From Xylographa opegraphella (taxonomy: Eukaryota): DNA of 64,000 bases. This document shows positions 1 to 64,000 of this stretch, in pieces. The notes under the pieces are model-generated. The model was given only the letters and a program-made list of their open reading frames with translations, did not search any database and was not told where the DNA came from. Made by a program: the position numbers and the translations under genes. The stretch covers positions 62,001-126,000 of the forward strand of contig JALDZX010000014.1 in the NCBI GenBank assembly GCA_022813865.1, written 5' to 3'. Position 1 is the stretch's first letter. The number at the start of each line of letters is the position of its first letter.

Positions 1-211
1 AAGGGGGTGGTGAGGATCCAGACGGATATCAGGGTCGGGTCGCGGTAAGTGCTGCTTTCTCCCTTTGGTGGTTCGTTGATTATGGGGAAGGGGTGTTTGG
101 GATGGGGGTGGGGGCTGATTGCGGTGTGGTAGGGTTGATAAGGAGCAGAGTTTCGGGGACAAGGTCACGGCGGTGGAGAAGTTGTTAGCGGCGGATGAGG
201 GGGGGGCGTGA
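1..211 (+). CDS. ECM15: 3' end of an ECM15-like / UPF0045 (thiamine-binding protein family) gene, truncated by the window edge
   Basis: Splicing intron 45-132 (GTAAGT..GCTGAT..TAG) gives KGVVRIQTDIRVGSR/VDKEQSFGDKVTAVEKLLAADEGGA*, matching the remembered Ecm15 C-terminus (RIQTDIRVGSRxDK). Confidence 0.75.
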
Positions 212-564
212 GGGTGTGGGGAGGATGGGGAGTGGGTGGGTGCTAGTATTCGACGCTGTGAGGATTGGAAAGGTGGTCTTGAGCCATGGTGACCCGAGAG
301 CACGTAACGCGTGACATCCCAACGGATATAAAGGCGCTGGCGGGGCCACGAGTCTTGATCGTCTACATTAACGAACCAAGAACGCCGGGCATTTCCACAA
401 TAACGCCAGTCATTGACATCGTCGTCCTGTGGTAGTAACCTCCTCTCCACCACGGCCGTAGTGAAGTGGTCCCAACCTTCAGGACTCCTCGCTAGAACGT
501 GGCCAACTATCGAAGCACCTTGACGCCTCAGAGTACCAACACCCCTAATCCCAATCAACCATCA

Positions 565-2259
565 TCAAGCTGGATCTGTATCGAATAGAGCCGCCCCTAG
601 GTCATCCACTCCGATCTCTTCGAGCGGGTGTTGCTCCCCGCCCCTGAGATAGTCAATCACAGCACCCGTGGGAATGTATCTCGGGTGTCCACCGTAATCA
701 AGCTCCGGACGATGTCGCAACCCGAGTTCACAAGCATCCAGACCAAGGTCAAGATATTTCAATTTCTCGATAAAATCAACCCAGTTGCTGTCCATGAAGA
801 ATACATCGTTCAAGCTGAGACGTCTCAGAACTCCGCGGTGACGAGCCTAGTTGACATAAACACTGAGTCAGCATTGCGTTTTTATCAATTCTTTCACCGT
901 TGGAGCACGTTTAACCCTTTCAAGTAGTAGAATACCCTGAGTATTCATGACTTCATTCCGACTTTGTGTAGGAAAATGGGAGATGATAGGAAAAGGGCTG
1001 TCACTTACGGCGAAGTCTAACACGGTGGATTGAAGACAGCGTACGGATGTGAGGCGTAATTCTTGTAAATTTGGAAATGTGAGTTTGTCTTTAACATTGA
1101 AAAGTCAGCACGGCCGCACACTTTCATCTTCCGAGACCATTGGCATACCGAATATATGATTGAGCTGGACGTCATTGCCCGGCCGTCTATATGCACACCG
1201 AAAGTTCAAGTGCAAGAACTCCAAGCCCCTGGAGAAACCAAGTGCCCATTGCAGTCTCGATTGGCACTCGAGATAGTTATCTTGATTTGTTAGCTGGCCT
1301 GGCGCGACCGCCCAAGTATCGTCCTGGTCATCTCCAATTCTGACAGTGAGCTGTATACTCTTCAAATTCTCGAAAAGACGACCGCATCGTCCCACTGATT
1401 CAACCTCGGTTCCGAATAGTTCAGGGGAGAGCCGTAATTCTTCTTGGTCTGTTGGATGTCCAATAGATATAGATCTGACTTGCTGAGCAATATTTGGTGA
1501 GGAAATCGCAGTCAAGAAATCAACAACGCCTTGGTGACACACGTCGTTGTGCGCTCTAGTCCTATCATCCCGCCTCCAAAGAACTCTCGCTTGGGGTGGT
1601 ATCATGTGGATATCTGTCACTCGGCGGTCCGGACGATGAACAATGCTACGATGAAGCGGTATAAATCGAGTTCTTGATCGTCCGCGGATGCTGACATGTA
1701 TCAATTGTGGCATCTTGGCGAAGACATGAGCAAGGCATTCCATATCAGCGTTGCTGTCTCGACATTCCTTTTGCTCGCGATAGTATCTAGCATACGACTG
1801 GAAGCTTTCGCGTGCAAGACCTTTGGTAAGGAGAGTCCCTTCTCCAAAAGCGTACAAGGGAAGTCGTCGCAGCTCGTCAACATAGGAAGTCTTGTCGGTG
1901 ATCAGTGCCTGATCGAACATTCTGCAGTCATAGACCAGTTCGGAAACATGCTTGCTGAAGACAGGGTGGTTGGAAATCGCGACCAGGACGTCTATATCTC
2001 GCCTCGATGACGACAAATATACTGTGGGTATCAAGAACGGGGATGCCGCATAGTTGAAAGCTTTACATACGAGCCTTAGACGTCTAACATCATCGGTTGA
2101 AGCTCCCCGAAAATCACGGATATCGAGGAAGCATTCATGCTTGGAGGCTCTGAATTCCAACGGTGGTGCCACTAATTGCCTGAATATGTTGGTCAGGAGT
2201 TCCGGCGGAATATCGATGGATACATAAGAGATCTCTCGTCTCTCGACTGATAGACGCAT
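565..2259 (-). CDS. F-box domain protein, about 3 exons
   Basis: The N-terminus IPPELLTNIFRQL...VRRLRLVCKAF is F-box-like. Introns at ~1148-1090 and ~1007-847 join DKLTFPNLQELRL (LRR-like) and the 565-813 ORF. Confidence 0.7.
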
Positions 2260-2864
2260 TTTTGATACACTCCCAGCTTGAGAAGATCAATTTGTGGTCA
2301 AGGGGAGAGGAACAGGAGCGTCAGTGCGGAACAAGGAACAGAGTGATAGAGGTGGTATAAATTTCACCGTGCGAAGCTCGATGTCTCAACTAGAAGATAT
2401 GAGAGAAAACGCCTCGAGAATATGTAAAGCACTGATCTAAAGAAGACCAACGTGGACGAGAAAGGCCGGTGTTAGAAATTGAGAGGCTCGCTGCATAACA
2501 AAAGTCGTGCCACGATCGCACCACAAACCTGATCTTCGTGTTAATATGGGCAATTGACAGTACCTAGCATGACCAATATAAGCAGTCTCCATATGTGTTG
2601 GACCAGGCCCGATATGTTTTAGAACTAACGATAGTGATGGTCCGCAGCAAACTCAGGCCGTTATTACTTACACGAACAGCCCACGACAATCTCTGCCAAT
2701 GAGAAGCCACTCCCGGATCAACATTTTCCCGCGCAAGGACTTCGCTGAAGAGGCGCGCTAAACAGAATCGCGTCACGTATATTGGACTACAATTCAAAGA
2801 ACCACTTTACCATTACACACACCACTATCATCCCAACCATCTCTACATTCCAGGGGATCTCACA

Positions 2865-3636
2865 ATGCTCGCGGCCAGTGTACGACCATCCTTTCTTGAT
2901 TTTATGCCAACCAGACCATCTCCGTTGTCAAATCGCGATCCTAATGCTTGCCACCGTACTTCCATTTACTCCACGAACATGGCCAACTCCACAAACGACG
3001 CGTGCAAGCCAGGCCTCCCAAAGCGGCAATCAAAGTATGCAACGCTGGTTAGAAATAGAGAGACCGAGAACGTGAAGCGGCGAAATCAGTTCTTTAAGAA
3101 GGTGAGGCAGAATGGGGAGGATCGAAGTTGGGAAGTGCGGGGCGAGCAGGTACGATATGGTAAGATGTCCCACAACTCATCAAGTTACTAATCGCTTCAC
3201 TCCTTCAAGATATTAAGGACGGACTTCCTATCCCGCCAGAAGCAGTGGGAAGAGGAGCAGGCACGTCGGGCAAGGGAATTGGCGGCGAGTCCGGAAGACG
3301 AGGACATGGTAGCGGGGGAGGTACCCGATAGTTCGCAAGGTCAATCCCAAAGTATTCCGAAAAGTCGACCAGCGCTTTCTAACCAAGCGTACAGATGTCG
3401 ATCTTGTTGAGCAATTTCTCTCCCAGGAACACCAAGACCTCCAAGCAACAATTTCCATGCTTGACAATGAGCGGCAGCACAAACCAGCCCAAACTGCGAC
3501 GACCGATTATGGGAGCGAAGATGAAGAATATGATCAGTTCTTGATGGACATTGTACAACAAGTCGAGCAGGAAGTCACTGGTGCCGTTGCTGCAGAGCAA
3601 CCTCAGGACCTGGAGATGGATTTTGTTATGGACTAA
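2865..3636 (+). CDS. Hypothetical protein with a basic N-terminal and acidic C-terminal half, about 3 exons
   Basis: ORF 2865 runs to a GTACGA donor at ~3150. Downstream exons read ILRTDFLSRQKQWEEEQ... and ...DYGSEDEEYDQFLMDI...EMDFVMD* (stop at 3636). Confidence 0.65.
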
Positions 3637-3830
3637 TATCAGCTCTTTTCGACGTATATCGGATCTTCCATTCAGTATGAATGTTATGTCTGTGGCCGAA
3701 GGAGAACCACGGTACCGTCGTTCGCTTTGTAGGCGATTGTCGGCGAGTCTACGATTACGCATCGATTGAGGGATTTCAATGCATACCAGCGGTGTCACAA
3801 GGAGGCGCTTAGCCCCAGGAATCTTTGCTT

Positions 3831-4860
3831 TTATTGTTGAGGACATCCTTGGTCCAAGTCCCCAAGCGCATCTTGTGCGTCTTTCATATCGCCCACCAAG
3901 CCTGCCGGTGGACTACCGGCGGCTTGCATCTAAGGGAGCATTAGTCAGATATGAAAACGATCAGTTTTGAAGAACCTCACCTTTTGCATACGCTCCACAA
4001 TAAATTCTCTGTCCGCAGCGTTGTCATCCGAGTATCCTTTCCCCTCGAACCTGCCCACAATCTCTCCAACAAGCCGCTGCTGCTCCTCGTATCTCTCCAA
4101 ATCTTCTTTCGGCGTCTTCGCCCTATTCTTACTCATCCAATCGGGGTACTTATCGTGCAGTTCTTTCATCGGCTCATACAAAATCTCCTTGTTCGTTAAT
4201 TGCTCCATCATTCCCATCAGCATCTTCGAGAAGTCTTCTTCGCCTGCCCCATCCATCCCTTCGCCTTGCATCTGTTGCAGCATCTGCGCCAGGATATCCG
4301 CCCCCTCATCCGAAGTTGCTGCTGCGGTGGCTTGTTCTCCGGACGCCTGCATCCGCTCCATCGTCTTTCTGATGGTTTCTTGAAATGTCTCTTCTGGTGC
4401 GGTAGATGCTCCTACAGCAGCTCCACTCTTCGCTGTGACATGCGCGCCTTCTTCAGGTGGAACAATCTCCCCACCGGCGCCGAGCTCTTTCATCATTGCC
4501 TCCATCTGCTGCCGCATTTCAGGCGACTCGTCAATCTCGCCCAATAGAGAAGCCATTTGCTCCTGTAGCTGCTTATTGAAATCATCTGGAATTTCTTCGA
4601 CACCTTGGCCTAAGGACGAAGTGGCTGGCCTGCCGGGGCCTGAAGCTGTGGGGCCATCTTGCTTCGTGTCCAGCTTTGTGGCGGAGAACTCATCGAGCAT
4701 ATCTACAACGCGAAATTAGCACGTCATTCAACATAGTTTCTGACAAGAGGAGTAAAAGACCATCCAATTCATCGAGATCATCGTCCTCCGGGTCTGGGAC
4801 TTCGTCAACCGCTTGCGGGCTTGCGCTGGAAGCTGCCGGCGCATCTTTTGGGTTCTCCAT
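3831..4860 (-). CDS. PEX19: Peroxin-19, receptor/chaperone for peroxisomal membrane proteins
   Basis: N-terminal PDPEDDDLDELD and core MMEQLTNKEILYEPMKELHDKYPDW. The spliced last exon MQAAGSPP...DQGCPQQ* ends in a CaaX farnesylation motif. Confidence 0.95.
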
Positions 4861-5329
4861 GCTGAATCAGTATTTACGCCTTCTCGAGTATGAGAAGAGT
4901 GGGGTAGGTCCAAATGTCTTCTTTGTTGTTTGCCGAATTTCCCATAACGCTGCCCATTCATGACCTTAAGAAAACATGTCGTATGCAGTGCATCAGGCGC
5001 CTGCCGAGGCATTCTGCCCGTGCACGGCATTGTGCAAGTGCCATAGGACTAGTCCTACTGGGACCGGCCCGCCGCTCATCATTGCCTTAGTGGGGTTCCG
5101 GAAGATCCTTTTCGCGGCTTCTCACATAGGTCTTCTCGTCTACAAGAAACTCAGCCTGGACCCGTATTGTGAACCCAACCGTTACATCTCTTCTTAAAGA
5201 TTTTATCCCTGGCTTCTGTAGATAAAGCCTGAGATAGCGTCACCATATCAACAGCGGGGATTCGCCGTCTTGTGCTTCCTCACCCTTGTGACGTTCTGTA
5301 GCTGTCTGGGCCCGTAATAAAACTAAATA

Positions 5330-5993
5330 ATGTCGTTGTGCCAGAATCGTCTGCAGGAGGAGCGGTAAGGATGAAGCGCATGCTCTACTTTGGTATCAGT
5401 ACACCGCTAATAGGGTCATGCGATCAGGAAACAGTGGCGAAAGGATCATCCTTTCGGATTCTTCGCTAAGCCTGTAAGGACCTCGAATGGCGTATTAGAC
5501 CTTAAAAAATGGGAGTGTGGTATACCCGGGAAAGACAAGACGCTGTGGGAAGGTGGTCTGTTCAAACTGGATCTTATATTCCCCGATGGTATGGTGCACG
5601 TCTTACATTCCTCGTACAATATATGAGGGATCTGAGCTGACTAGTTTCCAGAATACCCCACCAAACCTCCTAAATGTATCCTGCACACGCCTTTCCCTCC
5701 ACATCCATCTCTGGGATAGTAATATCTGACAGCAAGCAGGCAAATTCGTCCCCCCACTCTTCCATCCCAATGTCTACCCATCTGGCACTGTGTGCTTAAG
5801 CATCTTGAACGAAGACGAGGGATGGAAACCTGCCATCACGATAAAGGCAATATTGCTGGGGATCCAAGATCTACTCGACGACGCTAATCCGGACTCACCC
5901 GCGCAAGCGGAAGCATACAATCTCTTCAAGAAAGATCGCGCCGCCTACGAGAAGAAGGTCCGTCAGATCGTACGAGATAATCCGGCACCCTGA
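5330..5993 (+). CDS. UBC9: SUMO-conjugating enzyme E2 Ubc9/Hus5, 4 exons
   Basis: Spliced translation [27 protein letters not shown]...WECGIPGK...[16 protein letters not shown]...WKPAITIK. Confidence 0.97.
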
Positions 5994-6848
5994 TACGCTT
6001 GGATGCGTTGGTATGGAGCAATGATCTCTTCAGAGGCACTCTGATTGTGCTGTTCATGAAAAGAGAATAATGATACACATGAGCTTTCCGTGCATGGGGA
6101 AGGTTGGGTATGGAGTCAAGCATCAGATTTGACGATCCAGAACGGATCGTGACGGGTAGAAGCGGAAGAAGAAACCCTCCAAGGCTCACGAGCTATGGAG
6201 TACTTCTACTCTTCCTTGTTCGCAGCGATGGGGAGAATATTCGAAAGCTAGGTCCGCTCTTCAAGGGCATTGATAGAACATCAGATTTGCATCGGAAAAA
6301 TTATCTACATAGACACGTTCCGATCGTTGACCACCTGAGATCGGGCACCAAATAAACACATGAAGGCTACGCCTAGGTCTCCCTTGTTTGTGCGCACTGA
6401 GTTGTACCAGACGAAACGACATAACAGGGAACTAACTAGCTGATTGACCCTCTGGTTGCGCCCATTTACTCGCGTTGTCCTATTAATCATTAATCCGTAC
6501 GAAACTGTATTAGCATCAGTAAACAATCTACTTCTAGAATTCGGTTCGCCCATCATAATTTCTAGGGAAAATTCCTAAGTTTACATCAGAAAGTGTCCAG
6601 GTGTATTTCGTAGACCGAGTTTTGGATGAAAAAGCCGGATGCACGTGACCGTTGTCATTGTCGTGCGAGTCTGGTGGTAATGATTAAGTTCCCAGGCGGC
6701 AGCCCTTCGCGTTATCCCTGTTGTGCCCGTATCGGATAAACTTTAGCGATCATCCGCGTTATTGCAGGCGAAAGCTGCTGAGAGGGAAAGAGGCGTACCA
6801 AAAGCTCTATATCTCGTGTTCCATCCATGCGCGGTTCACTTAAGACTT

Positions 6849-8877
6849 ATGATGCCAGCGTAAGTCGTTGCCTGTCCCTGAAGGGCAATGCTGATGTTAG
6901 CCAGTCCCGGTGAACAGCATAAGGCTTCTACTGCGTCCGCAAACCCATTCGAAGAAACGAGGCCCCATATCAACGAGTACACTGCGCAAGAGGTTGCCAC
7001 ACTGCAAAGCCGGCTGGAGAAGCAGCTTGGGCCGGAGTATATTTCGTCACGGCCTGGTGCTGGTGGGCAGAAGGTACATTACTTGGCTGCGGAGAAATGT
7101 ATAAATCTGGCCAATGAGGTCTTTGGCTTCAATGGATGGTCGAGTGGTATACGAGATGTGACTGTGGATTTTGTGAGAACATCGGAATGGCCGCGGGGGG
7201 GAACGGTATGGCTGATGAGTGAATAGATTGACGAGAGTCAAAGTACGGGGAAAATAACGTTGGGTCTCTCAGTCATTGTCCGAGTCACCTTGAGAGATGG
7301 CACTTATCATGAGGTTGGAATTGTCGTATTCTATCTCCCCCAAAGTCAAAGCTTATCGTGCGACAGGATATTGGCTATGGTCACATAGAGAACTGCAAAG
7401 GAAAAGCGGCAGCTTTTGAGAAAGCTAAAAAGGAGGGTACTACAGATGCCCTAAAGCGGGCTCTTCGAAATTTTGGAAATATACTCGGGAACTGTATCTA
7501 TGACAAGGACTATCTAGCAAGAGTCACAAAATTGAAGATAGCTCCGGTAGGGCTTTCTCCATCATCAGGGTCTATCAAAACTAACGCATAAGCAGTCCAA
7601 GTGGGACTCGGAGAATCTTCATAGACATGTTGATTACGCTCCAATCAAGAGAGAGTCTATTGCGGATGCTGATGAGTCTAGGCTCTCGAACAGTGATAGC
7701 TGTAAGTATCAGCTTCTGTCGTCTTATATTTCTAACAATTGCATTTTAGCTACCACCAAAGAGAACGATGATGAATTTGGCGGTAGGAACCATATGCCAC
7801 CAGACAGATGATCTGATAACTGACCTTTACAGGGGCTGATTTTGATGAAGCCGATTTCAACGTGACCAGTGGAGAGCATCCTGACGAGATCATGCTTGAT
7901 GTACAAAACAACTCCGCCCAGTTTTCTCGAAATACTAGCCCTATCAAAAACAGCCCACTTCCACCTTTTCAAAATACGAACAACAACAGTAATGTGAACC
8001 AGCCCAGACCGCCGCCTGCGAGGATGCAGTCTATGCCACCCGCAAATACAAATGGATCACCTAACTTTGCAATGGCATCAGTTTCCAACAATCCGAACAC
8101 AATGAGACAACCTATCAACCATCACCATAATCAGACCAATATGCATCGAGGACCTCAATCTAACCCGCAAACAGCACATTTGAACCGTCCACAAGGACCA
8201 ACTCATTTCCCCGCTCAGCCCTCGAATACTGCAGCAGGACAGCCCGGGGGCCCGCCTCACCGTCATCAAGATCCATCACCTACCGGAAACCAGACTCTTG
8301 ACCCAACACCACCATTGAGATCTTCTGGCCCCATAGAAACAGACCAACCCGTGGGTTTCTTCACGGCCAGAGCAGCCGAGTCACTCCAGAAAGCGGTTGG
8401 TGTCCCTCCAAATATTCCCCAATTCAACCCACACGCCGAAAGCCCATCAATACGTAAAACGGCAGGCGTCGACCATACAAAGACAAAGCCTGTCAGCAGA
8501 GAGATGATGGGTGCAGGAGCTCCATCCGTGCCACCAATAAAAGCAAACTTTGTCAATCCGCAGGCGGACCAGGCTCGCAAGATCGGCATGCCGAACACCG
8601 CCGGAAGCCCTCTTCAGAATCGGAGCTCTTACAAGCCACCGCAAATGACGATGAAGCGGCCAGCGGACAACAGCGGGCAACAGTGAGTGAAGTGCCACGT
8701 TTGTGATTGATGCTGTGAGACTGACACCCGCGCAGGTTCGGCCATGCTCCCCTCAAGGATATCACCGCTTTCTCCGCCAACGCACCACTCGATACTGGTG
8801 GAGGAGGCAATAAACGGCCGAAGGTGGCATCCAACTGCCAGAGCGTCGGCGCTGAACCAAATGTTTCAGCAAATTGA
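6849..8877 (+). CDS. RAD52: DNA repair/recombination protein Rad52/Rad22, multi-exon
   Basis: [33 protein letters not shown] and [31 protein letters not shown], followed by a long disordered C-terminus. The last exon ends at TGA 8875-8877. Confidence 0.96.
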
Positions 8878-10372
8878 TATTTGGGCTCCTTTCGGGACTC
8901 TACGTACTGCATTAGCGTTGGTGCTCCGGCGTTGCTTTTCCCACGAGGCCTTTGTGAAGGCTAGCAAGATAAAGCGCTCTGTCCTTCCTTTCTTGGGCCA
9001 TCTCTCTTTTTGTACTCATGACGAGACACCGCGCTGTACCGGTTTGCGGAGTGCCTAGCTTGGGTTCCATCAAGGTCTCGGAACGGCTTTCGGTAGATTC
9101 TGATATGGCTGAGCGAAATGACCTTATCATTCTGGTACCACCTTCGTACCACGCTTTTGCGGACCTTGTTCTGCCCTGCCTGGGATCGGGTCCATTGCTG
9201 TTAAAAATTCAGTCCCAGTCTCTACATTCGTCGCTCTTGCTCCTTCCTATCCACTCTGTCCCTTTCGAACAATTAATAATTCCTTGCATGCCAATGCCAA
9301 AACCCCATCCCAACAAGTCCCTCCTACCAACATGCCTTGCCGAGATTTTCTTCCCTCGATTTCTCAGCAGAGGCCGTCTGCTCCGCTTCACTTCCCTCGA
9401 TATATTGCTACATGCATTTAACTACCAGTAGGCCCATATCGTAGCTTTCCCTTCCCTCGAAAGGCTCTTGCACGTAGTCGTCGTAAGAATAATCTCTTCA
9501 AGGGTCTTAGGATCGACGACGATGGTAGTCGCCTCGATGATCGCATTCGGAGCGCGCATAGAAAGTGATAAGGAACGGTATCAATGGATGTGGAGCGATA
9601 GATTTTGGGGTTGGATGATAAATCACGAGGTGGATAGTAGCGGCCTCTGACGCCAACGTAAGGTATAATGGAGAAGGAAGTCTTGAGAAGCATTGAAGAA
9701 AGAATCAGAGGTTCTTACAACGAGGGTCTTATTGGTAGGAGAGATATAGATAGGGAAGTAGTTTAATTGTGAGACAATCCAGGCTGGTTCTACAGGTCAA
9801 TCGACTCCGCACTGTCGCCACGTTCTAGTCAAATCTGAGTTCATACTGGCACGGGATATGCTCGAAGCAAACTCTTGTTATGAGCCAGTCCAAGTATCTA
9901 AAGTCTATCAACTTTTGTCGCTATGTCGAATGGACCGAAATCATGCTTCTGATGGAAATAAAAGGGGAAAGAAGTGCAAGTCGCGATGCTCCGCCACTGA
10001 TGTGAGCTAAGCTGGTCAAAAAGATGACTGGCGAAGATCCATGATGCCGATGGCGTCGATACTTGATCGTGAGCAAAGTATGAAGAACATAGCAGAGATG
10101 CTGGAGCAACCGGGGAAACGTGCAAAGATTGGGAAAAGTTGGAAAATGCTCAGTGTTCGCTGGCTACTGTAGCCCAACTGTCGGAAGGCTTCGGTATGAT
10201 TCCAGTGAACCAGTAGAGATGATGCTACTAGTCAATGTGAGTCAAGGTTGAAGGATTGTCCTGAGCTTGCTGATAAATGAGACATTCAAATCATCATGAA
10301 TTGGAAGATGAACATGAATTCTGGATTCGACTCGAGCTCGAACGTGAGAGTAGTTACGTCAGGCCAAGATCA

Positions 10373-13300
10373 TCACAAACAGTGATGATGTACTGACTCC
10401 CAAGGATTCTTTGATCTGCTTCTCGCGAGGTTGCTGCTTGCAGACTCCGGTACTGAGACAAGGGAAGGATTAAAAGGCTGGTTTTCTAAGTTAGTTGTCG
10501 GCGTGTTATTTGAAATGCCGTACTGTGCTCTCGCAGCCGCACCTGGGTCGTTTTGTAATGCTCGGGCTTGAAGGATAAATTCTGGCACATTCGGAGTCTG
10601 CTGTGCTTGCGGACGCTGATAATTGGTGAACAGAGTATTAGTGTCATTCAGTCCTAGATCAGCAGAAGTACTAAGTCTTGATGGTCCTGCAGCACTACCT
10701 CTCAATAATTGTGAGTGATCGCTGCTGGACCAATGGTTCTTAGTGCTTCTAAGCTCTCGCGCTGACAGATTGGTATACGAAGCAGGAACACTGGTTTCAC
10801 GAGCTGTGCTTCTTCTTGATTTAAAGAAGCCGTTCGCCTCAGTAGCTGTACTCCAGCGTGATGCACTGACATCTCCACCGAGAGCGGTACCAGTAGCCAT
10901 GGCAGTCATCAAACCTGTACCCAGGAGAGTTGATGGTAAGGCACTTGAAGATGTACTCCACTGAGATGCATCTACCCCTACACTAATAGGTGTTGCAGTT
11001 GGCAAATGTACCGCGGCATTTGAGGCTTCTGTGAGCGTTGAAGATATGCTGCGTGTGGCTACACTACATATGGAGCTATCGACAATGCCACATAGAGCTG
11101 ATGCTGTCGACAAAGGAGCTGCTGTGTCTGAACTTGTACACAATGTTGAGGGCGCAATTCTCGTGGCCATGGTTGAAGTAGCCTCAGAATCGCGGGTCAC
11201 AGTGCAATGGCTTGGGAGACGCTGTGCACTAGGCGAAATAGTAATTTGTGAGCTAGAGCTGGTACCTGCTCTTGGACGTGAACGTGCAATGGGCGATTCG
11301 CGAGCATAATTAACACGAGGCGCGGATTGTGTCGAAGAAGCCAAAGCCTGTGAGAAAATAGTTACCGAATCATTGTTTGGGACAATAGGTCTCTGGACGG
11401 CATCAACGGTATTATTGCCGGTCGCTGCTGGGCATGAAGTCAAGCCAGTGGAATTTGGTTCTGGACGATGAAAACTGGTGCTCTCGGATCCGTGAGACAA
11501 AGTTACAGCCGCTGAACTCTGCGGCTGGATCGGGGCAACCGATACAGAGTCTACAATATCTCTAGTACGAGAGCCGGGATTTGTCTCATCCTGTGGCGCA
11601 TAAGCATACAGATCTTGAGAGCCATGGCCAGTCTGCTGATTCTCTTGCTGGTAATGATCAATTTTGCTCTTCCCATGTGCTGCTTTCTCAGCGAAAACTT
11701 GATCACCATGACTAGAGAATTTCAGCTCCTGAAGATTTGACTTGCGATTCTGACCACGCATCACAATGTTATTAGCGACCTCATTTTGAGTCAAGGTGGT
11801 TCTTGGAGTGTAGAGTGGTGCAGTCTGTTCATTTCGATTTCCGACTGGCAACAGATACTCGCCCAGATTGGTCATAGATAGTCTCACTCGAGTAGATGGT
11901 ACTGGCTGATATACGACGCTGGGATCATGGTGTAAGGATTGCTCCAAGTCTCTCATCATGACAGAAGATACCTCTCTCTCTCGGGTAATCACACCATTTG
12001 TCCACTGGTCCTGCATAAGCCGTAAACGCGTTGAAAGATTCCCGCTCTGGGATAAAGTGGAGCCGCGGTGGCTGGACGTTGTGATCTTCGGCTGACTTAC
12101 GGCAGAGCTTGCGCTGCTCTTTAGAGGGGAGGAGAGCTCGATGTCAGTTCCTTGAGTATCTCCGCCAGAGCATGCCGTAGCACGGTCTGTACATTCAGCT
12201 TCGACTTGGATATGTGTTGATGAATCGTCGAATGAACACGAAGTCTCCACTCCACTTCGTGTGGATATTACAGCATTAGATTCCCGAAGCTTTTTAATCG
12301 CGTTTTGGAGGTCAGTAATAGCCTCTGTTACGGAAGGAATAGAGGACAATCCAGAGAGTTCTCGGAGCGTGTTCAGTAGGATTTGCGCATTCGACAAATC
12401 TATAGTCTGCTCGGTGGTAGATTGAACCTGCTCACTTGAGCTTCGATCTGCTTCAGCGTGCTCATCTTCCGCTGCTACTTCTTCGACCTTGACACTGGGT
12501 GGTACATCAATGTTGAGCCCGATCAGGTCATCTGAATACGTGCCGGTTGATATGTTTCCTTGTGGCGCGGGTGGAGGAGTAAGTACACGCACACCATAAG
12601 GAGCTGAATCAATTTCTGGAGAGAATATAATCTCTGGCGGTGCTACAGACGGTCAGCGATTGACGCGCTAGGTACATAGGTCAGTGGGCACGCACCTATA
12701 ATCTTATGTTCAGTACCGGGCGTCTTGACACTGATCGAGTCAGATGAATCCTTTATGGTTGACTTGACTATTTCTTCCACGGTCGTCGTTGACGTGCCTT
12801 CAACATGAATCTCAGCCGATCCAGAAGTCACATCACCAAGTCTTGGTGTGTAAAGATGAGCCATCGCGGACATGAAGTCACTTGGATTTACCAGGTTAGG
12901 CGAGGCACGCGTAGGCCTGTAACACGTCAGCGGCGTCCAATGTCTGGGTCTGGAATATTTACCGAGTCGTTGATAGTCTCACAACACTTGCCCGGTCTGT
13001 CATAGCACCTGACCAGCGCTGACTTCTGGTCGAACTGGAAGGCGCGTCTATAGGCAATGATGATGCTCTACCAACCGAGACGTCAAAATCTAATGATCCA
13101 GCGGATTTGCTAATATCTGCTCTACTACCACGGCCACGTGGGCTGGCAGAGGCTCTTGGCCTGGCACGATGGCGTGGACACGGCAATGAAGCCCCAGGAT
13201 TTGTAACCATTGGCACGGCGAGCGACTGGGTGACTGTGTTGCCTTGATTTCCTTGCCGGTTAGATACCTGAGATGCGAGCCGTTGGTGCGAAGATGACAC

Positions 13301-13892
13301 TGTCCGATCACCTCGACCTCGAGTGCCGATAACACCACCACCACGACCATTTCCCCGAGCATGGCCACCTTGACCACCACCACGGCTCCCGGCGACCGGT
13401 GGTGCTTGTTGTAGCATCTGCAACATACGAGTGCGGTGTTCCTGGCCTTTGGATAGATCTGCTTTTCCATCGTCCGCTCCATCATCTCTCAGCTTGACAT
13501 ATGCAGCTTTTTGAGTCAGCTTAAGAACCATTTTCGCGGAAACCACGATATACTTACTGTCCCACGCCTCTAGCTGGCTTTTAACCTCTTGCGCAGCAGC
13601 ATACTCTGCTGTCCCCGGTTGCCTGAATGCTCGTCCTCGCTCGAGAGCCGCCACATTGATAGGAAGGGAATTTCGTGCAGAATCGGCTGCGGTAACGAAG
13701 CTGGCTCGATCAAGACCCAGATCGCTCTTGTAAGACACGTCAGCGAGGGATAATATGGCAATCTACATGAGAATCTCGTACCAACATAAGATGCGCCTTT
13801 TCTGCTGCATGATCCTCCTCCGAATCCTCAATCTGAGCTTGAGGGCGTGCTCGTTCCTTGTTCCGGGAACTCTGTCCGCCGTTTTGATTCAT
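10373..13892 (-). CDS. Large Ser/Thr-rich, probably disordered hypothetical protein with an RGG-like segment, about 4 exons
   Basis: ORFs 13740-, 12959-13738, 12643-12873 and 10373-12592 can be joined by short GT..GCTGAC..AG introns, e.g. ~12695-12643. The start codon is uncertain. Confidence 0.6.
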
Positions 13893-14374
13893 GGTTGCTA
13901 AATCCGTGGACTTGCCTCCCGAATGATCGTCGTTATTTAAAAATTTAGGTACCAGCATTCTAACCAGTGTTCGATAATGTTTGTTACTCTGCGAGCCCCG
14001 GTCGCCTGAGGTCATCCCTCAGGGCAATGGAGCACAAGGGAAAGTATGAGAGGAGCAATGACTATCACAGGCAAGGGATAGCTTTTGTATGATAAGGTAT
14101 CGGGATGTGTGTAAAGAAGGGAGATTGAAGGCGAGCTTGCAGATGCGGGAAATAAAAGAATCCGTGTTGTGTTTGGAGATTGAGAAGGTCCAAGCACCGG
14201 TTACCTGACCTTACCTCATCTGCGCGAGAAAGGACAGACACTTAGCGAGAACCCAATTCACTCCGGTAACTTGGTCCCGCTAAGCCCTAAAGCTCTCCAG
14301 ACCCTGGAAGTCGGGGTGGATGTTGGGACGAAACAGTGTTATACAAAGAGCGGGAGGGAAGTGAAGGGGCAAAG

Positions 14375-14686
14375 CAATAGATCTTCGGAACGGAGGTCAG
14401 TATGGATTGCATAAATGTAATGAATAGGATATGAGGGGATACGGACAGATTGTGTGAGAGGAGAAGTTGATCTCCTCCAACGATTCCGTCACTCGGAGAA
14501 GAGGCAGAGATGGTCTGTGCAACTCGGTGGCCAATGTCGGTGCGGTGATTGCAGGTATTCGAACCTCCAATAGATCTTCAAAACGGAGGTCAGTATGGAT
14601 TAGATCAATGTAATGAGTGTGATATGAGAGATACGGACAGATTGCATGAGAGGAGAGATTAATCTCCTCCAACGATACTGTCACTC
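14375..14686. repeat. Two diverged direct copies of a ~120 bp unit, period ~193 bp
   Basis: CAATAGATCTTC..AACGGAGGTCAGTATGGATT...GATACGGACAGATTG...ATCTCCTCCAACGAT..GTCACTC occurs at 14375-14494 and 14568-14686. Confidence 0.9.
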
Positions 14687-17197
14687 AGACAGTCCTGATC
14701 GGTCAATCGATCAAGAGTAGGACACGCTGGCATGAAATGTTGCCAGCGCCTTCAAGCTCGTGGGCGAATGATCTCCAAATCTATAAATCAGATTCAGTCA
14801 GCCATTATCTAACACAAGAATCTATAATATCATAACTTTTGTAAGAAAGATACCGTAAACAAAATTCATTTCACGATGAGCAAAAGAGCATTTCCTGAGT
14901 ATCTCGATGCAGAGGGATTTAGAGTTGTGAGCCTGAACACCGATAACAGGGTTACTCCAGTCAGAGCGCAGTGTTCCAATCATATCGCCGTAAAGATACT
15001 ATACTCGTCCATGCTGTAGAGTTTAGACCACCCACAAAACATTGCCATCACTCCTGTGCCGGCGTAAAGGAAATAAGAAGGCTCGCAGGCCGACTTACTT
15101 GACGTGATTAAACAATGCAGAAAACTCTCACACAGCAGTAGCTGACGATCAAGACGAGATTGAGTGAGAATAGTAGCAAACTAGCACCTTGATTTGAGGT
15201 CTATGACCGTAGGAAAGCTTTGGAAATGGGTAGACAATACTATTGAATGCTGTTTGAACTCAGAATGAGGTAGGAGGGAGTGCGCTTTCCTTGATAAAGA
15301 GTAAAAACAAGGTTGGGTTTGTGCGAAAGGAAGAGGGAGAACAGGAAGAAGAGGAGAAATCAAAAAGATCAACTTACTCCACTAGCTCGAAGAGCAGACC
15401 AGATCAATCACGAGTGCGGCTGAAACTGCCTTGCCCTGGCCAAATTCACAATTGCCTGTGGCCCTAGGATTTCTCAGGGGAACCAGCCGGACGACGGTGC
15501 CTAGTGGTAGGGGCCGCAGGTGGGTCATCCCGTCGTGACGACGCTGCGTTACTTCGCCGTATCTTGACAACCACTTCTTTGTCCAACGTCCAGCCACAAG
15601 GCAAACAATCTGGCACTGCATAGTCTGCATGACCATTAAAGAGGCGACAGCGATCAAACCTTCTTCGGGACCAAAGCAAGAAAACCATATCATATATACA
15701 GCAAAGGCAGTTGCTGCTTGTTTCCATGGCGCATGAAATAGACAAGCCCACAGTAAGAGCTGGGCATGAGTGAGGAGCATTGGCCATCAGATATCCACGA
15801 TATCCCTGAGACCGGACGTCCATGGAAGTTATATTGCGCTTATCGTCGCTAAAAGCCAATACCGCGGCAGGGCACGGTCCACCACACGCACGGACCTCTT
15901 CAGGGTTTCACAGCCTAGTTGACCGAAATAGGAAGATGAGAAGATATCGATCGTCCTGAGGCATCAGACGGTCTTGATCCACGTTCTATGTTCATCTCGA
16001 GTCTACGTGCTGAGCCTTCGGCTGCCTGTTTGTTGAGCTTTGATGATGCAAGTTGCGTTAAGAGTAAAAAGTGTGTACGCCGTCCATGTATGGCCCCCAA
16101 GATTTATAAACAACCATACAAGGTCTTTACGGCTGCAGAAATATTATTGATAGAAGTATACATGACGAAGAGTATGATCAGGTCTGTAAAGGTATTAAGT
16201 ATGGAGGTTGAGTATTGATTGTGGTTGACACGAAGAGAGGTGTGTCATGGGTGAACTCAGCGCCTCACGGGACTGGAGTGTAATATTATCCACAGACAAA
16301 CGAGGCATCCCTAGAACAACCGTTAGCCATAGCGATATGTATGGAGGAAGATACTTACGAATCGAGCATGCTTTGAAGAATCGAGGTTGACTCGAGAATG
16401 TTGGTGAGAAGAAGCCTCGAGATGAAAGGATGCTCCACGTCGGCAGTTGGTTCAAGCAAACGACTTCAAGCTAGCCGTTGCTGGCTAGGAATAGTATAGG
16501 ACGTGGGTCCGTCAGCTGTTCTATGTCATGGCCGTTGTTACGGGGCAGCAGAGGTGAATATTACCACAGACCGAGTGTGATGAATGAAAGTCCCGGAGGA
16601 GTGCATGTGGCCTGGCTAGGGCCCGGTACAAGGAGTCGAAGGCTGTGCCTCGGAAGCGATTGTCAAGCAAACGCCTTCAGTAACTGGTCAAAGCCTTCTA
16701 TGAATGATATTAGGGTCAGAAGCATGGGTATCATGTTACCAGTGCCGGCTACGTCTTGAACGGGGTGAATGCTAAGGCGAGGAGTGTGATAAGAGCCAAT
16801 TCGGGGCCTCTTCGTGGCAACGGGGGTGTCTGATTACCTTAGTCTCCTGTTTCTGCGATCGATCGAATGGTCGTGGAATTCGTTAGCCAATTATTTTCTT
16901 TGGTCAGACCGTTCTCTGATCTCTCAGCTTACCAGTGCAATATAGTATCAAAACAAGAACACAACTTGGAACGGCTGTAGCTCGAGCTGGTAATGTCAAC
17001 GGCAAGATTCGAGGGGGGCCGAAAGTTTCTACGGAGTGCCCACAACCGATCCGGTCTTCACACTCTGCAGGCCTGACGCTTATGACAATCGTGAATAGAG
17101 ACTAGGCTATTAGACCTGGAACAATCCACCGACCGCTTGCATTGTTCCAAACAAGGCTTCTATTCCCGTACCCCTTATTCGAGTACGTTCATGTTTC

Positions 17198-17712
17198 GTG
17201 GAATATGCCAATCCTGGTGCTCAACATGAAGTCGAATCGCACCGCGTGATCATTACCAGTGCCGAGGACGTATTTTGTGAGCACTCTTCCCAGTCGTATC
17301 GAATCCCATGGCTACATTCACCAATCACACTGTTCTTGTCGAAGCTTCGATCACTAGCCATGACCCACTCTATCCCGACCACGTTTGCCAAATCCTCTTC
17401 ACTCCCAGAACTTGCCGAACTTCCTCAATTCATAGAAGAGCTTCTAGACTCTCCTGGAATCACGACAAGGCACTACTTAGCAGCAAGAGACCCCCAAAGC
17501 AATACTGTGACTGTCTTCTCTTTCTTGAACGCAGCAATGGGGTTGGACGAGCTCTTCAAGAGTATACATCTGCCTAGACGATCTTTGCTCCCCTGATACC
17601 CTGTTTTAGATGTCTCTTTTGGCATAGGTTATCCGATGAAAGCTGGGCTACAAGATCTCATGAACAATGTGATTCGGCGGATCTTCTTTTCAGCTGCTGA
17701 CAGTGGTATTTA
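17198..17712 (+). pseudogene. Possible degraded coding relic of unknown family
   Basis: A 132-codon ORF with a GTG start. The frame stays open and protein-like (YPVLDVSFGIGYPMKAGLQDLMNNVIRRIFF) for ~38 codons after the TGA at 17594-17596. Confidence 0.25.
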
Positions 17713-18028
17713 GGACTATACACACTATTTAACAAGCCTTATATATTCCCGCTGGCCCTTTTCCTTCATTCTACGTCTCATAACCTTGTCGAGACACAGC
17801 ATTTCACAGAGACGACGAAGTGCTGCTTAGAGTACCGATCCCCTTCATTCAACAGCCACCTCCACCAGCAAGATCAACGGTTCACAGAAAAAGCAAAGCT
17901 CTGGTGAGCCATGGCCTGGCCCACTAGATCTCAGGATAATCACATTAGGGGTCGACTCTGCACTTGATTTCGACCTTCAGAGGTTATTCTGGTATCGGGT
18001 AAGTACCTCGAATCCAGGATGAACAATC

Positions 18029-18765
18029 TTGAGGTCGGGTGGGCCTTGTCCTCGCCCATACGAACTTATTCTAAGTGATTCGAGGGAACTCTGGGCCTGC
18101 CTTCGACATTCAAAGGCTCTCTCGGGTCCTGAGTCCGAGATTCCATGCTCGCTTCTTTGCAGAACAAGATGTCAGAATCTAATTTCGACTGGGCTGGGCG
18201 CTCGTGCAGCAGAGGAGCGTCTGATCCACCACACTCAATTTCACCATGCCTAGCATACGGACTGGGAATGAACGGCATCGGACACGACTCTTGACCCAAC
18301 TCTCGAAATGCAAAAACACATTCCGGTGTCGGGTCAGCATGTCTCTCAACAAACGACCTGCGAAAGCACTCGTTATTTGGCCCTGGTTCGGCACCAGACT
18401 TCTCAATAACTTCACGGATGAATTGGCGAAATACAACTTAAAGGTCGGGTGGGATTTTCGCAGGCTCATCTGGCCTCAAACTTAAGACTTAGGGGAACTT
18501 TCTTTCCACCTTACTCACAACGGTTCATTTGTGACGCTTTGTCGATCAGACCACGACGATCATTTGAGGTCGGGTCGGTCTTGGTCTCGGTATGGCTCAC
18601 CCGACTTCGATACTAAACGACTTTAGGGGGCTTCCTTGCCATTCTTAATCCCCTAGGATTCGTTTTTCAAGATTAAGTTGTTTCAATCATATCAAAAGCC
18701 TTGGGGGACGGGTGGGCCTTCGGTTTCGGCCTAGCTCATGCGATCTCATGCCGAACGATGTAGGT
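18029..18765. repeat. Degenerate array with a period of ~125-140 bp
   Basis: A TT(G/A)AGGTCGGGT(G/C)GG-like motif recurs at 18029, 18438, 18563 and 18701; the last three copies also share GCTCA...TAGG downstream. Confidence 0.6.
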
Positions 18766-19332
18766 GGACCGACTGTCTATCCCAAATCCTAGGGATTTTC
18801 CTTCTCCACACTCGCGACTTGTTCACTGGTTCAGCAACTCACAAACATCGCGGCGTCGTCAGCAACGGCACACGTCGCTGCTGGTTCAGCGGCATGTAAC
18901 ATCAATGCCAGGTCAGCGACCACATAACATCACTGCCAATTATGAGTTGGCGGCGCCTTCTTGACCATCTTAGAGGACTCCGGTCCGAGACCCCATCACC
19001 CTCCAAAAGTCAACCCTTGTCCAGCTTGCTGAGCTCGCAGAGTCTGGCAACACTACGAGACCTTGGTGTGCTGATCAGGGGGATGGTCATCTCATTGAGC
19101 AGCGACCCTTTACGCCCCATTATAACGTGAATCTTATGTTACCACCCCTTTATATTATGAACTATATATTACGCTCCTTTATACTATGATTTATATAGTA
19201 TGATCTTTTGTATTATGCATTATGTACCCTTTTCCGTCCGCAATTCCTTGTATAACCAACCTTCTAGCAGAGGTGCGTTAACTCTCCCGTCTGTAATACC
19301 TTAGCACAGAAAACAGCTGCAGCGCACTCAAA

Positions 19333-19808
19333 CCTTGATGTTAAGACAATCAAGCCCCTGGGCGTTGAGGCTGGAGGATCCCACCAGTCAGCGAGCTTCT
19401 CGTTTCTTTTATTGCTTGCCTTTCGATTTTCTTATTTTATACTATTTCTTTACCGTAAACTTTCGCGTGTTCCTGATATCGGGATTGCAAAACAACTCCT
19501 ATTAAAGCATTCGCCGCCTAGGCGATTGCCTTATCCCACTATGGCCATGATGTGAACACCATCAAGCCGGGCATCAGGGCTGGAAGATATCATCAATCCC
19601 CCAGCTTCTCGTTCTCCTCATTGCTTGCCTCGCGGCTCCTTCTTCTTACATTATCTCTTTCCTGTGAACTTTCCCTGTTCCTGATATCGGGATTGCATAA
19701 CAACTCCCATCAAAGCATTTACCACCCAGGCGACTGCTTTATCGCACTCTGGCCTTGATGTAAACACTATCTGGCCGGGCTTTGGGGCTGGCAAAATTCA
19801 CCAGTCCC
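19333..19808. repeat. About 2.3 tandem copies of a ~210 bp unit
   Basis: CC(T/A)TGATGT..ACA..ATC recurs at ~19333, ~19545 and ~19753. The core AGCTTCTCGTT...TGTTCCTGATATCGGGATTGCA.AACAACTCC is present twice. Confidence 0.9.
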
Positions 19809-19870
19809 CTTCTCACATCTTCCTCCCACTCCCTCGCTTTCACCCCCTATCTCCACTAGGAGCCCTGTTC

Positions 19871-20271
19871 ACTTCGTCACTGTCCCAGTTAATCCGATTT
19901 GCCCTTGATATGTACTCAACTCAAATCAGCTATAGTTAGATATCTCTCCAGAGTCAAACCTCGGACTTCGCCAACACAAAATTTCTATCTATATATATGA
20001 TACTCACATTTCCTTTCCCTCCCTTTTCCACAACTCGGGTCACAGCTCTCTTCGCCCTTCAGACCTTTCGACTTCTTCACTGTCCCAGTTAATCCGGTTT
20101 GCCCTCGACATGTACTCAATTCAAATCAGCTATAGTTAAATATCTCTCCAGAGTCAAATCACAGAGTTTGCCAATACGAAATTTCTATCTATATATACAT
20201 GATACTCACATTCCTTTCCCTCTTTTTTCCACAACTCGGGTCACAGCTCTCTTCGCCCTTCAGACCTTTCG
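19871..20271. repeat. Tandem duplication of a 200 bp unit, high identity
   Basis: ACTTC.TCACTGTCCCAGTTAATCCG...CACAGCTCTCTTCGCCCTTCAGACCTTTCG at 19871-20070 and 20071-20271. Confidence 0.95.
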
Positions 20272-20394
20272 AGCAGCTCACGCTCGCGCTCGTCGATCGC
20301 CACGACATCTTGGCGTCCGGCAAGTATCGAGCGATTCATCAATGGTGGGCGCTCCGCGCTCAATACTCAGCGTGCCGAGTTATTTGGCGCAACT

Positions 20395-20710
20395 GTATTG
20401 TACAGGCTTCCAGCATGGGAGTCCTCGCACCGCAGTCTCAGACCGGGTGGTGATATGGATGTTTTCATTGCGGGATTGCAAGTGACGGAAGGGGAATGTG
20501 ACCGTTGGTCCTGTGTCTGCGGCGTGGCTGTCCGTCTTTTTGGCGAAAGTTCGTCGAGTTCCGGTCGATTGCATGTGTTGTACAGTCTCCCGGCATGAGA
20601 GGCCTAGAATATGGATGGGTCCGCGTTGGGATTGTCAGTGACGGAAGGAGAGTGTGACCGTGGTCCTGGTTTAGCGGCGTGGCTGTATGCTTTTCGACGA
20701 AATTTCGGGT
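20395..20710. repeat. Two diverged copies of a ~135-160 bp unit
   Basis: TTGTACAG..GCATG...ATATGGATG...GGGATTG..AGTGACGGAAGG...TGTGACCGT.GGTCCTG...GCGGCGTGGCTGT at ~20395 and ~20575. Confidence 0.85.
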
Positions 20711-20714
20711 CCCG

Positions 20715-21165
20715 CTAACCTCGGGGCTCGGACTGGTATCGATTCGATACCAGTGGAGATTGTTGTCGTCAAGCCAGTTTTTGGGGGCTTGTTACATGCA
20801 AAAAGATGGCATATGCAAGCACCAGGGACCAACCTGGAGGCTCGGCCTGGTATCGAAATAGATACCAGTGGAGGTTGTTGTCGTCAAGCCAAATTTTGGG
20901 GGGTTGTTAGACCCAGAAAGATGAAGAAGATCGAGCTACCATAGGTTCTAGTGATCGAAAGGCTCGAAGTGGTTTCAGTTATATACCAGTGGAAATCGTT
21001 GCCGTCAAGCCAGTTTTGGGGGGTTATTATACGCAGATGGATTGAGAAGATGGACTGTTATGAGTCCTGGTAACCTGGGGGCTCGGCGTGCTATCGGTTA
21101 GACACCGGTGGAGGTTCTTTTCGTCAAGCCAATTTTTGGGGGTTGTGACACGCAAAAGGATGTTG
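20715..21165. repeat. Four tandem copies of a ~115-120 bp unit with an internal inverted repeat
   Basis: GGCTCG..TGGTATCG...GATACCAGTGGA..TTGTTGTCGTCAAGCCA.TTTTGGGGG.TTGTTA at ~20715, ~20828, ~20951 and ~21070. Confidence 0.92.
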
Positions 21166-21448
21166 GAAAGTTTGAGGATTGGCAGCAGAGAGGATGGATG
21201 TGCGGGCTAAGTCGGTGGTGCTCATAGGGGGAGCCGGGTGATGAGATTTGTTAATGTCTCGTGTGTTCTCGGCGGGCTGTGTCACAATGATATATCGATA
21301 GTGGCAATCCGTGGTTCGGTTACAGACTACGACTCATCATATGTAGGGTACCTTGAAATTTATGAACCTCATTGATCCTATTGCTCCCATGATCGATTAC
21401 TGCCTGCTTAAAGGCAGCACATAAGACAATGATGATACTACCTTAGAA

Positions 21449-23553
21449 CTACCCACAAGTCTGAACTCCTCCTTCATCTGCTCGACTGATTAGCAGGCTC
21501 TTCTTTCACATACATCGCAGCTTCACTTACTGCGAATGATCTTCAACACCGCCTGCACGAGACTAATGCCCATAACAGTAATGCCAAACGTCACGCAGAC
21601 CGCAGCCGGAATCGTTTTCCAACTCCGCGTGCTAAGCTTGATATAGCACAGCGGCGGCAATATGTAGGCCAGCGCGCACGCGCTTGTGGCGCCTATAAGC
21701 TCGAAGACGGCGCCAAGATCGCAAGTCAGTAAGGAGAGGGTCATCGCGCTTACTACCAAAGACGTGCTGAAGATAAGGTGGCGGTTGGGGTTCCAGGGCT
21801 CGTCGGGGAACCAGTAGTTGGTCATGACTTCACGACAGACAAAGGCTTCGAGGGGGAGAGTAGTGAGCATATTGAGGCCGAAGCAACTAATTGCATTCCA
21901 GTTAGCGGGTAAGGGAAGATTGGGGAAATGGGGAGGCGTACAAGCGTGCTATGTTAACCATGATATTGTCGTTGGGGAAGTTGTTGAGTACATTGCCCAT
22001 GGTCTTGTCGCCGAATGTGAGGAAGCCGGCGAGGGCCATGGTCAGGCATGCGACCATCGAGATGAACGTCGAGTAATGGGTGACGCGGGCGAAGCGGTCC
22101 ATGGTAGGCTTCTTGAGGGAGCCGTAAATTAGGAGGCTGTTGTGGTCTGATAGTTGCTTTAGTACCTGTCTATGCTTGAGAACTGGCATACTCACGACAG
22201 ACAAACGCTAGGGACAGTAAGTAATTTGATTGAACAAAGTGAACTGGTGTCCCATACCAAATGAAATGACGCCAATGGCCTGAAAAATCCCGTCTCTTAT
22301 GAACAATGAGCCCATAAGATTGCCTTTCAACTCCGATGAAACCCGAACTCCTTGCGTGACGACAGTCACTATGATTACAAGCATACTTATCAACGCCAGT
22401 GTAGATGCTTTCGCTAACTAAATTCTGTTAATCTTGGTTCTAAGGAATCTGCAAGAGGGGAATAACTAACTTTCGCAATGTCACGATAAAGAGAAAGAGG
22501 GAAGGAAATGCCCAGCACAAACAACACAATAATAGCACGTCTGTCGGAGAGCAGCCAAAGAACAGGTGTAGTAGGAAGAGAAGGGAATACAGCCGTCAAG
22601 ACGTGTGGTATCGAATCGCCCACAATGATACAAAATGCGACCATACCGCCGAATGCACTATCAGAATGAGGATTAACATGACAAACACTTGTGATATCAA
22701 GGCTCGACTTACAAAGCCCATTGTGCTATCGATATAGCGATGAGACCCGACTTGCCAAAGCAGTGCTCCATCGTGGCCTGGAAGGAATTGGCACCACTGA
22801 GTTTGGAATTGACCACAATCAACCGTATGGTCCAATCCACCTATCTCATATCAGCCGTAGGCTACCCAGCATATTCTTTTAGAAGCATACCGTAATCGTC
22901 AAAGCAACAAGCAGAAGGATCCCCGTCGTAAGCCCGGCCTGACGAAATGCATACGGCTGTCCAATGATCCCAGCGCCGATAATGCTATTCGCCATGTTCA
23001 TGAAAGCACTCCGCATCCCACTCTTCGCACGCCCCCTCCCCTCCACCAGCTCTTCCACATCAAGTCCTTCCCCCTCAGTCGCCTGCGTCACGCTCGGTGC
23101 CTCAATATCAGTCAGCAAGGGTGCCCTTTGCCCCGTACTGCTTCTCCTTCCTCCATTCCCACTCAGCATATAGTCCTCCTCTTCCACCTCACCCCAATCA
23201 TAGCTTCGAGAATTACCATTGGCATGCCCATTGGCCAAATGCCCATTGGCCAAATGCCCATTCTGCCTCAGATGCCTATTGGCCGCCATCTCCGCGCTCC
23301 GCCGCTCTTCAATGTCAAAGCGCACGCGATTAGCTGTGCGCGGTGTACGTGGAGGGCCATTGCCAATTGCAGGCGCAAGGGATGATTGGCGCCGTGGGGG
23401 ATGTGGTTTGGTGTGTTCTGGTGGGGGACTGGGAGGGATTATATCCGCACTGTCGTCGTTTGCGGCGGCTGTGAGGAGAGAGTGCGCTTCTTCGGGAGAT
23501 GCGCTGCCATTAGAGGCACGTTTTGGAACATGGAGATTGGTATCTTGGGGCAT
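21449..23553 (-). CDS. Vacuolar amino acid transporter, Aa_trans/SLC38 family (AVT2-like), multi-exon
   Basis: SAFMNMANSIIGAGIIGQPYAF; MVAFCIIVGDSIPHV; PLSLYRDIAK; FLTFGDKTMGNVLNNFP; TTLPLEAFVCREV. The final exon reads NEGGVQTCG*. Confidence 0.9.
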
Positions 23554-23925
23554 AGCGTCATCGCAGCAACATCGTGTGAAGGTTTGAAGCGTGCAAGATC
23601 AGAAGGATTGAAATCTTACGACGTGGTAGGATGAGTTCGCTTACGTGAACTTTTTCTTTGTTGGTCAACTACGAGCTGCGCCACGCACTGAATTTGGTCG
23701 TGGATTGCTTCATGCAATTGACGTTTCATTTCAGGTATTTCAGAAACAAATATGCAAGTCTCAGAATTGGGTGTTATTAATTTGCTACTCTAGTATTCTG
23801 AGAAACACCACAAATATCGCCATCGCTATGCAATTGGGTATCCCGGTATGAATTGAACTTTGAATAGATGACCTGTCGCAACGTATGCTGCCAAGCGCAG
23901 ACAAAGAGATATGCTTTGATTGCAG

Positions 23926-25703
23926 CTAGATTGTGACAATACAAGGAATCATGAGGAGTAGGCCCCACAACGTTGGTATAGTCGCTGTGCCAGCCGCTCC
24001 CAGCACGACGATCGAGGAACCAGGGGTTCCTGTTGCGGAGCCATGTGCAGTACCCGCCGAGGTTGATCCTGAAACCCCTGTTTGCGTAGAAGAACCAGAA
24101 GGAAGACTAATCGCCGAAGCCGATGATTTTGCAGCCGGCAAAGCTGGAGAATCCGGAAGTTCAGTAGATGTACCTGAAGAAGCCGGGCTTAGAGACGAAG
24201 GTGAAACATTTGACGACTGTGGTCCAACGGATACAATCGTGGAAGCAGAAGAAGTTGAAACAGTTGCTCCGCTAGATGACGACCCGGTTGAGGCAGCTTG
24301 ACTAGTGCCAAATCCTAGATTTTCTTAGCATTCCTATCTCGAATCATTCAAAATAATCCATTCTCACCTATCCGCGATTTGTCACTGTCGAAGACCGAGT
24401 AGACATTCTTCAAAAAGACATCCCCAAGGAGGAACTGAGTGGGACCTTCGACCTGGACTCCAAAAATGGTGCTTGCACAAAGATTCCCTCCTGTTACTGG
24501 ACTACCAACATAATCTTCTGGTGAGATACTGAAGGGTACCTTGGCGAAGACCATTTGAATTGAGATAGTCGTAGCACAAGGAATGTGGAAAGTCTCACTA
24601 TCCATTTGAACCGACCCAGATATTTGTGCGAAGAACTGCTTGGCTTGAGCTGGTGGCATGAACAATTGTGAAGTGCCAGTATCGATTATTGCAGTGTTGC
24701 CAGTAATTTTACAGGCAACGCCGTCAACAAGCACGTCGTCGATTGGGATCTCCCAAAGTTGGTCATTGGCGGTGTCCACATATGTGAGCTCGCCTTCGAA
24801 TTTGGAAGTGTCAACAGTTCCGAAATTAACTTCCCCATCCGTGGTTCCGTCAGCATGTCGCTGTAAGTTGATCCCGAATATGTTCGCTGGCAGTAGTTTT
24901 GCATTGCCTAGGGCTTGTAGGAAAGTTGGTCCACCTAGATTGCATGGACCGGGTCGACCAAGGGCAAGAATTCCGTCCATTGGATAATTGTCGAAATGGT
25001 CAGACACTTCACTTCCAGATCCGAAGGTTAAGGGTACCTTCATTCCCGCAAATTCCACGGTATCTGAGACAACCATACCGCTGACGTTGCCCGTACCGTA
25101 TGTTTCACTGAACGATGTCTCGGATGTCTTTAGTGTTGCCGAGTTCTCCTGTCCAAACGTAGTGTGAGTTCCACAAGCAGTGCTCTTGCAATCAGATCCC
25201 ATGACCCATGTATCAGAAGACCCGGTGTCCAGCAGCATGTAGAGCATCGCGCCACTGGAGCCAAACTGCACTGCTGAGAAGTAAGAGAAATCTAGCAAAT
25301 CCTCATCTATTGCAGCACTTTGTGTCTGACTCGGAGTGGACCCAGTCGCGATTGGGTAGTTTTCTGCTCGTTTGACTCGGGTCCCCGGCTCCGGTTGGTC
25401 GAGTAGATTGATGCTCGCCTCATGCTACACGTAAGTTAATTTTGAAACTACATGATAATCAACTTAACTTACCGGAACAGATCGTCGTATTGTCGCGCGT
25501 TTCTTGATGGCAAATTTTGGAGACGTGACAAGAGGGTTTTGGGCGGAATTAGGTCCATTGAATTTGAACCCTTCCAAGATAAGGTCGCCAACCGTTGGTG
25601 CTGAGATTTGCTCGACAGGTTGGTTGGATGGCTCGTAAATGTAGAAGGCGTCAGTTGATAGAAGAAGGAGGAAAGCAACTGCAATCACACGCATGCTGGC
25701 CAT
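23926..25703 (-). CDS. Secreted, probably GPI-anchored pepsin-like (A1) aspartic endopeptidase (CtsD/yapsin-like)
   Basis: Signal peptide MASMRVIAVAFLLLLSTDA; two catalytic motifs, LLDTGSSDTWV and AIIDTGTS; LLGDVFLKNVYSVFD; a Ser/Thr-rich tail with a hydrophobic C-terminus. Confidence 0.92.
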
Positions 25704-27331
25704 CGTGTCTTCGAGGAGCAGGCCTCGCGTGTAGTGCTCTTTAAGGGTGGTGTGCCCCGGATCTCAACTCCTTCTCGTGTATCTGCACCCACAGTACTGA
25801 GAGGAGTAGTGTAGACTGGTACCAGAAGTGTGGAGTTGTGGATTGCGTCTTAACGCAAATGACGCCGAAGTCGAGGTTGTAGATCACACGTTTAAGCTTT
25901 CGTAACGAGCAGCATTTGGCGTCCACCTGATGAGGCCGTGAGCGTTCTACCACGCAGACCTGAGCCCCCCAATCTTGAGTATTCGACCAAAAGAAAACAC
26001 TCTCGCCGATCGAGTGACGAGACACCGCAAAAGCTTGAAGACCACAACAGACCACAGTAAGCTAACACACCTTCCAAGAGTCGATGAGAGCGGAGAAGAG
26101 GGTCATTAATTATCAGGATTGCAGTGAAAGCAAAACACAATAACCTCCGGTGAAAGGATATAGAGACAGGAGCCCAGCTCTTCAAATCAATGAGAGTCCT
26201 GGGGACGACGTGCTTAGCAGCACGCAGCAATAAGATCAAGGATGTATACGGACCGTCGCTCAGTCGTGGCTCGAAGGAACGACGAGGGTGAACCAGAGAT
26301 GAGCACGGAGAGGAGTGAAAGGAAGAAGAATAACGAATATTCACGAGCACCATCGACACATGCTTCCGCCGTCATCTCGAAGGGGGCCGGAAAGCGCCCA
26401 AAGTTGTTTCTTACTCAGGGATCGACGTCGAGAGCCCCTTGCCAGCCCCAGCAATGTGTCCGGCTGTCCCTGAACTAACGGTACACGGGGGGGCTCAAAA
26501 TCCCCCCGGCAGCCAATTGCAGGTCGAAGCCAGCTAAGTTTGTGTCCTCCCGCGGTAAAGAATCCCCCGATGGGCGGTGGGGGTGACGGGATCCTGGTCA
26601 GGGGAGTGGTTCGCTGTCCGCAACGGGCCTAGGTCCTTTCTCCGTTCTGCTTTTAGAACCATTTAAAATGACACCCACGCTTAATAACTGCATCAGAAGT
26701 CATGTCAGCTCATGCGAACCGTGGAGTCTCACTGTTCACGAGAGGCTTGGTCTTGGTCCGTTGGCCATCACAAGACCGTTTCAAGGCAAGGGGACGGATT
26801 CTTGCAAGACCGCGGCTCAGGCCCAGTCTTGAGATCCTCCATGTTCAACATTGGTTTGACCCGCTTGACCGGCCGGCTTCAGGTCCTTCATTTGGGACAG
26901 CAGTATCGGAAGCGATTGACAACCTCGTCTGGACACACACGAACTGGCGGAATTGAGCCCGATGGATTGTCAGCAATTGTGCAAGGGCACAAATTATCCA
27001 TTCTGACTTGAACCTGGTCGAAGACGCTTATTGTGAAGCCATTGGAGCACAGAAACTACAAAAATACTTCTGCATGGTCCGGAAACCTATAGTCAAGGCT
27101 GAAGGTCTGGATTTGTTGCAGAGCTAACCGTATGACGGATGGAGCAGAACTTCTCCACGTCGAGAAGTGGACTAATGGCCGTAAGAATCAGATATCAAAA
27201 CCAGGCTGTAGGCCGTTACAGTATTCCACAAAGGACGGCGAAATCAACGATTGTCCCAATCTCAAGGGCTCTCCGGAGCTCAACTAACACCTGAAGACCA
27301 CCTTCAAACACTCATAAAATCACTTTGGTCT

Positions 27332-28083
27332 TCAAGCCTTCGCCGTCTTTTTCCCTAGCAGATCATCCACAAACCCACTCCACACTTCCCTCATCATACC
27401 CCCACTCTTCTTCACATTCTCCACGTTGTTCTCCATCATCCCTTTAGCCGCTTTCCCAACCTGCTTGGTCAGATCTGAGATGAGAGAGGACGTCAGCGAT
27501 GAGGGGCGGTGACGGGAGGACTGCAACCAGAACTCACCGAACATATCAATCTCCACCGAGTCATTATCCGTCACCTCGCTCATTGCGCTCACAACATTCG
27601 AGCTATCTGCACTCGCAGTCTCGATCGTGGGGCGGATGACGGGCTCCATGGCTTCTTGGTGAGCTATGCTGTGACGGAGGGGCTCATAATTGTCAGGCAG
27701 AAGCGGGATGCGCATGATTTCGGGAGGAGACGTTTGGCCCAGGGTGAATTGGGGCATGTAGGCGAAATCGATGGTGGACGAGTCGTTGACTGCTTTGAGC
27801 GAACGGGAGGTGTTGAAATGGCGACTTGCAGGAGTACCGCTGCAGAACTCGTCAGAACATGTCGTCGAAATCTGGTGATCGTCGAAGCAGGCGCCCCCGA
27901 GCCATACCTCTCTGATATCTGTTGTGTGTCTCGAGCGCCTTGGACAATGGCCGGCTCGCTCGCGAGCAGCTTCGAGGGCCTCGCATTGGACCCAGTGATG
28001 TGCAGGCGGCGAAGCTGCTGCTTGGGCACCGCTCCGCCAAAGCGCTGCTGGACCGTGCGGGCAGAGCTCCGAATAGCAGCCAT
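27332..28083 (-). CDS. Conserved fungal hypothetical protein with a probable mitochondrial presequence
   Basis: Arg-rich N-terminus MAAIRSSARTVQQRF; segments RHFNTSRSLKAVNDSSTIDFAYMP, RIPLLPDNY, VSAMSEVTDN and REVWSGFVDDLLG; GTATGG and GTGAGT donors. Confidence 0.7.
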
Positions 28084-28848
28084 ACCGGGCGAGGCGGAAG
28101 CAATACAAGTAGGTAGTTGTAGACAAAGGTCGAGCCGTATGAACACTAGATGACGAAGAACCCAATATCAAGAGTGCAAAGAAATTATCGGAAACAGGGA
28201 GATGAGCATCAGCATCCCAAGCACCCGAGATACCTACTTCTACAAAATAGGAACGCCCGAAACACACCTTATCGGTGAGCGAGACACCGCCCTTTACCCT
28301 TACCCCACACTGTTGAGGCCAGCTTCGGGAGCTTTCTAGCCCCCCCCCCCTGCTTTGTTAAGAACGAGCTTATCGGTACCCAATCAGCGGCTGCCAATGC
28401 TCAACGTTTGCGCGGCCGGACTCGGGGTTCGTCGGCTATCCTTAAGGGAGCGGGGCTTGGCATCCGGCTACACGCGCACGGCCACCGGATGTGAGAATTG
28501 GGGTTGTGCGGGCCGAGGCGGGATGTTCGTATCACGACTCAGTTGTGAGAATTGTTGGTAGGTATGTCTATCGCAGTGGACTTCTACATCCAACAAGCCA
28601 GCGTCTTACCCTCCATCGTGACGTTAGTATGAGCAAAAGCAAAAGCAAAACGCTATGCTTTTGACCGTGCCGTCTTCCTCCAGGCTTGAAAAGCGCCTAG
28701 CTGTTCAGCATACATCGAGCGCAGAACATGTTACCCCGAACATGGACGGAAGCTTCATTCAAGCCAACCACGTTGAGTAGTCTCTCGGCCGTAGACTCAT
28801 TCCCTTCTGGAACTCCCAAACACCAAACCATCAAAACTCATGCCGTCC

Positions 28849-30877
28849 TCATGAGCTCGGCAGAATTACCTGTTGCACCCCACTCGTCACTGCATCGACC
28901 GGATCCGACCCCGGCTCCACGGGCGCAGCGCCCCCCGTGGCCGTGGCCTCCACGCTCTGCTGCTCAACGGCCTTCTGTTCCACGGGCTTCTTCGCCTTCT
29001 TCGCCGCTTTCTTCGCCTTGTCGGCCGCTTTGGCCGCCGCCTTCTTCGCCGCCTCTTGCTCGCGCTTCAGTCTTTCAGCTTGGGAGCCGCCGTACATCTC
29101 CCGCCATTCGTCCGCTTTCTTCGGGTCGATCTGCGAGAAGAGATACTTGGCTTTGCCAATATTGTGGCCCGGTTTGATGTCGTCTGCGGTCCAATGAGCG
29201 GGGATGTGGAGGAAGGGCGCGTGGAGTTGCTCGAGGATGGATTTGGAGGTGGCGGGTAGGTAGGGCTCGAAGACACTGGCGCATAACAGGATGAGGTTGA
29301 TTGCAATGCCGGTGACTGCGGCGGCTTTCTCGGGCTCGTTCGCCGCAAGCTTGTTGTCGAAGCCTTGGGTTTGGAGGAAGTTGTTCCCTGCCTGGGCGAT
29401 GTGCATAGCGGTTTGGAGACCTGCTCTAAGCTTCACGCCTTCCAGGTCTTCGCAATATTGTTTGAGGTGGGCGTTGACTTCGTTTTTGACATGGTCAAAT
29501 GCAGAATTCGAGTGCATTTTGGTGTAGTCGGGGATCACGGAGTTGTATATCTTGCTATTGACAAGCTTGATGACCCTATTGACGAAGTTTCCCAGCTTGG
29601 CGAGCAGCTCGTTATTGTTCTGCGCAATGAAGGATTCCCATTCGAACTGGGTGTCTCCGACCTCTGGCCGGTTTTGCAGAAGATAATACCGCCACACATC
29701 AGCTGGAACTCCGGTGTCCTTCGCGTTATTACCGAACACCCCGACACCTCTTGATTTCGAAAATTTGCCCTTTTCATAGTTGAGGTACTCCGTGGTTGAG
29801 AGATGATGAAGCTTGGTCCACGTGTCGCGGGTTGCGATTTGGCAACCGGGAAAGATGACCGTGTGGAAAGGAACGTTGTCCTTCCCCATGAACTGGTAGA
29901 GCTGCACGTTCTCAGGATCCCGCCACCATTTTTCCCATTCATCGGTGTAGTTCGCTGTGATTGAGACATATCCTATACACGCATCGAACCAGACGTAAAA
30001 TACCTTATCTTTGAATACCTCCTTGTCCTCCTCGCTCTCAAAGACATCCAGTGGAATTGGCACGCCCCATTTCAGGTCTCGAGTAATGCCACGATCCCTC
30101 AACCCCATCTTCAGCCACGCGTCCGTGATCAGTCTTCCATTGGCAGACCATGATCCTTTCTCGCTGGATTCCTTGACCCACTCTTCTATCTCTGGTTGTA
30201 ACTTGTCCAGCAACAGGTGTATATGCTTCGTATCCCTCGCAACCGGCGTCACATCCGGGTCGATCTTGCACCTAGCATTCTTGAGGTCCAGAGGTTCGTA
30301 GTCCACCGACCCGCATTTATCGCACTGATCCCCACGAGCATCCTCGTAGCCACATTTCGGACACGTCCCTTCGATGTACCGATCGGCGAGGAACGCCTTA
30401 TGCTTCTCGCAATAGGGCTGTCTCGACGTCCGCTGGATTGTATAGCCATTCTTGTAAAGCTTCCGAAAGATGCTCTGTGTGATCTCCTCCTGCTGCCTCG
30501 TAGAAGTCCGGCCAAATATATCGAACCCTATCTCAAACCACTCGTATATCTCGGCATGGATCTTCGCATACTTGTCACACAGCTCCCTCGGCGAGATACC
30601 TTCTTCGAGGGCCTTCGTTTCCGTAGCGGTGCCAAACTCATCGGTCCCGCAGATGTAGAGCGTCGGTCGACCGCAAGCTTTATTGTATCTGGATCTGGGA
30701 TTAGCAGATATTGCCACAGATTCATAATATCGCTTGCGACCTTGAGAAGACGTCTGCACTAAGTACGCTTCCGACTATATTGCCAAGGTGAGGCACGTTG
30801 TTCACGTAAGGGAGGGCGCTGGTGATAAGAATATTCCTTTCGCCCTTCTTAGGCAACGTCTTCTGCGGTTTCTCCAT
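28849..30877 (-). CDS. MES1: Cytosolic methionyl-tRNA synthetase
   Basis: [16 protein letters not shown] (HIGH-like), [10 protein letters not shown], Zn knuckle [27 protein letters not shown] and KFSKS (KMSKS-like); one intron near the 5' end. Confidence 0.97.
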
Positions 30878-30938
30878 AATAAAGGGTATCAGATTAAAAG
30901 GCCAGAAGAATGGGAGAAACCGTTCAAGCGGGGTTACG

Positions 30939-30945
30939 TGAGTCA
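30939..30945. promoter_or_regulatory. Gcn4/CpcA (cross-pathway control) element TGAGTCA upstream of MetRS
   Basis: A perfect TGA(C/G)TCA lies 62 bp upstream of the MES1 ATG, with further TGACTC cores at 31145 and 31204. Aminoacyl-tRNA synthetases are established Gcn4/CpcA targets. Confidence 0.6.
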
Positions 30946-31522
30946 GACTTTTGCCCACCCTTCGTCTCCACGCCTTAGCAGTTGCTACTAGTAACCCTTA
31001 AATACTTTACCTACAAAGAGCAACAGATTGCAACTTCAATGATAAAGCCGTAAAGTGTATCGCACGCCATTCTACTGTGCGGCAGCCAATATCAATGCCT
31101 GCATGTACATACATGTCTACCACTTAGATTCTGCAAATAACAGTTGACTCTTCTTGACCATTGCATGCAAGGCTCACGTCACTCAATTGGCTCACTCACA
31201 AGTTGACTCCAGATTTTGCAATGTTGTAGTCTAGAACATTCCCACTTTTCGTGCCCCCATATATATGCCCGCAGGCCACAATAATCCGCAATTTTACCCG
31301 GCCCGTGTTTACGCGTTTACCGCGCTTAGGGTAAATTCAGCAATATGCATCTATCTACCATTCAATCGAAATCTTTATTGGGTTCATTAACATTATCATT
31401 TTATGCACGTTGTTTTCAATGATCAACTCTATAAGTCGACGCGCATCAGAACTCCATCTATATATTCTCAAAAATGCTGTCGTGTCCTCCACTCCATCCC
31501 TGCCTCGGAAGCTATAATGAAA

Positions 31523-33728
31523 TCACTCGTACGCCGCCGTCACGCTACCAATCTCCTTGCCGTCGATTTCTAGGGAGAACTTCATCACGGCCGCCTCGAT
31601 GGTGACCGCCAGGTTGTAGTAAACATCGTAGTATGTGGCACCTTTGGTCGACGTCTGCCTCTTGAAGTGGCTGCGGTCAACGCCCGTCAGGTCGGATGTT
31701 AAAACGCAATTAGTCCTGGTGACGCCCGCTCTCGGATACTTGGCCGGCTGAATGGCCTCGCATTGGATGAGCTCGTCCGTGAAGATGAGCGCTTTGGGAG
31801 GAAAGTTTTCTTCCAGCGAGCGATAGAAGGGGAAGATCAGCTTCTGATCGCGCTTGAGGTCTTCACCTTGGTAGATGTACCATGTCATCTAATCACGCGA
31901 AGGTTAGTCGGGGAGGGCTTCTGGAGTTACGGCTTTGCAGATTAGGTGACCGACCTTTGACACTCTGTCAACACCAGTATAGGTATCTTTTTTCTTTATC
32001 TGTCCGCTATCTTCCGCCTCGTTGTACGTTGACATCGCCGACACCCCGTAATGCCTTGTTGCCACACTCGAAGTGATGCTTGCTTCTTGGGGCAATTGGG
32101 ATAAGACCGCACCTCTGGAACTCATGTCAGTTCAGTCATTCGTCAGTGGTGCGCCGAAACTAACTTGACGATCGCGGACCAGGCATCGTGTGGCTGAATG
32201 ATTTGTATATTCGCATGCGCCGCTTCGAGACACTGCTTTAGATACTCGCTCGAGCCAAATCCACCAACTAAGAAGATCGCCTGTTTTCGGATTCAGCTAA
32301 AGTGCGGCTTACATGCGGGCTTGGCTACCTTGATTTCTTTCGCTTTGGGGTGATTCTCTGTCATCCGTTTGACAGTTACGAGATTGACTTGATCATCGAC
32401 CAATCTCAGTATATCGGTAATGAGAGGTTGGAATATCCGTTTCAGAGCGTCTCTGACGTACTTTAGCATCGAGAAGCATCCGAGAACCCGTGGCATTAGC
32501 GCTTACCCTTTCAGGTTCCAGCAGTTGGCTTGGATATTGTTTGCCGGATCGTCTTGGAGGTTGGCCATTGGAAAGTTCACGTACCACTCCTCATCTGCTG
32601 CTCCTCTGAATGCCGTTTTGATCGTTCTGTCGAATTGCAGCATCGCTTCTTCGAAGCCCTTTGTCTTACGTAGATGATAGAACTGATCCTCGCCTACCAC
32701 ATCCTTGACAGCTTGTTCGAAACGCCTGTTTAAGCCTAGAGATCCAGCCATACCGCCTTTCCACAAGAGTTAGGTCATTCAATGCAACCAGGGAGAAAGG
32801 GAGAGGCCAATCGATTTACCTTTACCAGGTACTAATTCTTTCAGCTCGAGACGAGGTAGCAGTGCGGTAATCTCGTAGGATATAAGGTCAACTGTGCCGC
32901 CACCAGCATCGCAAAGCACGAAAGCATCTCCAATCTTGACCATTTCGTTTAGTACAAACTCACTAAGACAGAGAAAGTTCAACAGCTTACTGCCAACGCC
33001 TTATCTTGTAGTACATGGAGTGTGTAAAGCGCAGCGGCCTCCGGTTCTTTTATTAACGCGACCGGATGTATGCCAGCTTGCTTAGCTGCCTGCAATACCC
33101 AAATCAGTCATTGCCTTATAATCGCAAGAAGAGAACTTGCCTTCAAGGTCGTATCTTTGGCTTTGTCTGACCAGACAGCCGGAACCGAAAGGACGAATTT
33201 CTTCTGGCACATTTGCAAGTAGTCCGCAGGCATTTTTGATTCTATTCTACCCATAGCATGTTTATAAATGGCGCTAATATAGTCCGCTGCAACATCGACT
33301 GCAGGCTTTCCCAGTCGCTTTAATTCGGCGGCAGTATTTGATGCAGGGAGATAGATGGGTGTTTCTTGCTCTACGTCGAGGAGTAGTTTGATGCCTTCGA
33401 TTCTCTCATTCTTGTGTTTTTGCGCTCCCCATGTAAACGAGTTCCGGTCCTTTCGGTCATAGCTAATCACCGTTGGGACCTTCGGTTGCTTGTGTCCTTC
33501 AAGCCCTTTAAACTATATCAGCTGGGTACTGACTCCGATTCTTGTTGTGGATTTCAATATACCAGGCCAGTCCAAAATCGAGACAAGGTCCGGTTTGTTC
33601 GAGTTTGGAAACGCGTAAGCTACGCCGCTGAACGTCGTTCCAAAGTCCAAACCTATAATGAGTTGATCTTCCGTTTCATGTACTTTGAGTACCGACCGAA
33701 GAAGTTCGTCGAGCCGGTTTGAATCCAT
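31523..33728 (-). CDS. Atypical Hsp70-family ATPase (HSPA12-like, actin-like fold), many exons
   Basis: IIGLDFGTTFSGVAYA, FVLSVPAVWSDKAK, IKEPEAAALYTL, FVLCDAGGGTVDLISYEI, IFLVGGFGSSEYL, AWSAIVK/GAVL and ATRHYGV. No canonical DnaK lid or EEVD tail. Confidence 0.9.
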
Positions 33729-34465
33729 AATTCAATAATCAAGCTCCACCAGGTTGAAATCTCGGCGTGGCGTAAAACGTGTTGCGCAAATGGTCGCGGC
33801 GATGAAGAATCCAAACAGGACCGAACTTATAATAATTCTCTACTTAAAGAAGGCTGTGAGTCTGGACCCAAGGACTGTGTGACAGATGAATGGATGTGGA
33901 CCTGGGCAAGCGCCGACTTAGCCCTTATGCAGCATGGTAGCCATGTGGAAATGAGGACGAATTGATCAATGCAAGTCCTGCATATGTCCGAGTCGCAGCC
34001 TTGCGGAAACATGGCTTTATCAAGAATATGAATGGCCGGTTCTTGAACCCTGTAGCACGCTGGCGAAAGATTAGAGACATGGACCAATCCAATCTTGCAC
34101 AACCCCAAAACGTAGCCTTGTCGGACATGGATAGATCCAAGAATATATGCCCCTACCGAGACCCCGCAGCGCCGAGGAGAAAATTTGACAAATCCAAGCC
34201 TTGAACAAACCGGAATCGGAGCCTTGTTGAGGTACGGTAGCATTCGAAGAGAGTCTGGCGCCTACCTATGACTTGATTCGTAAGTACCTAACAAACTGCG
34301 CATGCAGGCTGGGCAATTTTGAAAGCGCCACCGTAGCCTTGCTTAAGTAATACTGGCTGCAACCCGAATTTTCGACCACTGACAACCCGAAATCTCTTTG
34401 TCGCGCCTAATCTCTTGTTCCGTCACTTTACCATCTCGAGGGAAGAATTTGTGGAATCCAATATT

Positions 34466-35925
34466 ATGTTAAGTAACGAGCAATTAGAAAAGACAATGGA
34501 GCAAAGATCAGGACAATACCCGCCGCTACCTCCTAGGCTATCGGATACAGACCTGATGGCTCAATATAGTCAAGATTTGGGAGGTGTAAAGCAGGCAATC
34601 GAGAAAAACTTACACGAGGTTCATGATAGCCTGGCAAACCGTTTTGTGAGTCTTGGTCAAGACCTGAAAACTCTTACCAGCGTAATTCAGCAAGACCAGG
34701 CACGAGGCAGTCAAGGAGTAAGCATCTCCTTAACACCCTTCCGCGATATCCAATTTTAGACCGACTATAAGAAGCTGCGGCGACTGAGAAATCACTTTCT
34801 AGAGCTCCGACAGCCGACTGTGGATGATACTTGGCCGCTTCACCACACCAACTACACACACCCAATTGAACAACCCTGAGAAACAAGTCGAACAAACACT
34901 CAATGATCTGCTGATCAGAATAAATGACCTCAACGCCGAGAAGGACGTCACATTGCAAGAGAATAGGCGATATCAGGAAAGAATTGCGGAACTCGAGAAA
35001 AATTGCCGTGAGCTTGAGGTCAATAGACGTCGGCTGCAAGAGCAAACAACTAAGTTGAGAGAGATCATCATCAAGGGAGGGAGCAACGATAACGAGCCAT
35101 TGGACCACGTGATCATCAACACATTTTCTGGATTGAGAGGTCTAATCCAAAAGATCGTCCACAAGTATTATCCCAAAGCGTACTTGATGGAACCAACGAA
35201 GCTCGAGAAAGGGGGTAACAAGTTGTTCGAAAGACAAAAAGCCTTCTTCCGTGGGGACTACCTCCACATGTCAGAAGATATTCGCCGGTTTCGAGTCCGA
35301 GCAAAGATATTCCAGCTTTTGCAAGAAAGAATCTTTGACGAGCCTTGCTTCGGACTGAGTCCTGAGATCGAAGACGGCCTAGCAGAGTTCGAAGCACGGT
35401 TGAAATCGAGCAATAAAGGTTAGTCGTTTAAAGATGAGACCAATCACAAAACCTAACAGCTGAGCAGGTAGTCTAGCAGAAATTGCTGAGTGGAGAAGGC
35501 GCACTGTCGAGTACGCTGAGTGGTTGAATGGTAGAAGTAGTAGGCCGGAACAGACAGCGAAGTACATTTACGACTTCATGCAACCATTGATACCTCTACC
35601 TCGAGATGTCCCCAAGGGCCATCCGTCTGCAGAAGCGACGTACGAGAGTAGCCTTACGTTACTGTGCAGCGATGCTCTGAAACTCCAGCTACTACTGAGA
35701 AGATGCAAGGCTGACTATAGATTCGAATCCTTCAAGGACGGAACGGTAATCAGCGCCACTGTTGGGTCCGAGATAACTGAGCAGGCTTTCGATGGACCGT
35801 TCGATGCAAATGTCCAACAGTCGGTGGCGATTGCATTCACAATATCGGGTGCCCTTGTAAAGTATGACTCTGCAACGGGTGACCGCTTTGTCCTCGAGAA
35901 GGGCCATGTGGTTTCGCGTGCATAG
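34466..35925 (+). CDS. Coiled-coil protein with a putative GrpE-like C-terminal domain, 3 exons
   Basis: Introns 34718-34802 and 35419-35467 join ORFs 34415, 34824 and 35524 in frame. A heptad-rich segment (LNDLLIRINDLNAEK...LREII) precedes the C-terminal IAFTISGALVKY..TGDRFVLEKGHVV. Confidence 0.75.
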
Positions 35926-36607
35926 AGAACGAGGGTACGTGTGAGTTCAAGAGGCACATTGTAGATCTTGATAATCGTCGAAATGATGTCGAAGAAACAC
36001 ACTTGTTCAATATGTGATGGTTGTGCTTCCATGTGTGTCGCATGGTGCAGAAATCTTGCAGTACAAAGACTTGAGATTGTGTTTTCCAAAGCTCTAGCCC
36101 TATTCAGATAATAACTGACTAAGGTAGAACCTTAGTCAGTTATTAGTTCCTTTGCTCGGCCGCTTCCGAACCGATGCTTTGACAGCCAGGAACTATCCAT
36201 TTGACATCCTGGATAACAACGACAACAACAATAATGATGATGATTTTACTTGTGCGTGATACTAGCCACAAGAACAGGTCTTCCGTACTGGACTCCTCGG
36301 CGGCATCTTTGTAGTTTGATAAATATGAATAAACTCATGGGCGTTGTCTCAGGACGTACACGAGGGTCAAACGAATGTTCATGATAAACTTATTCACCGA
36401 CGGGCGAGCGCATGATGATGCTCGAACTGATCCGTCGAGTGATCCTAAGCACAAACGCGTTCCATCAACCATCATCGGAGATGGCCTCGGCGTTGGCTAA
36501 TCACTAGTCTAAGAACAGAAGTAGATACAAAGTTCGCCTGTACATTACATTACCACTGGAGGAAGTGCATATTCCCCTCAGATATACATACAGGCTGCAT
36601 AACTTCT

Positions 36608-37804
36608 TCAGCTGCCCCCGTCACTCGAATCCTGTTTCCAAATCGTCGTGCCTTTATCCTCATCCAGACTGTCCCGGACAATCTCGATCTCGCTCTCGCT
36701 GGGGCTTCTCTTCCCGCTGTTCGAGACAGCCATCAGCGTCGTGCCCATCAGGCTGGCGACCTTGCGGTCTTTGAAGGTCACCGCCGTCGGCGAGGGTGAG
36801 TACTGCGACTGCGTGAGGATATTTTTCGCTGGCTCGCTGGATACTTCGATGTGCTGGGTCTTGTGGATTTGATTCAATTCGTGGCGCTCGGGGGGTGAGA
36901 CGGTCGAGGATCGACCGGCCTTGCTCGAGCCCGAAATGACGATCTGGTTGTTGACGTTATTCATATTGTGCCATGCAGGGCCGTTGGAGGATAGGGGCGC
37001 CCCGTTCCCAAAATCGCCTGCGTTGTCTCCCACCCTGTTGCCGTTGTAGAGCCCAGCTTGCACGAGGCCCACCAACTGGTTGAGTACGGCGAACTCGAGC
37101 TTGAGTTTGAAAGCATAGAGCATGGGTTTGATGGATGCCTCGCCGACATATTCGTTGGTGTATTCCAAACAGATCAAGATGATGTCCATACCGATGCAGA
37201 GGGAATTGATAAGGATCAATTGCCACATCACCCGACGGGTCATGCGATGCGAGAGTGACTTGAGTATCCGGATCGTGGCCCATAGGTAGATCGTAGAGAT
37301 GATGAATTCTTGGATGCAGAAACCGGTAAGCTGGATCCGTTCCATCACGTTGAACATGCCGCTCCATGAAGCAGCATTAGGTGAATTGCTGCCCACCGTG
37401 AATACAATCGTCGGTACATGAAGCGCAAATATGTTGAAAATGATCAACCAGAGGACGTAACGGGTGATCCTGTGATCGCGGACCACCAGATGCAGCCGGG
37501 AGAATAGCACGAGTGCTTGACCAGTCACCATACCGACCCACCCAATCTCGATGAACGGAATAGGCACCCACCATGAGGTGCCGACGAGGAATTTGAGGAT
37601 GAAGCCGAGTGCGTGTAAAACACAACCCCAAGAACTGATCAGAAGCGACCAAAAATACAGGCCTCGGTACCGCTTGAAGGTGAGGAATACGGTCAAGTTG
37701 AGTTCCACAGCAAAGGCCCACGCGACAGCGGTACACGCAGCTAACACGCAGTACTGAACTGGATCATATGGGAGTGTGCCCGTTGTGGTCCCTTCGGTAG
37801 ACAT
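36608..37804 (-). CDS. Integral membrane protein, about 7 TM, fungal GPCR-like (DUF7703-type)
   Basis: Single-exon ORF with FKRYRGLYFWSLL, MVTGQALVLFSRLHLV, ERIQLTGFCIQEFIISTIY and YAFKLKLEFAVLNQL, then a hydrophilic tail. Confidence 0.8.
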   Translation of the reverse strand: MSTEGTTTGTLPYDPVQYCVLAACTAVAWAFAVELNLTVFLTFKRYRGLYFWSLLISSWGCVLHALGFILKFLVGTSWWVPIPFIEIGWVGMVTGQALVLFSRLHLVVRDHRITRYVLWLIIFNIFALHVPTIVFTVGSNSPNAASWSGMFNVMERIQLTGFCIQEFIISTIYLWATIRILKSLSHRMTRRVMWQLILINSLCIGMDIILICLEYTNEYVGEASIKPMLYAFKLKLEFAVLNQLVGLVQAGLYNGNRVGDNAGDFGNGAPLSSNGPAWHNMNNVNNQIVISGSSKAGRSSTVSPPERHELNQIHKTQHIEVSSEPAKNILTQSQYSPSPTAVTFKDRKVASLMGTTLMAVSNSGKRSPSESEIEIVRDSLDEDKGTTIWKQDSSDGGS

Positions 37805-40056
37805 GACGAGCAGAGAAAGTACGGAACAGCACCAAAAGTACAGGCGAGCAAGTTCGGAGACTTCATGGTGGTTGAAAGCCAAAGCACTTCATATCTGTGA
37901 AATCCCTGGTCTCGAGCAACATGGATTGAATCCTTTGGAGCACGAACAAGAACGCCTTAATCACAGAACGCGGGACAGAGCAGCGAGGAGGGCAAGGAAT
38001 GACCGAGGGTCGGGTATTTTTCTGATTCGCGCGCTTCTCGGATGTCAGCTTTGCTGCCCCTGGCTAAAGACATGCCGCAGGACTGGCAGCGGGCCCCGGT
38101 ACCGAGAGCCTGGCAAAAGAAATCCATCGGGAATATAGACACGCAATGGTGTGGTATGGAAATGCTGTCGCTCAAACACAGCGCCCACGGCCCACGAAGC
38201 AAGGCGCTCGGCCGGTGATCTGACCGCAATCACAACAGAATTTAGCAAACAGAGTTGTTGATCTTTTGGTGGCATACTCCGTAGGACGCCACCGTGTGAT
38301 AGCACGGGTTGGCGACATAGTGTTAGTCAAATCGAGTTCAGAAGCACACGAGTAGCATTGCAGGTCCGAAGGACGACATACACGACGCTACCGCACGCAC
38401 CTCTCGGTGCAATTGCAATCACTCTGGAGACTCGGTGAACCTTGGTGCAAGCATGCAATTTCTCTTGGTGGCACTGGCCAGCCAATGACGAGATGGATCC
38501 ATCAGCACCACAAGCAGCTAGCGGGCGATCGAGATCCAGGGTGAGGGCTCAGAGATGTAAGGTATAGGGTATGTACTGTGTACACCGCACGAACCGTACG
38601 GTAAGGTAAGGTACCTACTAGGTAGCTTGTGAGCGCATGTCGGGATATCCGTGCGTGCACGTGGCAGCAGTAGCGGCAACCTGTAAAATCGCTGTAATAT
38701 CGCGCGTAAGCCAGATACAGCTAGTGGACTCATGTAATGTCTTGTCCTAATCGGGGTCAGCTCCGACACTAGCGAGAGCGGCCTTTGCTTTACCCCGTAC
38801 AAGATCTGAAAACCCTTACAAGTTCGATGCAATATGATGCGAGAGCTCTGCCTACTTGGTAGCTGAGGCTTCCTTACGACGCGGTCTAATCAGATCCTGT
38901 CGTGCGCGCTTCGTACATCTGCCAACGTGAACTACCTCAAGCTTACAGAGCACGAGTGCCGCCCCTGCGTACGTAGCACAAACTCATGGCTCTTACATGC
39001 TTGCTAAAGGTCGCCACGGCACGATCAATGCAGCGTGGTTGGCCCGACCCCCGGAAAGATCTTTCAGATGCATGCAGCAGAATCCTTGGGATTCATGAAC
39101 TTCGCTCCAAATTTCCTGTTTCTCCTTGACCTGCTTTCAGCGCTGTTAAAGTCACTGTCTCTCTCCAGCTTGGTTTTCACGGTCATGGCTTTTCTTATTT
39201 GAAAGTGCCGTCGTGGTTCTCGTGGCTTTTCTTTCATCCTTGCAGGATCGATAGCCGCGTAGCCACCGAATACTGTGCGTCGAACATGCAATACAGCATA
39301 ATCGCGCCAGCCGTCGGCCGCCGTCAACGTGGCACAGTAAATCCCGGAACATGGGCCAGGCTGATGTAACGATCCGATCGGATTTGAACAAGACTCGCCG
39401 AGATTTTGGAACAGAGGATGAGTCTGCAAGATGGATTTAGCATCACAAATCAAGTACGGTGGCTGGTACACCCACAACAGAAGTTTCGGAAAATTAACCC
39501 GCAGCCACGCGGATTCGCTAATACATGGACATGCCATTTTCGACTCTGGGTCTTCGAGTCTTCATCGCTTGTTCAGATGTCTTTGTCCAAGAGCTGTCAT
39601 GTTCTCGAAATCATTGATGTATGTCTGTGTCATTGTCACCAGGACAGCACTGTGTCAGGATGACTGTAATCCCCACGCAGGCCGAAGACAAAACCGTGAC
39701 AACAGGCCCCATCTCGTCAAAGACATTGTCTTCTCTCGACAATCCCACCGGACAACCGGACAAAGACATCCACACACAATCCGCTTGTCCGAAGAACACA
39801 TTGTCATTCCTCCTCTGTCTCCGCCAGCACCGAGTACAAATTCCACCACCCCATCATCATCTCCTCTCCCTCTTTCCTCGCGCTCCTTCGACCTCTCCAG
39901 CCCTGACCCAAAACGTAAGCCTCTAACCAACAGCTCCAAACCCACTCACCCACCCACCGTCCAGCCGGCCTACAGCCATCTGTGACCCCTCCGCCATCGT
40001 CCCGCACCTGCTCGCCTCACCGACCTCGCCTGCCCGTATTCTCACAAGCCGCGACC

Positions 40057-40263
40057 ATGTGTGAACAGTGGGACTACCCCTACCAATGCGGCCACAGCGC
40101 CGGCCGCGCCGTGCTCATCAAGTGCGAAGCTCAAAAGAACGCGGAGCGTACTAACTCCGGCGTGACATGCCGCATATACCAGTACACCGCCAGCAAGAAC
40201 TATGACTGCCCTCTGTGTGTGGCTGCGAAGCAGCCACAGCAACAAAACGGTAGGAGCCGCTGA
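40057..40263 (+). CDS. 68-aa Cys-rich microprotein A (MC-x8-CGH...CxxC)
   Basis: MCEQWDYPYQCGHSAG...KC...TC...DCPLC; start context ACCATG; C/T-rich leader and G/T-rich trailer. Confidence 0.65.
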   Translation: MCEQWDYPYQCGHSAGRAVLIKCEAQKNAERTNSGVTCRIYQYTASKNYDCPLCVAAKQPQQQNGRSR

Positions 40264-41003
40264 TATGTTCCGCAGGGGATCGGGGCCGATCTGGCCCGTA
40301 GTTTTCGGAGAAGCGAGTGGAACTCGAGGGCTTAGTTGGCTTTAGATAAGGGTTCGCTCGGTAGCTGCGCGACCATTCGTTTCAGCGTGCTTGCGTGCTT
40401 GCGGGTTTCTCTTTTGATTTTGGGGGTTAGGAGGAGGGGATGGGGATGGTAGTGATTGTAGATAGGAATGTAATTGGTTTCCACTTGTATACGATTTGAA
40501 CCGTAGGGGGTGACGTGAAATGATGATTATAAAAAAAGGAGAGTAAGCTGATCAACAGTTCATAGGAGTGGTATTCAGTCTTCTGCAATTTATTTTTTTA
40601 TTCGTATAGCGATCGACGTGCCTATTTGTGGTGTACAGTCGCTCGAGCTAAGCTCCTGAAATCGTCCTTTTCTACCAAAATTTTTCTACCAAAATCCAAC
40701 CCTTTTCTTTCCCAGGCGCCACAACGGATATGGATATCTTTCCCGCACGTTCACAATAATCCGACGTCAGAAGATCAACGAGATAACACATCACGTATCA
40801 CGAACGACCCGACACCTTCTCAAAAGGCCAATCGAGCAACCGTAAAACAATCATCCCAAATTACATAAAAACTCCATTCCTAACCTTCACCATCACCGAC
40901 TTTGCCAAATAACCCGGAGACTATAATCCCACTACGACCGAGATTGGAACAGGCCACTATTCCCCCCCTTACCGCCCACCATCGCTGGATTATTCCTGGC
41001 AAG

Positions 41004-41204
41004 TCAATTCTTCTTCTTCGTGAACCACCCTTTCACAGTCATTGACCACCCTTTGAGTTGGCAGCTGATACACGGCCCGCTCAGGGCTTCGGTGATGGTG
41101 GGCCGAGGGTCCGAACATACCCTCTTGATGAGGTAGGTGTTGCACTCCTCGCGGACCACGTAGTCGTCGCCACACTCGTAGCGGTAGCGGCGGACGGTGC
41201 ACAT
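41004..41204 (-). CDS. 66-aa Cys-rich microprotein B (MC-x8-CG...CxxC)
   Basis: MCTVRRYRYECGDD...EC...VC...PCISC; start context AGCATG; long C/A-rich leader. Confidence 0.65.
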   Translation of the reverse strand: MCTVRRYRYECGDDYVVREECNTYLIKRVCSDPRPTITEALSGPCISCQLKGWSMTVKGWFTKKKN

Positions 41205-41694
41205 GCTGGTGAGGAGCAAGACGAGGTTGAGGGGAGGGGGAGTGGGGTGGGTGGAAGATTCGGCTGGTGGCAGTTGGTGGTGCTGCGTCTGTAGTGGTTC
41301 TGTGTGATGGTTTTTGGAGAGTGTGTTGAGTGAGATGATGGATGCTGTTCAGGTGCTGGGTGAGAATGTTGGTCAGGTCCGGCTGACGAGAGATGGCTTT
41401 TGTAGGAAGTAGAAGTGGAGGGCAGATGATGGGGGAGAGATAGAGAGAGCAGAGTGGGATTGTTGCCTTTTGAAAGAACTTTGTTGAGTTGTTGTAGGAG
41501 AGCGGACGGAGTCGTAGACAAAAAAGCCATTGTGAATGTGGCAAAGGCTGATTCAATCTATCGTTAATGCTCCCTTTGTGACACACTTTTGAAAACGTCA
41601 AACAAAGACGGAGAACCGAGAAGCGTCCGCTCCGTCGGAGGACTCCAGCGTCAGTGATTGCAATGATCTGTCATATGGTACAGCTTGCGGCCGT

Positions 41695-42267
41695 TCAGTG
41701 CCTGGCATGCAGGACACTGATATCTTCGATACTACCATCACCTGCCGCAGTCCGACCGCCATCTTGCGTTAAGCCAGCGCTGAATTCGAAGTCCTCCCCA
41801 ATCAACTTCTCAATAATCTTCGCCTTACCCATAGCTCTCTTCAGCCGATCGTCGAATTCGGAGACATCGTCCTCCTTGTTCTGCGTCGACAGACTCTCCA
41901 ACTCCACCAGGGCATGGAAAGTCTGAACATGCTTTGCCAAGCGGACGTTGGCAGCTAACGGCGGCAATGACTTTGATATCGATGCCGTAGATGTCGATTC
42001 ACGCTGTGACTGCAGGTTCTTTGGGTCTTCCCGTACGTCTACCGGTAAATGTGTCTTGGCTGTATCACTAGACAGGCGACTGGCCCAGACTGTGGACCGC
42101 CCGTGCAATTTGCCCATCTCCATGAACTTCTCGAAGCCCTTCTCCAGGCCGAAGACGCGCCCTTCGATATGCCCGGCTCGAGTGCCATCAGCAACACCGA
42201 GAGCGTAGCCTTCGTCGTAGAATTGCGTTTCGAGGTTCAGGACACTATCAAAGGGGTCCTCCTCCAT
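41695..42267 (-). CDS. LTO1: Lto1/ORAOV1-family (Yae1_N, deca-GX3) adaptor for Rli1 Fe-S maturation
   Basis: DPFDSVLNLETQFYDEGYALGVADGTRAGHIEGRVFGLEKGFEKF contains the GX3 repeat characteristic of the Yae1/Lto1 family. Confidence 0.8.
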   Translation of the reverse strand: MEEDPFDSVLNLETQFYDEGYALGVADGTRAGHIEGRVFGLEKGFEKFMEMGKLHGRSTVWASRLSSDTAKTHLPVDVREDPKNLQSQRESTSTASISKSLPPLAANVRLAKHVQTFHALVELESLSTQNKEDDVSEFDDRLKRAMGKAKIIEKLIGEDFEFSAGLTQDGGRTAAGDGSIEDISVLHARH

Positions 42268-42556
42268 CCTCACAGGTTGATGGAATGCTCAGACAATTTA
42301 AGCTCGATCATTTATAACTCCAGTTGCAACGGCTATCCAGGAACTCGGGTCATGAACCTTAAAATTTGCAGATCCCGGTCATTTGTGCCCACACTCAAAA
42401 GTGACGTCAATTCTACAATTCTCGGATGTTCTGTTGACAGCTGTGCAAGAGATGCGGTCGCAGAATTACACGCGATTCCACTCCTACCCTCCGTAACGGG
42501 CTCAGAGTAAACGGACAACCACATTTTTGATACGCACACTACTCGTACCAACTACA

Positions 42557-43602
42557 ATGCCGGCCACTATGGCTGCAACACATCAGCTCAAGGCGGAGCA
42601 CCTATTCTCCGTCAAGGACTACGTTTGTGTAGTCACAGGAGGCGGAACTGGTATTGGTCTTATGTGTACTCAAGCGCTTGCTGCCAATGGTATGCGACGG
42701 CCTCATCTACCTTTGCCTAACCAAAGCTGATAGTGATGCACGTGCAGGTGCCAAGGTCTATATCACCGGTCGTAGAATGGAAGCTCTAGAGAAAGCTGCC
42801 AAGGCACACAGTCCTTCAGAAGGCGGGCAAATTATACCGTACGAACGTCCGAGTTGGCTGCTGAAGCGGTTGGCTGAAGCTCATTAGCATTGGACCTTGT
42901 GATGTCACCTCCAAGGATGATCTCGAAAAACTTGTCAAAGAGATTGGAGCAAAGGAGAAGCATGTCAACGTGCTGAGTAAGAGTCGGGTGCACGAAATTG
43001 CAATATTCGACTGACGTTCTCCAGTCACCAATGCTGGCATCTCGGGTCCGAAAGCCGAACCAGATTCCGAAGACGCATCTGAGCTCAAGGACAAACTGTG
43101 GAATTTGGAGGATTTCTCTCAATGGTCGGACACCTTCACGACAAATGTTTCAGCAGTCTACTTTACCACCGTGGCCTTTCTGCCTCTGCTACAAGCAGCG
43201 ACGAAGGAGTACGGTCATCGCCAGCCCTCGGTCATTGTTATCTCTTCCATGAGTGGCATCATGCGCGAATCTCAAGGTCATTTCTCTTACAATGCTGCCA
43301 AAGGTGCCACAGTCCACCTTGCCAAATTGATGTCAGCCGAGTTTGAAAAGGCCAAAATTCGCGTGAACAGCATAGCTCCTGGTTACTTCCCGAGCGAGAT
43401 GACAATGAAGGAGAGTAACGAGGATCAGAAGACGCATATGCCAGATGAGAAAGTGCAGGAAAAAGGACACGTGCCGGCAGACCGACCAGGTAGCGACGAG
43501 GAGATGGCACAGGCAGTCTTGTTCTTGACCAAAAATATGTATGTGAATGGAGAGATCATCGCCGTCGACGGAGGCGTGCTCAATATGGTAGCGGGACGAT
43601 AA
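42557..43602 (+). CDS. Short-chain dehydrogenase/reductase, 4 exons
   Basis: VVTGGGTGIG, NAG, catalytic S..YNAAK, RVNSIAPG and YVNGEIIAVDGG. Confidence 0.93.
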
Positions 43603-44543
43603 GCTGCCTAATCTGTGGCGACTTGAGCGATAAAGTCCTCGGAGTCGGACGTATCTTCTATTTCTCAAGATAGAGTTCAACTGGACAATGGTTTATTGCA
43701 TCAACTTGGGAATGACATGTTGAACCACAATCAGCATACACTCACGTAAAGACTGCTGGGAGATTTGACCGACTCGCTGATTGAGCCAAAAATACGAGTC
43801 CTATTCCACTTTGGTTAGTCTTAGGGCCCGTGCACAACACCTTTCCTGTATCCACGTCCTTCGAGCCTGTAATAACTCAGCATGACTCCGAGGATCTCTT
43901 ATATAGGCGCATATTGCGTTTATCGTCCATTCTATATGCTTGATGGTCAATCGCATCTGTACCAATATCTTTTGCGTCTAGCAATCTGGGCCATGATGAC
44001 TAGACCCGAAGGCAAGGAGACAGAACGTTCACTCTGCGACCGACCATAAGGAGTGGTCAGTGGGGAGTGTTTGGTGTAACGAGGTTTTTCCCTGTTTCCT
44101 ATGCGTGCACGCATTAATCGGGTAATCTGGGAACCAGTACCTGGGTTGGATGGAGTCCTACTGCATTTGGTAGGTGTCAGGGGAGAGAAGGGATTCGACT
44201 CGAGTTTTAGGTAAATGGGACAAGAGGCTGAACGGTGGCCTGTTCGATTTTATAGACACTCCCCCCACAGCTCCGAAATACGATTATGAGACCCTCTGGG
44301 AACTCACCTTGCTGCTTGAGGTAGCAGCATCGGCATCCACAGCGCGCTCGACAATCAAGAGTACTCGATTCCATTTCGAAAGCGGTCCATTTCTAACATT
44401 TCATAGTCCACTATCAAAAGCACCAGCTCAGTTCAAATAGATTTCTTCAAATGTTCCAATGCAGCTCACGCTAATTGATTAAGAAAGCTATGTATATTAA
44501 GTATATGTATCTTCCCCCCCTCTCATTGAAAAATCCGAGATAT

Positions 44544-44717
44544 TCATCTCGGGAAACATACCTCCTCAGGTTTCTTTCCGCATAGCATGTCGCATGACGG
44601 GCATCTTACTGGCGGGCCATGGGGCAGCTCGCCTCTACACTGCCAACATAGATAGCCTGGCAGCTCCTGTCGGCTTAAAACGGGACCTTGCTCTGTTTGA
44701 ACATTGCATGGCGGCAT
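44544..44717 (-). CDS. ~57-aa Zn-ribbon-like microprotein E
   Basis: MPPCNVQ...YLCWQCRGELPHGPPVRCPSCDMLC has two CxxC pairs; start context CAAAATG. A GTATGT near the end may be an intron donor. Confidence 0.45.
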   Translation of the reverse strand: MPPCNVQTEQGPVLSRQELPGYLCWQCRGELPHGPPVRCPSCDMLCGKKPEEVCFPR

Positions 44718-45797
44718 TTTGATTGTTAAATCGAATGATACGTTAGTGTAGAGGTGCGTATGAGCGTCCGTGGGCTGGGCAGCCTTCTGTGTAGGCAATG
44801 GACTACTTTCTTCCCCACCCTCGGAAAGACAGCGCGGCTGTTCCTGCAAGGTGTTGAGTACAAGAAGCAGGGCGGTGCCTTTGTCGATAGACAATGGTTT
44901 TGTGGCACGGTAGTTATGACAGTTGTTAGATTGTGAAAGCGCCTTTTTCTCTATACCAACTTGGGAACAACAAAGCTTTCTCATTAAAGGCCACATCGAG
45001 AGTCGTTCCGAGTGGGAATGGTGGCCATTGTTCGTATCAAGCTCGCTGTCCTGGCAGTTCTATTTCGTCGTGCGAGGTGTACATGCTAGCGATGTATACA
45101 CGCTGGCCGTAGAACAGGACATCAGGAGTGATATCCACATGCTCATGCCTCGCTGTCTTTATGCCCTCACAACGGTTCGGCTGGGAAGTGGAAGGGTAAG
45201 AAGTGGCAACAAGAGCGGGGTAGGAAAGAGCGAGTGAGATAAGCGGGAGGTAGAATGAAGAACGATTTGGGAAGGGGAATTTGCGATTGATCAAGATGTG
45301 CACGTGCCAAAGGTGATAAGCTGACTCGGGAGAAATGAAATCTTTGAGCTATATCGTGCGGGATTGAGGAGCCGTGGTGGCGAATCCAGTTGCAGTTGTA
45401 GCGAGTTCATGCTTCTGCATGACCACCGTAATATGCCCAATTCTGGCCTAGATATCGTCACAGAACGCGATGCATTGAGAATTGAACAATGTAGAGGCCG
45501 ACCAATCATTCATGGTCTGCTACCATTGTTAAACAGAAACAATCGTGCAGAGCGCTTCGTCGTCCCTGGGCTCCCGCTTGTAATTTTAGCAGACATGTAT
45601 GGAAGATAATATCATGGTCGAAACACTGAGGTCTGGTTTAGTTCATAGAGCCGCCGAATCTGCTGTCAAGGTACCAACAACACAGAATTGAAGGATCCAA
45701 AAGATAGAATTACTCAAAGCCAGCGCGATTTCTCATGCGTACAATCGTAATAACTGGTCTCGATGAGGGGTGAAGAATTTAAGTACAAGGGTATCAT

Positions 45798-47001
45798 TCA
45801 GGCATTCTTGTTGACAAGGACCTGCTTCGCCTTTGAACCCGCTTTCACCTTCTCGTAGCGGCGATCACAGCCCTCTCGTCCTGCAGCTCGACCTCGTCAA
45901 TGGAGGCGGGTGGTGCTAGTACACCGTCTTCGAATCCCTTCTTCAGCTTCGCAAGCTCTTGTACGGCTTGCAAGAAAGACACAGGGAGGGTGTTGATGCC
46001 ATGCATCGAAAGATTGTTGCGGTAGAAAGCTAGGGCATTAAACGTGAATAGAAACCCAGGGCTCTTGCTCGCGATAATGATAACACTAAAAGCCATCAGT
46101 AACGGGTATACACGCAGAGTTCAGCGAGGCCATATCGTACTATCGCCCCTCAGGGGAGAGTGCCTCGAGGGACTTCTTGAATAGCGTAGTGTCACCTACT
46201 GTGTCAAGGACGGCGATAATTCCTTTGCCTGCGGTTGCTGATTTGATTTGTGATGGTAGATCTTCCGTAATGTTGATGAAGCCATCACCGCCTTTTCGAG
46301 ATGTCTCGACCGAAACAGCCCCAGCAAGTTTCACTAATTGCTTGCAGGCGGTGCCGACAGCACCAGATGATCCTGATATTATCTCAGCGGCACATTTTAA
46401 AATGGCCAAAGAACCCAAACGAGATGCAGCCTATAGGTACTAGAGAGCCTAAATAGAATACAGCGATGAAGCAAGAAACACCACGAACATCGAGTGTGCA
46501 ACCATCAAGTATGGTGACATACCCAGAATGAGCACATGCTCTCCCTCTTTTGGCGCGGCTTTCCCAACCATCATCGTGGCTGTTAAAAACCCTACACCGC
46601 AGGACGCAGCTTGGAGGAAGCTGAGATTACACGGCATCTCCATCACCGATAGATAGTCCTGGTGGACGGTCACATATTCTGCATGACTCCCGTCTTGCTC
46701 AAACCCGTTTTGGCCGCCCGTGCCCCAGACCGATTTGCCAATGTACTGTTTAGGACCAATGACGACAGTCCCTGCAAAGTCGCGTCCTGGGATGCGTCCA
46801 TGCTTCGAGAAGGTGTGTTTGCGGGAAAGCTCCTTCGACGTTCTTCTGGTCAGAAGGATTGATGGCAGAAGCATGGACACGGATGAGAGCATGGCCGGGA
46901 GCAGGGGTGGGAATAGGCAGCGAGGTCAGGGAGAGGGCGGAAGCGACGGGGCCGGCCTCGGAGAAGCGTAGGACCGTTTGTGTCTTGGCAGCTTCCGTCA
47001 T
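45798..47001 (-). pseudogene. MDR-superfamily (quinone oxidoreductase-like) gene with two apparent frameshifts
   Basis: LIRVHASAINPSD..., RIPGRDFAGTV, DGSHAEYV and ILG/SSGAVG. Frame breaks at ~46815 and ~45858 are not explained by introns. Confidence 0.75.
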
Positions 47002-47756
47002 TGTTCAGCTGAGTTTCGTTTGATGGGTGAGAAATAGGTCGATGTGATATCGATCACAGGTCCTCGCTACACTCTCGCACACGCAATGTCTGAAGAGGTT
47101 GCGGAAAAATCCCTCCTGGCTCGCTATAATCAACGTCGATCTTGCAGGGCTGAGAAGCCGCTAGCGTTGGCTAATCGTTGTGCAATCCGTGTAGTCTACA
47201 TAGTACAGCTTACGGAGTACTTTGTAAATAATGTATGGTATGGTGCACCGTGTCAGGCTACCCTTTTACTGCAGTACTCTAAGGTAATTTGTTTTTCTCT
47301 ATGATATACGTGTAACATCTTAGATAACTGTTGATGTAACGGTGCACATCTTATTTCTTTAGATGCACTTTTAAAATGTATACGAAAGCTACCCGTCGTG
47401 AACAAACAACAGGGAATTCCTCGTGTAATACAAAAGCGAGAGGCCAAGTCCATATCATCCAAACAGTCGCATTTTCAGTCTTTTGTCGTGATACGATGTT
47501 AGCGCCGTCGCGAATCGGACGCTGTCTCGCTTACACACAAGATATCGGCGTTACTCATCACGCTGCAGAATGGATCATCAGCAGCACATTTGGGATCCAG
47601 AACAGAAGTGTGAGCATGGCTAAGCGAGCTCGGTTTCCTCGTAGCAGGTTGAGCCGCTTCAAGGCTTGTGAGAAGCCCTGCACATCATCTATCATTTGTC
47701 ATCTGCACTCTTTCATCCCAACCGCAACTACATAATCATCAATTGTATCTTTAGAG

Positions 47757-48976
47757 ATGAGTCGTTCATCTGGACAAGGGGCACCAAAGATGGCCGAAAG
47801 CACCAGCCTGCCCATACAAGGTGTCCATCCTCCGTTGCAGGCGCCGACCTTTAGACAGCTAGTGCCAAACCCCGCGGCAACTTTCAAGGGCTCGTTCGCC
47901 CCGGGGAATAGACAGGAAGACCGTCTTCTGCCATCCAAAGTAGGAACCGCCGAGCTCATACGGCTTTACTTGACTGAAGGATGGAGGGATTCCTCCATTT
48001 ACAAATCTGGTGTAGGTTGCTTCCTTGTTCGAGTCGTTCGAGGGAAAATTTTATCTAGAGTGGACTGCCGCTCCCTTTGCTGTGTTTCTTTTGACACCCT
48101 CGGGAGCTAATCTGGCTATCAGTTCATTGAGATGTTTGGGGCAATGTCGTTGACCTTCCTTTCAGCCCTCATCGATATCACGATTGGCAATTTTGGCACG
48201 AGTCAGGCCGCCGCTTATGCTGGTGTGACGAATGTCTTCTTACTATCTCTTTTAATATATGCTATTTCTTCGTCATCGGGAGGTCATGTCAATCCGCTCA
48301 TCACATTTACCACTGTCACCACTGGTCTCACTCCTCTCCCTAGAGGGACTATTTACATGATTGCTCAGACGGCTGGTGGTGCGATCGCAGGCGGTTTGAT
48401 CAGAGGTAGCTTTGGATATGAAATGACGCAAAAGTACGGAAACATGATCGGTACCTTTATGGCTCTGCTGACTGTTATCCAGGATCAATGGTGGAGGCTG
48501 TTTCTTAAATACGGATCAGATATCTATCGGACAAGCCTTCATAATCGAAGCAACATCTTGTTTCGTACTTCTGTATGTGGAAAAGCCTCCTAATATTCTC
48601 AATGCTGCTTACGAGTTATCTGCAGTTTCCTTGCCTTTGGAGTTGGTCTTGATCCCCGGCAAGCCGAACTTTATGGTCAGCTAGGACCTTTTTTTGTTGG
48701 CGCTACATTGGGTCTTGTCAGCTTCGCAAGTGCAGGGATTGTACCAGGCTATACTGGGGCCGGTATGAATCCGGCAAGGTGCTTCGGCATGGCTGTGGCA
48801 AGAGGCGAGTTTCGTGGTAAGATCCTTTGGTACTCGTCTTAATAACGGTACCTGAAACGGCTTTCTACTGACAACCACTAGACCAATGGCTGTGGTGGTT
48901 CGGGCCATTGACGGGGAGTTTGGTTCAGACTGCGGTCTACTATGCTGTACCACCATACCATACCCGTGCCAAATAG
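47757..48976 (+). CDS. MIP/aquaporin of the X-intrinsic protein (XIP) type, multi-exon
   Basis: First box SGGHVNPL, loop-C INGGGCF, second box GAGMNPARCFG. The last exon reads DQWLWWFGP...PPYHTRAK*. Confidence 0.85.
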
Positions 48977-51163
48977 AATCTGGATCTACCGGCGGACGAC
49001 CATGGCCGAAGGCCATCGGATACTTGCTACACACTCGACTCTGCTATTTGCCTCATTTCCAACCCAATAGACATGTGCAGAATATTACTTCAACTGGAGC
49101 TGGTCTCTCCCCTACGGACGATAGCATTTTTCAACTATAGACCTTACTTTGCCGATCATAGTAGCATTGACAATCATTGTACTTTTAGCTCGTCAAGCTA
49201 TCTGAAATATCTCAGACGTGATTCTCGGCCGGAATCTCCGCTATTGCAGATTTCACAAAAAGCTAGGACGGACGTATGGAATTCAATTTCACTACCGTCA
49301 TACCGGTCTCTCTAAATCCCCACGACGGTATTATTTTGGAACAATGTGAGATCACTTCTCAGATCTATCTTACTAGTAGGAAATTTTTCGTAGCTTCATC
49401 CATGCAAAACCCGGTACATTGGCCTGGACCAGTGTACCTGGGGAGGTATCGCAAGGTGGAGCCGCTAACGGCTCGCCTATTAACCCTAACAGCCGAACTG
49501 CTCGATTATTGCTCACCAACCTTGTGACCATCGCTGGCCCCTGGACCCCGCTGCTTGCCCCTGGACCCCGCTGCTTGCCCAACCGTTCCGCAGTACTAGG
49601 TTTCCGCTTTTCCGTGGGCCGAGAATCTGTAATGGCGGAATGCTTTGCTATGATTTCAGCGTAGCCTTTTTGTAGTATATCTATGAGGCTGGGGCGCTTT
49701 GTGGATCTCGCCGTCTCCGTTGATGGGTTTACAGCAGCGCCGATCGATACACCGTCAGCGTTCTCAAGCGAATGCGATGGTTCCTTCGTGACTGATAGGC
49801 CATCATCGCACTCGAAGCTGTCCAACGTGTTGCGTTCGGTGTTCGATTGGACCGAAGAACTTGTAGGTCCAGGCTTATCGTTGGGGACCCGGTGCTCCGT
49901 GACTGCTGGAATCTAGGTGAATCAGCTTTGATATTTCGCGATTCTCGACTCCACATTCTTCGTGGCCTGAGCTAATCTGATTGTGCTTGTTTCGCGGACG
50001 ATGTTAAGTAGCGTCGGAAAGTCTACAATTCGTGAATTTCCTGAAGCTACTTTGGAGGTATAGTCCCTGCCTCATCACCGATCTGAGAAGTGACTGAGGC
50101 TGACATATTGTTGAGGATGCTCGGTGGATAACCGAAATGGCAACGACGTTGATTATAGAGTCAGTCGAGCAGGCTTGAGAAGTACTGTGGTAGTTAAGGT
50201 ACCTCCCGTACCTTACGTTGAGTCGTGTTAGAGTTGTCATGTAAATAAGCGAGCCGTTAGTGGCTCCACTTTGGGAGCTTGATCGGCGAGCCAGTATGGC
50301 TAATCTAGATAGAGCTAGCATTGTACGGGTACAGCCGTTAGTGGTAAAATGGCAAGATCAACGTCAACGTCAACCTCGAATACCAAAGAATACCATCTCC
50401 TCTCGACTCCGTACACATTCGGTGCCGTGGATACTCGAATCTCAGGAATCAACTTTCCCAATCTATCTGAACATCAATACTGGTGCACCGCCTACTACTA
50501 GTACTACTATTCAATTGATCTCTCGTGGCTCGTCATTCAAAAGACCCTTCCAATCAATAGCATTTTCCCAATGTTAAAAACCAATAACGTGAATCCTGTT
50601 ATAAAGCGACTCTCCAACTGCAAAGTTCTCTCCGCAATATTTTTCGTTTATAGTTATAGTGATCCATCGGTCGTCTTTGGTCTCCCACATGTCCTACTTA
50701 TAGCACGTTCATCCCCAGTCGCCTTTGTGTGACATTGGCAACTAGTATAGCACTCGATTTCTTTTCACATACCACTGCCTCCGTAAGTATTGTCTCTGTT
50801 TTCAAGTTCAGTCTCATTCTGAGACCAGGCCACTGCACGTTTCCTTCACTGAAGGCACGAACAGCAGTGAGTAATTGGGGAAGGCGAGTACCTTCGTTGT
50901 CTGGTCTTTGTTTGCAACAGTCGTCTTTCATTATGCTCACACCACCTCTGCAAAGCTAGACTACCCGCAAACGCTCCGTCGCCCCAGCGGCTTTTTTCGC
51001 CTCCCGCTGTATCGAAATCACTTCCATATCGAATCACTTGTTTGAGTTCCTGTCGTCTAGTACTTTAGCACCTCCATATCCAAGACTCCTATGACCTATC
51101 TTCTTCATCCCAATCACAAACCCTCTGCATCTCCCATTATCTTGTCTGCTCCATACCCATCAT

Positions 51164-51388
51164 ATGTATCCGAGTCCTCTGCTTGCGTGTACATGCACCA
51201 CTCAAGGCTGCTTTTACTCTGATCACAGCGTCGCAGTGGACTACTGCGCAGCTTGTTTTGAGCACCGCTGCTGCCCGGAATCAATGCAGGAAGCATCATC
51301 GACTCTATTACAATCGTGGGCATCAGATGTGGACGTACGAATCCCGAGGGTAGTAAGGGTAGAAGACTTGATCACGGCGCCGAAGTAG
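51164..51388 (+). CDS. 74-aa Cys/His-rich microprotein D
   Basis: ACTCTTQGCFYSDH...YCAACFEHRCCPES; pyrimidine-rich leader. Confidence 0.45.
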   Translation: MYPSPLLACTCTTQGCFYSDHSVAVDYCAACFEHRCCPESMQEASSTLLQSWASDVDVRIPRVVRVEDLITAPK

Positions 51389-51753
51389 CGACGAAAGGAT
51401 TTTACCTAGCGTGAGCGGGTGACAATGGGAGGTGTACGGTAGGTCCCGTAGGTCCCGTTTAGAGGCTGCTTTTCGTTCTTTGAATGAAAAGAGAGAAAGA
51501 AGCTTTGATGTGAAGGCTTTTCATATTCATTATGTGCCCTTGTATGGCAGTATATGAGCTAGCGCCCGCCTATTAATCCACATCTTTTATAATGCTCGTA
51601 CTCTTCGATATCAACCAAGTATTATACCACTTCATCCTCATCCCAAACCAATCAACCACCACAGTACATTACATCTGGGAAACCCATCTCCAGTCTACAA
51701 CACCACCTCCACCACATCCAATCGCATCGTACCTCTCAAAGGCCCGGTCACCA

Positions 51754-51957
51754 ATGTGCCTAACAAAATTATGGTACTACCGGTGCGCGCTCAGCGGCTG
51801 CCGGCGCGACGCCGTCTCTAGGGAGACCGTCTTCTGTTTAGACTATGTCAACACACGTAGGTGCTGGGCAGGCACCCATTATGCCAATTATTACTTACGA
51901 GGCGACTGCCCGACGTGTGAGATACAGTACCCCCGCCAGGATCGTCGAGGCCGGTAA
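51754..51957 (+). CDS. 67-aa Cys-rich microprotein C (MC-x8-C...CxxC)
   Basis: MCLTKLWYYRCALSGC...FC...RC...DCPTC; C/A-rich leader and G-rich trailer. Confidence 0.6.
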   Translation: MCLTKLWYYRCALSGCRRDAVSRETVFCLDYVNTRRCWAGTHYANYYLRGDCPTCEIQYPRQDRRGR

Positions 51958-53019
51958 GCGACTCGCGGAGAGGGGGGAAGGGAGGCAGGGCGGGATAAGG
52001 GGCGCTGAACGTGCGCTACTTGGGAGTCGGTGGGACGATGTAGAGGTTTTGGGTTTCAGTGAACTTTCATCGTTCGTGTCACTTGTTGAATTGCTGCGTT
52101 GGTGTTGATTTGGAAATGCAAACGTTTAGGCTGCGGTCGAGGAAGAGCCATATGAGAGCTACAATGCGAAAGTGCGAGCGGACAGACAATCGAGGTGGAA
52201 TGCGAGACGTGATCGGGATGGCACAGGCTGGCAAAATGCACAAATGGGCGACGGCTTTCTGCTTGCTCCGCCATCTCGCAGCCCGTGCTCCAGAAACTGC
52301 TTGGCCGGAGATATGCGACCAGGTTTTTGGGGTTGTAAATAAGGTCAGCAACTTTGATGTAAGGAATGAAAATGTGCCGCCGACAAACATGCTGGTGGCT
52401 GGCTCGTCTTCTGGCCATACTGGGAGCTGGGGAGGATGTCGTGATTGATTTTTTGTGTGTGAGTCACGACATAAGAGCCAAACTGAGGAGGATTATAAGA
52501 TGGAGTCGATGATGTGGAGGAGGGGGGGGTCATTGGGTATGTGGTAGAGGTGAATTTGCGACGAGCAAAGTAGGTAGGGAAGAAGCAGTCCAAAGGGGAT
52601 ATCACCATGGGCATATACTGCGGTAGGTACAACTCGATTCGAGGCGTCAGACTGATATAGGATTTTTCCCAAGGAAGTGCTATATCAATTTGAGGCTTGG
52701 TAACCACATCAATGGCGACATGACAGCATGATCGCCCACTAGTTCTAGAAATGAAGTCGCAATATCTGATGAAGTGCGAGCAAATAAGGATGAAAACGAT
52801 TGGACAACATCAACTTGTCAAGGAAATAGTTGGTATGATATCATGAAACTAGAATCAATGAGTGTCGTGTAATGAAAGTAGCACAATCCCAACAATCCCA
52901 ACAAATGTAGTTCGTCAAACATAGCATTAGATGCCAAGCTTTTGTGTGATCGACAGCTCACTGCCGCTGACGACCTCCGCCAGCTTTCCAGCCCAATCTG
53001 GCACGCTCGGCCTTGTCTG

Positions 53020-53328
53020 CTAACGGTGGAGCCTCTCCGGCGGCGTTAAGGCTTCGTACCCGCGCATGTTCTTTTGATAGATAGGCTGGGAAAGATCAAT
53101 GCCAAGGCTGCGGCCCGCAGCAGTCACCCTGGCGGTGCGTGCCGCTTCATACTGGCCACGGGTTGAGGTGTGGATCTGAGCTTGCTGACGGTCGTGTTCG
53201 AGGAGTCTAGCATGAGTCAACGCATGGCCTGGTGCTGTAGCCTGAGTCCCAGAGGCTGTATGGAAGTTTTGGTGTGGACGATAAGGTGAGTACCACCCTT
53301 TGAGAGAAGTTCCTCGGGCCTGAGCCAT
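53020..53328 (-). CDS. Small hypothetical protein
   Basis: A 102-aa ATG ORF in CAACATGG context with a pyrimidine-rich leader; no recognisable motif. Confidence 0.3.
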   Translation of the reverse strand: MAQARGTSLKGWYSPYRPHQNFHTASGTQATAPGHALTHARLLEHDRQQAQIHTSTRGQYEAARTARVTAAGRSLGIDLSQPIYQKNMRGYEALTPPERLHR

Positions 53329-54368
53329 GTTGGAGTGATAGGAGTTCTCCCTATTCGGTGAGATGGGTTAGTGTCAGCAGATGATGGCGGTGAAGTGAAA
53401 GGAGAGAACGTGGGCCAGGATGATGCAAAAGTGCTTGAGGAAAACGAATGGGGTTGAGAAGGTCTCACGGCTTGGGATCGGTTCCGGAGTTCCCTTCATG
53501 GTCTGCTGCTCTGCCGACTGGAGTGCTTGTCATTGTATACAATTGTATACCACGAAGGGTTTTGGGTTGGAGGATACAGGCACGAAACTCCGATCAATAA
53601 TACAGGATGGACCTGAAATTCGAGCAAGACAACGAAAGAAGATTTGGGACCACAGAAGCTTGCCAGTACTTTCCGTGAATACAGAAGCATCAGCACGATA
53701 TGAGCGACGGAGAGAGGGGACTTTATAGCAGGCAACGCAAGCTCGACAGCCCACAAAGGGAGACATGACAGAATTTCTGCACTTTTGAGCAGTGGATCGA
53801 AGCGTATGTGAAGGATGTAAGAGCACGGGACAAGAATTGATGAGATGCACGCTCGATGGACCGTCCGGCCTCCCATTGAGGGTTCCTGCAATCTTCTTTT
53901 CTTGCACTCGGGCTGGAGGCCCACACTCGCAGGCGTCGAGCGTCGATGGACGTACGGGACTGGCTAACGACTAGAGAGAGACGCCAATAAGGGTGATCCC
54001 TGCTAACTTGTACCCTACTGGTCAGCTAGTACCCTACTACTGTAATAGAGGTGCAATATGCAATTGCACTTTCAAAGGTTGTCTAAGATATCGTCCCTGG
54101 ACATGTATACACAACTCGAAAAGTGCATATGCATTTTCGTAGCTCGGTAAGATGTAACAGCATAGGTATCTTGCTCTACCCCGGACCGGCTTTTATTCAT
54201 CTGCGTGTATTATCACAACTATAGTAGAGCACATGGCCGTACGTTGTTGCCTGGGTTGCCTTAAACAGCTAATACCCCCCACCAATGCAACAAGGGCAAT
54301 TCTGCGCTCTGTTTTCCACAAAAGTTTCTCCTCGACGATCTGGACACCATTGATCCATCCACAGCATC

Positions 54369-56393
54369 ATGATGCGCCAACCATGGGACGACGTGAAAGA
54401 ATACATCAGAGAATATTACAAAACTCAGAACAAGTCGCTCGCAGAGTTGGAACAGCTGATGATTTCAAAGCACGACTTTCATAAATCGTATGTTACCAAA
54501 TTGACATGCTACTTGCATCAGGCTGAGAGCGTTTGTTAGACGTCGCTCCTATATGAATAAGATTGTAGAATGGGGCTTCGAGAAGAACAAACGGCACAGA
54601 ACAAGATCAAGCCAATCTATCCAAGGACGGAAGCGTCCTAATATTCATGCGTCTGGCTCGCATACTGCAAATGCCATGAACAGTGTCTCTCAGTGAGTAC
54701 TCATTCCAATTTCAAATGTACACGCCTTGTTCATTGTTGCAGACTCAGTCATTCCGTGGTTCCAGCACTTTCGCCTCTCTGGACTCATGGCCAATCGTCA
54801 TGGCCCGTCACAGAATTCATGGAAAGTCCTCCGAGTACGTTGGATAATCCCTACGCCAACTATCCGTCATTGCAGATATCACCACCAAGTTCCACAATTG
54901 GCACCATCGCCCATCAATCTTTACAGGCGGGAGAGACAGTAGAGGGCACGCGGTATATCCACGGCCAGACTCCTCTGCATCATGCTGCACTCGAGGGAGA
55001 CCTGGAACGGGTACAAGCGTTGCTTTCGAGGGACCATTCATTACACGAGATAGATGATTATGGTAACCAACCTCTTCATTACGCCGCAGAAAAGTTTTGT
55101 ACTGGCATTATTGACCTCCTATTGAAGAATGGTGCGAACGTCAATGCAAGAGGAGCGGGAGGCAGAACACCACTGCATTTGGCGTTGCGATCGGCGAAAG
55201 CTGTGAACAGGCTTCTACGGGAGCATCCTACTAGGACGGCACACGATGACGAAGGTAACAGCGTACTTCACACCGCGCTAGATGTGTTCTCCACGACTTC
55301 GAATGATGCTGGCATGGTTCGCACGATTAAGAAGTTGGTTCTTTCCGGATACGATGTGAATACGTGCAACCGTGCCGGGAGAACGCCTTTCCACATGGCA
55401 TGTGGCTCGAGAAACAAAGCCATCCGCGACATTCTGGTCCTGTTCCTTGACAACCAAGCCAAGACTGCTTTCCCAGACCCCAACAATAAAATGCCATTCC
55501 AGATTTTTCTCGATGGAATGCATGAGCCATGGTACTCGATCGGTGACGAAATTAAGCTGGTTCAGCTTTTTCTACACTGCGGGGCCGATCCCAATACATT
55601 TTGGAGGGACTCTCCATTACTCCTTACGGCTCTCATTGAAATACCCTCTTATTCGGGACTCCTAGAGAGTCTTTGCGAGACTGCTGACATCGACAAGCTT
55701 GCGGCGAACGGAGACTCACCCTTGCACATCATTGCTAGGGATTTTATCACGGGGGACACTGCCCTGTGCAACATCCTTCTACGACGTGGAGCCAGTCCCA
55801 ACCAGATCAATAAGTCTGGCAACTCTCCATTGATGCTGCTATCGATGGACGAACATGATTATAGCCTTACAATCGGTATGATGGCCTCTCTTATACAGGC
55901 AGGAGCCAATCCGATGCAGAGGCATCGGGACGGGGAGCTTCCGGTGTATCATGCATATCGATCGCTCAACTCGGGAACAGATAAGCGGCGCGAGGTCCTC
56001 AAAGTTTTGGTGGAATCCTACATTGCCAATGATACGGTAATGGAAGAAAGCAGAGTCTACCCAAACGATCACATCTGGTGGGTCGAATATCGGCTTCTTC
56101 GCAGAAGGAAGACCTGTTGTGGCGAAGGATTGAGGCGCCTTGCGGCATGTGCGCATTACTTACCTCATGATATAGCCAAGGACTTCTCGGACCTCCTCCT
56201 TATTGAAGCCGCACATGACATCTTAACTGACTTCAAAGAAAGGTTTTTGACGCACAAGGCCGGGTTTGGCCTCGAGACAATAGCAGGGAGGGAATTCCAC
56301 GATGTGATTGTGGAAGTTTTGCGGGAGTGCCTGCGGATGAAGCTGAAAATCGAGCACACATGGTACCAGCTGCTCCTGGAGTTTTTCGATTAG
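54369..56393 (+). CDS. Clr5-domain plus ankyrin-repeat protein, 3 exons
   Basis: Introns 54488-54539 and 54693-54742 give WDDVKEYIREYYKTQNKSLAELEQLMISKHDFHKS/RRSYMNKIVEWGFEKN (Clr5-like), fused to multiple ankyrin repeats (GQTPLHHAA, GNQPLHYAA, GRTPLHLA, GDSPLHII). Confidence 0.85.
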
Positions 56394-56686
56394 GTACGGC
56401 ACGGCTTGTTGTGTTGTCACCCATTTAATACGTCGAGAAAGATATTTAGCACACTCGTCACCGACTGTAAGAGTGAAGTTGAAGGCTTGTTGGTAGGCTA
56501 TGGCATGCATCACTCGAAGAAGGTGAACAAGGAGTCGATGAGTCGTAAATTAGGAATTCACAGATATATGCGGTTCCGATACACGGCACTGCCCCTTGAA
56601 CCACCCCAACGCCACGCCAGTAAAACGCCATTCCGACAACAGACAGGCTCGATGGATACCAGCACCACCATTGTTCTCGGCAGCAA

Positions 56687-57118
56687 TCATGCTTGCACGT
56701 ATATATCCTGATGCATGCCCAGCAGGCGCTGCAGACTGATCCTCCACCCCAGCTTCCCGACGTCGACGGTCGCATACCGAGCCCTGACCGGATTCCTCTC
56801 CGACCCGACATCCATGTAGAGATCGGCGTCGAGACTCCGTCCTGGAGAGTTCGTTCTGACCAGGCCTCTGCAGTTTTCTGTACACCGTCATCAATCGGAG
56901 CACGGGCGGGCGCAACGCACAGCGGACAAGGGGCCGGGATCACACATACCGAAATCTTCCTGGCACATTGCGTCCAGCTTGAAGGTCCTTGGGTTGTAGA
57001 CAATATGCGTCGAACAACTCGACGCGGTGGAGGCGGTCGACGCATCGCTCGCGGTCGATGTCGTGCTCGCGGTCGTGTCTTGCCTCGTCGGCGACTTGGA
57101 CACCAAATCCACAGCCAT
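56687..57118 (-). CDS. Small two-exon hypothetical protein, divergent from the patatin gene
   Basis: ATG in GCCATGG-like context. Intron 56949-56878 (GTATGT..TGAC..CAG) joins MAVDLVSK...MCQEDF to ENCRGLV...WRISLQRLLGMHQDIYVQA*. Confidence 0.5.
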
Positions 57119-57979
57119 GGTTTGTTGTTTTGGTCTTGGCGGCGAAGGAAGACGAGTCACGCAGACCAGATCGTTCCGTACACGGGCGTCGAAAGAGTTC
57201 CACTGCAAATGGGAGTGACGGTTGTTACCAGAAATCCTTTGCCTGGAATGAGGGGTGCGCTTTGCTTTAAGACTCGAACTTGTTGGCCCCGAGTCAGTCG
57301 TGCGGTCAAATCACGCATCGGGGTTGGTGGCCGTGCGCACCCGACGGCTGACGCCGATCGAGGCGGATCGAAGGCAAGCCGAAAGGCGCAAGGCTCTGCG
57401 GGGGCTGAGCGGCCAATCAGAGTGGCTGGTGGCGACGTCACAGCCCCCCTGCTGCGACATTCACCGCCCCTCTGCTCGTCTGCCACGCAAGCACCCACAG
57501 CCACAGTGGGTTAGACTACTCTTGGCGGAGGAATCGGAGGAATATTGATCCTCTTCGTGCAACTGCAGCTTGGCACCCCGGTCATACAATGCTCCGCTTC
57601 GAAGCGGCTGAAGAGCAACGCGGGCACGTACTTCGTACTGTTAGCTGTCCCCCAACCCGCAGGGTTACATGGCTCCCCTGTGTGAGCTGCCGATCGCTTT
57701 ATTCTGGTCCTGGCTAGAGGGCTGAACCGCACTTTGCGGGGCCAAGCTACAGAAGGTAGAGCCTCATTCTGCTTTGAAACGAGATGACTAGGCTGCGATA
57801 CCATATACATCTTCTGGACTGCATACTTCTCTCGCTTCAATTCCTTCCCTAAACTAATTATCTCGCAAGATTCTCGGGAATCTCGATATACTTGCACATT
57901 TCTGCCTCTTTTGGAGACAAAGGTCCAGCGCGGTACACTGTGGGCCTGAGACTCGTGCGAGCGAGATACGAAGCGCACC

Positions 57980-59833
57980 ATGGAGGCGGATGGCCATCAA
58001 ATACCAATGTCGACTTCCTCGGAGGGAGTCACCTCCAGGCGCACGCATTTTGATCGCCATGAAGTTATACCGAGGTTTATTAGGCCTCGACGAGTCGATA
58101 CCATGCCTCGAACTGGAAGCTTTACAGACTACACCGGCCCGTGGACTCCTCAGTACGTGCTGTCGCTAGGTACGACCCGTTCCCAACCGCTCGGTAAAGC
58201 CTCGGCACGCTGACATGTTGCTTCGCTAGACGGGGGTGGGATCAAAGGATACTCGTCATTGTGGATTCTGAAGAGGCTCATGAAGCACATCGACGCCGAA
58301 GAGAAGAGGCTGGATCCGGACAAGGACCAACCTTGGTACACCGAAGAGTTGCCCCAGCCTCAACCGCCGTTCGAGCCTTGCTTCTATTTTGACTATGTCT
58401 TTGGTACAAGCACTGGAGGGTGAGACCCCCGGACGATCATCCAGTGATTTGATTGTTCTCCGCTAACGTTTGCAGTCTGATTGCTATAATGCTAAGCCGT
58501 CTGCGTATGACTGTCGAGGAGTCTTTAGACGCCTATCGAGACCTCGCGGGCAGGGTCTTTGCCCAGCCCCGATGGTTCAGCTTCTTTGGGCTTGCCCGCG
58601 ACATGTATGACCATCATGAGTTGAGGAAGGCTATAAATGAAGTGGTCATGAAACAAAGAGACAGGTCACTACCTGCAAACAAGCCGGAGATGAGGGGTTC
58701 GGAAGGCAATGAAGTACAAGAGTACGTCAATGACCAACCAGACGAGCCTCGCGTGGACGGAGTACAGAAAGCCTTTGGGGGGGTCCTCAATGTAGGGCCT
58801 ACATTCAACTCCGATCCCACAATGTGCCGGACGTAAGTCGATTGATCATGTACATCCACCTACCTAGCTAACAATTGGTAGTGTCTGCGTCGCTTACGCC
58901 AGCATCGAAGACTCCAAAGAATCTCCCTTCCTCTTCCGCTCGTACGAACACATCAGGAACGACCATACATGGCACCTTGAGCCATCCTCCTTCAACTCCG
59001 CCTCCCTGTCCGATGAAACGAACGAAGACAACTGGTGGATCTTCGAGCGGAACCCAGGGCCAGCCCACGCCCTCCCAATCTGGCAGGTCGCCCGGGCGAC
59101 GACCGCAGCCACAGGCTACTTCAAGCCCATGACCATCGGTGACATCGACTTTGTCGACGGCGCCCTTGGTTGCAATAACCCGGCTCAGGAGGCATACGAC
59201 GAGGTCGTCCGCATGCACAATGGTAATCGTGCGGCCGTCCGCCTGCTTCTGAGTATCGGTACCGGTCAGTCCGAGGTCACCCGGATTGGCCGCGGCCAGA
59301 TCGGACGTATGCTACAGGCTGTCAAAGCCGGCGTCGGCGTTCTGACCGAAACCGAAGAGACGCACAACACGATGACGAAGCGAGCGGCGGACATCGAAAC
59401 TCTCACCTACCGGCGCTTCAACGTCCCGAAGGCGCTTGGTGTGGGCCAGATGCGGATGGATGTGTGGAACGCTGCGGTGCAGCAGCGTATTGAGACGCTC
59501 ACCACCGAGTATCTCGACAAACCGGCAGCCCACAAAGGCGGCTTGAGCGAGGACGAGAAACTGCAGGAGCTGGCCGCCATGTTGGTGAAGGCGCGTCGGG
59601 AGAGAGCGCAGACGCGGCGGTGGCCCATCAGCACGAGCCAGATCCGGTATCGATGTACGATCGACAAGTGCGACAACGGGCAGAAGGTGCGGAACACATT
59701 CGACGAGTTGTGGACGCACATCGCGCAGGAGCATGCGAGCATGGACAGGCCGTTGCCCAGTCGGCAGCGCGCGAGCGAACTCCAGAGGGAGACGGTGGAA
59801 CGGATCATCCTGTCGGGGCAGATCGTGCACTGA
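57980..59833 (+). CDS. Patatin-like phospholipase (iPLA2-type) with a C-terminal C2H2-like finger, 4 exons
   Basis: LSL/DGGGIKG oxyanion loop, GTSTGG nucleophile, FVDGALGCNNP (DGA/G), LLSIGTG. The tail contains YRCTIDKC...LWTHIAQEH. Confidence 0.9.
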
Positions 59834-60335
59834 AGCGCAAGGCACACGGCCGTCATATGGGGGAAATCCTAGGCAAGGGCGTGGAGTCTGGGGTCAGGCA
59901 TTGCGGGCAGCGGAGATGCGAAAACTTGAGCTTTGGACGTGGATGGCATCTTGATCGGTTGGGAAAATGGCATAGCATGGGGACACGTATATACGAGACT
60001 ACGAATTGGAGATACCAAGTAACCAACTGCGGAGAGAGTAAGTAGCAGCAGCGGCAGCTCCGGGATATAATCTAAATCTAATCAAGAGACTAATCAAGAG
60101 ATCGCGCCTGAAAAGCCCATGCTCGATCTAGCCATTGACGTGAAACGACTCTTCGCCTCGAGAATCCTCGCCTCCCCCCTCCCAGCCCACAAAACCCTAA
60201 ATCCACAAGCGAAACCTTCCCACACTCCCACTCCCACTCCCACTTCCACTTCCACCACCACCACCTCCTCCTCCTCCCCCTCAACCTCCCCACCACCAAA
60301 CCACCACCACCTCACCAAACCAAAAAAACCAAAAA

Positions 60336-61439
60336 ATGCCCCCCACCCCCACCCCCACCCCACGCGTCTTCCTCCTCCGCCACGGCGAAACCGAATGGAC
60401 GCTCTCGGGCCGCTACACCAGCACGACGGACCTGCCGCTGACGCGGCACGGCGCGGCGCAGGTGCGCGCCAGCGCGCGGCTGCTGCTCGGCGCGCGCAAG
60501 CTGCTCCCGCCCGCGCGCGTCGCGGCCGTGTATGTCAGTCCGAGAGCGCGCGCGCAGCGGACGGCGGGGGAGTTTTTCGGAGAGGGGATGGTGGCGTTTG
60601 AGACGACGGAGTTGTTGGCCGAGTGGGATTATGGCGCGTATGAGGGGTTGCGGACGGGGGAGATTAGGGAGCTGTGGAGAGGGGAGGGGAGGGGGGAGGG
60701 GGAGGAGACTGGGAGGGAGTGGGATATTTGGCGGGATGGGTGTGTGGGGGGGGAGTAGGTGGTTTTTCTTTTTTTTTCTTTCTTTCTTTCTGCGCTCTTT
60801 GTTGCTGTTTGCCTTGTTGGCTTGTCTTCTTGGTTTTGCTCTCCCCGTCTTCTTCTTGCATCTCCCCCTCCACCCCCCCCCCCCGGCCCCCTCTCCTCCC
60901 ACTCCCCACCCCCCCAACCCTCTTCTCACAGACAACCAACTAACCCCCCCCTCCCCCATCTAGATCCCCCACCGCCATCACCACCCGCCTCGACACCCTC
61001 ATCGCGCGCATCCGCGCCCTACACGCGCCAGCCATGCAAGCCGGCCGCGCCGCGGACGTGGTCCTCGTAAGTCGTGCTTCCCCCTTTGCACGCCCCTGTC
61101 TGCCGACTGACTCTATAGGTCGCGCACGGGCATATACTGCGCGCGTTCGCGAAGCGTTGGTTGGGGTATGCGTTGGAGGTCCCGCTGGCGATGGTGTTGG
61201 AGCCGGGCGGGGTGGGGGTTTTGAGGTAAGTTCCGGGGGTGGTTTTTTTTTTTGGATGGTTGGGGTGTGTGGGGGGTGGGACGGGGGGTTGGGCTTTCGT
61301 GTTCTTCGGAGGGCTGATGGGTTGGTTTGGGTTTAGTTATCAGCATGGGAGGATGGAGGAGCCGGCGTTTTGGCTGGGGGTGGCGTTTCCGGTGGAGGAT
61401 GAGGAGGATGAGGAGGGGAAGGGGGTGGGTGGAGCGTGA
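60336..61439 (+). CDS. Histidine phosphatase / phosphoglycerate mutase family, sedoheptulose-1,7-bisphosphatase (Shb17)-like
   Basis: VFLLRHGETEWTLSGRYTSTTDLPLT, VSPRARAQRT, LAEWDYGAYEG, WDIWRDGC, VAHGHILRAF and SYQHG..EEPAF. Confidence 0.88.
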
Positions 61440-62060
61440 GGGGCGTGGAGCCTATGTTGGTAGGCTGTCGGGATCGGGGTCGGGGGGGGGCAGTGGAACT
61501 GGCTGTAGGGAACTTGCTGGGATGGATGGGAGATATTCCTCCAGGCGACTCTTTGGGTGCGATATAGTCGATGGGTACGACCGAAATGCCAGATCGCCAT
61601 TCTGCAACTGTCACATATCACGAAATCTGTGAGCTCAGATCACTGCCATATCGACCGATGACCCGGCTTGTGGGTGGAAAACATGCTATTTACATAATTA
61701 AGGTAAAGGAGGGGGTTGCGAGGCCTTGTAGTGCGATCCGTCCCTAAAAGGGGGTGCTGCCCATCACCGTCCCCGGCCTGAGGCCACCAATATGATCTCT
61801 GCTGCTGCAGCCTTTTGACCTGGAGAAGTTCACCTTGCGACGGAACAAAGCCAGCCCTTGGCTAGAGTTCGCCTTGCTTCCTCCGAGGATATCCCCACAG
61901 GACTGGGCAAGCGTGCGAGGGAAGTCGAGGGCCCGGCTGTGCCCAGATGTCGTCCAGAAGTGCCGCCTGGCTTCTTTGACAATCACATCTGATGTAGAAA
62001 CCCAGCGCTTCCGTGACCGTGTAAAAGTCCTTCCTACTCTTATTACGCGCTGTTGGCCAT

Positions 62061-63449
62061 TCACTCGGCTTTCCAATGTCCAGTAAGGGTGCCGTCATCT
62101 TCCTTCCCTAGATACAGCTCCAACGCGTACAATGCCATCGTGCCAGCCACATTGATCCACCTCCAAAGATTACCTCCCACGTCTCCACCCTGACTTGTCC
62201 ACCACTCACCCCCTCCACCTTCGCCACTGGTGGAAGCGAAATGTTGCATCAGGAGACTGGTGTAGACGGTGATCAATATGCTAGGGCTAAACCAGCTAAG
62301 AAGTCCAAGGACTTGACCGGCACCATCCGAGTCTTCGAGAGAAGCTTCTTGAGATAACGCTCGAGCGCCGGACTCTCGAACTGCTGGAATGATCCGAGTG
62401 GATGCATACAAAACGAAGAATCGGTATGCAAGAGAGATGATGACCGACGGAGTGATTGTGCTCAAAGCGGCCATAATAAAGTTAAATCCACCGTGTATGG
62501 TACTTGGTAGAGTTGAAAGCACCTGGATGAGAGTCGTGTATGAAGCCATGATGATTGGCGGAAAGGGAGGGAAATCGGCGGCCTGCGGCGGAGGTGGCAT
62601 TGGATCCGAAGGATGTGATGGTTGATAGTCTGTAAATATCTGATAAATGCAAAGGACAATATAGGCGAAGAGCAAGGAGCTTTCCACCGGATTCCCCTTG
62701 CCACTGCCAATACCCCAGGCGCCAAGGAAGACCGCACAAGTAATCGTAATGCCAATGAGTGTAGCATCAACGTTGCCGATCTGCGGAAACTGCATGACTC
62801 TCCAGAGAAAGTAGACAGAACTTGAGATTATGGAGGCAGACATGACTAGTAGACCGATCTGGTAGCAAACAAGACTGTTAGCAAAAGCGCTCTCGGTGTC
62901 GACAGGACGCGATTCATGAAAGCTCACCATCCAGCTGTCACTTCTGCCTCCCCTGTTGACCAACCATCGTGTGATTTGCCCGGCTGCTTGTATCACCAAC
63001 AGACTGCAAAACCCCTCTACCAATTGAAAAACAGGAGTAGACCATCGTAGTAGTTTGTCCCATGTACCAATCGTCAGAGCTTCCACCAACCCATCCGGTC
63101 CAAATATCCATTCTCGTAAAGATGTATCCTGTGCTCTTTTCCCACTGAACGTTCGCTCTACCCATCCACTACTATTATCCGCATCCACCGAAAACCGGTT
63201 GAGAGACCATATCAAGAGCGACGGAAGAATGATCCATTGAGTAAGGCTTATCGCTCGTGCGAGGGCATAACGGAATCTTGATTTGTCTGGCGTTGCGAGC
63301 CGGAGGATGGAATACCAGAAGTAAAAGGTTGCTAGTGATAGAGAGAACGCAAGACCGCAGGTCCGTCCACCAACATCAAATCCTAGCGGAACGGAGAGTA
63401 CGATCGAGGTCAGGAAGACTACCGCAGATGTGATGCGAATGATCCACAT
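62061..63449 (-). CDS. ICE2: ER membrane protein Ice2
   Basis: LSVPLGFDVGGRTCGLAFSLSL, TPVFQLVEGFCSLLVIQAAGQ, FSPSILITVYTSLLMQH and WRWINV; an in-frame intron lies near 62860-62928. Confidence 0.9.
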   Translation of the reverse strand: MWIIRITSAVVFLTSIVLSVPLGFDVGGRTCGLAFSLSLATFYFWYSILRLATPDKSRFRYALARAISLTQWIILPSLLIWSLNRFSVDADNSSGWVERTFSGKRAQDTSLREWIFGPDGLVEALTIGTWDKLLRWSTPVFQLVEGFCSLLVIQAAGQITRWLVNRGGRSDSWMVSFHESRPVDTESAFANSLVCYQIGLLVMSASIISSSVYFLWRVMQFPQIGNVDATLIGITITCAVFLGAWGIGSGKGNPVESSLLFAYIVLCIYQIFTDYQPSHPSDPMPPPPQAADFPPFPPIIMASYTTLIQVLSTLPSTIHGGFNFIMAALSTITPSVIISLAYRFFVLYASTRIIPAVRESGARALSQEASLEDSDGAGQVLGLLSWFSPSILITVYTSLLMQHFASTSGEGGGGEWWTSQGGDVGGNLWRWINVAGTMALYALELYLGKEDDGTLTGHWKAE

Positions 63450-64000
63450 CAGCGCTGTGAGCGCCGAGCACGCCCAGGATCACTCTGAGCCAGAGCGTCC
63501 TATATGGTCTTTTTCGCTGGAAGGGTCGATGATCTTCTTGGCACCGGTATTCTCGGTCTGCGACTTCAGGTTGGCAGTGGAGGCTCTGAGGCGGCTGCAC
63601 GTGAGGGGATTTTTGCTGAAGTTCCGAAGATCTCTACTAGAGCAGAATTGTTGAAATCGCCCTGAGAAAAGATGTAGTTGCCTTAGATTAGTATGTGCGT
63701 GCTTCTACGTCTGCACGACATAGATAGATGACTCCTTGATGGAAAGCCGCCGTTACCTGGTTTTTGTCGACGGAGTATGCAGCCGGTCATTGGTTCCTTG
63801 TCGCGTGCCTTCAAGGATGTGGAGAAATTATGACCGAGAACCTGGTTGGCCTTCCGGACGATGATGCACGTCGCTAACCAGTGATAGGTACCCAACGTCG
63901 TGGATTTGTCTGCGAAAAACCGGCAAGAGGATTGACATGAGCTGTATCCTTGAATAGTCGCACCTACGCAATGGTCATGTCGCTGAGCGATGGGACAACA

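Follow-up and report, generated by a model that had tools for sequence, protein, structure and literature searches.

Three short open reading frames that begin with Met-Cys and carry a distal CxxC motif occur in a 64,000-nucleotide stretch (the window) of the genome of Xylographa opegraphella. Are they genes of one family and, if so, what kind of protein do they encode? A preliminary description of the window had regarded them as members of a dispersed, rapidly diverging family of intracellular two-metal microproteins that gene finders would miss, and a computational analysis was performed to follow up this proposal.

Three small genes in the window

The open reading frames have the coordinates, strands and lengths (68, 66 and 67 aa) first assigned to them, and the features then listed were all found again, namely the Met-Cys starts, the eight-residue gap between Cys2 and Cys11, the signatures YPYQC, YRYEC and WYYRC, and the terminal motifs CPLC, CISC and CPTC. 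When checked against chance, the regular expression of the preliminary description matched three times in the window and never in any of 200 Markov shuffles; the pattern MC-x6-[YF]-x-C by itself occurred three times, compared with a shuffle mean of 0.115. The leaders are G-poor (0.19, 0.10 and 0.11), as the claim of C/A/T-rich leaders implied, and contain no ATG within 100 nt upstream.

P0001 (68 aa; positions 40057..40263, plus strand) has the candidate ligands C2, C11, H13, C23, C38, C51 and C54. Its relative elsewhere is P0026, whose Met-Cys segment matches it with 54% identity over 68 aa; its GC3 is 0.75 as compared with a GC12 of 0.49, and the base at -3 is A; a word-based homologue search with P0001 gave no match. 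P0002 (66 aa; 41004..41204, minus strand; candidate ligands C2, C11, D13, C21, C30, C45 and C48; GC3 0.83) forms a convergent gene pair with P0001. Every ligand is retained in its relative P0008, which is of equal length and 62% identical, and its C-terminal tail, where 12 of 18 residues are identical, shows conserved Trp, Phe and Lys residues. The third gene, P0003 (67 aa; 51754..51957, plus strand), is a variant with an enlarged knuckle (candidate ligands C2, C11, C16, C28, C37, C52 and C55). A search for its orthologues outside this genome found none, and within the genome L243 is a weak paralogue (30% identity over 54 aa, E 3e-4). Because P0003 has C at -3 and a further in-frame ATG upstream at 51592, its start is the least certain of the three.

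A large family in filamentous ascomycetes

At least 31 intact copies of the family are present in the 24.7-Mb genome. Among 80 candidate regions, 15 were clear members, three were atypical and 62 were rejected; L224 and L244, which matched a loose regular expression but were not family-like (scores -1.0 and 4.4), were dropped, and L243, with a score of -3.0, was retained for its Cys spacing and its likeness to P0003. The loose motif appeared in 6 of 901 shuffled Met-Cys open reading frames, the highest null profile score was 10.3, and a further motif comparison gave eight matches against none in the control. Three properties that played no part in choosing the 29 members distinguish them from 110 non-member Met-Cys open reading frames: A at -3 (25/29 vs 27/110), an ATG less than 100 nt upstream (4/29 vs 88/110) and GC3 minus GC12 (0.18 vs 0.004). 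Gene-like start context, codon bias and conserved orthologues thus indicate that the three open reading frames are almost certainly real genes, and genes of one family.

The family is dispersed in the sense that it is spread genome-wide, but copies also cluster locally, with local duplication and decay of some copies; the 150 kb that flank the window contained no additional member. Similarly, paralogues do diverge rapidly from each other, whereas single paralogue lines are conserved, as seen for P0002 and P0008 and for L050, whose homologues in several ascomycete classes match it with 51-94% identity over nearly the whole protein. Relatives occur in other filamentous ascomycetes, and are recorded at NCBI as 'hypothetical protein' entries of Coniosporium, Xylographa, Xanthoria, Aureobasidium and others. 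They were also retrieved as ESM Atlas clusters of unnamed Ascomycota proteins (scores 0.91 and 0.97; no common Pfam), which are this family itself and carry no curated name or function. Two labels met in the databases, 'chromatin modification protein VID21' on a record identical to L007 and 'septal ring factor EnvC' on one L050 homologue, are unsupported here.

Given the several 'hypothetical protein' records, the prediction that gene finders would miss these genes was too strong, although N-terminal extensions upstream of Met-Cys were present in 24 of 116 database proteins and in 19 of 49 profile matches. We read these extensions as mis-called starts because they are of unequal length (3-67 aa in the L050 set), but some of the extensions could be real. 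Met directly precedes Cys2 in all 116 homologues of the best-conserved member, and among 21 in-frame non-ATG look-alikes in the genome the full spacing was found in one, a Cys/His repeat protein of another kind.

A motif scan beyond the fungi returned nine viral and 54 prokaryotic stretches, and a full in-frame member in only one of these 63; because the same contig encodes Mdm12, this member was read as fungal contamination. A profile search of viral contigs with L050 gave no match, and L112, a lone locus from the metagenome scan without a Met-Cys open reading frame, was taken as due to chance.

Pfam contains no family for the three window proteins, other members giving scattered weak matches (best E 0.04), and NCBIfam likewise has none for the members; PDB sequence searches reached best E values of 0.54 and 0.12. 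No solved relative was found, nor any description of the family in the papers searched; a passage of PMC4410428 has phytochelatin synthase as its topic, not this family. A sizeable conserved gene class, which numbers at least 31 genes in a genome of 24.7 Mb and includes paralogue lines conserved over several ascomycete classes, is therefore effectively invisible in fungal annotation, even if zinc microdomains as such are a known kind.

The ligand core

The ligand set had been described as six cysteines. Instead, seven positions emerged (C2, C11, H/C/D13, C21, C/H30, C45 and C/H48), the additional one being His13 in P0001, Asp13 in P0002 and, in P0003, a Cys five residues after Cys11. Position 13, two after the second Cys, is His in 17, Cys in four and Asp in two of the 29 members; in the other six it is a non-ligand residue, and some of these, such as P0003, carry a later Cys. 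The fourth Cys is replaced by His in L021, L044 and L046, the last one by His in L043 and L044, and the third is missing in L002. Position 9 is Tyr, Phe, His or Trp in 52 of 52 sequences.

In their size, Cys-rich composition, diverse paralogues and clustered birth-and-death, the members resemble fungal small cysteine-rich secreted proteins, and the products might accordingly be disulphide-bonded effector-like or antimicrobial peptides, secreted unconventionally. Such secreted proteins have a signal peptide, however, while the window proteins, as had been predicted, have no signal-peptide hydrophobic core (best nine-residue hydropathy 1.09, 0.12 and 0.89, from a hydropathy scan of the three proteins rather than a dedicated predictor). 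Metal is favoured over disulphides by the interchange of Cys, His and Asp among the ligand positions and by the lack of a signal peptide in the window proteins; the CxxC spacing also speaks against secreted peptides, as does the fact that some lines are strongly conserved between classes, and we consider such peptides very improbable. An intracellular location is supported, and the ligand pattern most likely serves to bind two metal ions.

Zinc or copper buffers or chaperones for fungal metal handling, similar to metallothioneins, would likewise be small, Cys/His-rich, cytosolic and multi-copy, and a three-ligand site could pass metal on. Metallothioneins have a very high Cys content, no aromatics and little secondary structure. 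The family, in contrast, has six to seven Cys in 66-68 aa, the conserved aromatic or His at position 9 and an ordered sheet, and its orthologues retain non-ligand residues. Moreover, zinc- and metal-response words were not enriched upstream of the members (4/29 vs a background of 0.31, and 14/29 vs 0.40). A buffering role appears quite unlikely.

Fold and relation to known zinc modules

AlphaFold predicted a beta-hairpin followed by a short helix, a third strand and a further helix that begins with the CxxC. For P0002 the pLDDT was 78.8; two independent models agree on the fold, and the profiles align at 91% probability. By sequence and secondary structure, C11 and H13 fall in the turn that joins strand 3-8 to strand 14-19, and the CxxC lies at 45-48, which is the arrangement of a zinc ribbon, with two ligands in the knuckle of a beta-hairpin and a CxxC further along the chain. 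A zinc-binding fold is highly probable, and two zinc sites are probable. Overall, structural matches were weak (Z 2.0-2.4, rmsd 3-6), Foldseek against PDB and BFVD returned nothing at E<=0.001, and in the VIA structure search with the L050 model the matches were driven by its helical hairpin, not by the core.

Two zinc modules are among the closest parallels. The N-terminal zinc ribbon of bL31 shares with the family model the hairpin knuckle, the close ligands and the distal CxxC after the third strand (4v8a, 5o60 and 7n2c, whose matched chains we take to be bL31; Z 2.2-2.4, rmsd 3.2-5.6 over 39-51 residues), but is a bacterial ribosomal protein with one zinc, without the N-terminal Cys site and without a sequence match. 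The C-terminal Zn(Cys)4 module of PerR, Fur and Zur (2fe3, 2xig and 4mtd; Z 2.0-2.2, rmsd 5.2-5.8) has the same succession of hairpin, helix, strand and CxxC, but belongs to regulators of 140-150 aa with a DNA-binding domain, and its knuckle is CxxC where that of the family is CxH. No Pfam match to Fur was obtained, and a winged-helix DNA-binding domain is absent, since the proteins are of 66-68 aa and their core begins with the first residue.

We considered that the family might comprise zinc ribbons binding nucleic acids or the ribosome, as small regulators of transcription or translation, because bL31 and Fur-type modules are parts of machines of this kind. In addition to these top, if weak, fold matches, a median core charge of +2, many basic tails and the nearly invariant basic and aromatic residues of L050 would fit this idea. 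Against it, the charge is not conserved (core values lie between -2 and +7 among the copies here and between -7 and +8 among the database proteins), no surface residue is common to all paralogues and no DNA-binding domain is attached; with Z values of about 2, we regard this role as unlikely.

Two other zinc folds were also compared. A treble clef consists of a knuckle, a second hairpin and a helix with two ligands in its first turn. The proposed site A of the family (see below) is similar in having two knuckle ligands and two at a helix start, but both models show a single strand in place of the second hairpin; there is, in addition, a three-Cys site, and no significant fold match was obtained. 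The Gal4-type Zn2Cys6 cluster, CxxC-x6-C...CxxC-x6-C, differs in Cys spacing from the window proteins, which have no such Pfam match.

A possible role

The best explanation overall, to which we assign a probability of about 0.55, is that the genes belong to a family, large and old, that supplies filamentous ascomycetes with small intracellular proteins of the zinc-ribbon type. From sequence register and secondary structure, site A (C11, H/C/D13, C45 and C/H48) would be a knuckle-plus-CxxC zinc site as in bL31 or PerR, and site B (C2, C21 and C/H30) would lie at the opposite end of the hairpin. The fourth ligand of site B could be the free amine of Cys2 once Met is removed, or the position may be left exchangeable. 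An N-terminal Cys can be acetylated, which would block the amine, and the role of the amine as a zinc ligand is put forward tentatively, at somewhat less than even odds.

The constant Cys at position 2, always behind Met, would also suit a Met-Cys N-degron, in which Cys2 is not a metal ligand but an oxygen or nitric-oxide sensor setting protein lifetime. In the family models, however, Cys2 is the first residue of a strand predicted with confidence (pLDDT 88-90), and its spacing to the other Cys is fixed, while N-degrons are normally flexible. Plants and animals are known to have the Cys N-degron pathway (PMC11668491 and PMC7876777). No PF07847 (PCO/ADO) match was found in this genome, which is weak evidence because the completeness of the assembly is uncertain. 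On balance, N-degron substrates appear improbable.

Under the zinc-ribbon reading, two zincs would fold a scaffold of 50 residues with almost no hydrophobic core, and variable loops and orthogroup-specific tails might direct every paralogue to a separate partner, either a protein or a membrane. Both the range of charge and the tails, which differ among orthogroups and are kept inside each, were counted toward such a partner role. The most likely activity would then be that of small adaptors or inhibitors with a regulatory task, and site B may be a redox- or zinc-sensitive switch; the adaptor role, which the preliminary description had also suggested, is plausible, at just under even odds. A broader proposal, speculative and rather doubtful, is that of an undescribed fungal superfamily of microproteins with two zincs, each genome having dozens of paralogues. 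In every one of them the processed N-terminus (Cys2 amine and thiolate) would close a labile zinc site, through which Met excision, the supply of zinc or the oxidation of thiols would act on folding, on lifetime and on the binding of partners. Together the proteins would make up a regulatory layer that is hidden at present, and a single developmental transcription factor might control part of it.

Upstream sequence words

Upstream of the 29 members, the words ACAATG and AACAAT occurred 32 times, compared with 13.3 in GC-matched windows and 12 in downstream regions, and were also enriched relative to 64 rough control promoters. The choice of these words was made post hoc, however, and seven held-out loci showed no enrichment (0.43 vs 0.54 per site; five of the seven atypical or broken), so that they were not accepted as a shared promoter word. 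A cluster of TGTC/GACA cores upstream of P0001 (39528..39820, no strand assigned) is a putative promoter element, judging from its density: 19 cores in 300 nt against a window mean of 2.3, at most nine at the other fetched loci and a maximum of 14 in 5000 shuffles. The RNA fold of this region has a z of only -1.5.

Met-Cys ORFs of the window

The three short ORFs P0001 (40057-40263, forward strand, 68 aa), P0002 (41004-41204, reverse strand, 66 aa) and P0003 (51754-51957, forward strand, 67 aa) translate exactly as the preliminary description had stated. The pattern proposed there (^MC.{4}[YWF].Y.C.{8,20}C.{6,16}C.{10,16}C..C) matched these three ORFs alone in the window, and nothing in 200 Markov shuffles. 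They belong to a real, large and uncatalogued family of Met-Cys microproteins, of which Pfam, NCBIfam and the PDB contain neither the family nor a relative. The ESM Atlas neighbours are Ascomycota clusters without names, and no description of the family was found in the papers searched.

The window is of fungal origin. The neighbouring genes encode a DUF7703 membrane protein, a Yae1_N protein, a short-chain dehydrogenase, an aquaporin and a Clr5-plus-ankyrin protein, none of which points to a common pathway. The Yae1_N-domain gene (41695-42267, reverse strand), presumably Lto1-like, shares the strand of P0002 and has its end about 490 nt upstream of it. The Clr5-domain exon and the ankyrin-repeat ORF that follows it (54233-56393, forward strand) are probably a single spliced gene. 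A Cys-rich stretch of 57 codons with two CxxC (44544-44717, reverse strand), the 3' portion of an ORF of 150 aa, has no match in Pfam; it does not belong to the Met-Cys family.

Family members in the genome

In the genome (24.7 Mb, 241 contigs), MC-x6-[YF]-x-CGH gave eight matches, versus none with the reversed control. Looser patterns gave mostly chance matches, so candidate regions were fetched and read singly. At least 31 intact members were recognized: the three of the window, 11 from CGH patterns, 15 from 80 fetched candidate regions and two beside a known member. This is a lower bound, because the regions fetched cover part of the pattern matches, and genes split by introns escape detection. 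Three atypical ORFs (L045, L053, L235) and two loci with a core frame break (L008, L009) were kept outside the count; in the latter, at about position 1501, the second half of the family copy lies in a different reading frame, and they are pseudogenes or assembly errors. In shuffled DNA, the loose motif turned up in 6 of 901 Met-Cys ORFs, and no null profile score exceeded 10.3; the members' own high scores are partly circular, since most members were built into the profile.

Eight of the 27 pattern-found members lie less than 2 kb from another (expected, 0.11; 0 of 20,000 permutations). The mutual identity within two tandem pairs (32-33%) fits local duplication and decay. At locus L118 (G000:C112:108085-111059, forward strand), three diverged members stand in tandem within less than 3 kb, at 4986, 6414 and 7960.

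Gene features were compared between 29 members and, from the same DNA, 110 Met-Cys ORFs outside the family. An A at -3 was present in 25/29 members versus 27/110 non-members; the 100 nt upstream contained an ATG in 4/29 versus 88/110; leader G content was 0.12 versus 0.26, and GC3 excess 0.18 versus 0.004. The members are genuine genes, with Met-Cys as their start. Among 120 listed homologues of L050, the best-conserved member, 116 include the first Cys, which directly follows Met in all 116; 24 of these carry N-terminal extensions of 3-67 residues. Of 21 in-frame non-ATG look-alikes in the genome, just one extended to the full spacing; it is a long protein of Cys/His repeats, which we take to be NF-X1-like. 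A Met-Cys start might also mark an N-degron oxygen sensor, a reading that we regard as improbable; PCO/ADO was not found in this genome, which weighs weakly against it.

Homologues and taxonomic range

When a profile was searched against 1.84 billion representatives, 49 hits fell at E<=0.001, and each of them carries the motif. The 66-aa database protein P0008 is an orthologue of P0002 (62% identity), and P0026 contains one of P0001 (54% identity). P0003 had no match outside the genome; a weak paralogue within it, L243, has a similar enlarged knuckle. L050 (101-430; G000:C220:339070, forward strand) encodes 110 aa with a helical-hairpin tail and has 273 homologues; those with named sources come from lichen-forming and dothideomycete fungi, almost all labelled 'hypothetical protein'. 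Strongly conserved among ascomycete classes and nameless, it offers the best experimental way into the family. A 98-aa record from the lichen-fungus genus Xylographa, P0054, is identical to member L007 and gives a rough placement of the organism; its label, 'chromatin modification protein VID21', is probably a mis-annotation caused by a glutamine run.

Of 63 viral and prokaryotic pattern hits, one matched the family fully, on a contig that also carries a fungal Mdm12; within the searches run here, the family therefore appears to be fungal, with members seen in filamentous ascomycetes. The contig (L215/L217, G001:C376; 8.2 kb) comes from a bacterial genome bin that appears to include fungal DNA.

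Predicted fold and zinc sites

In a 52-row alignment, every row has M1, C2, C11 and C45; C21, C30 and C48 are each present in 51 rows, and position 9 is aromatic or His throughout. Position 13 is mainly His, with Cys or Asp as alternatives; in L050 homologues it is Asp in 95 of 95 aligned and Cys in one more (P0141). The fourth or last Cys is replaced by His in several members. Exchange of this sort among Cys, His and Asp is the behaviour of metal ligands, unlike that of disulphides; that the members are secreted disulphide peptides is very improbable.

The P0002 model (pLDDT 78.8) has strands at 3-8 and 14-19, a helix at 22-27, a strand at 36-40 and a helix at 46-50. Corresponding core elements appear in the L050 model (pLDDT 89.1), built from a separate alignment, and the two profiles align with 91% probability. 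The core shows a weak fold likeness (Z 2.0-2.4) to bL31 and to the C-terminal zinc domain of PerR/Fur/Zur. The top fold-search row, BofC (Z 3.2, rmsd 5.6), shows no clear match of ligands.

The family most likely works like a zinc ribbon to which an N-terminal site has been added. Its ligand sites are assigned by reasoning from sequence register rather than from measured coordinates. The hairpin turn at 10-13 would bring Cys2 opposite Cys21, and with Cys30, after the short helix, three cysteines would form one end; at the other, the turn residues Cys11 and 13 would meet the CxxC, comparably to the meeting of knuckle and CxxC in bL31 and PerR. Because seven side chains are too few for two tetrahedral sites, an eighth ligand would be needed. 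The simplest choice would be the Cys2 amine, freed by Met removal, which would explain the restriction of the domain to the N-terminus; water, a bridging thiolate or a residue of a partner are other candidates.

The ligands alone are common to all paralogues, and charge varies widely. Tails are orthogroup-specific yet conserved, such as the Trp/Phe/Lys tail of P0002/P0008 (12/18 identical) and the modelled helical hairpin of L050. Taken together, this is consistent with a zinc-held scaffold offering different surfaces to different partners. The members may therefore be small adaptors or inhibitors in which the three-Cys site could act as a switch. A role in nucleic-acid or ribosome binding seems unlikely, and metal buffering somewhat more so.

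Upstream sequence

An excess of ACAATG across the family promoters was dropped, as it was absent in seven held-out loci. Upstream of P0001 there are 19 TGTC cores in 300 nt, far more than at any other locus examined. With both strands counted, the stretch (39528-39820, 240-530 nt upstream) holds some 20 TGTC/GACA cores and is the densest of its kind in the approximately 460 kb examined. RNA folding of the cluster is not unusual, and it looks like a putative homotypic factor-binding cluster. Two of its 13-nt segments, 39576-39588 and 39758-39770, form a perfect inverted pair.
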